Below, in pieces: positions 1 to 32,000 of a DNA stretch of 32,000 nucleotides (positions are counted from its first letter, which is position 1; each line of letters opens with the position of its first letter). Origin of the DNA: Cuniculiplasma divulgatum (GTDB lineage Archaea; Thermoplasmatota; Thermoplasmata; Thermoplasmatales; Thermoplasmataceae). Below the pieces are notes generated by a model. That model did not search any database. It was given only the letters and a program-made list of their open reading frames with translations, and was not told the origin of the DNA. The stretch covers positions 1,170,001 through 1,202,000 of the forward strand of contig NZ_LT671858.1 of the NCBI RefSeq assembly GCF_900083515.1, given 5' to 3'. The position numbers were made by a program, and so were the translations under genes.

Positions 1-233
1 AGTTCAGGAGGGCTGCGTCGAATGTTGAAAAAATTCTTGATCAGAGCAACTCCTCAATGAAAAATATAGTTAGAGTAGTTGTTTATATGAAAAATCAGGG
101 AGACTTTGAACTTATGAACAAACTGTTCAAGGAAGTTTTTTCAATTGCTACACCTGCAAGAACAACCGTTGTTTGCAACTTTCCTAATGATAAAGCCTTA
201 ATAGAACTTGAGGTTACGGCTGTCACACAATGA
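1..233 (+). CDS. RidA/YjgF/UK114-family protein, C-terminal fragment (5' end outside window)
   Basis: The frame starting at nt 3 is open from the window edge to TGA 231-233. Its translation ...NIVRVVVYMKNQGDFELMNKLFKEVFSIATPARTTVVCNFPNDKALIELEVTAVTQ* matches the C-terminal pattern of the YjgF/RidA family (PAR[ST]xV..LP.dalvEIe). It is missing from the ORF track because it has no in-window start. Confidence 0.7.
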   Translation, partial: FRRAASNVEKILDQSNSSMKNIVRVVVYMKNQGDFELMNKLFKEVFSIATPARTTVVCNFPNDKALIELEVTAVTQ

Positions 234-306
234 TTTTTATATATATTTATACATTTACATAATTTATTTTCAATGCTAGAATATAACACACTTTATTTTA
301 GAGGGG

Positions 307-315
307 TTTATAAAA
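307..315 (+). promoter_or_regulatory. TATA-box-like element upstream of gdhA
   Basis: TTTATAAAA lies about 55-65 nt upstream of ATG 371. GGTGA at 362-366 is a Shine-Dalgarno-like site in the implied short leader. Confidence 0.3.
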
Positions 316-370
316 TGCTATAACCTTTAAAAGCTCTTTGTAATACAGTATGTACCGAGAAGGTGAATAC

Positions 371-1621
371 ATGGCAGAAGATTTAGATTCTTTTGATATT
401 GCTGTACAGCAATTAGAAAAGGCGGCGAAAGTTATGAACCTCGACAAAGAGGCTCTGGAAATTTTGAGGGCACCCCAGCAGATTTTGGAGGTTAGTTTAC
501 CAGTAAGAATGGATAATGGAAAAGTAAAAACTTTCAGAGGATTCAGAGTTCATTATAATAATGCAAGAGGTCCCGTTAAGGGAGGTATAAGATTCCATCC
601 AGAAGAAACACTTTCCACTGTAAAGGCACTCTCAGCATGGATGACATGGAAGACGGCGGTAGTTGATATACCAATGGGAGGAGCAAAGGGGGGAATAATA
701 TGCAACCCAAAGGAAATGAGTCCTTCTGAGCTGGAGAGACTTAGCAGAGCTTATGTTAGGGCCATTGCAGATTTCATTGGACCTGAAATTGATGTTCCTG
801 CACCGGACGTTTACACAACACCCCAGATAATGGCCTGGATGATGGATGAATATGAAACTATAGTTAGAAGATCTGCTCCTGGTGTAATAACGGGAAAGCC
901 ACTGACACTAGGTGGCTCACAGGGAAGAGGAGATGCAACAGCCAAAGGAGGAATGTATGTTCTTAAGGTTGGAGCTAAAAAGAAAGGTATAGATCTCTCA
1001 AAGGCAACGGTTGCTGTTCAGGGATTCGGTAATGCCGGTCAATTTGCAATGACCCTTGTAAAAGAACACTTCGGATCAAAGGTAGTTGCAATATCTGACA
1101 CTAAGGGAGGTATCTATTCAGAAAAAGGACTCGACTTTGATGCAGTTTTAAAGCACAAGCAGAAAACTGGCACAGTACAGGGTCTTGAGGGAACAAAAAA
1201 TATAACCAACGAAGAACTTCTAGAACTTGGCGTAGACGTACTTATTCCAGCCGCAATTGAGAATCAGATAACCTCAAAGAATGCAGATAAAATTAAGGCC
1301 AAGATCATTCTCGAACTTGCGAATGGTCCAACAACACCTGAGGCTGATGAGATACTCTTTAAGAGAGGCGTTCTTGATCTGCCAGACTTCCTTGCCAACG
1401 CAGGAGGAGTTACAACATCGTACTTCGAATGGGTACAGAACATCGGAGGATATTACTGGACAAGAGAAGAGGTATACGAAAAGTTGGACAAGAAAATGAC
1501 CACTGCTGCTGAAGATGTGCTTGCAACTGCTGACAAGTACAAGGTTAATCCAAGAACCGGAGCCTATATAATATCAGTGAAGAGAGTTGCAGACGCCATG
1601 AAGGCTAGAGGATGGTACTGA
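371..1621 (+). CDS. gdhA: Glutamate dehydrogenase (hexameric Glu/Leu/Phe/Val dehydrogenase family)
   Basis: The track ORF is 350..1621. It carries KGGIRFHP, the GGAKGG catalytic-Lys region and the GFGNAG dinucleotide-binding loop. I prefer ATG 371 (MAEDLDSF...), which is preceded by GGTGA, over ATG 350. Confidence 0.93.
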
Positions 1622-1805
1622 ACCACCCCCTTTTATTTTCATAGTTCATTTTAAAAATTAAAAACCAAAATATTTCTTTTGTAAAATGATTACAAATTTC
1701 TTTTTTTAAAATATTAAAATAGCGTTATTCAGTTTTTACTTTCGTTCCCTTAAACTTTAGTAGAATCTGAGTTAATATGTTTCATTGAGGGAAGCAATAC
1801 TACGT

Positions 1806-2777
1806 TTATGGAACAAGAACTTCTCTTCCCTTTACTTTGCCCTGTTTCAGATTGTTTAGCACTTCATTTGCAGAACTTAATTTGGACTTATGAACCATTG
1901 AAATTAAACCTTCAGATGAGGCTATGTCGAGGATCGCCCTTGTCTCCTTTCTTAGTCCGCTGGCCACACTTGTTATATTTTTCTCCCACATGAAACTGCT
2001 GAATGGAATCTCTATTTTATCCATTACTGCAGGTACTACTATTGTTTTTCCACTTTTAACAGATGAGGCCGCAGTTTGAACAATTTTGCTATTTGGTGCA
2101 AAAACAATTGCTCCGTCATAGTGACCTGATGGCCTGTCAGTTATTTCAGCAGCTTCGGCTTTTTCTGCAACATCCTTATGAGAAGTTGTTATTGCGCAGG
2201 CTTTTCCACCCATTAACCTGATCAGTTGAAGACCATAGAATCCTAATCCACCAATCCCGAATACTGCTATTCTGTCATTTGGAGCAATATTCAATCTCCT
2301 TACTGCCGAATATGCCGTGATACCTGCACAAAATAGTGGTGCAGTTTCTACACTGTTCAAATTATCTGGAATCCTGCTTACATATGTTGAGTCTAGGGCA
2401 ACGTATTCAGAATAGCCTCCCTTGTGATTTATTCCTGTTACGGTTGCATATGGACATAAGTTCTCCTTTCCCGATATGCAATACTCACATTTCCCACATG
2501 CAGAATAAAACCAGCCTATTCCAACTCTCTCACCTATCTGAATATCACTTTTTGATTCAACAACTTCCCCTACTATTTCATGGCCAGGAATTAGAGGAAA
2601 TAGTTCTGGAGGAAGAGGAAAGTCCCCCTCAATAATATGGAGATCACTGTGACAGACACCATTTGCCTGAACCTTTACAATTACCTGACCATGCTTTAAT
2701 TCTGGCCCTTCATAATCTTCATACTTCAGAGGATTGTTTTCTATCTTGTTCTGTTTTTCCAGGATCATTGCTTTCAT
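1806..2777 (-). CDS. adh: Zn-dependent medium-chain alcohol dehydrogenase
   Basis: I trimmed track ORF 1806..3200 to ATG 2775-2777 (MKAMILEK...). Motifs are GVCHSDLH, PGHEIVGE, the structural-zinc Cys4 CGKCEYCISGKENLC and the GIGGLG Rossmann loop. The upstream 141 codons of the track ORF read antisense through tRNA-Gly and are artefactual. Confidence 0.88.
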   Translation of the reverse strand: MKAMILEKQNKIENNPLKYEDYEGPELKHGQVIVKVQANGVCHSDLHIIEGDFPLPPELFPLIPGHEIVGEVVESKSDIQIGERVGIGWFYSACGKCEYCISGKENLCPYATVTGINHKGGYSEYVALDSTYVSRIPDNLNSVETAPLFCAGITAYSAVRRLNIAPNDRIAVFGIGGLGFYGLQLIRLMGGKACAITTSHKDVAEKAEAAEITDRPSGHYDGAIVFAPNSKIVQTAASSVKSGKTIVVPAVMDKIEIPFSSFMWEKNITSVASGLRKETRAILDIASSEGLISMVHKSKLSSANEVLNNLKQGKVKGREVLVP

Positions 2778-2871
2778 AATAAAAATAATTACAATCTTCC
2801 CTAAAGCATTTTGCCCATTGTACTGTACCACCAAATTTCTTTTATAACCATTTGCAATACCAGCGTTAGCA

Positions 2872-2943
2872 GCGGGAATAGTGTAGTGGTTATCACAGGG
2901 GCTTCCCAAGCCCTTAACCCGGGTTCGAATCCCGGTTTCCGCA
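2872..2943 (+). tRNA. tRNA-Gly (anticodon CCC)
   Basis: A hand-folded 72-nt cloverleaf. Acceptor GCGGGAA/TTTCCGC, anticodon stem GGGGC/GCCCT, loop TTCCCAA (anticodon CCC), T arm CCGGG-TTCGAAT-CCCGG, discriminator A. No CCA is encoded. Confidence 0.93.
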
Positions 2944-2946
2944 TAT
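2933..2946 (+). repeat. attL core (CGGTTTCCGCATAT)
   Basis: It comprises the last 11 nt of tRNA-Gly plus 3 nt downstream and is identical to 13571-13584. Confidence 0.75.
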
Positions 2947-2953
2947 GTATAAA

Positions 2954-2965
2954 AGTTCAATGCGT
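2954..2965. repeat. Element-internal 12-bp arm repeat (AGTTCAATGCGT), inverted partner of 13545-13556
   Basis: Its reverse complement, ACGCATTGAACT, occurs exactly at 13545-13556. This copy lies 7 nt inside attL. Confidence 0.55.
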
Positions 2966-3144
2966 ATAATGGGAAGAAGGCAATTATACTATGTTTGTTT
3001 ATATACTCTAACATGACTTTTTGAGATATATTAATTACAGAATAAAAATAATGATAATCTATTGTAAACACTTTGATCTTTGCGAGATAGCTTATAGGTC
3101 TTTTTCCAATGATATAATATTTTAGGATCCATTCACAGTAAAGA

Positions 3145-4278
3145 TCAGAATTTACTATATTTTTCCCTATATTCCTTTGACATTGTGAACAAGCCTTCAA
3201 AACTTTCCTTGAACTTATTTAAAGCCTGTTCAAATAGTGAATGTATGAAAGAGTATTCCAATTCATTTCTTGAAATAAGGTACGATGTTAAAAGTGGGAT
3301 CTTGTGTTCTTGCCAGAACCATTCTGTCAGCAATAAGAAATATCCAACGAATACGGAGTGGAATCCTACCGAATTAACAACAGAGCTCCTATACTTTTCA
3401 TCCATCAGTTTATTCCTGCTTATGTTATGAAATCCCATCTCTTTTCCTTTATTTTTAGAACTTCTGCGAGAGTTATTCAAAGCTGCCTCTTCATCAATCA
3501 GGTTTTTATCAATTTCTTCAATATATATCTTAAACAAGATTTCATCACTATAGACATGACTTAACCGATCTAATCCTTCCTTTGATATTTTGGGCATTGT
3601 TTTTTCTCCTATAGTCCGATGAAGCAGCAATGTAGAATCCACTGCATTAAATCCATATACCCCATTAACATAAAATGAACTAAGCAGTGCAAACCTATCT
3701 AACTGCTTGAGAGTTGCATCGGGATCCACATTTATGAAGATAATTCTAAACAAAATTCGAGTCATTTCTGAGTAGGAAAGAGAGGATCCTTTTCCTTTAA
3801 ATTTTTCCAGCACTGTTTTCAGGCCATCAAATAAAGTTATTTCATCGCCCTTGAGTTTCAGGATGAAATTAGATACGCCAGGTTCCTTCATAGTGCTTGA
3901 TCCCATTGGTTCTGTTCCATACTTTTTCCTGAGATCATCCATACCAGAATTATCAGTATCATCTCTTGAGAGGTAATTCCTTATGATATCCTTATGTATG
4001 GCTAATTCTAAGCTTAAGATAAGTTCCTCATTAGTTTTTGGAAGATTGAAATCGCTTATTCCTATATCAGTTAAGAATTCTCCAACCAGATTTTTACCAT
4101 GATTTTCCCAGTTTCCAAGAATTTCTAAGTAAGAGTGAAGAACGCACGCTTTAAGGATATCACTAAAGTCAAGAACATTGGAGATAGGGATTCCAGAATA
4201 AAGGAGTCCTTGTTGAATGTAGTTTAAAAAAGCATAGTCATTTTTGCTTAGTGATACAGGAACTTTCTTTTCATCCAT
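3145..4278 (-). CDS. Hypothetical protein (377 aa), orphan cargo gene next to attL
   Basis: The track ORF is 3145..4353. I prefer ATG 4278 (MDEKKVPVSLSK...); upstream ATGs at 4353, 4317 and 4302 are possible. I recognise no motif. It is the only sizeable minus-strand gene in the left part of the element. Confidence 0.6.
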   Translation of the reverse strand: MDEKKVPVSLSKNDYAFLNYIQQGLLYSGIPISNVLDFSDILKACVLHSYLEILGNWENHGKNLVGEFLTDIGISDFNLPKTNEELILSLELAIHKDIIRNYLSRDDTDNSGMDDLRKKYGTEPMGSSTMKEPGVSNFILKLKGDEITLFDGLKTVLEKFKGKGSSLSYSEMTRILFRIIFINVDPDATLKQLDRFALLSSFYVNGVYGFNAVDSTLLLHRTIGEKTMPKISKEGLDRLSHVYSDEILFKIYIEEIDKNLIDEEAALNNSRRSSKNKGKEMGFHNISRNKLMDEKYRSSVVNSVGFHSVFVGYFLLLTEWFWQEHKIPLLTSYLISRNELEYSFIHSLFEQALNKFKESFEGLFTMSKEYREKYSKF

Positions 4279-4353
4279 GTTTCGTAAATATAACCTATCC
4301 ATATAAACATATAGCATATGATATTCATAATGTTTATACGTGTGGTTACACAA

Positions 4354-4363
4354 TTATTATATA
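4354..4363 (+). promoter_or_regulatory. TATA-box-like element for the plus-strand operon (leaderless start at 4385)
   Basis: TTATTATATA is centred about 26 nt upstream of ATG 4385. It sits in the 106-nt divergent intergenic region between 4278 and 4385. Confidence 0.3.
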
Positions 4364-4384
4364 GTGCGTGTTTATACATATAGT

Positions 4385-4537
4385 ATGGCACAGCTTGATA
4401 TTTATATCAAACCAAAGGACAAAGTAAAACTGACCAGGAAGGCAAACAAATTTAATGTGTCCATTTCCAAGCTAATGGTTACGGCAGCACTCATGTGTGA
4501 TAAGGAAGTAATGGAGGAAATAAAGCATGGCCAGTGA
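4385..4537 (+). CDS. Small ribbon-helix-helix (CopG/Arc-like) DNA-binding protein, 50 aa
   Basis: MAQLDIYIKPKDKVKLTRKANKFNVSISKLMVTAAL... has an N-terminal beta-strand followed by two helices, which is the RHH pattern. It is the first gene of the operon. The track ORF 4340..4537 was trimmed to ATG 4385. Confidence 0.55.
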   Translation: MAQLDIYIKPKDKVKLTRKANKFNVSISKLMVTAALMCDKEVMEEIKHGQ

Positions 4538-4709
4538 TTACCAATATTCCGATCCAAGGCTTTTATTTGAACTGTGGCGGGAATTAACCGGCGAAGACCT
4601 TTTAAGTGATATAACAGAGAGTAAAGAACCTCAAGGAAAATCAGTTGAGGGGGATAAAAAGGAAATAAGGGCAAGTCAGAAAGAAACCCAAAAAAGGAGG
4701 ATAAAATGA
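4527..4709 (+). CDS. Hypothetical small protein, 60 aa, basic and acidic C-terminal tail
   Basis: A track ORF whose start overlaps the previous stop by 11 nt. No motif recognised. Confidence 0.45.
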   Translation: MASDYQYSDPRLLFELWRELTGEDLLSDITESKEPQGKSVEGDKKEIRASQKETQKRRIK

Positions 4710-4710
4710 G

Positions 4711-4854
4711 ATGAATAAAAAGATATTTGGAGGGGTACCAGCCCCTACAAAAAAAGTAAGCAAGTTATATAACCAATCTAAGTTAATTAAGGTTTCTTTT
4801 AAAGAGATTTACCAGTCAGGCAATGGACAAATTACGATTTTTGAGGTGTTTTGA
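4711..4854 (+). CDS. Possible small ORF, 47 aa (below the track cutoff)
   Basis: ATG 4711 lies 1 nt after the previous stop, and its TGA at 4852-4854 lies 1 nt before ATG 4856 of the Rep gene. Translation: MNKKIFGGVPAPTKKVSKLYNQSKLIKVSFKEIYQSGNGQITIFEVF. Only the tight packing supports it. Confidence 0.3.
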   Translation: MNKKIFGGVPAPTKKVSKLYNQSKLIKVSFKEIYQSGNGQITIFEVF

Positions 4855-4855
4855 A

Positions 4856-7393
4856 ATGAGAACTAAAATAGAGGCTAACGGCAATGGAATCATGAGTGGA
4901 GATGTGATTTATATAAATAAGAGGAATTCAAATATAACCTCTGTTGATAAGAAGAAATATTCGGAATTATTAGAACGATTTGTTAAAGGAACCAGACCTA
5001 TCACAGAGGAGAACTTTTTAAACATAACTGTAGGTTACTCTATGATTGTGGGTTTTCTTATAGAACAGATTCGCAAGAGTCCAGAATTATGGGACAGCAG
5101 AAAGGAACCTGAGGAACTGCGAGAACTTAAAAGTAGATATCTTAAAGTATGGAAAATTAAAAAAGGGCTGATGCTACCTGAAATAGAAAAAAACAATATT
5201 ATTTTAATTGAAGATTCTGATTCCCTTTACTTTCCTGGTCCAAATCACATTGCAGATTCCATAATGCGTAAGCATACATGCAAGACAACCTATACTGATG
5301 ATGACGACAGGGAAAAACTTTGGTTTTTCAATGGAGAAATATACACAAGAGGAGAGGCATTAATAAAACAGGAAGCGCACAACGAATATATGCGTCAATG
5401 GAAAGCGATGCACGAAGAGGCCAAGAAAAAACAGAGCAAGGCATTATCAGAGAGATTGAGAGAGCTGTTACATAGAGGGCCCAGAGCAAACGATATCAAT
5501 GAAGTAATCGCAATGATCAAGAGGGTAACATTTACAAAAGAGGAGATGAACCCTGGGTCTCACATCCCATTCAAAGGCAAGGGGCTCTTGAATTTGAAAT
5601 CATGGAAGTGGGAAGAATTCAATGATGAATACTTTTTCACATACATGATAAATGCCACTCCAGTTGATCGGTATGTTACCTTGAAAGATGTCCCACTGTT
5701 TGGGAATTTACTCAGAACGGCATACTACTATTCTGATATCCCAACGATCCTAAGCTATGCTGCCTATACCTTTAATCCGAGATTACCTGCTGAAAAAGTG
5801 TTATTCATAGTGGGAACCCCAAGAATAGGTAAAGGAACAACGGTCAAAGTTTTAGAGGGTCTCCAGCCTCAGGGAACAGCTCCATTCTCAATGAAAACAA
5901 TTCTAACTGCTGATCGATTCATGTTTTCAGGTTTAGAAGGAAAAAATCTAATTACCGACAGCGAAGCCACCCGAACCTTCAAGAGAGGGATCCCTCTTAA
6001 TTGGGCTAACTTTACCACATTGTTTGGTGGTGATACGTTGCCTAATGAGGAAAAAGGGAAAGAGATGAAAGGGGCCAGAAGCCATGCAAAGGGAATAGTA
6101 TTAGGGAACCTACCACTTATGAAGATAACGGACCCAGCCGCATTATCCCGAATTATTGTTGTTGAAACCAGAAACCAAAAACCCAGGGTAAGGATAGAAA
6201 ATCTCAGCGATAAGATCCTGGAGAGAGAAGGAAACCTGGTTGCCACACTGTTACTTCAGGTTCTTTTCAAACTAATACGCAGGAAATGGATTTTCCCAGG
6301 AGAGTTGTCAGAAGATGCAATTTCTCAACTGATGGATCACCTGGCTAATCCGGTTGAATATTTTATTGAGGAGAAAATTGAGGAAGACAGCAATAGTAAG
6401 ATCAGAGAAGATGAACTTTTAGAGGCATTTGAAGATTTCTGCGATGAGAACAGTGTTCCTAAAATTTCAAAGAACCTGTTCACTAGAACATTTGCAAAAA
6501 GTTTTCAAAGGAAAAAACAGGGGACAAGAGCAAATCGAGTGAATTACTACTTTGAATGCAAGTTAGCCCTCTCAGATAAAGAATTAAAGATCGATACTGA
6601 GGAAAAAGTGGGACACGGGCTTAATTACACAGAAAGCCAGAATTTAAGGGATTCTGGAGAGAGATATAGGCGTGTCCATCTTTTGTCCCCTATCTTGTAC
6701 ATGCGGGAGAGAGAGGACACACGTAAAAAGGAAAAGGCACAAAAGTTAGACACGTACTTTTCAACCCTTAAAACCAATGAAATAAAGGGTTTCGAGGATA
6801 AGAAAAGCGTGTCCAACTTTTTTCATGAAAAAGAGTCATCACCTGAGACAAGTGAAACTAAACCTTCCAAATCTTTAGCGAATGACGGTATTCAGGATGA
6901 TAGTGAGAAAGTTAAAGATCAATCCTACCAAATTGAAGAAACTATACTTAACCTTCTAAAGCAGATTACAAGGAACGATAAGAGCATGAGAGTGGAACCA
7001 TCTATTATTTTGAGTAGTTTAGCTCTGAATGGGATTTATCAACCTATCACACTTAAAGAGATGAATGAACGCATTTTACCTACCATGGCAGAGTTAGGCA
7101 TGATTTCCATGAGTAATGGCAAAATCGCTCTTACTGGAAAGAAATTAAAGGAACCTAATAACCCGGAAGAAAATGAGAAAATCGAATATGTCCTAATATC
7201 TGCCCTGGAAGATCTTCCCGCTTTTGCATGGAAGGACAGAGATTATTACGTTCACCAAGGGGACATCTGCCACATGCCTAAGGAAGTAGTAAACACACTG
7301 ATAAGGCAAAACAGGAAAATACGGATAATTGAGGAGAATGGACAGATAAATGATCCTGCCGAAGTATCTGTTTTGAAAAGGGGTGGCCAGTGA
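4856..7393 (+). CDS. Replication protein: D5_N-like region plus P4/D5-family SF3 helicase, with a long C-terminal extension
   Basis: The track ORF is 4823..7393, with an alternative start at ATG 4856 (MRTK...). Walker A is VGTPRIGKGTT and Walker-B-like is GKNLITDSE. Motif C is GGDTLPNEEKGKEMKGARSHAKGIVLGNLPL, as in the P4-family primase C-terminal domain. Upstream, REKLWFFNGEIYTRGE resembles D5_N. Confidence 0.82.
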   Translation: MRTKIEANGNGIMSGDVIYINKRNSNITSVDKKKYSELLERFVKGTRPITEENFLNITVGYSMIVGFLIEQIRKSPELWDSRKEPEELRELKSRYLKVWKIKKGLMLPEIEKNNIILIEDSDSLYFPGPNHIADSIMRKHTCKTTYTDDDDREKLWFFNGEIYTRGEALIKQEAHNEYMRQWKAMHEEAKKKQSKALSERLRELLHRGPRANDINEVIAMIKRVTFTKEEMNPGSHIPFKGKGLLNLKSWKWEEFNDEYFFTYMINATPVDRYVTLKDVPLFGNLLRTAYYYSDIPTILSYAAYTFNPRLPAEKVLFIVGTPRIGKGTTVKVLEGLQPQGTAPFSMKTILTADRFMFSGLEGKNLITDSEATRTFKRGIPLNWANFTTLFGGDTLPNEEKGKEMKGARSHAKGIVLGNLPLMKITDPAALSRIIVVETRNQKPRVRIENLSDKILEREGNLVATLLLQVLFKLIRRKWIFPGELSEDAISQLMDHLANPVEYFIEEKIEEDSNSKIREDELLEAFEDFCDENSVPKISKNLFTRTFAKSFQRKKQGTRANRVNYYFECKLALSDKELKIDTEEKVGHGLNYTESQNLRDSGERYRRVHLLSPILYMREREDTRKKEKAQKLDTYFSTLKTNEIKGFEDKKSVSNFFHEKESSPETSETKPSKSLANDGIQDDSEKVKDQSYQIEETILNLLKQITRNDKSMRVEPSIILSSLALNGIYQPITLKEMNERILPTMAELGMISMSNGKIALTGKKLKEPNNPEENEKIEYVLISALEDLPAFAWKDRDYYVHQGDICHMPKEVVNTLIRQNRKIRIIEENGQINDPAEVSVLKRGGQ

Positions 7394-7674
7394 TGATCCT
7401 TCCAGTATATCTGAAAGGTCTTGAAGGATCAACAGTAAGTGTGAATTACCTAGGACCCAAAAACGCACCCTATACCCTGACTGGTGAATTTCAAAGGAGA
7501 TCCTTTAACAAAATCATTATTGACGGGTTGAAGTCAGGAAGAACCCATAGAATACCACTTGATAAGGTGATATCTATAGCTGAGCTTGACTCAGATTTTA
7601 AGATCCTAAAATTTTTACAGGATGGCACAGGGGCGGCCTTATGCTCCAAAGAGGAAGTGATAGAGAATGAATGA
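7390..7674 (+). CDS. Hypothetical protein, 94 aa (possible Sm/SH3-like small beta-barrel)
   Basis: An ATGA start/stop overlap with Rep. LKGLEGSTVSVNYLG...YTLTGEFQRRSFNKIIIDG...RIPLDKVISIAEL loosely follows an Sm-like pattern. The fold call is weak. Confidence 0.5.
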   Translation: MMILPVYLKGLEGSTVSVNYLGPKNAPYTLTGEFQRRSFNKIIIDGLKSGRTHRIPLDKVISIAELDSDFKILKFLQDGTGAALCSKEEVIENE

Positions 7675-7984
7675 ACAAAGTATGGAGAATTTGCAGAAAG
7701 CAATCGATGGCATACTTCATCCTTGGGGATGGAAGCTGGAAGCAAAAAAAGGAAAAGATGAGGTTATAGTGGTTGAATACAACATGGAGAATCTGAATAA
7801 GACTCTATTCTCAGGAGCCGTATTCCGTTTAGTGCTGTATGAGTTTGAGATACGGCATTTTTCTTTACTGTCAGTCAAAACTAAGGGTCAATCTCTTTTC
7901 CTGGTATTCGATGAACAACGAAAGGACTCAGGGGGAATAGCAGCTGAAACAAAGAATCCCACAGGCAGAGGTGCGTTAAATTGA
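7667..7984 (+). CDS. Hypothetical protein, 105 aa
   Basis: A track ORF that overlaps the previous gene by 8 nt, in the same operon. Confidence 0.5.
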   Translation: MNEQSMENLQKAIDGILHPWGWKLEAKKGKDEVIVVEYNMENLNKTLFSGAVFRLVLYEFEIRHFSLLSVKTKGQSLFLVFDEQRKDSGGIAAETKNPTGRGALN

Positions 7985-7986
7985 AA

Positions 7987-8103
7987 ATGAGCAATAACGG
8001 AATAGAAACAATAAGAAGGATCCTGGATAATAGGATCACTTACTATTTTGTCAAGGTCCTTGTGTGGGCTGGAAACAAAATATTGAAGGATGGGGTGGAT
8101 TAA
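7987..8103 (+). CDS. Possible small ORF, 38 aa
   Basis: ATG 7987 lies 2 nt after the previous stop, and its TAA at 8101-8103 abuts ATG 8104. Translation: MSNNGIETIRRILDNRITYYFVKVLVWAGNKILKDGVD. Supported by packing only. Confidence 0.25.
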   Translation: MSNNGIETIRRILDNRITYYFVKVLVWAGNKILKDGVD

Positions 8104-8277
8104 ATGAAACCCTTTCAGTTAACAACAAAAGGAACAACCAGGAGAAAATTAGAGAAATTTGCCAATGCCCATCCTGAAGGATTCTATCTGAATTATAGCA
8201 CAGTCATAGACGATCTTCTCAGTGGAAAAGTAAAGAGGAGAATAAAGTTAAAAAGCAATAAAAAGGCGGTAAGATGA
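8104..8277 (+). CDS. Possible small RHH-like protein, 57 aa
   Basis: MKPFQLTTKGTTRRKLEKFANAHPEGFYLNYSTVIDDLLSGKVKRRIKLKSNKKAVR has a beta-strand plus two-helix pattern and a basic tail. It abuts its neighbours with no gap. Confidence 0.4.
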   Translation: MKPFQLTTKGTTRRKLEKFANAHPEGFYLNYSTVIDDLLSGKVKRRIKLKSNKKAVR

Positions 8278-8405
8278 GTGTGGAAAGAGTAAAGCAGAAT
8301 ACCCTCAGGAAGTTAGGGAGCCTTCTTCCTGAAGGCGTAAGGATAAGGCTCATTGTCATTGGGAGATCCGGAATAATAACGGTGGTTGTAAATGAAGCCG
8401 AATAA
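8274..8405 (+). CDS. Possible small ORF, 43 aa
   Basis: An ATGA overlap with the previous ORF. Translation: MSVERVKQNTLRKLGSLLPEGVRIRLIVIGRSGIITVVVNEAE. Confidence 0.25.
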   Translation: MSVERVKQNTLRKLGSLLPEGVRIRLIVIGRSGIITVVVNEAE

Positions 8406-8862
8406 TGATAAAATGCATAGGCTCTCATACTTCCATGGGGAAGGGGAATATAATTATACCAAAGAACATCAAACAACTCTGACAATACCTACAAACAGAC
8501 AAACATCAGGCAAAGAATCACTATCTAAAGATCTTCTCTCAATCAAAACCATGTCATACTGCTCCAGGTATAATTCATGTGAAGCTCCCATATGTCCTCT
8601 TGATATCCTTGTAAAAAAAAGAACATACGCTGAAGGAGATCCTGAGTGTGGAATGGCAAGGGCTACAAGGCATAGATACTGGGAGAATATGCCCGAAGAA
8701 CTCAAAAAGGAGCTGCCATACCAGGGATATTTCCAGGGAGAGTTTACAAGGTTAAAGGCAGCCAGGGAAAGATGGGAATCCTTAAGTGAAGGAGAAAAAC
8801 AGGGAGTTTTAGATCGATTGAAGGATATCAGGAACTCTAAAAAGGGAGATGGTCCACGATGA
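8392..8862 (+). CDS. Hypothetical Cys-containing protein, 156 aa
   Basis: A track ORF containing CSRYNSCEAPICPLD...ECG, a possible metal-binding cluster. Later starts are possible. The antisense ORF 8219..8485 is judged spurious. Confidence 0.5.
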   Translation: MKPNNDKMHRLSYFHGEGEYNYTKEHQTTLTIPTNRQTSGKESLSKDLLSIKTMSYCSRYNSCEAPICPLDILVKKRTYAEGDPECGMARATRHRYWENMPEELKKELPYQGYFQGEFTRLKAARERWESLSEGEKQGVLDRLKDIRNSKKGDGPR

Positions 8863-9035
8863 ACATAATTCTATTTTCCCCGCTTCTTCCGGAAAGAAAG
8901 CTTCCTGGTATTCCCTGGGATGATGAACCTGAACCAGATATTCCATTCATACCTGAGGATCCTGGAGATGTCCCCAAAGATCCAGATGAGGAACCAGATG
9001 AAGAAAATAACAATAGGATCGGTGTTGCCCGATGA
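8859..9035 (+). CDS. Possible small acidic, proline-rich protein, 58 aa
   Basis: ATGA overlaps at both ends (8859-8862 and 9032-9035). Translation: MNIILFSPLLPERKLPGIPWDDEPEPDIPFIPEDPGDVPKDPDEEPDEENNNRIGVAR. The two antisense track ORFs here are low-complexity mirror images. Confidence 0.35.
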   Translation: MNIILFSPLLPERKLPGIPWDDEPEPDIPFIPEDPGDVPKDPDEEPDEENNNRIGVAR

Positions 9036-9310
9036 TTTCCCACATGCCTGCAAAACATGTCCAGGCAACACTCGACCAGTTTATTTCTAAACCATTAACC
9101 AGTAAGATGGAAAGGTTCATAAAACTATGTGAATTCTATAAGGCCAATACTGGCAAAGAACCCGATTGTCCACACAGTGTGTATAACTTTGTCCAGGACA
9201 ACAAGCTTCCAGGAGATGTAAAACAATTTAAATTCTTTACACTCAGGAGCATAGCAGCCTATTACGGAAAATGGGAAAATATCTCAGGGGATGGGAAACA
9301 TGAAAGGTAA
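9032..9310 (+). CDS. Hypothetical protein, 92 aa
   Basis: A track ORF with an ATGA overlap to the upstream ORF. Confidence 0.5.
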   Translation: MISHMPAKHVQATLDQFISKPLTSKMERFIKLCEFYKANTGKEPDCPHSVYNFVQDNKLPGDVKQFKFFTLRSIAAYYGKWENISGDGKHER

Positions 9311-9354
9311 CTATTCCCATTTTAATTTTTTAAACACATCAACAAATTTGAGGA

Positions 9355-9627
9355 TTGATAACCATTTCTGATCCTGGAAAATTCACAGTGAGGATCAGGC
9401 TCGATGAAATCAACAGGAAGATCTTGGAGATCTTTATTAAATATCCTAACAGGAAATTCAAGACAGGCCAGATAAGAACCATACTTGCTTTTGAGGGTTT
9501 GGAGCTTGGTTATGGCGTAATCACCTTAAGGCTTACCAATCTATCACTTCTCCATATACTTACAGCTGAAATGGGATCCAGTGTAAAGACATACTGGCTG
9601 ACCGAAGATTTTAAAATTAACCCCTGA
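9355..9627 (+). CDS. Small winged-helix DNA-binding protein, 90 aa (TTG start)
   Basis: INRKILEIFIKYPNRKFKTGQIRTILAFEGLELGYGVITLRLTNLSLLHIL...KTYWLTE fits an ArsR/MarR-like wHTH pattern. TTG 9355 is preceded by GAGG. It is the last gene of the operon. Confidence 0.5.
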   Translation: MITISDPGKFTVRIRLDEINRKILEIFIKYPNRKFKTGQIRTILAFEGLELGYGVITLRLTNLSLLHILTAEMGSSVKTYWLTEDFKINP

Positions 9628-9675
9628 TCAATCTGAATGGGATGGGTATATACCCCCCCTCAGCTCGATTGATCA
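9625..9675. repeat. Nested inverted repeat at the operon 3' end (terminator or protein-binding site)
   Basis: TGATCAATC (9625-9633) pairs perfectly with GATTGATCA (9667-9675). The 33-nt spacer contains the perfect 12-nt palindrome GGGTATATACCC (9644-9655). The outer stem includes the stop codon of the wHTH gene. Confidence 0.5.
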
Positions 9676-10098
9676 AGGGAAAGACAAAAACGAAGGCTGA
9701 CATGATGCCCCCATATCCATGTTATCCACAGGGAATTAAGGACAATCCGGCATTTCCTTAATAATCTAACTAAATTTGCAGCTGCTTATTTTTTCTTTCC
9801 TGGTTAATGCTTCCTGATCCAATGCAGTTATGCTGCATACTGTAGGCCTAAGCCTTTTTCTTCCTGGTATTCAGTAAGAGAAGGTAGCCTATAGCAAGGA
9901 TTACTGGGAAGAATACCAGATCGAATTCATACCATGCCATATCTTTCAATATCCTATGGACTAACACATTCTAAAAGGTATGTATTCTGCCATTTCCTTG
10001 AGGCAAATCATGATAAAAATACAGTCCATAAAAACATTAAAATGCCTTAAAATTCCTGAAAAAGAAACGTTCTTATCGTTAAGTGCGGGTCAGGAATT

Positions 10099-10305
10099 AT
10101 GGCAATAGATCCATTGAAAAAATCCTACAGGAATGGAAGGAAAGATCAGCTTGAAGTTGATTCCTCAATTCTGAGGGATGCGGACGAGGTATGCGATACC
10201 AGGGAAGAGCTTGTAGAATATATCAAGGCCAGGCTTGGTATAATCTCTGAACAGCTTACAGTCGAGAATGTGAGAGAGATCAAGGATATACACAACCTTT
10301 TGTAA
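10099..10305 (+). CDS. Hypothetical protein, 68 aa, isolated in the ORF-poor region
   Basis: A track ORF that is acidic and predicted helical, with no motif. Confidence 0.35.
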   Translation: MAIDPLKKSYRNGRKDQLEVDSSILRDADEVCDTREELVEYIKARLGIISEQLTVENVREIKDIHNLL

Positions 10306-10360
10306 TCTTCCATTCTCTATTTTTTTATCCGGCCTAATTGGGTAAACTCATTTTCATTTT

Positions 10361-10376
10361 TGTTACTACAGTAACA
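10361..10376. repeat. Palindrome copy 1: TGTTACTACAGTAACA
   Basis: A 16-nt near-palindrome with one central mismatch pair. Together with its flanks (TTTGTTACT.CAGTAACA..AATT) it matches copy 2 at 11339-11354. Confidence 0.55.
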
Positions 10377-10516
10377 TAATTGAGTTATGGTCCTGATAGA
10401 ACACAGATGGACTACAGAAAGGAATACAGAATCAAACCCGCAGTTCAGCGTATTTTACCAGAAACCTATAGCCACTGACATGTTACCTATATGTAAAACA
10501 TGGCCTGACATCTCAT

Positions 10517-10622
10517 TGTAAAATTGCAATGGCATTACATCGTTATAGAAACAGTATTTTAAAGGGATAATACAGTAAACGGTCATGCAGTGATGTTGTC
10601 ATCTATTATTACATAGTCATGA
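10517..10622 (+). repeat. Direct repeat unit A (~106 nt)
   Basis: It aligns by hand with 10942-11048, with 42 of the first 50 positions identical. The core ATCGTTATAGAA[A/G]CAGTATTTTAAAG is shared with one mismatch. Confidence 0.6.
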
Positions 10623-10941
10623 GCTTCATCGATATCTATCGAAAGAACACCGAAAGCCTCATCGAAAGAAAACCAGTAAATTCCACTACTTTTATCGAGA
10701 GCCTATGACAAGAGATATATTAACTACATATAAAACAGTCCAGGATAAACGAGAATGCCATGGGCTACTCACATGCCGTAGCGGTTAAAACCTTGTCTTA
10801 CAATGAGAAATCACATAGGCAGCATGTGGTAGTATTTGATATCCCGTTATCCATTGCATAAGAATCAGGCCTAATACAGGGATCGATTGTTGACTGATTG
10901 AATCCATGAGTTCTCAGGATGACTGGGAATGTCATGTGAAA

Positions 10942-11048
10942 TGTAATATTACATTGGCATGTGATCGTTATAGAAGCAGTATTTTAAAGAGAAATAAGGT
11001 AAAATGTCATGTGGTGGCGGCGGCATTCCTATTATTATATACACATGA
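10942..11048 (+). repeat. Direct repeat unit B (~107 nt)
   Basis: A paralogue of 10517-10622. It starts with the perfect palindrome TGTAATATTACA inside a longer imperfect hairpin (CATG..AATGTAAT/ATTACATT..CATG) and contains a locally GC-rich GGTGGCGGCGGC. Confidence 0.6.
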
Positions 11049-11338
11049 ATCAGAAGGCGGATGTAAACCTCAGGTCAAATTCTCATGCCAGATCTGAGAT
11101 CTTTCAAAATGATACCTAATGGTTTATTCTAAGGTATGTTTAGTTTAACATCCTTTACCTTTTATCAAGGCTGTGGTAATGGGGACTATTGTCTTAATGA
11201 TATTATACCATGCCTTGCCAGTGAGATATGAGAACCTATGATAACTAACATGTTTTATTAAATTAAGACTACTTTAAGGTATAGCTCTATTATAAGAATT
11301 GATCCTCATCGACATGGCCATGAAGGATCCTTAAAATT

Positions 11339-11354
11339 TGTTACTGCAGTAACA
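11339..11354. repeat. Palindrome copy 2: TGTTACTGCAGTAACA (perfect)
   Basis: A perfect 16-nt palindrome. It is preceded at 11301-11330 by a second inverted repeat (GATCCT...CATGGCCATG...AGGATC). Confidence 0.55.
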
Positions 11355-11508
11355 AGAATTAGAATGGGATCTTCATTACTATCTTACCAGATGGTAGAGT
11401 TGTAAAAACTTCAAAGTTGTTGCTCTAATTTTCATAGAATTGCGATTATACAAATTTAACCTTATTAAGAGCGCAAGCATTATTATATCTATTTAATTAT
11501 CTGATATC

Positions 11509-11751
11509 ATGGAAAATGTAACTCTTCCAGATGACGCGGTTAACTCTTTTAAGAAATTTAGGCGCAATTACGAAGCATCTAATAGGATGTATAACGAGTT
11601 AAAGGAACATGTAGGGAAATATGTCGTAATCGATAACGGAAATGTTATAGGATTCACAGACACTTATCAAGAGGCTACAGAAAAATTTGGGAAGATAGAC
11701 GGAGTGTTTATAGAGTTAGTTACTGACAAAAACATTTTTTGGATCCTGTAA
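11509..11751 (+). CDS. Small DUF5678-like protein, 80 aa
   Basis: The N-terminal helix (FKKFRRNYEASNRMYNELKEHVGKY) followed by VVIDNGNVIGFTDTYQEATEKFGK...VFIELV matches my recollection of the DUF5678 pattern (..GKWVAI.dgkVi..gds.eEa..ka). The family assignment is from memory and has not been searched. Confidence 0.6.
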   Translation: MENVTLPDDAVNSFKKFRRNYEASNRMYNELKEHVGKYVVIDNGNVIGFTDTYQEATEKFGKIDGVFIELVTDKNIFWIL

Positions 11752-11768
11752 TTGTCGGTGAAATCACC

Positions 11769-12272
11769 ATGGCAATTATAGATTTAATATTTGACGAAAA
11801 GAGAAACTTGTTTTCAATTCCTGTTATCTTAGTAAAGAAACCTGTTCGTGGAATTGGAAATATCCCAGATAAGTCCTCTAAGCTAGAGTGGTGTAATGCA
11901 CTTATGTATGTGGATACGGGTTCTAACTTGACATCTATTACTGAAATCGAGGTTGATAAATTAAACCTAAATAGGGGAGCTTTTAAGAATCAGAGAGTAG
12001 GAGGCATAGGAGGTTTTATGGAAACTCCCACCACTAATGAAGTAACTATTACGATTATGAGCGGGGATTCTATGATTGATATAAACCTTGATAAAATCGC
12101 TGCACATCCATCACAATTAAAAAGGAAGATTCAGAAGAAGCAAGGCGTGTATGTGCAAAAAGGAGAAGAAAAGTTGGAAATGATATGCCTCTTTGGTTTA
12201 GATGCACTTGAAAAACTTGGAGGTAAGTTAGAGTTAGATGTAAGAAATAAATCAGGAAAGATAATCATTTAG
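11769..12272 (+). CDS. Retropepsin-like (clan AA) aspartic protease, soluble, ~167 aa
   Basis: The track ORF is 11739..12272 with a TTG start that overlaps the upstream stop; ATG 11769 is the alternative. The active site is ALMYVDTGSNLTSI, RVGGIGGF is flap-like (compare GGIGGF of HIV-1 protease), and the C-terminal region is ICLFGLDALEKLG. There is one DTG per chain and no signal peptide or TM segment. Confidence 0.75.
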   Translation: MAIIDLIFDEKRNLFSIPVILVKKPVRGIGNIPDKSSKLEWCNALMYVDTGSNLTSITEIEVDKLNLNRGAFKNQRVGGIGGFMETPTTNEVTITIMSGDSMIDINLDKIAAHPSQLKRKIQKKQGVYVQKGEEKLEMICLFGLDALEKLGGKLELDVRNKSGKIII

Positions 12273-13506
12273 AACTGTCCTGTGCTTTCTTATCTTTCAG
12301 AGCCATTTGAATAATGGTTGTAAGTATTCCGGTCCTCTCACTCTCGGGCATATTGTCAATTAATGCCTTTATCTTCTCATCTATTAATCCCTCGTTGGCC
12401 AGCTCCTTCTCGATATGCTCCTCTTTCTCTTTAATTTTAAGAGTTGCCTCGATTGTTAAAGGTAACCAGCACTTACGACAGTAAACTGCATTTGAAGGGT
12501 TCAGAGTGCTGCACCTTGGACATTCTCTGGGAGAAATGTCCTTTACTACGTTATCTTCTTCCGGTTTGATCCCGTACGCTTTTAGTATGGCCATATCCTG
12601 ATCCTTTGCTGACAGATGGACATAGGTTCTTGTTTGCCTTGATCCATGAATCCATCCCATTTGTGATTCAAGGGGTGCCTCTGCTACCCTTGAAGCCAAG
12701 ATGGAAGCCCTTGTATGCCTGAATAGATGAGGATGTATTCTCCTGGTTATCCCAGCTCTCCTCTTTGCTCTGTTGAGGGCTCTGGCCATTTCAGGATAGT
12801 TCATGGGTTCACTGTATGCCTGGGCGGAAGTGCTTACAAAAACCATAGAATCGGGATTGTTAGCCTTAGGATGCTGCTGAACCCACTCTCTAAGATATGG
12901 TACAGAATCCCCAACTATTCTAACCATCCTCTCTCCAGTCTTTCCTGAAACATGAAGGACTGTTCCCCATTGATCATTTTGAAGATCCCTAATCCTTAAG
13001 GTTAAGATCTCTCCAACCCTGCAGCCTGAATCATACAGAAGTGAAAATAATGCTTTATCCCTTACACTAATGCAATTCTCAATCAGTTTATGCATTTCAT
13101 CTACTGAAACCATCTCCTCTGATTTCTTCAACCTGTTTACTGAATTTCCCCTTACCTTGATCCACTGTACTCTTTTTTGAAACTCTCTATCTGAGAGCTT
13201 CCACTTATAATATTTCCTTATGGCCTGTTTATAATCTTCTACTGTTCTCGGGCTTATGTTCGCCTTAGACTGAAGATTAACTATTGCTGATTTAAGATCT
13301 TCCATTGAAGGATTGAGAAAAACATCCGGCATCATTTTACTGAGGACTCTTAACCTGATCAAGTAAAAGATGATTCTATGATCAGTAAGGCCTTCCTGAA
13401 TCTTCAAATCTGTGGCAAATGACTTTAGAGAATCTGTAATGGGCTTTATTCCTATGAGCCTTTCATTCCTTTCAAGTTCTTGTTCAACTGTATCCTTGTA
13501 AATCAT
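12265..13506 (-). CDS. int: Tyrosine recombinase/integrase with a C-terminal zinc-ribbon extension, 413 aa
   Basis: Catalytic set: R in LYDSGCRVGEI, K in VSGKTGER, HxxR in HLFRHTRAS, then WIHGS and the nucleophile Y in RTYVHLS. A ~115-aa tail follows, with CPRC-x12-CRKC and a charged helical end. It lies next to attR, and the gene is intact, not split by integration. Confidence 0.88.
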   Translation of the reverse strand: MIYKDTVEQELERNERLIGIKPITDSLKSFATDLKIQEGLTDHRIIFYLIRLRVLSKMMPDVFLNPSMEDLKSAIVNLQSKANISPRTVEDYKQAIRKYYKWKLSDREFQKRVQWIKVRGNSVNRLKKSEEMVSVDEMHKLIENCISVRDKALFSLLYDSGCRVGEILTLRIRDLQNDQWGTVLHVSGKTGERMVRIVGDSVPYLREWVQQHPKANNPDSMVFVSTSAQAYSEPMNYPEMARALNRAKRRAGITRRIHPHLFRHTRASILASRVAEAPLESQMGWIHGSRQTRTYVHLSAKDQDMAILKAYGIKPEEDNVVKDISPRECPRCSTLNPSNAVYCRKCWLPLTIEATLKIKEKEEHIEKELANEGLIDEKIKALIDNMPESERTGILTTIIQMALKDKKAQDSSK

Positions 13507-13544
13507 CTTAATTGTATGTTCTGATAGCTTATAATTTTAATGAC

Positions 13545-13556
13545 ACGCATTGAACT
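13545..13556. repeat. Element-internal 12-bp arm repeat (ACGCATTGAACT), inverted partner of 2954-2965
   Basis: A perfect inverted match lying 14 nt inside attR. In a circularised element the two copies would bracket the att core. Confidence 0.55.
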
Positions 13557-13570
13557 ATTTAGTAAATGCT

Positions 13571-13584
13571 CGGTTTCCGCATAT
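13571..13584 (+). repeat. attR core (CGGTTTCCGCATAT)
   Basis: A perfect copy of 2933-2946, about 65 nt beyond the integrase start codon at 13506. Confidence 0.75.
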
Positions 13585-13897
13585 TCTGATGTCATATTCA
13601 TTTAACAATTAATTTTCCGGGATTGCTGATAGACACGAATGACTCGAAAAAAACATAATCTAAGGCTTAATGTGAAAAATTTATTTCTTCTATTTATTAA
13701 GAGATTTAATATATACTGGATTTAAAAATATGTGTAATCCGTTTGACATTAATATTACAATTATGAAAAATAGTAAGGTAAAACTTTGACTAAAATACCT
13801 ATACAAAGAATAGATAGGCATTCATTTACCATAGTTATTAACTATTGTTCTAGATTTAATAAATAAATTTAATAATGATTCTTACTTATATTTATTC

Positions 13898-14362
13898 ATG
13901 ATGCCCATGAAAAAAATGATGACAAACGGTTTGCCTTCTATGGTGATCATGTTATTCCTTTTCCTATTTATTCAATTTCTTCTAGGCATGTATATAAATC
14001 TTTTTGTATCGATTCCTGCAGCATCTCCTTTCTTCATGATGGGCTATGGACCGTATGGAGGATTTCCCATAGTCATGGTTCATATGTTCCTTGGAATACT
14101 CATCGGACTTATATCCATAGGGATACTATTTCTTTCAATCGGATTTGGAGAAAAAAAGATACTAGCATCCGCTATCGGCCTTTTTTTATCCGTACTGATC
14201 GCCGGTATAGATGGTTTGTTTTTCCTTTTTGATGGTCAGAATAATATCAACTCATACCTTATGGCAACGGGTTTCATTCTTGCTATGTTGTTTTCATTCA
14301 TATTACTATTATTTGTATACCAACCTGATTTTAAAATGGAAAGGAAAACAAATTTCAATTAA
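13898..14362 (+). CDS. Integral membrane protein, 154 aa (about 4 hydrophobic segments)
   Basis: A track ORF with long hydrophobic stretches and no catalytic motif. Confidence 0.6.
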   Translation: MMPMKKMMTNGLPSMVIMLFLFLFIQFLLGMYINLFVSIPAASPFFMMGYGPYGGFPIVMVHMFLGILIGLISIGILFLSIGFGEKKILASAIGLFLSVLIAGIDGLFFLFDGQNNINSYLMATGFILAMLFSFILLLFVYQPDFKMERKTNFN

Positions 14363-14551
14363 ATTATAAATTCTTATTATTAAGAAACTGTTTACAAACA
14401 CTAATATCTGGAAATTTTGACCTTTAATAATGATTTAGACTGTTAATGAATAATGTAACATTTTGGAATCATATCCCATAGAGTAATTATTAATTAAAAA
14501 TCCAACTGTGTATTTCTTAAACTATTGATTTTTATCCAGTGAAATATTTTT

Positions 14552-14924
14552 TCACACACTTTCAATGAGACCCCATGCGTTTCCAAATGGATCAATCAGC
14601 TGGCATATTTTTACTCCATCTACCCCAATAATTGGCCCCCTGAACAACCTGCAACCATGGTCAATAAAGTGTGAAATAGCACTCTGCATATTGCTCACTT
14701 TCCAGTAAGAAACCTGCCCTGCTACACCAGAACTTGATTTACTATCAGATGGATGTAGTCCTATTTTACAAAATCCCAGGTTAAAAGAATAATAATTTTC
14801 ACTTTGAAAATCTGGCTCTTTTTCTAATAACACTTTGATCCATTCCTTTGCTTCTGCCAGATTATCAACAAAAAAGAGAACTTCATCAATACCTGAAATC
14901 TCACTTATAATTATTAATCACCAT
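14552..14924 (-). pseudogene. VOC (glyoxalase/bleomycin-resistance/dioxygenase) family gene with an apparent +1 frame break near codon 8
   Basis: The track ORF 14552..14833 starts at GTG. The same frame stays open upstream to 14917 and encodes the expected first beta-strand (ISGIDEVLFFVDNLAEAKEWIK) but has no ATG, GTG or TTG. An SD-preceded ATG at 14922-14924 gives MVINNYK then TGA, and is offset by one nt. Confidence 0.5.
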
Positions 14925-15126
14925 TTTCAGATTACTCCTTTGCTTAAATAAACTATTCTATATTCATGATTATCGTGGAAGTGTCTTTAAATGAAATTAG
15001 AGTTAGAAATTACCAGACCTTCAACTGATGTTAAATTCGATGCTCAACGTTGTTCATAACCTTCCCGATTCGGGATTAAATTAAAAAGTTAAGTCCAAAG
15101 AAAACTTTAAGAACGTTTTAAGATAT

Positions 15127-15879
15127 ATGACATACATGTCAGGTAATAAACAAGTTGCAGTAATTACAGGTGGTAATGGAGGAATAGGAAAAAGTATTGC
15201 CAGATCTCTTTTGAGAGACGGATTTTTTGTAGTTCTAGCGGATTTGAAAGATGAGGTAGCTGATACCGCCAGAGACCTTAAGAATGAAACAAATGGTAAT
15301 ATATTAGGAATGATGGCTGATGTTACTGATTTTACATCAACAGTGGAATTATTTAATAACATCATGAGAGAAACAGCAACTGAATCAGTGAGCGTTCTGA
15401 TAAATAATGCGGGAATTACAAGGGATGCAACAATAAGAAAAATGACTTATGAGCAGTGGGATCAGGTGATGAGGGTGAACCTGTACGGTGCATTCAACTG
15501 TACAAAACAGGTTGTTGAAGGTATGATCGGCAACCATTTTGGAAGAATTATTAATATTTCGTCCATAAGTCGATACGGTAACAGGGGACAGGCAAATTAT
15601 GCTGCATCAAAAGCTGGACTTGTAGGATTGACACTAACACTGGCCAGAGAACTTGGGAAATATGGCATAACTTCAAATGCTATAAGTCCAGGCATAATAA
15701 ATACGGAAATGATTTCAACCATTCCAGCAGAAATCCTCAAAGATTATGAGAATAAGATTCCATCCGGTAGACTTGGAAAACCTGAGGAAGTTGCTGAACT
15801 GATTTCTTTTTTATGCTCTGAAAAAGCTTCATATATAAATGGAGAGGTTATAAACATAAATGGAGGATTCTTTTTCTAA
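15127..15879 (+). CDS. Short-chain dehydrogenase/reductase, FabG-like 3-oxoacyl reductase
   Basis: Motifs are TGGNGGIGKSIA (TGxxxGxG), NNAG, the catalytic YAASKAG (YxxxK) and the C-terminal INGGFF. Confidence 0.88.
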   Translation: MTYMSGNKQVAVITGGNGGIGKSIARSLLRDGFFVVLADLKDEVADTARDLKNETNGNILGMMADVTDFTSTVELFNNIMRETATESVSVLINNAGITRDATIRKMTYEQWDQVMRVNLYGAFNCTKQVVEGMIGNHFGRIINISSISRYGNRGQANYAASKAGLVGLTLTLARELGKYGITSNAISPGIINTEMISTIPAEILKDYENKIPSGRLGKPEEVAELISFLCSEKASYINGEVININGGFFF

Positions 15880-15926
15880 ACTGGAATTTATTACAAAAAT
15901 AAATTTTTGTTCCGGTGAACTCTTTT

Positions 15927-16511
15927 CTAATTTTTCATTATGCTTTCTATTAGACTGTCAATCTCGTTGAATGGAAAATCTGATTTGCTATCATTATCCC
16001 AGAGAATAAACCTTCTAGCAAGAAAGTCAGCTGTGCCCATTAATGTATATGCAAGTATATTTGGATCTCTATCCTTAATTTCACCTTTTTTCATAGCATC
16101 CTTGAGATACTTCGCATAATGATCTCCAAGCATCCTGTAATGCCATTTGTAAGTTTCAGGTCTGTGTATCTCTGCCTCCAGGAGAATCTGGAACAGATGT
16201 GTGTTTTTCTTAACCCATTCAATAAAGGCACGAAAACCTCTCTTTTCTATATTTATTCTACCCTCAATTCCGTTTATACTGTCATGAATGTATTTCCTCA
16301 TTTCATGGTTATACTTCTTAACCAGTTCTTCCAGAAGATCGTCCTTATCCTTGAAATAAAGGTAAAAAAGCCCATATGACACACCAGCATTTCTTGTTAT
16401 TTCTCCAACACTTGCATTTGAATATCCAAGTTTAGCAATTGTTTCTATTGAACTTTTAATAATCTTGTTGAATTTTTCCTGACCTTTTTTGGTCTTTGGA
16501 TAGAGATTCAT
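15927..16511 (-). CDS. TetR/AcrR-family transcriptional regulator
   Basis: N-terminal HTH: IETIAKLGYSNASVGEITRNAGVSYGLFYLYFKDKDDLLEELV. Confidence 0.85.
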   Translation of the reverse strand: MNLYPKTKKGQEKFNKIIKSSIETIAKLGYSNASVGEITRNAGVSYGLFYLYFKDKDDLLEELVKKYNHEMRKYIHDSINGIEGRINIEKRGFRAFIEWVKKNTHLFQILLEAEIHRPETYKWHYRMLGDHYAKYLKDAMKKGEIKDRDPNILAYTLMGTADFLARRFILWDNDSKSDFPFNEIDSLIESIMKN

Positions 16512-16536
16512 GTCATTTACAATGATAAGCCGTTTA

Positions 16537-17526
16537 TTAAACCTTTAATATTACAGTTGCACCCCATGTCCATCCTGTCCCGGCCGAAACCAGGCATATA
16601 AGATTTCCAGGCCTTAAAAGATTCTTTTCTTCTGCCAATTTGAGTGAAATAAATGGATCTACCCCCTGCATATGTCCATAATCTTCTAGGTATATACTTT
16701 TACTCCTATCTATTCCAAGAGCATCCATAATTTCACGGTGAAATGATCTCTTTGTGTGAAGGAATGCCAGGTAATCAATATCCTTAATGTCATAACCTGA
16801 TTTTACTGTTGCCTCTGTAATCACCCTTATAAAATTCCTCAGTGTTGCATCAGCCATCCTTTCTTTCCAGGCCTTTTCCTCACTTACAGTAAGTTTATTG
16901 GACCAGATATCCTTATCTAAAATGAATGAACCACCAAAGGGTGCGTATACTACATCAGAGAACGATCCGTCTGTAAGGAATGCACTCTGTAATATTTCAT
17001 ATTCACCTTTTTCCTCAGAAATGAGTACTGCTCCAGAACCGTCTGAAAAATCATACATGAATGAACCTGTTCTGTCCTTATAGTTCACAATATGACTTTG
17101 CTTTGTAGCGATGCTAATTAGCGCATCAAAGTTGCTTTCAGATGAGATCCTCGATTTCATCATGTCGAGTGCAACTAAACTTCCGACACATTGAGAGGAT
17201 ATATCAAAAGATAGAGCTTCTTTTACTCCAAGTTTAGATGTCAGTGATGGTGCAAGTGTCCATATGTATTTATCCTTAAAATCTGATCCTGCTGAGACAA
17301 TATATTTTAATCTTTTAAGAGAACTGTCGGCCGGCCCAACTATTTTCTCAATTGATTTCATGCTGAGATCTGAAAGTGAAAGCTTTTCCTCAACAGGCTT
17401 TGAAACTATTCCCAGTTTCTCCCTTACAACATCTTCAGGTATGCCAGTTTCTTCGCTGATTGACTTAGCCGTCATCACATTTTCGGAAGCATAAATTGCA
17501 AATTTCTTAATGTACACTTTTTTCAT
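16537..17526 (-). CDS. KAS-III (FabH)-like thiolase-fold condensing enzyme
   Basis: Active-site Cys in DISSQCVGSLVALD, His in AFLHTKRS, and a FabH-like C-terminus SAGTGWTWGATVI. GHMQG sits where FabH has GNTSAAS. Confidence 0.75.
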   Translation of the reverse strand: MKKVYIKKFAIYASENVMTAKSISEETGIPEDVVREKLGIVSKPVEEKLSLSDLSMKSIEKIVGPADSSLKRLKYIVSAGSDFKDKYIWTLAPSLTSKLGVKEALSFDISSQCVGSLVALDMMKSRISSESNFDALISIATKQSHIVNYKDRTGSFMYDFSDGSGAVLISEEKGEYEILQSAFLTDGSFSDVVYAPFGGSFILDKDIWSNKLTVSEEKAWKERMADATLRNFIRVITEATVKSGYDIKDIDYLAFLHTKRSFHREIMDALGIDRSKSIYLEDYGHMQGVDPFISLKLAEEKNLLRPGNLICLVSAGTGWTWGATVILKV

Positions 17527-18787
17527 ATAATCTCACCAGTTCCTCTCTTGACACCTTACCTACAGCATTTCTTGGTAAATTATTAACAAAGATTACCCTC
17601 TTAGGAACTTTGTAACCTGATAATTTCATCTTTAGATCTTTTCTTAGCTGTTCTTCTGATTTTACCTCATTGGTCTTCACAAAGGCAACTACCGCTTCAC
17701 CCCAATAGTTGTCTGGCATTCCAATAACAGAGCATTCAACCACATAGGGTAAAGTTAGAATGATATCTTCTATCTCGGTTGCATAGACATTTTCTCCTCC
17801 AGTTTTAATCACATTCTTCTTCCTTTGCACAAAGAAATAGTATCCAAGCTCATTGGTTCTGAAAATATCTCCTGTTTTAAAATAACCATCCATTTCAAAG
17901 GGATCAATGTCGCTTCCGAACATGTATCTGGAGAAGAGGTGTTTACCTCTGATCAATAGCTCACCATCTTCCGCAAGTTTTACTTCTACAAATATACATG
18001 GAGTTCCAACAGAGTCCGGGAATTTTTTCTGGTTCTCTGGAGAAATGTAAAAATTATTAGGACCAGCCTCAGTTAATCCATAACCCTGAAACACTTTAAT
18101 ATTTATTTCCAAAAGCTTTTCATAGGTCTCTTTTCTGAGTTTTCCACCTCCAGATATCATTCTAACCTTGGAAAGGTCTTTCTTATAAAATTCGCTACTT
18201 GCCACTATTTTCTCATACATGGTTGGTACACCCATAAATATAGTTATTCTTTCCTTTTCTATGAGATTTATAATTTCGTCAGGATCAAAATTATTTTCTG
18301 AAAATATTACACTTCCTCCGGCAATTAGAGTTGGTATCAACAGGATATTCCAACCCCCTGTATGATATAAAGGCATACAAACAAGTGTTCTATCACTTTG
18401 GTTTATGCCCCATGTGAGAACTGTGTTAAATGCATTCCACATAATTGCATTCTCGGAAATTTCAGCACCCTTAGGAGTTCCTGTCGATCCTCCTGTTAGA
18501 AGGGTCAATACTGTTCTCTCAGGGTTATAATTCTGGTTAGGGTTTAGACGGTTGCCTTTAATACTCCTGTTTTTCAAAGTTTCAAAAGAAATTCCTTCAT
18601 TGTTAAAATCACTTATAATTAGTTTTGGCTTTGCATTGCTGATTACATGATCGTAAAGGGATTTCTCTATTACTGGATTTATAGGGAATAAAATTGCACC
18701 ACATTTAACAACTGCGAAAAATAGGATGACGTTATCAAGAGGGTTCTTTATTATGGATAAAATCACATCACCTTCTTTTATGCCCAT
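17507..18787 (-). CDS. AMP-dependent acyl-CoA synthetase/ligase (ANL superfamily)
   Basis: Motifs are LTGGSTGTPKG, GYGLTEAG, FKTGDIF, IKTGGENV and PRNAVGKVSR. The conserved N-terminal region continues upstream of ATG 18787 to 18916, with no canonical start codon. Confidence 0.85.
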   Translation of the reverse strand: MGIKEGDVILSIIKNPLDNVILFFAVVKCGAILFPINPVIEKSLYDHVISNAKPKLIISDFNNEGISFETLKNRSIKGNRLNPNQNYNPERTVLTLLTGGSTGTPKGAEISENAIMWNAFNTVLTWGINQSDRTLVCMPLYHTGGWNILLIPTLIAGGSVIFSENNFDPDEIINLIEKERITIFMGVPTMYEKIVASSEFYKKDLSKVRMISGGGKLRKETYEKLLEINIKVFQGYGLTEAGPNNFYISPENQKKFPDSVGTPCIFVEVKLAEDGELLIRGKHLFSRYMFGSDIDPFEMDGYFKTGDIFRTNELGYYFFVQRKKNVIKTGGENVYATEIEDIILTLPYVVECSVIGMPDNYWGEAVVAFVKTNEVKSEEQLRKDLKMKLSGYKVPKRVIFVNNLPRNAVGKVSREELVRLYEKSVH

Positions 18788-18916
18788 TTCACTTAGAACT
18801 AAAAAAATATGATCACTCTGTTCATCTATTTCTCTATACCTGAGTACCTTCTCTTCATATTTTACAAATCCAGTATTACCAGTATTATACCAATTTCTTA
18901 AAACCTTATCCAGCGT

Positions 18917-19735
18917 TTAAATCACCAATGGAGTTATGACCTTACTAAAACTCTTACTCATTACACTTGTGCAGAATTTATCTATTTCTGCATTGTAATC
19001 ATTGTGTCTTTCCATGTTGACCAGGTGTCCTGAATCTCTGAATTTTATAAACTTACTGTTGGGGAGTTTTTCATGAATTATTTCAGAGTTTTCAATAGGA
19101 ACTATCTTATCATCCAGTCCAGAAATTACCAGAGTTGGACATGATATATTCTGAATTTTATCTAAAACGTCGAATTTTATGAACGCCATTGACTGCTGTA
19201 TCTGCTTCACAATGGGAGAATCAAGGCTCCTTTCCTCTATAATAAGATCAATCAATTTTCTATTATTCAATACGGTTTTTTCTGAAAAAGCAGGTCTCAT
19301 TCTTTCAAACATTTCCTTTCCATTGGGAGGTTCTGAAAGAATCTTAAGCACATCCATTGAAGGCAACTTTGATCGTATTCCAAAATTAGTTGAAGAGAGT
19401 ACTAGTCCTTTTATCATTTCTTGATGTTCCAGGGCAAACTGTTCGGCTATCATCCCACCCATTGATACACCTATCAGAAAAAATTTTTCTAATTTTAATG
19501 ACTGTACAAGAGAAAATAGATCACTCTGAAAATCATCCAAGGTATAATATTCTTCAGGCTTAGATGATTTCCCAACTCCCCTATTATCGTAAAAGATGAG
19601 TTTATACTTCATGGAAAGGGTCTTCTGGAATTTCCACATCCACATTGAATAACCAAGTCCCTCAATAAAAACTATTGGGGTTCCTTTACCGACTACATTA
19701 TAAAATATTTGAATGTCCCCATTTCTTAGAATCAT
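18917..19735 (-). CDS. Alpha/beta-fold hydrolase
   Basis: Nucleophile elbow GVSMGG, an oxyanion-region IEGLG, and the C-terminal catalytic His in DSGHLVNME. An ATGA overlap joins it to the upstream MFS gene. Confidence 0.82.
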   Translation of the reverse strand: MILRNGDIQIFYNVVGKGTPIVFIEGLGYSMWMWKFQKTLSMKYKLIFYDNRGVGKSSKPEEYYTLDDFQSDLFSLVQSLKLEKFFLIGVSMGGMIAEQFALEHQEMIKGLVLSSTNFGIRSKLPSMDVLKILSEPPNGKEMFERMRPAFSEKTVLNNRKLIDLIIEERSLDSPIVKQIQQSMAFIKFDVLDKIQNISCPTLVISGLDDKIVPIENSEIIHEKLPNSKFIKFRDSGHLVNMERHNDYNAEIDKFCTSVMSKSFSKVITPLVI

Positions 19736-21132
19736 GGGGACACCGTTTCGAGTGGTTTTCTTGACGCTCTTGGACCGGCTAGCAATACAAAAGCTGCTAT
19801 TATTTCAAGTATTCCAAGTAAGATAAAGAAGTTTGCACCGGTTTTTACTATGCTAGCAGTGGTGAGAACAACCATCGCTGTAAATGCAAAAGGTACTATG
19901 GCTCCCCCCAGGTGACCAATACCATCTGAGAGAGCAAACCCAGTTGCCCTTGCCCTGGTTGGATATATTTCTGCAGTGTATGTATAAGCTGGCACTGCGA
20001 AGGCTGTTGCGAAAGACCCTAAAAAGGCACCTATGGTTAATAAAACTGCAGAATGATCATATAGAGCCAGTGCAAATAGAAATACTGCTATAATAGCTGG
20101 TATGAGTGCAGAGATAATCAGATATTTTCTTTCCCACTTATCAGCGATAAAAGTCATGGAGACTGCACCTACTATATAACCGGTGGATCCAAGACCAATA
20201 TACCATACTGCAGTCGTGAACAGAAATCCTGATGTGACAAATATCAATGGTGCAAATCCCAGTATACCGTAAGCCAGGAAATAGTCTAGAAACCAGAATG
20301 ATGCCACTATGGCTAATCTAGGACCATACTTTTTTGTAAATATTTCTCTCGTAGGAAAGTGTTCACCAGGAATCTCTCTTTCATAAGCGGGAATTTCAGG
20401 AAGCGTGCTAATCTTCTCCTTAACAAAAGACTCCATATCATTGATTATTTTCTCGGCCTCATCTGGTTTACCTTTAAGTACAAGCCATCTAGGAGACTCC
20501 GGCATACTAAATCTCAGGAAGACTATTGCCACCGCAATAACTGCTGGTATAGCAAAAAGGTACCTCCAACCGTCGGCATTTATTGGTATGATAACCAGTG
20601 CAATAAATGGAGCGAGAGCGAACCCAAGGGCTCCTGAAAAATACGCCCATTGAGTCATTTTTCCTCTCATATGAGATGGGGTTATTTCTGACATATATGT
20701 GTTGATTATGGATATCTCAGCACCGATTCCCATTCCAGCTATGAATCTCCCAGCTATTAATTCTGGGGCATTGAATGACAGAGCTGATATTAATGTTCCT
20801 ACGGCAACCAGTAAGGCATTGGTTACAAGCCCAAGCCTTCTTCCGACATAATCACTTATGGTTGACACAACGTAAGTACCAACTATATATCCAAAAAGAG
20901 TTGCAGAAGCAGAATCACTAAGTAGTATCTCAGTCAGCTTCAACTGTGAGACCATAGGAGATACGAACGCATAACTCAAAGCAAGTATATCGTAGAAGGC
21001 AAAAAAATAGCCAATTCCCAGAATTACAAGCCAGAACCTTGGATAGGGTCTTATGGGCAAACGGTCAAGCCTTGCCTGAATATTAGCAAGTCTTTCCCCA
21101 CTGTCATTAACATTACCTGACATAAAAGTCAT
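19732..21132 (-). CDS. MFS transporter (sugar-porter/metabolite:H+ symporter-like)
   Basis: It has many hydrophobic segments, DYVGRRLG (a motif-A-like GRR) and the PESPRWL signature. Confidence 0.85.
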   Translation of the reverse strand: MTFMSGNVNDSGERLANIQARLDRLPIRPYPRFWLVILGIGYFFAFYDILALSYAFVSPMVSQLKLTEILLSDSASATLFGYIVGTYVVSTISDYVGRRLGLVTNALLVAVGTLISALSFNAPELIAGRFIAGMGIGAEISIINTYMSEITPSHMRGKMTQWAYFSGALGFALAPFIALVIIPINADGWRYLFAIPAVIAVAIVFLRFSMPESPRWLVLKGKPDEAEKIINDMESFVKEKISTLPEIPAYEREIPGEHFPTREIFTKKYGPRLAIVASFWFLDYFLAYGILGFAPLIFVTSGFLFTTAVWYIGLGSTGYIVGAVSMTFIADKWERKYLIISALIPAIIAVFLFALALYDHSAVLLTIGAFLGSFATAFAVPAYTYTAEIYPTRARATGFALSDGIGHLGGAIVPFAFTAMVVLTTASIVKTGANFFILLGILEIIAAFVLLAGPRASRKPLETVSP

Positions 21133-21561
21133 ATGTCATATGAATTACTTAAATTTTTAGATACACATTAAATCATTTATATACAAGTTAAAAAAGACTT
21201 ACACCATGGTATCAGGAACAATACAAATTCTTTCTTAATTTACGCAACTTATGCTATTATAATTCCCTTTAATATTGATAAAATAGAGGAACCTACGTTG
21301 ATGCAATATTATAAAACATTTAAGGTGTAACAAGTGTATTAGCAATTCTAATGACTCTAAATTTCTATATACACAGCCTGATGTTGATTAAAAATTTTGC
21401 ATAAGATCTTGCAGGAAAGATTAACACTATCTATCACACTTTAGTTTTTCAATGAGCCTACATCGATTCAATTTATGAATCAACTTATTCAAAGCAAGTT
21501 GTTGATTTGTTCATGCAGAAACTCTTTATCTCAAATATATAAAAATTTGGTTGATTTATCC

Positions 21562-21569
21562 TTATATAT
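21562..21569 (+). promoter_or_regulatory. TATA-box-like element for msrBA (near-leaderless)
   Basis: TTATATAT is centred about 24-26 nt upstream of ATG 21589. Confidence 0.3.
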
Positions 21570-21588
21570 TGAAAATACATCTATTATT

Positions 21589-21963
21589 ATGGAAATGAGA
21601 AAACTCACAAAGGAAGAGGAGAGAGTAATAATTCACAAGGGAACTGAGTATCCATTCACTGGTAAATATGATGATTTCTTTCAAAAGGGCACATATGTAT
21701 GTAAAAGATGCGGACAACCTCTGTACTCATCAGAAGCTAAATTTGATGCTGGCTGCGGCTGGCCAGCTTTTGATAAAGAGTTTCCAGGAGCTGTGAAAAG
21801 AGTGCCTGATCCAGATGGCATGAGGACAGAAATAGAGTGTGCAAAGTGTGGAGCACATTTAGGTCATGTGTTCACAGGAGAGAGATTTACAAAAGAAAAC
21901 ACAAGACATTGCGTGAATTCGATTTCCATAGAATTTATTAAGGAAGGTGAAGGTAATGAGTGA
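21589..21963 (+). CDS. msrB: Peptide-methionine (R)-S-oxide reductase
   Basis: I trimmed track ORF 21475..21963 to MEMRKLTKEE. It has two CxxC zinc motifs (CKRCGQ, CAKCGAHLGHVF) and the catalytic RHCVNS. Confidence 0.9.
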   Translation: MEMRKLTKEEERVIIHKGTEYPFTGKYDDFFQKGTYVCKRCGQPLYSSEAKFDAGCGWPAFDKEFPGAVKRVPDPDGMRTEIECAKCGAHLGHVFTGERFTKENTRHCVNSISIEFIKEGEGNE

Positions 21964-22492
21964 AGAGGTAGCAATACTTGGAGCAGGATGCTTCTGGTGT
22001 ACTGAGGCAGCGTTTCAGCAAATAAAGGGAGTGAAAGAGGTTGTACCAGGATATGCAGGTGGACACGTTGAAAAACCAACGTACCAGCAGGTGTGCAGGG
22101 GAAACACCGGGCATGCCGAAGTAGGTAAGATCACTTTTGATCCGGAAGAAGTCTCATATGCAGAAATACTTGAGATATTTTTCTCAATCCATGATCCAAC
22201 TTCTCTGAATAGACAGGGGGCAGATGCTGGGGAGCAATACAGATCGGTCATATTCTATATGTCACCGGAACAGGAAAAAACTGCCAGGGAAATGATTAAG
22301 AAAATGGAAGAAGAACATGTTTACGGAAAACCCATAGTAACTTCTGTAGAGGCATTTACTAATTTCTTTGAAGCGGAGGATTACCATAAAAATTATTATA
22401 AGAATAATTCAAGAGAACCGTACTGTCAGCTTGTGATTTCTCCAAAACTGAAAAAGCTTCAGAAGAACCATCCAGAAAGTCTCAAGCTCTGA
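21956..22492 (+). CDS. msrA: Peptide-methionine (S)-S-oxide reductase
   Basis: The GCFWC active-site motif (GCFWG/C), plus GHAEV, YRS and DYHKNYY. ATG 21956 overlaps the msrB stop; the track start is 21947. Confidence 0.9.
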   Translation: MSEEVAILGAGCFWCTEAAFQQIKGVKEVVPGYAGGHVEKPTYQQVCRGNTGHAEVGKITFDPEEVSYAEILEIFFSIHDPTSLNRQGADAGEQYRSVIFYMSPEQEKTAREMIKKMEEEHVYGKPIVTSVEAFTNFFEAEDYHKNYYKNNSREPYCQLVISPKLKKLQKNHPESLKL

Positions 22493-22559
22493 ACTTTAAT
22501 CTATAAAATTATAACTATTAATTGAAAATGGAAATATAGTTTAAACCTATATGGGATAG

Positions 22560-23063
22560 ATGGCAGGTAGAATAAAAGTTATAAATGACCCCGGTGAGCT
22601 TGTTTCCATATTTCATGCCTCAGATTCAGATGTTAAGAGAAAGTTACTTATTGATCTCTCGACGAGCTGGATAACGATGCCTACCATAGCTGAAAAATAT
22701 GGGCAGGAAGGAAAGAGAGCGTTACTTTATCTCGACAAAATAAAAATGCTTGAAAGCCAGTGGATAACAACAGGAAATGGACCGGAGAAAGCATATCATA
22801 CATTTTACAATAATGTTCAAATTAACCTTATGGGAACGATGACTGAGCTTGCAGATATAATATTTGCCACAAATCTCAGTGAGGAAAAACTGGAAGAATA
22901 TGAAAATCAGTTGATTGAAATGATGAATGATACGGAAGGTGTTTTTCTTGGAGAAGCCTCAGAAAAATTGGGAATTTCTCAAACCTTTCTTCGTGGAATA
23001 GTGAAGAGATCCAGTATACTGCAAATTAAAGGATTTAAGATTGAAAAAGTGATTCCAGACTGA
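22560..23063 (+). CDS. Conserved-looking hypothetical protein, possible ArsR-like wHTH domains
   Basis: A track ORF with N- and C-terminal helix-rich segments (KRKLLIDLSTSWITMPTIAEKYG..., EASEKLGISQTFLRGIVKR). Its stop overlaps the trm56 start by 1 nt (TGATG). Confidence 0.5.
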   Translation: MAGRIKVINDPGELVSIFHASDSDVKRKLLIDLSTSWITMPTIAEKYGQEGKRALLYLDKIKMLESQWITTGNGPEKAYHTFYNNVQINLMGTMTELADIIFATNLSEEKLEEYENQLIEMMNDTEGVFLGEASEKLGISQTFLRGIVKRSSILQIKGFKIEKVIPD

Positions 23064-24106
23064 TGGCAGAAATTGTCATATATAGATACGGTCACAGACC
23101 CGCCAGGGACAAAAGGATAACGACCCATGTTGCCCTAACAGCCAGGGCAATGGGTGCAGGTTCAATAATTATAGATACAGGGGATAGGGGTATAGAAGAA
23201 AACATAGTTGCCGTGAACAGGAATTTTGGTGGACATTTTAAGGTTCAGACGGGAGTGAGTATTGAAAGATTCTTTAATTCTCTAGGTAATAATGATTTGC
23301 TGGTGCATCTCACAATGTACGGTAAACCTATAATGGAAAAGATTGAAGAAATAAAGGAAGCAAGCAGGGAAAAAGATAGAATTGTTGTGTTTGTAGGAGC
23401 TGAGAAAGTTCCTGGAATAGCCTATGCAAAAAGTAATTTCAACATTTCAGTTACGAGCCAACCAATAAGCGAGGTTTCAGCATTAGCAATATTTCTTGAC
23501 AGATTCCTTGATGGAAACGAATTAAAAAACGAAATGAAGGGCAGGCTTGATATAAATCCCAACGAACGCGGAAAAACCATAGAGTACTTTCCAGATGGAA
23601 GAGACTGCATGGAAATACTGCTTAACAGGGGTGCTAATGATAGATTGATAGAACACTGTGTTGCGGTGAATGAGGTTGCAATGATCATAAGTGAAAAAAT
23701 GGATTGCGATAGGAGAGTCGTGAATGCGGCCTCATTACTGCACGACGTTGGTAGAACCGTAACAAATGATATAAAACATGCACTAGAAGGATATAGAATA
23801 TGCGAAGAAGAGCATATTTCAAAAAAAATTTCCGAAGTAGTTCTAAAGCACACCGGGGCCGGGATAACAAGGGATGAAGCAATGGAACTTGGATTACCAG
23901 ATCTAGATTTCATGCCGGAAACTATTGAGGAAAAAATTGTTGCATGCGCTGATAATCTGGTCATAGGAAACAGGAGAATAGACATCAATGATCAGGTTCA
24001 AAGATATAAGAACAAAGGTCTTGATAAGGCTGCAACCAGAATTAAAGAACTCTACGAAAATGTGAGTTCTAAAGCAAAAATGGACATAAATGAGATTGAA
24101 ATCTAA
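23063..24106 (+). CDS. trm56: tRNA (cytidine56-2'-O)-methyltransferase (aTrm56, SPOUT) fused to a C-terminal HD domain
   Basis: The N-terminal ~180 aa are YGHRPARDKRITTHVALTARAMGA...LVHLTMYG...VGAEKVP...NISVTSQPISEVSALAIFLDR, which resembles Pyrococcus aTrm56 as I recall it. The C-terminal ~160 aa carry H...LLHDVGR...KHTGAGI...CADNL, an HD/HDIG phosphohydrolase pattern. Confidence 0.85.
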   Translation: MAEIVIYRYGHRPARDKRITTHVALTARAMGAGSIIIDTGDRGIEENIVAVNRNFGGHFKVQTGVSIERFFNSLGNNDLLVHLTMYGKPIMEKIEEIKEASREKDRIVVFVGAEKVPGIAYAKSNFNISVTSQPISEVSALAIFLDRFLDGNELKNEMKGRLDINPNERGKTIEYFPDGRDCMEILLNRGANDRLIEHCVAVNEVAMIISEKMDCDRRVVNAASLLHDVGRTVTNDIKHALEGYRICEEEHISKKISEVVLKHTGAGITRDEAMELGLPDLDFMPETIEEKIVACADNLVIGNRRIDINDQVQRYKNKGLDKAATRIKELYENVSSKAKMDINEIEI

Positions 24107-24158
24107 GGAACCATTCGAAAAAGTTAATTGGTTGATGTTAATTAGGCATAATAAGTAA

Positions 24159-24231
24159 GCCGCTGTAGCTCAGCTGGTAGAGCACACGCCTGTTAAGCGT
24201 GCGGTCGTCGGTTCGAACCCGACCGGCGGCG
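24159..24231 (+). tRNA. tRNA-Asn (anticodon GTT)
   Basis: A 73-nt cloverleaf. Acceptor GCCGCTG/CGGCGGC, anticodon stem CACGC/GCGTG, loop CTGTTAA, T arm GTCGG-TTCGAAC-CCGAC, discriminator G. Confidence 0.93.
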
Positions 24232-24269
24232 TTCATAAATATTTATTAATTATAACTTTATATGGTGGT

Positions 24270-24470
24270 GTGCAGTCAAGGACTAAGAGAGATTTTATTA
24301 TTTCAACCACATTTTCCTTACCGTTAGTATTATTGTTGGCATCAGTTACCATACCAGCCAACAGATTTGATAGAATCGCCTTCCTGTCAGCCTGGTCTGC
24401 CATTTTTATCGTATTACTGAGCTTTTATATATTGAAATACGGTAAGGTAAGAAAGAAACCTACAAAGTGA
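24270..24470 (+). CDS. Possible small membrane protein, 66 aa (GTG start)
   Basis: A track ORF with two hydrophobic segments and a basic C-terminus, lying between two tRNA genes. Weak support. Confidence 0.3.
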   Translation: MQSRTKRDFIISTTFSLPLVLLLASVTIPANRFDRIAFLSAWSAIFIVLLSFYILKYGKVRKKPTK

Positions 24471-24540
24471 GAATAATTAACAGTAAAACTATTACACTAT
24501 TGGAAAAGTTTAAGTGAAATTTTAACATTGGCTTTCTTAA

Positions 24541-24614
24541 GGGGTTGTAGCTTAGCTAGGTAGAGCGCCTGGCTCATAACCAGGTGGTCATTGGTTCGAA
24601 TCCGATCAGCCCCA
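24541..24614 (+). tRNA. tRNA with CAT anticodon (elongator Met or Ile2; not initiator-like)
   Basis: A 74-nt cloverleaf. Acceptor GGGGTTG/CAGCCCC, anticodon stem CCTGG/CCAGG, loop CTCATAA, T arm ATTGG-TTCGAAT-CCGAT. A G1-C72 pair argues against an archaeal initiator. Confidence 0.9.
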
Positions 24615-25417
24615 TACCAAGTTTTGGGATGTAATTAATATCAAAAGGTGGCGATTTTTTAAAATATTCATCTTAATTTCAGATTGTATTTGTTGCCGGC
24701 AATTCATCATATTTATTTTAAATTTTTATCGAAACTGCGTTTTTATTGTTGAGAAAACAACTTCATTACTTATTCAACCTTCGCTCTTGGAAATGGGGTT
24801 TCTAACTTCTATTCCTGTAACATAAAACAATGAAATCATTTCTGTTGTATTTAATCCATATAAATCTTTTTTCAAGTTGAACAGACTTACGTATCTCAAT
24901 TCAAGCATTAAACATAAGGATTCTGTTTTGGAAATAGTGAAGTTCTATACCTGGAGGGTTAGTCTATTTTTTCAATTTAAAGGAACAGACCTTTAACTCT
25001 CAAACCCTCTTGGATCCTATTTTTTTCATAGTAACGTTAGTATCTTCTTGTATGATGAGTAAGAAATGCGTTATTTCTAGAGAAAGTGGATATGAATTTA
25101 CATCCATATTACCTTTATGATTCCTTCATGTGGACCCTATTTGGTCATTCTCATCATAGTCTTGGTACTTTTATTTCACACAATAGAAATTCGTTTCTTA
25201 CAACATGATGTCCTACATAGAAAAATAACGTGTAAATATATCTAAATTATAACAGTCTTATCCACTAACTTATTCAATATCCCGATTATGTATATTTTCA
25301 TCTAGTCAAATAAAACATATCTTCAGAATATTTGCCCAATATAAATTAAAATGATAGATTTTATATATCTCAATAATAAAATGAGATGAAATGTGTAGAC
25401 TGATAGCAAATTTTACT

Positions 25418-25633
25418 TTATAAATTATTTTTCATGTCTTTATCTGTTTTATACATTGCAAACAGGTAAAATCCAGCGCCGAAAAATGTCGAAGCTACAA
25501 TGGCATAGGATATTAAGGGCCATGAAAATAAATAACCGTATGGAGTCAATAAGGAAATTAAGCTTTCAATCTCCAATGGGAGAGTTAAAATAATAAATAT
25601 TATTGTATATTTTAAAGGAACTTTTTCGTTCAC
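25418..25633 (-). CDS. Small membrane protein, 71 aa (2 hydrophobic segments)
   Basis: A track ORF with an ATGA overlap to the upstream gene. Confidence 0.5.
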   Translation of the reverse strand: MNEKVPLKYTIIFIILTLPLEIESLISLLTPYGYLFSWPLISYAIVASTFFGAGFYLFAMYKTDKDMKNNL

Positions 25634-26427
25634 GGTAATTCACCATTATATACTGTCAATGGATATGAACCATCATCCCTTAAGTAGCTTGGTACATGGT
25701 TATATGGAGAATTTATCCATGCAAACGCAAAAAACAAGAAATTCTCAGAAAAGAAGAATACGCCATTATCACCTCCCCACGCATCATAAAGTCCAATGGT
25801 GGAGGCTCCAACTGCAAATACGACACTTAAAATACCCACACTGGCTAACGCGCTAATCGGAATTCCGGCAGCCATTATTGAGAGTAACAAATCGGTCATA
25901 TCCTGTGTAAATGCGAGTGCGTTTCCATTAGTTCCCCATGAATATATACCCTTTAAATTAACATAAACATAACTTCCTCCTGTGCCTTTTTTGTTTTTGC
26001 TATTCGCACTATTGAATAGGGTTATTGTATTATAGTTTCCGGATAAAGAATATAGTGGGATTATAGTAATATTTCCATTTAATTTTGTGCTGTTAATTAG
26101 CAGTGATCTGTGTATTAATTTACCGTTGAGATAAACGTTCAAAAGCTCACCGGTTACATTATTACTTCCCATATAAAATGTATAATTCATCCTTATTGTA
26201 TTGTTAATTGCTTTGACCCCAGCCACATTAGAAGATTCAGTTCTAAAAGTGGATTTATGACTTACGTTACCTAACTCCTTCAAATAATATTCACGAATAT
26301 AATGCCCTAATTCATGTGTTTGTATCTTATTATCATGAACTGCAGGATTGTAATAAATTAATCCGCCAAAGCCCACCATTAAAATAATCCCGGCAGACAA
26401 GTACGCCATTAAAGTCTTTCTGTCCAT
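25630..26427 (-). CDS. Membrane-anchored, sequon-rich protein with an HExxH motif
   Basis: I trimmed track ORF 25630..26493 (GTG start) to ATG 26427 (MDRKTLMAYLSAGIILMVGFGG...). It has an N-terminal TM segment, HELGH about 20 residues after it, many N-x-S/T sequons and hydrophobic C-terminal segments. Confidence 0.55.
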   Translation of the reverse strand: MDRKTLMAYLSAGIILMVGFGGLIYYNPAVHDNKIQTHELGHYIREYYLKELGNVSHKSTFRTESSNVAGVKAINNTIRMNYTFYMGSNNVTGELLNVYLNGKLIHRSLLINSTKLNGNITIIPLYSLSGNYNTITLFNSANSKNKKGTGGSYVYVNLKGIYSWGTNGNALAFTQDMTDLLLSIMAAGIPISALASVGILSVVFAVGASTIGLYDAWGGDNGVFFFSENFLFFAFAWINSPYNHVPSYLRDDGSYPLTVYNGELP

Positions 26428-26444
26428 AATACTGTTAATAATGA

Positions 26445-26460
26445 ATATATATATATATAT
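26445..26460. repeat. (AT)8 microsatellite in the promoter region of the 25630..26427 gene
   Basis: ATATATATATATATAT lies 18-33 nt upstream of ATG 26427 on the minus strand, where a TATA box for a leaderless transcript would sit. Confidence 0.6.
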
Positions 26461-26665
26461 TTCGAAATCAATCTTTTTTGAATATGTTGCCACAGATGTT
26501 GTATATTTTAAAAGATTATAACCTTAAAAATGAGCTTAAAAATCCTATAATATCATCATATACTCTATTTATACGGATAATCCTCTATTAAATTCTATAT
26601 TATAGATTATTTGAGTTATGGCTTGCATTGGAAATCGTTAAAATAACGGAATGTATACATATATA

Positions 26666-27724
26666 ATGAAGAACTCAAAGCCCTCTCATGAAACAGTGAT
26701 TGAAATTTTGCAAGACATGGGAATGACTGAACTTGAAGCGAATGTATATTCATTTATCTTTAAGAATGGAGGGGCCACATCCAGAGATATATTACGGGCA
26801 TTAGATCTTAGACAGCCTCAGCTTTATGATATTACTTCAGGACTGGAAAGAAAGGGTTTCGTAAATGTAATAGTGGGAAGACCACAGAGGTATGAGGCAA
26901 TTAATCCGGAAATAATATATGAGAACCGTGAAGAAAATTTGAAACAGATGAGGGGCACATTCCTTGACTGGGTAAAGAAAAATGCACCAGCAGGTTATAA
27001 GGGTGAGCCTGAAATTTTTATTTCAAGGAACATTAACGGATTTCTTTCCAATACACTGGATATTATAAAGAAAGCTAATCAATATATCTTCATTCACACA
27101 ACGCTGTCTTACCTTGTAAATTTTCTTGATTATCTGGAGGAAAAATCGAGGCGGGGAGTCAGGGTATTTCTTCTACTATTTGATGATGGTTATGAAGAGG
27201 GCTTTTTTGATGAAATAATGAAGAAAAATATATTTTCTAATGTAAGGTATAAGCGAATCGGTAAATTCTTTGCAGTTATTTCAGATGAAAGTTATTCTGC
27301 GTTTATGCCAAGGAATATCCTTCTTGGAGCAAGGAGTGAACAGTATGGTTACATCTTTAAGGATGATGATATGACCTGGTTTCTCATCCATAACTTCTTT
27401 TCTGGCTGGTTTAGTTCATCGGTAATAGATGAACGCATGCCGGAGATACCTGCTGAATATGATAACCAGAGAATAGCAATTACAGACATTATATCTCTGA
27501 AAAACAAGGGTGTAAACAAAATAGAAGTAACTATCGACGGAGAATACAGAAAAAATGGAGTGCCTGTAATACTCAAAGGCCTGGTTTCTAATATAAATAT
27601 AAATGAAGATGTTGTTAATTTCACTATGAAGGGAAATGATGGCAAGGAGATTTCAATTGGTGGATTTGATTCAAAGATTGAGGATGTTATTGCCCACAGG
27701 ATCACCATTGAGAATATTAAATAA
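26666..27724 (+). CDS. trmB: TrmB-family sugar-responsive transcriptional regulator
   Basis: N-terminal wHTH: MGMTELEANVYSFIFKNGGATSRDILRALDLRQPQLYDITSGLERKGFVNVIVGRPQRYEAINPE. A long effector-type C-terminal domain follows. The track start is 26651; ATG 26666 is an alternative. Confidence 0.8.
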   Translation: MKNSKPSHETVIEILQDMGMTELEANVYSFIFKNGGATSRDILRALDLRQPQLYDITSGLERKGFVNVIVGRPQRYEAINPEIIYENREENLKQMRGTFLDWVKKNAPAGYKGEPEIFISRNINGFLSNTLDIIKKANQYIFIHTTLSYLVNFLDYLEEKSRRGVRVFLLLFDDGYEEGFFDEIMKKNIFSNVRYKRIGKFFAVISDESYSAFMPRNILLGARSEQYGYIFKDDDMTWFLIHNFFSGWFSSSVIDERMPEIPAEYDNQRIAITDIISLKNKGVNKIEVTIDGEYRKNGVPVILKGLVSNININEDVVNFTMKGNDGKEISIGGFDSKIEDVIAHRITIENIK

Positions 27725-29546
27725 TATTCCTTGAGTAAGATACGGCTCGATCGCATACCTCAAAATTGTATAGCCTATTTCTATGCTTCATCCCATTAAT
27801 TCTTAGTCCTTCAAACTCTTCTGGAATGGAAAAGCGTCTGTTTATTTCAAGTTCTTTTCCATTGGGGTAGATACCAAGAAAGTCATAAATAATATTTTCA
27901 ATGAAGAGAGCAGCTGACCATGCCTGAATGAAACAACCAGATGGATTGTTTATAATTTCAGGAAAGCAATAGTTACTGTATCGACCAATGGCATCTATAT
28001 TCATGTGAAGTACCTTGAGTGCATTATTCACGTCTCCATAATTTAGACTTGCCTTTATAAGCATGGAATTCCCATTGGGCATAACGTTTCCATTTTGATC
28101 CACCTTCAGTCCATTTGAGGACATTAATCTTGAAAATGCTTTACTATTTTCAGTTGCGAAATTGGCATAATTCTCCTTACTGGCTAGATTAAAAGAAAAC
28201 GGAAGCACAGATGTCCAGAAACCATTGAACTGTGGTAAGCCGTCTTTATACCTATCTGCAAATCCATTTATCTCTGGCATCCACATATCTTTCCTGATAA
28301 ACCTGGTCTTTTCACGGATCTCCTCTTCTATTTCTTTTACCTCGATCTTATCACTGTGAACAACTGAGTTTATTTTGAGTATGGAGTTCATTGACTCTAT
28401 ATAATTGCACACTGTGTCAATATCAATTCCATTACCCGCTTTTGGATCTTCCATTATTCCATTGCCCCTAACATCATGTAGTATTGCCGGACTTATGGAG
28501 CTAAGAATCAGATCTTCTCTTTCTTTTAAGTGTTCAATATTTACACTATATTCATAGAGGTTCCAAACCATGGTTGGATACACAACAGTTTCCACACGAT
28601 TTCCCATATTGAAAACTCGTCCATTTGAAACTATTTCATGTGGTATTCTTCCACCTTCTTTTCTGGCGTATTTTTCAAGAACCTTGAGAGTATTTTCGTA
28701 CTCATCATTCATACCAGCTATCAGTAATCCTCCTGAACTGTAATATGTGTCAATACCGAATAACCATGGAAACTCAGGGTATCCAGCTACAACTCCTCTA
28801 CCAGTGTTATTCATATTTAAGAACAACCACCTAAGGTTTATGACAGCAAGATCAAAAGCATCGGATATGGATGTGTTTCCTGAGATGGTGGTTTTACTTC
28901 TTAGTGACTCCACAAACTGGTGGCGATAGTTCTCTGCCTCCTTTTTTATGTTAGCTGGTGAAATATTGGTTGATTCATTTCCTTCTATTTTGATATTTAC
29001 TGTTGTGGAATCTTTAGTCTCTATCACAATTCGGTTATTATTATAGGTTAACACGCCATTCCCATCAGAACTAACTGTTATGCTTTGCCTATAGTTCTTT
29101 TCACTTATAATAATAGAGCCTGAAAGTTTGGATATGCTGAAATCTGTATTTAACTGACTGTACCATACTGGTATAACACCTATTTCCAGTATTATCCTAA
29201 CGGGTTCAGTGATTTCTATTTCCTTTGTCAGTTCTATTAAAAAATAATTGTCTCCTGTGGTACTTAATTTTAAGCTTAATTCTCTGAAGCCGAAACTAAC
29301 AGATGTATAATCTGTTGTTACATATTCTGGGATCATACTTCTTCCATTTCTTTCAAGTGCTATCCACTTGAAGATCCTTATGGGAGGAAACCATAGCCCA
29401 TTCATCTCGTTTTCAATGTGATACCCTAGACCTGCAGGCTTCATATCATTGTAACCAATATAGTAAGAACTTCTTCCACTCAGGACGAATGGTTTACCAT
29501 CCTGTTTTTTAGTCCGAGGTAATATATATGTCATTTCAGATCGCAT
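27717..29546 (-). CDS. Amylo-alpha-1,6-glucosidase/GDE_C-like (alpha/alpha)6-barrel glycoside hydrolase, paralogue 1
   Basis: Motifs are GYPEFPWLFGIDTYYS and GGRIPHEI, with size and layout like archaeal-type putative glycogen debranching enzymes. It shares motif order with the upstream paralogue. The exact GH family was not determined. Confidence 0.6.
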   Translation of the reverse strand: MRSEMTYILPRTKKQDGKPFVLSGRSSYYIGYNDMKPAGLGYHIENEMNGLWFPPIRIFKWIALERNGRSMIPEYVTTDYTSVSFGFRELSLKLSTTGDNYFLIELTKEIEITEPVRIILEIGVIPVWYSQLNTDFSISKLSGSIIISEKNYRQSITVSSDGNGVLTYNNNRIVIETKDSTTVNIKIEGNESTNISPANIKKEAENYRHQFVESLRSKTTISGNTSISDAFDLAVINLRWLFLNMNNTGRGVVAGYPEFPWLFGIDTYYSSGGLLIAGMNDEYENTLKVLEKYARKEGGRIPHEIVSNGRVFNMGNRVETVVYPTMVWNLYEYSVNIEHLKEREDLILSSISPAILHDVRGNGIMEDPKAGNGIDIDTVCNYIESMNSILKINSVVHSDKIEVKEIEEEIREKTRFIRKDMWMPEINGFADRYKDGLPQFNGFWTSVLPFSFNLASKENYANFATENSKAFSRLMSSNGLKVDQNGNVMPNGNSMLIKASLNYGDVNNALKVLHMNIDAIGRYSNYCFPEIINNPSGCFIQAWSAALFIENIIYDFLGIYPNGKELEINRRFSIPEEFEGLRINGMKHRNRLYNFEVCDRAVSYSRNII

Positions 29547-31548
29547 TTTCCTTACTTAAATTGATTTGCCATTCATTTTTTTGCATATATTTTGAGATGT
29601 CACTTGCCTCCTTCCTGTTTCCCTTCCGCACTGTAATATTAAAGACTTTATTCCTGAATGGAAAATTAAGCAATTTTACCTCATCCCAGCTTTCAGGTAA
29701 ATGTGGATTCATCATTTCAGAAGGATCATCATCTGTTGGTACTCTTTCAAACCCCAGTAGACCTTCCATTATAGATTGAATGAACAGGCTGGAAGACCAA
29801 CCCTGGAAAAACTGACCCTCTGCATAAAGGAACTCCGGGTTGTAAGTTTCATTAATCCTTCCCGGATCAAGGCTAGAGAAAGCGAGTCTTGTGAACGTTT
29901 CAATCATGTCAAAACCCTCAGTATACATGGAGTTGTTATAAAGTGCCAGTACCATCCAGCCCGTCATCAGGGGCCATATGGTTCCAGTATGATAACCCCC
30001 GTCGTAAAATCTGTCCCTGTTTGATACTGATCGTACTCCCCACTCCGTTACCAAGTCAGGTTGGTATAACCATTTAAGACCTTCACTGAATAAAGAACCA
30101 CTGAAATACATGGCTGGAACTATCTGCATTGCGCCCTTTATATCCCTCGTTTTACCATCATTTGCGGAATCAATAATTGTTATTCCATTTTCTGTAAACC
30201 TGTAAAATAGGTCTTTATAGAGCTTTAGTATGCTTTCAAAACGCCTATTACCTTCTCCATTCATTTGATCAAAGACTCTTATAGCTTCGAGCCACCAGGC
30301 ATTCACATCCACACATATACCGTCCCGTTTTTGTGCCCATGACTCTGGCCATCCGATGAGACCTTCGGAAAAACGATTTTCTATCAGGCCATCCTGATCT
30401 CTGTCGCATGATTTACAGAAATTCATAACATCGCTTATGGTTTTTTCATCAGATTTTTTTCCGGTCCAACCAGAAAGCATATACATGCAAATGATCCATA
30501 GAGGTGAACTATCTATGGACATAAACTGTGTCGATACTGGCGAATCTCCAATTTTATAATTATCACCTTTAATGTGACCTCCATTTGAAAGGGGAATCTC
30601 ATGTGGTATTCTTCCTCCTTTAGAGAATGAATAAAGCATGTCTAAATGATTTTGTGCAAGATCTCCCAATCCACATTCAATCGCAGCCATAGACATCCAT
30701 TCTCCATCTCTTCCGAAAAACCATGAAAATTGAGGTATTCCTGCGTAAAAACCATTTCCAATAGGAGTGGATGTAAATAATTCCAGGAGGTCATGTTTTG
30801 CCCATCTGAATAGTTTATTTATTCTGAATGAGGGAGTAACCAGATTTGATATGGTGTTTGTCTTTTCATTATATTTTATTGAATTTTCAAGATCATTTTC
30901 TTCAGGTAAGGAATCATCGCAAGAAACATAAATATCCAGGAATGAAGTGGAATCTGAACTTATGGTTATCTTCTGATTATCTATGGCGATCTTAGTATTC
31001 CCGTTACTTTTGTAATTTATGGTAGTACTGGCAATACTACTACTAATCCTTATGTATCTTTCATTCACTTTTACCCTGTAATCCTTACCAAAATTGGATT
31101 GTGGCCATGCTGTCTCATGAAGAATCTGTATGTTTATCTCAAAATTGACCAGTTTTTCAGATCTTAACTTCATTTCAAGAATGGCTTTTTTGGAGGCAAT
31201 GAAGTCCAGCCTTTCAAAATCCTCATACTGCCTGTAAATGTATGCAAACCCCCTTACATATTTCAGGAAGGTTTCTTTTTCACTTTTACCATTTACCTTA
31301 ATATCCAGTCCCGATATGTGCTGTGTGTCAAAATTCCACAATCCCACCCTTCTTCTTGGAGAAATCCATGATTCAATGGAACCGTTCTGACCACACACAA
31401 AGTGAACAGGTCCATTCTTGATTACAGAACTATAAAAACCTTCACTTCGTGAAGTATCCCGCTCTACAATCCAGTGATCCATATCTCTTTCGTTGTCACC
31501 GATTTTCAGAGTTCTGCAGATATCCATTATACTCTCAGTTTTTAGCAA
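29536..31548 (-). CDS. Amylo-alpha-1,6-glucosidase/GDE_C-like glycoside hydrolase, paralogue 2
   Basis: Motifs are GFYAGIPQFSWFFGRDGEWM, GGRIPHEIP and the C-terminal EGQFFQGWSSSLFI. Its 3' end overlaps paralogue 1 by 11 nt if ATG 29546 is used. Confidence 0.62.
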   Translation of the reverse strand: MLKTESIMDICRTLKIGDNERDMDHWIVERDTSRSEGFYSSVIKNGPVHFVCGQNGSIESWISPRRRVGLWNFDTQHISGLDIKVNGKSEKETFLKYVRGFAYIYRQYEDFERLDFIASKKAILEMKLRSEKLVNFEINIQILHETAWPQSNFGKDYRVKVNERYIRISSSIASTTINYKSNGNTKIAIDNQKITISSDSTSFLDIYVSCDDSLPEENDLENSIKYNEKTNTISNLVTPSFRINKLFRWAKHDLLELFTSTPIGNGFYAGIPQFSWFFGRDGEWMSMAAIECGLGDLAQNHLDMLYSFSKGGRIPHEIPLSNGGHIKGDNYKIGDSPVSTQFMSIDSSPLWIICMYMLSGWTGKKSDEKTISDVMNFCKSCDRDQDGLIENRFSEGLIGWPESWAQKRDGICVDVNAWWLEAIRVFDQMNGEGNRRFESILKLYKDLFYRFTENGITIIDSANDGKTRDIKGAMQIVPAMYFSGSLFSEGLKWLYQPDLVTEWGVRSVSNRDRFYDGGYHTGTIWPLMTGWMVLALYNNSMYTEGFDMIETFTRLAFSSLDPGRINETYNPEFLYAEGQFFQGWSSSLFIQSIMEGLLGFERVPTDDDPSEMMNPHLPESWDEVKLLNFPFRNKVFNITVRKGNRKEASDISKYMQKNEWQINLSKENAI

Positions 31549-31552
31549 ATTA

Positions 31553-32000
31553 TCACTTTCCTTTCTTATTTTCTACTAGCTTCTCTGGTGGATGAATTTT
31601 CAGTATTGGATTCTTTATTCTCGATCCATCAGGTCCAAACACATAGAACCTTTCTGAATCAACTGAAAATCTCAGTTCAGATCCGGGCTTTAGATCAAAT
31701 ATATCTGTTTTGGTCCTTGATTCTCTTGAAAGTGCTATTGTTATATCATTACTACCCATTTCGACCTTTATCTGTATAACCGACCCAAGAAATTCCAGTG
31801 TTTTGAGAGTTGTTTTTATTTCACCATCAACTACCAGCTTGAAATCCGTCGGTCTGATTCCTATGGTCAGTTTATCTGGCAGATCAGCAGATTCAAATTC
31901 AAGACCAAATGGTGTAGTCTCGTCCTCAGAATCGAGGATGAACATGTGCGGATTGCTGGAATTTTTCACAAAATTAAAAGTATTCATCGCTGGTGAACCT
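31553..32000 (-). CDS. ABC sugar-transporter ATPase (MalK/UgpC-like), C-terminal regulatory domain only; 5' end outside window
   Basis: The frame is open to the window edge and reads GSPAMNTFNFV..., the GSPxMN linker typical of MalK. A TOBE/OB-like C-terminal domain follows (IGIRPTDF...LEFLGSVIQIKVEMG...). Confidence 0.7.
   Translation of the reverse strand, partial: GSPAMNTFNFVKNSSNPHMFILDSEDETTPFGLEFESADLPDKLTIGIRPTDFKLVVDGEIKTTLKTLEFLGSVIQIKVEMGSNDITIALSRESRTKTDIFDLKPGSELRFSVDSERFYVFGPDGSRIKNPILKIHPPEKLVENKKGK

Follow-up and report, generated by a model that had tools for sequence, protein, structure and literature searches.

How did a block of plasmid- or virus-like genes come to lie directly behind a tRNA gene of Cuniculiplasma divulgatum (Thermoplasmatales), what kind of element is it, and can it still move? 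We analysed a stretch of 32,000 nucleotides around this locus (the window) and consider it probable that the block is an integrated mobile element of the 'cryptic integrated element' (CIE) or integrative-plasmid type. Its ends are marked by the following features, all on the + strand:

2872..2943, +: host tRNA-Gly(CCC), the integration target (ARAGORN; Rfam RF00005, 67.5 bits)
2933..2946, +: attL core, 14-nt repeat CGGTTTCCGCATAT, formed by the final 11 tRNA nucleotides and TAT
2933-2943, +: family-wide shared core CGGTTTCCGCA, the tRNA 3' end (junction comparisons)
2954..2965, +: P'-arm half AGTTCAATGCGT of the attP inverted repeat (repeat search; attP reconstruction)
13545..13556, +: P-arm half ACGCATTGAACT of the same inverted repeat (repeat search; attP reconstruction)
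13571..13584, +: attR core, a displaced duplicate of the tRNA 3' end plus TAT

The original prediction placed a tRNA-Gly(CCC) at the attachment site, which ARAGORN and Rfam confirmed at 2872-2943; this tRNA is still intact after insertion. Within the 32-kb window, the repeat CGGTTTCCGCATAT is confined to two positions (2933-2946 and 13571-13584), also when one mismatch is allowed; chance would give 0 occurrences, as none of 100 dinucleotide-preserving shuffles had a match. The start-to-start distance between the att copies, which is the exact insert size, is 10,638 bp. The predicted length of 14 nt holds for the window copy, but the repeat has 13 nt in the 10 other retrieved copies of the element, where attL always reads CGGTTTCCGCATAG; the T at window position 2946 is confined to the window copy (the other 10 read ...CATAG). 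A larger sister element reads CGGTTTCCGCA directly followed by CTCTAG at attL, and junction comparisons showed that the sister elements and a second host have only CGGTTTCCGCA in common, which suggests that the functional core consists of the 11 tRNA-terminal bases. Reconstruction of attP places the two halves of the inverted repeat, ACGCATTGAACT and AGTTCAATGCGT, on either side of this core; the inverted repeat is kept in L022-type and L021-type elements and likely serves as a protein-binding site. Ordinary genes lie on both flanks, as predicted: to the left, those for glutamate dehydrogenase and zinc alcohol dehydrogenase; to the right, those for an SDR, a TetR regulator and a membrane protein of 154 aa.

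An empty site, the test set beforehand, was found at two loci where the tRNA-Gly(CCC) gene is joined straight to the sequence from window position 13585 onward. One (L001) is the 1,931,334-bp complete chromosome of C. divulgatum BR_06 (PMC10669018), and the other (L006) is an ENA metagenome contig, a record independent of the first. Both match the flanks in the window at 98.8–99.5% identity, and the two pieces of the alignment overlap in precisely those 14 nt that form the core. The element also resides in the tRNA-Gly of a second species, with 99.4–99.9% identity to the window copy; the flanks of this second host are only 75–86% identical to the window and ~96–97% identical to the GTDB species representative 'Thermoplasmatales archaeon clean327'. 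Both host contexts are present in one sample, ERZ27236945. A site that is empty in sister strains and occupied by the same element in a second species supports recent movement of the element. These data contradict a scenario in which all conspecific genomes carry the insert with decayed att and int and, together with an intact int, uphold the predicted intact integrative element. At least two other related elements occupy the same tRNA-Gly site, namely an L022-type relative of ~9 kb and the larger L002/L021-type element, their integrases showing 83–94% identity. The same layout recurs in a further family member located at tRNA-Arg(GCG), where the core measures 15 nt, lies 62 nt from int and is likewise enclosed by an inverted repeat of its own.

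Between the att copies, we annotated the following features:

3145..4302, -: orphan protein, 385 aa (ORF reaches 4353), divergent from the rest of the element
4385..4537, +: possible RHH (NikA-like) protein, 50 aa (PF21983 at E=0.075 only)
4527..4854, +: small ORFs of 60 aa (4527-4709) and 47 aa (4711-4854)
4823..7393, +: Rep, D5/P4-type superfamily 3 (SF3) helicase, ORF of 856 aa (profile matches; Walker A GTPRIGKGT)
7390..9627, +: operon of small orphan ORFs of 94, 105, 57, 43, 156, 58, 92 and 90 aa
9628..11508, no strand: mostly non-coding stretch of 1.9 kb with one 68-aa ORF (10099-10305)
11509..11751, +: DUF5678 protein, 80 aa (PF18929 E=1.2e-11), overlapping the next gene by 13 nt
11739..12272, +: retropepsin-like aspartic protease, 177 aa (167 aa by gene callers; PF13975, PF13650)
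12265..13506, -: tyrosine integrase, 413 aa, Xer-like with a C-terminal zinc ribbon (PF00589 E=6.6e-25; DUF7577, DZR)

The intact tyrosine integrase expected near the right repeat was recovered as a 413-aa ORF matching PF00589, with its ATG 65 nt from the right att copy. Since int is not split and its ORF does not include the att core, integration follows the classical (lambda/Xer-like) mode, and the SSV type is ruled out. The original assignment as pNOB8/Xer-like was thus right about the mode but not about the pNOB8 signature, the integrase motif being HxxR (H260, R263) instead of YxxR. Alignment to Pyrococcus abyssi XerA (4a8e; a fold-level match at 5.4e-14) located R163, K189, H260, R263, W285/H287 and Y295, in agreement with the claimed complete set of catalytic residues. 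The zinc ribbon motifs are CPRC at 329 and CRKC at 343, and a 100%-identical integrase is encoded on 14 contigs. The DUF5678 gene adjoins the integrase in every family member seen. For the protease, PF13975 and PF13650 matched at E=0.008, below cutoff, and its homologues P0065 and P0066 carry both Pfam assignments; the DTGS and LFGLDALEKLGG motifs are invariant, but AF2 gave no usable model (pLDDT 36).

The SF3 helicase Rep was likewise corroborated, with matches to TIGR01613 (1.6e-18), to PHROG 'DNA primase' families (down to E=1.9e-26) and, below cutoff, to DUF5906 and Pox_D5; PF19263, PF08706 and PF03288 occur in 35 Rep homologues. Gene callers predicted 845 aa and a start at 4856. The only significant solved-structure match of the Rep family profile was PDB 7ola (1.6e-13, helicase part), deposited as 'DNA primase', which we take to be a satellite-type primase-helicase. 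No primase or Prim-Pol domain was detectable in Rep, an observation that goes against our main reading; a Prim-Pol is fused or adjacent in some Rep homologues and in the larger sister element. Some otherwise 99%-identical copies of the element contain an alternative Rep of 814 aa with 24% identity; the segment 4849-7536 behaves as an exchangeable Rep cassette, swapped in one lineage of the element.

About 12 of the ~19 ORFs are orphans. The 'RHH/wHTH' labels of the original prediction found little support: the 50-aa ORF, with which the rightward operon begins, resembled NikA-like RHH proteins at E=0.075, with weak NikA-like matches also for the L002 and L022 genes at its position, and the 90-aa ORF had no match. 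The small-ORF operon at 7390..9627 had no significant family match and no hydrophobic segment; sister elements encode homologues of its 94-, 58-, 92- and 90-aa proteins, and homologues of the 60-aa protein occur in the L022, L002 and L041 elements. The 385-aa orphan had no Pfam, PHROG, PADLOC or NCBIfam match, counts only 27 clusters among 1.84 billion representatives and is missing from the sister elements. Its AF2 model (pLDDT 77.8) combines a helical domain with two RHH-like beta-alpha-alpha units; Foldseek returned nothing significant, the top matches being AcaB and viral RHH proteins. This protein may be a regulator in a variable 'cargo' slot beside the tRNA. In the mostly non-coding stretch, the palindrome TTGTTACTRCAGTAACA occurs at 10360-10376 and 11338-11354, and a sequence of ~110 nt is directly repeated (10517-10622 and 10942-11048); repeat copy number differs among element copies, and neither an Rfam match nor a consensus RNA structure was found in 9628..11508. 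We regard this stretch as a candidate origin or regulatory region.

The element would thus function as follows. The Xer-like integrase would recombine the attP core CGGTTTCCGCA with the identical 3' end of tRNA-Gly(CCC), restoring an intact tRNA at attL and leaving an 11–14-nt copy at attR, 65 nt upstream of int. The excised circle would replicate from the 1.9-kb repeat-rich non-coding region with the D5/P4-type Rep, and the DUF5678–protease pair and the divergent 385-aa RHH-like protein would probably, at a guess, contribute to maintenance or regulation. Looking for the circular form, as originally suggested, yielded no attP junction in the 45 retrieved contigs, IMG/VR or JGI metagenomes, so excision and episomal replication are inferred; the recombination chemistry and the accessory gene roles are inferred as well. 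What the sequences demonstrate directly is where the insert begins and ends, the empty site, the occurrence of one element in two host species and the use of one site by several elements.

Whether the element is a plasmid or a provirus was left undecided by the original prediction, and the evidence leans towards plasmid-like. Searches of Pfam, PHROGs, NCBIfam and PADLOC found no gene for capsid, portal, terminase, packaging ATPase, conjugation or defence, as had been noted from the sequence for the virion and conjugation genes. Recognisable transfer machinery to account for the movement between species is also lacking, which counts against our main reading. A provirus from an archaeal virus family not yet described, with virion proteins among the orphan ORFs, is in our view an unlikely reading. 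The orphan majority makes an unrecognised virion module possible, little is known about the viruses of Thermoplasmatota (5,041 genomes yielded very few proviruses; PMC13573593), the element moved between species without conjugation genes, and the closest integrases in reference collections are those of the Archaeoglobi pleolipoviruses GacPV1 and ThalV2 (33–34% identity over ~80% of the protein). However, these viruses share only the integrase, their VP3 and VP4 having no counterpart in the element or its sisters, and there were no structural or packaging PHROG matches and no relatives in IMG/VR. Moreover, ~18% of the element is non-coding, and none of its proteins has a transmembrane-grade segment (maximum KD19 of 1.56, versus 2.67 in a host membrane protein), which argues against pleolipo- or fusello-like virions.

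Somewhat less probable still, although compatible with the integrative-plasmid reading, is a satellite or hitchhiker, that is, an integrative replicon that would be unable to spread unaided and might be mobilised by a helper virus, the larger sister element, vesicles or cell fusion, by analogy with pSSVi/pSSVx or P4/SaPI-type elements. The gene set (integrase, helicase-type Rep and small regulators, with neither transfer nor virion genes), the Rep match to 7ola, the spread across species and the att site and integrase type shared with the larger element at the same site would fit; but no helper was identified, the larger sister also has no virion genes, and no gene resembles capsid-redirection or helper-sensing functions. 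An immobile remnant or genomic island, or a chance repeat, deserves practically no credence despite the short repeat (11–14 nt) and the missing circular form, being refuted by empty sites joined precisely at the repeat and near-identical copies in two species, and opposed by the shuffles and the conserved, intact integrase, from which a truly decayed relative with a truncated 161-aa integrase differs.

The integrative-plasmid reading can be set against known systems. GacPV1 (BK065156) and ThalV2 (BK065158) have genomes of similar size (13–16 kb) but code for structural proteins of the VP3 and VP4 kind as well as for a rolling-circle Rep, in place of which the element has a D5-type helicase. 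Its Rep belongs with those of P4/D5-type replicons (phage P4 alpha, SaPI Rep, pRN1-type RepA) in the TIGR01613/DUF5906/Pox_D5 helicase family, differing by the undetectable primase or Prim-Pol domain. Type II (classical) integrases of the pNOB8 type also stay intact on integration, with attP outside the ORF; their subfamily has the signature R...YxxR...Y and att sites of 40–50 bp (PMC8371274), whereas the element has HxxR and an 11–14-bp core, and pNOB8 is a conjugative plasmid, unlike the element. The SNJ2-type recombination system of the haloarchaeal pleolipovirus SNJ2 (PMC5861418) resembles that of the element in several ways: the integrase is classical and non-suicidal, the 14-bp att core matches the 3'-distal end of a tRNA gene exactly, conserved arms lie around the core, and one integrase type serves unrelated kinds of mobile element. 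However, SNJ2 carries virion genes and has been proven to be a virus, and its integrase gene shares a transcript with the accessory genes orf2 and orf3, whereas int is here a single gene facing att, with protease and DUF5678 neighbours on the opposite strand. CIEs, defined for Thaumarchaeota (Krupovic et al. 2019, PMC6563490), similarly combine a tyrosine integrase with direct-repeat att sites that usually lie in tRNA genes, measure less than 20 kb, encode a replication protein that includes an SF3 helicase, lack the hallmark genes of viruses and of conjugation, and have boundaries validated via empty sites in related genomes; att sites in this class can be as short as 8 bp (PMC8371274). What sets the element apart from them is its acidophilic, wall-less Thermoplasmatales host, a different gene set with the conserved int/retropepsin-like protease/DUF5678 module, and the C-terminal zinc ribbon of its integrase. 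It is an element of an ordinary, known kind, in a little-studied acid-loving archaeal host.

The insertion is a real, precisely bounded and recently mobile integrative element, delimited by two copies of a 14-nt attachment (att) repeat, the first of which lies at the 3' end of a tRNA-Gly(CCC) gene. Its main features, in window coordinates, are:

2872-2943, + strand: target tRNA-Gly(CCC) (ARAGORN; Rfam concurs)
2933-2946 and 13571-13584: 14-nt att repeat CGGTTTCCGCATAT, the copies being 10,638 bp apart
13545-13556 and 2954-2965: inverted-repeat arms ACGCATTGAACT and AGTTCAATGCGT, respectively, of the reconstructed attP (attachment site of the circle)
3145-4302, - strand: 385-aa protein beside the tRNA
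4823-7393, + strand: Rep, an SF3 helicase
9628-11508: non-coding stretch with a ~110-nt direct repeat (10517-10622 and 10942-11048)
10360-10376 and 11338-11354: palindrome TTGTTACTRCAGTAACA, conserved in sister elements
11739-12272, + strand: putative retropepsin-like protein, 177 aa (Pfam E=0.008, below cutoff)
12265-13506, - strand: tyrosine integrase (Int), 413 aa (PF00589, E=6.6e-25, 88.3 bits for a cutoff of 27.1)

The left copy of CGGTTTCCGCATAT comprises the final 11 nt of the tRNA plus TAT, and the right copy is found ~65 nt (64-65) upstream of the int ATG at 13506. The original prediction had reckoned on this 14-mer not being a common word; indeed, it occurs twice in the 32-kb window, with no third site even when one mismatch is allowed, and it had no match in any of 100 dinucleotide-preserving shuffles. 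With a GC content of 37.8% within the element and of 39.0% and 35.9% in the flanks, composition is no marker of its limits.

The check proposed for these boundaries was an empty site with tRNA-Gly directly fused to position 13585 onward, and such a site (attB) exists in two loci retrieved via exact copies of the flanking TetR protein. One is the chromosome of C. divulgatum BR_06 (L001; NCBI CP133596.1, 1,931,334 bp), a strain from a bioleaching reactor (PMC10669018), and the other an ENA metagenome contig (L006). In both, a gene for a 154-aa membrane protein is directly followed by tRNA-Gly and an alcohol dehydrogenase (ADH) gene, and the empty site reads ...GAATCCCGGTTTCCGCATAT immediately followed by TCTGATGTCATATTC..., with the attB junction sequence ...GAATCCCGGTTTCCGCATATTCTGATGTC.... 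The BLAST pieces matching the two window flanks are 98.8-99.5% identical and overlap by exactly the 14-nt core. The text and one table of PMC10669018 give CP133596 to strain BR_05 (2.006 Mb, 46.8% GC); the length of record CP133596.1 is the size stated there for C. divulgatum BR_06, and the accession list of that paper is apparently shifted by one.

Fourteen contigs from the NCBI, ENA, Logan and JGI collections code for exactly this integrase protein; the contig closest to the window, Logan SRR30914516, matches it at 99.89% over 7.5 kb. In four contigs (L015-L018), the right end of the element is 99.1-99.9% identical up to CGGTTTCCGCA, past which they run into another flank, CTCCCGCAAC..., that is ~75% identical to the window and, in an alignment judged by eye, ~96-97% identical to the GTDB species representative 'Thermoplasmatales archaeon clean327'. 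In another contig (L033), which contains the left 4.6 kb of the element (99.4% identity), Rep and the 385-aa protein are unchanged (100% identity); there, tRNA-Gly is followed by an MFS gene, not by ADH, and the GDH gene is only 85.8% identical to that of the window. These near-identical copies within divergent flanks therefore represent the same element in two species. Sample ERZ27236945 contains both host contexts, and near-identical DNA passes between these co-occurring species. This is a concrete case of the 'highly mobile gene pool', which surveys of genomic islands in these organisms had so far put forward in general terms only (PMC5155288).

For the excised form, we scanned IMG/VR and JGI metagenome contigs with a degenerate attP query covering both element types, AATGCYCGGTTTCCGCA-N7-AAAAGTTCAATGCG, and obtained no match to this circular junction. 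On the contigs carrying the integrase, the 385-aa gene or the flanking ADH, every junction was integrated or the contig was too short, and no circular form was seen. Since no excised form was detected, present-day activity is something that we infer.

Looking up the ADH protein led to at least two further elements at the same tRNA-Gly(CCC), the 3' end of which serves at least three distinct elements with integrases 83-94% identical. They include a ~9-kb relative (L022) with an integrase 94% identical, an 813-aa Rep and a different, 336-aa gene adjoining the tRNA, and a larger element (L021-L027) with ParE/SocA-like genes, a 654-aa ORF and a DnaA-like ATPase. An element end found in L002-L005 and L045, with an integrase 83% identical to that of the window, a separate 343-aa Prim-Pol gene and a 963-aa D5 helicase, is probably the far end of this larger element, an assignment that we make because the same sample holds both ends. 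The precise junctions make one short tRNA-Gly site a landing pad common to several elements.

Both att cores had been described as perfect in the original prediction; this holds for the 14-nt match in the window, but the repeat has 13 nt in the ten other copies and the core is of 11 nt family-wide. In 10/10 other copies of the element, attL (the tRNA-side junction) reads CGGTTTCCGCATAG followed by GTAT, in the larger element it reads CGGTTTCCGCA followed by CTCTAG, and attR (the int-side junction) in the second host reads CGGTTTCCGCA followed by CTCCCG. Comparison of the junctions across elements and hosts therefore places strand exchange inside the last 11 bases of the tRNA. The T at position 2946, which makes the repeat 14 nt long, is private to the window copy (G in 10/10 other retrieved copies) and may have arisen either as a SNP or when heteroduplex DNA was resolved upon integration.

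We rebuilt attP from its two arms, P as found in attR and P' as found in attL, which gave the junction sequence ...TAGTAAATGCTCGGTTTCCGCATAGGTATAAAAGTTC... and a 12-nt inverted repeat, ACGCATTGAACT ... AGTTCAATGCGT, with a 35-nt spacer containing the core. The inverted repeat is kept, with different spacers, in the L022-type and L002/L021-type elements. In a family member inserted at tRNA-Arg(GCG) (L049-L052), 62 nt separate int from a 15-nt core, TCCCGGCTCGGGCGT, which is bracketed by an 11-nt inverted repeat differing in sequence from that of the window. Judging from sequence, we interpret these attP inverted repeats as putative protein-binding sites of the recombination complex. The tRNA-Arg(GCG) element is a common family member with the same gene order, its protease being indexed in 74 blocks of the collection. 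Elsewhere in the window, a second strain-variable islet, a low-GC segment of ~2 kb (24615-26625) abutting the 3' end of tRNA-Met (24541-24614), encodes two membrane proteins (287 and 71 aa); it is missing from two retrieved loci (L007 and L008) and a different sequence takes its place in BR_06.

The integrase is a tyrosine recombinase (PF00589) encoded by an uninterrupted ORF of 413 aa. Its alignment with XerA from P. abyssi (4a8e; E=5.4e-14) places R163, H260, R263 and Y295 at catalytic positions, and K189 and W285/H287 within one residue of theirs, which bears out the earlier description of an intact int with all catalytic residues. A CPRC...CRKC zinc ribbon is located C-terminal to the catalytic domain. 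As the core lies outside int, integration is of the classical (type II, lambda-like) mode and not of the SSV type (type I, suicidal), int being contiguous and having no fragment at the opposite element end. The mode had been called pNOB8/Xer-like: the motif here is HxxR (H260-L-F-R263), as in Xer, and 'pNOB8-like' applies to the classical mode alone, as the integrase lacks the R...YxxR...Y signature that marks the pNOB8 subfamily (She et al., cited in PMC8371274).

Rep is an SF3 helicase of the D5/P4 type. This assignment follows from sub-cutoff Pfam matches (DUF5906, 23.7 bits vs 27.6; Pox_D5, 18.3 vs 21.4) together with TIGR01613 (E=1.6e-18), PHROG primase families (down to 1.9e-26), the presence of D5_N/DUF5906/Pox_D5 domains in 33/35 homologues (E<=1e-85) and the match of the family profile to PDB 7ola (1.6e-13). 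The Walker A motif is GTPRIGKGT, and Prim-Pol (PF09250) had no match in the 856-aa Rep and is present in some homologues. These 35 homologues belong to Thermoplasmatota plus one Micrarchaeaceae MAG, an ARMAN-type DPANN lineage that lives attached to Cuniculiplasma; the protein annotated to this MAG (P0027, 38% identity) may stem from an element shared by host and symbiont, or from misbinning. In four loci (L011, L029, L030 and L038), positions 4849-7536 are swapped for a cassette (15970-18562 in L011) with no nucleotide-level alignment, which encodes an 814-aa Rep 24% identical to the 856/845-aa Rep, the rest of the element being 99-99.8% identical. In PLSDB and INPHARED, the only matches to Rep were distant bacterial primases, and neither the integrase nor Rep had relatives in IMG/VR.

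The repeat and palindrome region (9628-11508) is a candidate origin or operator. The number of ~110-nt repeats varies by copy, with a third one in L013, L015 and L017 and a single one in L022. The non-coding stretch had no Rfam match, and a structured RNA was rejected for the ~110-nt repeat, which shows no conserved RNA fold.

Every family member seen carries, beside the integrase, a gene pair for a DUF5678 protein (E=1.2e-11) and the putative retropepsin-like protease, overlapping by 13 nt in the window. The DTGS and LFGLDALEKLGG motifs of the 177-aa protein are invariant in 10 homologues, and two homologues bear PF13650 or PF13975; its AF2 model (pLDDT 36) was unusable. The pair had no PADLOC match. 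In another Thermoplasmata genome (L046-L048), a decayed relative by tRNA-Gly(GCC) retains only a truncated 161-aa integrase and the DUF5678/protease pair, and survival of the pair in this remnant would fit an addiction-type role.

The divergently transcribed 385-aa protein is of a tiny family, with only 27 clusters among 1.84 billion representatives in an exhaustive profile search. Its AF2 model (pLDDT 77.8) contains two beta-alpha-alpha units and a helical domain, for which Foldseek gave nothing below E=0.6 against PDB and BFVD, and no consistent match emerged when the 20 members of the family were all scanned against Pfam. A homologue occupies the same position beside a tRNA-Gly(TCC) in a larger unknown element, and the genes found in this slot in the sister elements have no homology to the 385-aa protein. 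The slot proteins of L002 and L022 share homology and start with an RHH-like motif, and the slot gene of L049 has, by eye, a wHTH-like N-terminus. Because slot proteins begin in this way, the tRNA-adjacent slot might, with low confidence, hold a putative regulator.

As had been anticipated, the proteins are mostly orphans: the remaining ORFs had no significant family match and no transmembrane-grade hydrophobic segment, and PADLOC and NCBIfam gave no match for a defence or cargo function. In one variant copy (L013, 5099-5569), the 156-aa ORF is broken into two ORFs (84 and 69 aa), which suggests that the gene may be dispensable.

The original prediction recognised no capsid, portal, terminase or conjugation gene. 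Our search with PHROGs and Pfam, libraries with poor coverage of archaeal viruses applied to ORFs that are mostly orphans, agreed, with no match to capsid, envelope, portal, terminase, packaging ATPase or conjugation proteins in the element or its sisters. The element is not of the integrative-conjugative type, as none of its ~19 ORFs matched a conjugation ATPase, coupling protein or pore, and its sole ATPase is Rep. Since no virion or conjugation genes and no IMG/VR relative were found, it fits the type called 'cryptic integrated element' or integrative plasmid (Krupovic et al. 2019; PMC6563490), namely an att-bounded insertion with an integrase but no viral, conjugative or transposon hallmarks, and its boundaries are backed by empty sites.

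The element may also be a virus or satellite. We keep this reading because most ORFs are orphans, viruses of Thermoplasmatota are almost unknown (PMC13573593) and species have been crossed without visible transfer genes, even though the lack of any match to virion proteins in the element and its sisters and of any IMG/VR relative speaks against a virus. We consider it rather improbable that these elements form an unrecognised family of Thermoplasmatales replicons (viruses or satellites) which would spread from one wall-less acidophilic archaeal species to another in particles or vesicles through their orphan ORFs or a helper, with the protease and DUF5678 protein as an integration-excision switch or addiction system. 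If true, the conserved pair would control integration vs excision. To our knowledge, no control of this kind has been described for archaeal integrative elements. The closest integrases in the reference phage set are those of Archaeoglobi pleolipoviruses (33-34% identity), and a link with these viruses (GacPV1, ThalV2) was rejected, as the integrase alone is shared and VP3/VP4 have no counterpart.

'G-plasma' and other acid-mine Thermoplasmatales, Cuniculiplasma among them, are abundant, wall-less and hosts of ARMAN/Micrarchaeota symbionts; neither genetic tools nor characterised plasmids or viruses are known to us for this group. The insertion offers natural occupied and empty sites, an 11-nt target in a conserved tRNA, a candidate origin and int and attP in one compact module; it is therefore a realistic basis for an integrative or shuttle vector.

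In the searchable literature we found no description of this element or family, and the published work on Cuniculiplasma found there goes no further than predicted genomic islands that contain integrases and tRNAs. Elements of Sulfolobales, Thermococcales and Methanococcales typically have att sites of 40-60 bp, far longer than the core found here, although cores of 8-14 bp are documented (PMC8371274). [quoted passage not shown] The phenomenon is no surprise, being of the sort expected for archaeal integrated elements, and the element is a new addition, locally a small new family, to a well-known kind.

Follow-up and report, generated by a model that had tools for sequence, protein, structure and literature searches.

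A conserved pair of DUF5678 and retropepsin-like protease genes as a possible toxin-antitoxin-like cassette on an archaeal integrative element

We describe a two-gene cassette of Cuniculiplasma divulgatum in which the gene for a small DUF5678 protein is followed by one for a retropepsin-like aspartic protease. The window analysed here is the whole 32,000-nt stretch from position 1,170,001 to 1,202,000 of contig NZ_LT671858.1, and the features discussed are collected in Table 1. A DUF5678 gene was found directly upstream of the protease gene, on the same strand and with a gap of 1 to 17 nt, in 14 of 14 distinct lineages with readable context; these contexts cover 14 of the 56 protease clusters, and the adjacency of the two genes is far beyond chance. 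We tentatively interpret the locus as an autonomous, two-gene, toxin-antitoxin-like protease/neutraliser cassette carried on an integrative element, a reading that we regard as a serious possibility rather than a probable one.

Table 1. Features of the cassette and of the surrounding element (positions are those of the window)
Feature	Position	Strand	Details
attL, 14-nt direct repeat CGGTTTCCGCATAT	2933-2946	+	3' end of tRNA-Gly(CCC) (2872-2943); left element border
D5-like primase-helicase	4823-7393	+	856 aa; PHROG DNA primase match, E=1.9e-26
TATA-like box ATTATTATAT	11479-11488	+	about 21-30 nt upstream of the small-gene ATG; putative promoter
Small DUF5678 protein gene	11509-11751	+	80 aa, pI 5.0; PF18929 match; proposed partner/neutraliser
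C-terminal tail N-I-F-W-I-L-COOH of the small protein	11731-11748	+	proposed protease-docking determinant
GGTGA Shine-Dalgarno-like motif	11757-11761	+	7 nt upstream of the protease ATG, inside the 17-nt gap; read from sequence
Retropepsin-like aspartic protease gene	11769-12272 (stop 12270-12272)	+	167 aa, pI 8.8, ATG start, predicted cytoplasmic
Catalytic-type motif YVDTGS	11913-11915 (D49)		D49 of the protease
Flap-like GGIGGF	12000-12017		aligns with the HIV-1 flap
C-terminal motif LFGLDAL	12189-12209
Tyrosine integrase	12265-13506	-	413 aa, C-terminal zinc ribbon; PF00589, E=6.6e-25; converges on the cassette
attR, second copy of the 14-nt repeat	13571-13584	+	65 nt beyond the integrase start codon; right element border

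A sequence-only reading of this DNA had described two adjoining open reading frames, the first of 80 aa and the second beginning either at a TTG at 11739, which overlaps the first frame, or at an ATG at 11769, which leaves a 17-nt gap. Both frames exist as described, and because the homologues all begin at the ATG column (M1 is nearly invariant) the start can be placed at 11769. The same reading had suggested, as a point to be verified, that DUF5678 genes lie next to aspartic protease genes in other archaea; for this protease family the adjacency holds across distant archaeal lineages, and the survey of co-conservation bears it out with the 14 paired lineages given above. Pairing persists at 22-27% protease identity and 23-35% partner identity, and at loci with G+C contents from 30% to 65%. 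Among the loci read there was no protease without an intact partner and no locus with more than one pair; typical toxin-antitoxin families are, by contrast, abundant. The isoelectric points are split between the two proteins, at 4.6-5.3 for the partner in 7 of 10 pairs and 7.7-9.2 for the protease, and purifying selection acts on both genes (dN/dS of 0.06-0.11 for the small gene). A gag-pro-like -1 frameshift at the T-run of 11733-11739, which would fuse the two frames, was considered and rejected: frame relation and spacing differ from locus to locus, distant pairs lack the T-run, and the 56 clusters contain no fused protein.

By sequence profile and predicted structure, the second protein has a retropepsin-like (clan AA) fold. 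The motif set previously read from its sequence (hhhhDTGS, a flap-like GGIGGF and a C-terminal hhGxDxL, with one Asp per chain) is present at the positions claimed for it. Across an alignment of 46 family members, D49, G79 and G143 never vary, D145 almost never does, and G51 and S52 each reach at least 90% conservation; even members at 22-27% identity keep the G-L-D motif, D-[TS]-G-S and a Gly-rich flap. The family profile matched only retropepsins among PDB sequences (EIAV protease at 3e-5, Rickettsia ApRick at 5e-4, DDI2 at 7e-4 and also HIV-1 protease). The final single-chain AF2 model, which used the 46-sequence alignment, reached a pLDDT of 92.7 and a pTM of 0.84 (pLDDT 46 with 11 close sequences) and contains a hairpin, E73-79/E82-89, and a helix at 144-150. 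All of the best 50 PDB matches listed by Foldseek for this model were retropepsins (SIV, HIV, FIV, RSV and Rickettsia APRc), with target-normalised TM-scores of about 0.5-0.67, and nearly all named matches in a structure search of BFVD were retropepsin-type proteases. The protease, of about 165 aa, begins with a 45-residue N-terminal part that includes a variable loop, and it carries a long, basic beta-hairpin at approximately residues 116-137.

The Pfam assignments anticipated for the pair held in part. The small protein matched PF18929, and membership of the protease in clan AA was obtained from the family profile and from 10 of 11 close relatives, which match PF13975/PF13650 (best E=7.5e-6); precomputed matches to PF13650 or PF13975 also exist for the relatives P0008, P0065 and P0064. 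With 17.4 bits, where the cut-offs are 24.3 and 28.2, the window protease itself did not reach the thresholds of PF13650, PF13975 or PF00077. Since it falls below these cut-offs while its close relatives match, it represents a divergent family within clan AA that lies, by the curated threshold, outside the existing Pfam families. NCBIfam, of which the clan AA models TIGR03698 and TIGR02281 are presumably part, gave no match to the protease at E<=1. In agreement with the earlier reading, no transmembrane-like segment was found in the protease, the maximum Kyte-Doolittle 19-residue mean being 1.07. The protein is predicted to be soluble, basic and single-domain and, by analogy with retropepsins, should be active as a homodimer to which each chain contributes one catalytic Asp. 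At 56 clusters among 1.84 billion representatives the family is rare, an observation that counts against a toxin-antitoxin role; scanning genomes with the protease alignment turned up four loci, and GenBank phages yielded no relatives of the protease.

An exact-sequence look-up identified the 80-aa protein as WP_148689871.1 of Cuniculiplasma divulgatum, which NCBI names 'DUF5678 domain-containing protein'. The DUF5678 membership proposed for it was confirmed by a Pfam search, in which PF18929 scored 44.6 bits (E=1.2e-11), above the gathering threshold of 23.2; the partners at distant loci scored 23.1-38.9 bits. These proteins share a free, hydrophobic C-terminal tail with the consensus (F/L/I)-W-(I/V)-L-COOH. 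In the partner alignment (A3) W78 and L80 are invariant and I79 is nearly invariant; the tails across pairs read FWIL, LWIL, LWVL, IWIL, MFIL and EML, a Leu-stop ends every one of them, and the last position matched by the PF18929 model is residue 74, with the tail falling beyond it. Because the tail ends exactly at the Leu-stop, has an invariant W78 and L80 and lies outside the generic Pfam DUF5678 model, it suggests a determinant peculiar to this subfamily and linked with the protease, this specificity being read solely from the position outside the Pfam model and compared within the partners of this protease family. A role as an HbYX-type proteasome-docking motif was rejected, as the aromatic residue of that motif should be penultimate and is antepenultimate here.

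Neither Pfam nor a PDB sequence search placed the partner in a DNA-binding family (HTH, RHH and AbrB included), and its matches to PDB chains were at chance level (best E=0.025, to MLKL). The DNA-binding domain usual in type II antitoxins was therefore not detected in it, which is a point against a toxin-antitoxin reading. Among phages the partner matched just GepA, at a non-significant E of 0.8; neither it nor the protease matched plasmid sequences, and the alignments of both found no relatives in IMG/VR. One locus was recovered by a metagenome scan with the partner alignment.

The pair had been described as a self-contained module on a mobile element, and this description is upheld both by a TATA-like box of its own and by the tRNA-inserted element in which it is integrated. 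The element is about 10.6 kb long and is inserted in tRNA-Gly, with the cassette at its integrase end. Its 14-nt border repeat occurs in the window at 2933 and 13571 only, and 0 of 2000 shuffles reached 14 nt. The presence of a D5-like primase-helicase, which has sub-threshold Pfam matches to DUF5906 and Pox_D5 and is 41% identical to a 731-aa homologue in L005, marks the 10.6 kb around it as a plasmid-like integrative element. The integrase adds sub-threshold zinc-ribbon matches (DUF7577 and DZR) and XerA-like NCBIfam matches below cut-off. The 8-nt overlap of the protease and integrase 3' ends that had been pointed out is real; however, relatives show gaps of 145-297 nt, and since the overlap is not kept in them we regard it as a local accident and not as functional coupling. 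As for the AT-rich upstream region ascribed to the pair, it does contain a TATA-like box common to six related loci: the block AATTA(A/T)TATAT is kept at the same distance in six Thermoplasmatales loci, and the remaining upstream region is not conserved. As the box lies close to the small-gene ATG, we infer that the cassette is transcribed from a promoter of its own, giving an mRNA with little or no leader. A conserved palindrome was not seen at this promoter.

The order of the genes (small gene first), their sizes, their tight spacing and the acidic/basic split in pI fit the architecture of type II toxin-antitoxin systems. The two small genes are adjacent, co-oriented and closely spaced, their distribution is patchy and linked to mobile elements, and within the loci that could be read it is only the protease that is lost. 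The protease has been lost or broken three times independently, the partner being intact each time, and the reverse was never seen among readable loci. In L025-27, where the pair lies in a PIN/MazE-rich region, the protease is frameshifted. In L031, a locus that is 99% nucleotide-identical to the window, it carries a 61-nt deletion. In L028/L029 a clean recombination break lies 10 nt into the protease frame, and a 478-nt block that holds promoter and partner gene and matches the window at 100% identity is found on a different element, which is present twice in one genome, CP133596.1. In L001-4 and L016-18 the element has decayed to an integrase fragment, yet the pair is intact and under purifying selection. 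The histories of pair and integrase also differ: relative to the window, the integrase of L019 is 83% identical and the pair only 56-68%, and in L011 the integrase is 50% identical and the pair 70-85%. To judge from these identities, the cassette recombines independently of the integrase. Cargo varies between the elements that carry it: that of the window has a primase, that of L031 a type I restriction-modification system. Thermoplasmatales pairs nearly always adjoin an integrase or its remnant, L025-27 being the exception. The cassette behaves as a selfish or mobile unit. Protease-only loss, persistence in decayed elements, integrase-independent shuffling and the orphan partner favour, as far as comparative sequence data go, a toxin-antitoxin-like function over the other two that had been proposed, namely a protease that cleaves an element repressor and a maturation protease.

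On the toxin-antitoxin-like reading, the small protein would be a dedicated binding partner that restrains the protease as an antitoxin restrains its toxin, and the restraint would act through its free C-terminal tail. The tail may occupy the substrate cleft, where it would mimic a product or act as a pseudo-substrate and place its terminal carboxylate near the Asp dyad, or it may mimic the C-terminal strand of the retropepsin dimer interface. Once the labile partner is no longer made, for example upon loss of the element or invasion by another one, the protease would be released and would damage or arrest the cell, so that the element is stabilised or the infection aborted. A fuller proposal is more doubtful, though possible: that this is a toxin-antitoxin or abortive-infection cassette with a cytoplasmic retropepsin-like effector, that the W-I-L-COOH tail inserts in the active-site cleft or the dimer interface, and that orphan copies of the inhibitor are traded by mobile elements as anti-addiction genes. 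Such a tail would be nature's equivalent of the product-mimic and dimerisation inhibitors that were designed against HIV protease. We know of no aspartic-protease toxin, and neither protein matched PADLOC-DB at E<=1.

The rival with the strongest claim is a switch resembling ImmR/ImmA, which we consider unlikely but worth serious attention. The DUF5678 protein would regulate genes such as those for the integrase, for excision or for replication, and the protease would cleave it at or near its tail and so induce excision or replication. The order small gene-protease-integrase does mirror the immR-immA-int order of ICEBs1, and a cut between F and W in the tail N-I-F-W-I-L would leave three prime-side residues, about the minimum that retropepsins need; but ImmA, a COG2856 metalloprotease, has no relationship to the protease of the cassette, and the partner, acidic in most pairs, has no HTH, RHH, AbrB or other signature of a DNA-binding protein. 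In most Thermoplasmatales loci read the pair lies directly beside an integrase gene or fragment, whatever the cargo, and the orphan partner of L028/L029 is also about 1 kb from an integrase. This proximity fits regulation of integration and excision equally well as a toxin-antitoxin role. However, no integrase gene was called in L014 and L022, both on short contigs, and the similarities of pair and integrase are decoupled. A regulator retained without its protease would explain the asymmetric loss too, a pattern that is expected of a repressor/anti-repressor pair and in that respect weakens the toxin-antitoxin argument, yet in L001-4 the pair is intact and under purifying selection where nothing remains to regulate.

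Less likely again is that the small protein is an activator, adaptor, assembly chaperone or precursor of the protease and that the cassette is ordinary cargo with no selfish or defence role. Strict co-occurrence and tight spacing would suit any obligate two-subunit system, and purifying selection on both genes agrees with this, but a mere helper should not persist, with its promoter, after three losses of the protease, and rarity and a patchy, mobile-element-linked distribution are unlike a housekeeping function. We think it improbable that the retropepsin-like protein is a non-catalytic binding module within a structural or adaptor complex. Such a role has been discussed for some DDI1-type domains, and the window protein, a putative enzyme, falls below the Pfam gathering thresholds; nevertheless, the catalytic Asp is invariant in 46 sequences, and conservation of D-[TS]-G-S, flap and G-L-D at 22-27% identity is the pattern expected of an active enzyme. 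A protease that matures a virus-like element, as in retroviruses, is very improbable, having only the analogy of fold with retroviral proteases in its favour, given that the element has no recognisable genes for capsid or packaging proteins, that no relatives were found in IMG/VR or GenBank phages and that the pair also occurs in decayed elements and beside cellular genes.

Our literature searches found no report on this cassette, nothing relevant on DUF5678, and nothing relevant on retropepsins in combination with toxin-antitoxin systems beyond Saci_1895. To our knowledge, hardly any soluble retropepsin-like protein of prokaryotes has been characterised; those few prokaryotic retropepsins that have been studied are membrane-bound or secreted (APRc of Rickettsia and Rlo of Pseudomonas). 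The present results give DUF5678 a first concrete functional context, as the obligate partner of a protease, in a compact and experimentally tractable family with a sharp, testable prediction, namely that the conserved C-terminal tail is the control element. They also make clearer how a family of integrative elements inserted in tRNA genes of acid-mine Thermoplasmatales is built, a partner-protease-integrase module being common to elements with different cargo. If the toxin-antitoxin-like reading is true, the cassette would add a new enzymatic class to the addiction and defence effectors of mobile elements and would provide a natural protein inhibitor of a retropepsin.

Several known systems resemble the cassette in part. 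With the retropepsins (HIV, SIV and EIAV proteases, APRc (ApRick) of Rickettsia, the RVP domains of DDI1/DDI2 and Rlo of Pseudomonas aeruginosa) the window protease shares a single-lobe fold with one D-T/S-G per chain and the C-terminal h-h-G-x-D helix motif, and with HIV-1 protease the same six flap residues, GGIGGF. Unlike these proteins, it is predicted to be soluble and cytoplasmic, is encoded on its own, outside any polyprotein and with no other domain attached, comes with an obligate small partner gene and carries DTGS rather than DTGA. The Saci_1895-type proteins of the Sulfolobales are small retropepsin-domain proteins of about 100 aa, located beside type III CRISPR loci and uncharacterised (PMC3973734). 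They too are small, cytoplasmic, archaeal and found in a defence or mobile-element context; compared by description only, they differ in being CRISPR-associated, with no DUF5678 partner reported (PMC3973734).

ImmR/ImmA of ICEBs1 and the COG2856-Xre pairs, like the present locus, have a small gene followed by a protease gene beside an integrase, with a protease that may act on the product of its neighbour; ImmA/ImmR is cited in the 2009 census of toxin-antitoxin systems (PMC2701414). However, ImmA is an HEXXH zinc metalloprotease and ImmR an Xre-type HTH repressor, and neither fold is present in the window pair, for which Pfam gave no Peptidase_M78/COG2856 or HTH match; the window pair is, moreover, convergent with its integrase and not co-transcribed with it. 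VapBC, MazEF and RelBE-type modules are abundant in Cuniculiplasma (PMC5155288). The cassette departs from such type II systems in two ways: its partner has no recognisable DNA-binding domain, and its putative toxin belongs to the aspartic proteases, which do not appear as toxins in any of the sources searched, the 2009 census included (PMC2701414). What it shares with them is a small acidic first gene and a larger basic second one, tight spacing, a promoter-like box of its own, carriage on mobile elements, persistence in decayed elements, an orphan copy of the 'antitoxin' and loss of the 'toxin' only.

The small protein, which the sequence-only reading had called DUF5678-like, is a member of DUF5678 (PF18929; 44.6 bits, cut-off 23.2) and has the same sequence as WP_148689871.1 of Cuniculiplasma divulgatum. 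Publicly it is annotated as a "DUF5678 domain-containing protein" and the protease as a "hypothetical protein". Both ORFs of the proposed pair are present, the second being readable from TTG 11739 or ATG 11769 to its end at 12272; as M1 is nearly invariant and every homologue in the protease alignments begins at the ATG 11769 column, we take the protease to start there. The retropepsin motifs noted earlier were all located, neither protein has a TM-like segment and the integrase ORF overlaps the protease stop by the 8 nt claimed. A TATA-like block lies ~21-30 nt upstream of the partner ATG in six Thermoplasmatales loci, the remaining upstream sequence being unalignable. Values of dN/dS of 0.05-0.24 indicate purifying selection on both genes, and a comparison of pI values showed most partners to be acidic and the proteases to be basic.

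Features of the cassette and of the integrated element (numbering of the window)
Feature	Position	Strand	Description
14-nt direct repeat, left copy	2933-2946		3' end of tRNA-Gly(CCC)
D5-like primase-helicase	4823-7393		inside element
Partner gene	11509-11751	+	80-aa ORF, DUF5678
GGTGA motif	11757-11761	+	ahead of protease ATG, inside 17-nt gap
Protease gene	11769-12272	+	167 aa, ATG start, 17 nt downstream of partner gene
YVDTGS motif	11913-11915 (D49)	+	protease
GGIGGF motif	12000-12017	+	protease
LFGLDAL motif	12189-12209	+	protease
Tyrosine integrase	12265-13506	-	at cassette end of element
14-nt direct repeat, right copy	13571-13584		65 nt past integrase start

Pairing of the two genes is strict. 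A survey of gene adjacency, as the earlier reading had advised, found a DUF5678 gene directly upstream of the protease gene, on the same strand and 1-17 nt away, in all 14 protease lineages with readable context, and no locus read had a protease that lacked its partner. This arrangement holds at 22-27% protease identity and 23-35% partner identity to the window proteins. Every partner ends in a hydrophobic tail with the stop directly after Leu, the tail being FWIL, LWIL, LWVL or IWIL in most lineages and MFIL or EML in the two most distant ones; in the alignment with DUF5678 partners (A3), W78 and L80 do not vary. The Pfam match stops at residue 74, ahead of the tail, and this position beyond the DUF5678 model suggests that the free, position-locked C-terminus is specific to the subfamily. 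At one related locus (L033, 523-2048), an IS605-type TnpB gene is inserted immediately upstream of another pair's DUF5678 gene; the pair is intact, but owing to this insertion the public partner call is stretched to 112 aa.

The expected match to clan AA profiles was obtained for 10 of 11 close relatives, which hit the models PF13975/PF13650, whereas the window protein falls below the Pfam cut-offs (17.4 bits to both models); it also has no NCBIfam or PADLOC match. The clan AA assignment is nevertheless solid. Against PDB sequences the family profile retrieved only retropepsin-type proteins, including EIAV protease (3e-5), Rickettsia ApRick (5e-4), DDI2 (7e-4) and HIV-1 protease, and hhalign aligned the stretch from DTGS through GGIGGF with the last of these. 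An AF2 model from a 46-sequence alignment (pLDDT 92.7, pTM 0.84) gave retropepsins as the best PDB matches and nearly all named BFVD matches in Foldseek. Among 46 sequences, with identity to the window protein down to 22%, D49, G79 and G143 never vary and D145 is nearly invariant, which argues for a catalytically competent enzyme. A non-catalytic role for the protein is unlikely because these catalytic motifs are conserved.

The family is small: when 1.84 billion representatives were searched exhaustively with the profile, there were only 56 clusters, whose complete members are each 150-175 aa, with no fusion to another domain. The four protease loci in GTDB representative genomes are all from Thermoplasmata. 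Distant members lie on contigs with 30-65% G+C, some of which carry archaeal neighbours, fibrillarin and DUF973 among them.

The mobile-element setting was borne out. The cassette lies in an integrated element of ~10.6 kb (about 2947-13584) that has entered the 3' end of tRNA-Gly(CCC), is flanked by cellular genes and bordered on both sides by a 14-nt direct repeat, a length reached in 0 of 2000 shuffles. The element is plasmid-like, with many small ORFs that have no family matches. An ORF-poor stretch (9630-11500) contains a 51-nt direct repeat (10517-10567 and 10942-10992; 84% identical), has no Rfam match and may be an origin or regulatory region. The integrase has an unusual C-terminal extension, consisting of a zinc ribbon at residues 327-346 (sub-threshold DUF7577/DZR matches) and ~65 further residues. 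A listed 464-aa ORF (1806-3200, -) overlaps tRNA-Gly (2872-2943, +) on the opposite strand; since ADH_N starts only at residue 169, this ORF and a 421-aa public call at locus L030 are probably over-extended at the 5' end.

Related elements of other Thermoplasmatales have the same end module, in which the partner and protease genes are followed by a convergent integrase gene; it is tied neither to one element nor to one integrase lineage. Another population (L031) carries, at the chromosomal site used in the window, type I restriction-modification genes (HsdR, HsdM/S) and a D12 methyltransferase in place of the primase, while the end module retains 97-99% nucleotide identity. Integrase identity is decoupled from cassette identity, being 83% against 56-68% for the pair at one locus (L019) and 50% against 70-85% at another (L011). 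The pair is intact at L001-4 and L016-18, where the integrase is reduced to fragments, and at L025-27 it lies among PIN and MazE genes; no integrase gene was called on the short readable contigs of L014 and L022.

Three independent events have removed or disabled the protease, each leaving the partner intact. A frameshift in a variable loop is common to three independent assemblies (L025-27), and the protease gene of L031 has a 61-nt deletion. In CP133596.1, a 478-nt block that matches window 11301-11778 at 100% identity lies on a different mobile element, which occurs twice in the genome at loci ~1.3 Mb apart (L028, L029). The block comprises the putative promoter, all of the partner gene and 10 nt from the start of the protease ORF; neither locus has the protease. 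This larger element encodes a DnaA-like AAA+ protein, an anti-restriction-like protein, IS200/605 TnpA and TnpB and a 210-aa integrase.

The two genes are strictly co-inherited even between distant lineages, the free C-terminus of the partner is locked in position, and loss is one-sided; these observations show that the two proteins work together and suggest that it is the protease that must not occur without the other. The simplest mechanism would be a protease/neutraliser pair of type II toxin-antitoxin-like build, in which the partner would neutralise the protease by docking on it with its tail. Retropepsins bind extended hydrophobic peptides in their cleft and dimerise through terminal strands, the C-terminal Phe being critical in HIV-1 protease, so either site could be blocked by a C-terminus that is free and hydrophobic. 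Most proteases outside the Thermoplasmatales subgroup end in a conserved h-E-W-COOH (e.g., IEW, LEW) in the broad family alignment (A2), which recalls this Phe at the HIV protease dimer interface, and the partner tail (h-W-I-L-COOH) could be a mimic of this C-terminal strand. The main rival is a switch like ImmR/ImmA of ICEBs1, with the protease inactivating the neighbouring protein and so controlling excision or replication. Such a switch would account for the near-constant place beside the integrase in Thermoplasmatales and likewise for the asymmetric loss, but it fits poorly with an acidic partner in which no DNA-binding signature was found and with persistence of the pair where elements have decayed. 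A role as a maturation protease is unlikely, since the elements lack recognisable virion genes and searches of IMG/VR and GenBank phages gave no viral relatives.

Our literature search turned up neither a paper on DUF5678 nor a toxin-antitoxin system with an aspartic protease. The nearest mentions are of uncharacterised prokaryotic single-domain clan AA proteins, COG5550/COG3577 (PMC2642776), and of a protein with a retropepsin domain close to type III CRISPR loci of Sulfolobales (PMC3973734). The proteases described here are a divergent retropepsin-like family whose defining trait is its obligate DUF5678 partner, the C-terminal tail of which is conserved, and the prediction that arises from this pair is sharp and easily tested.
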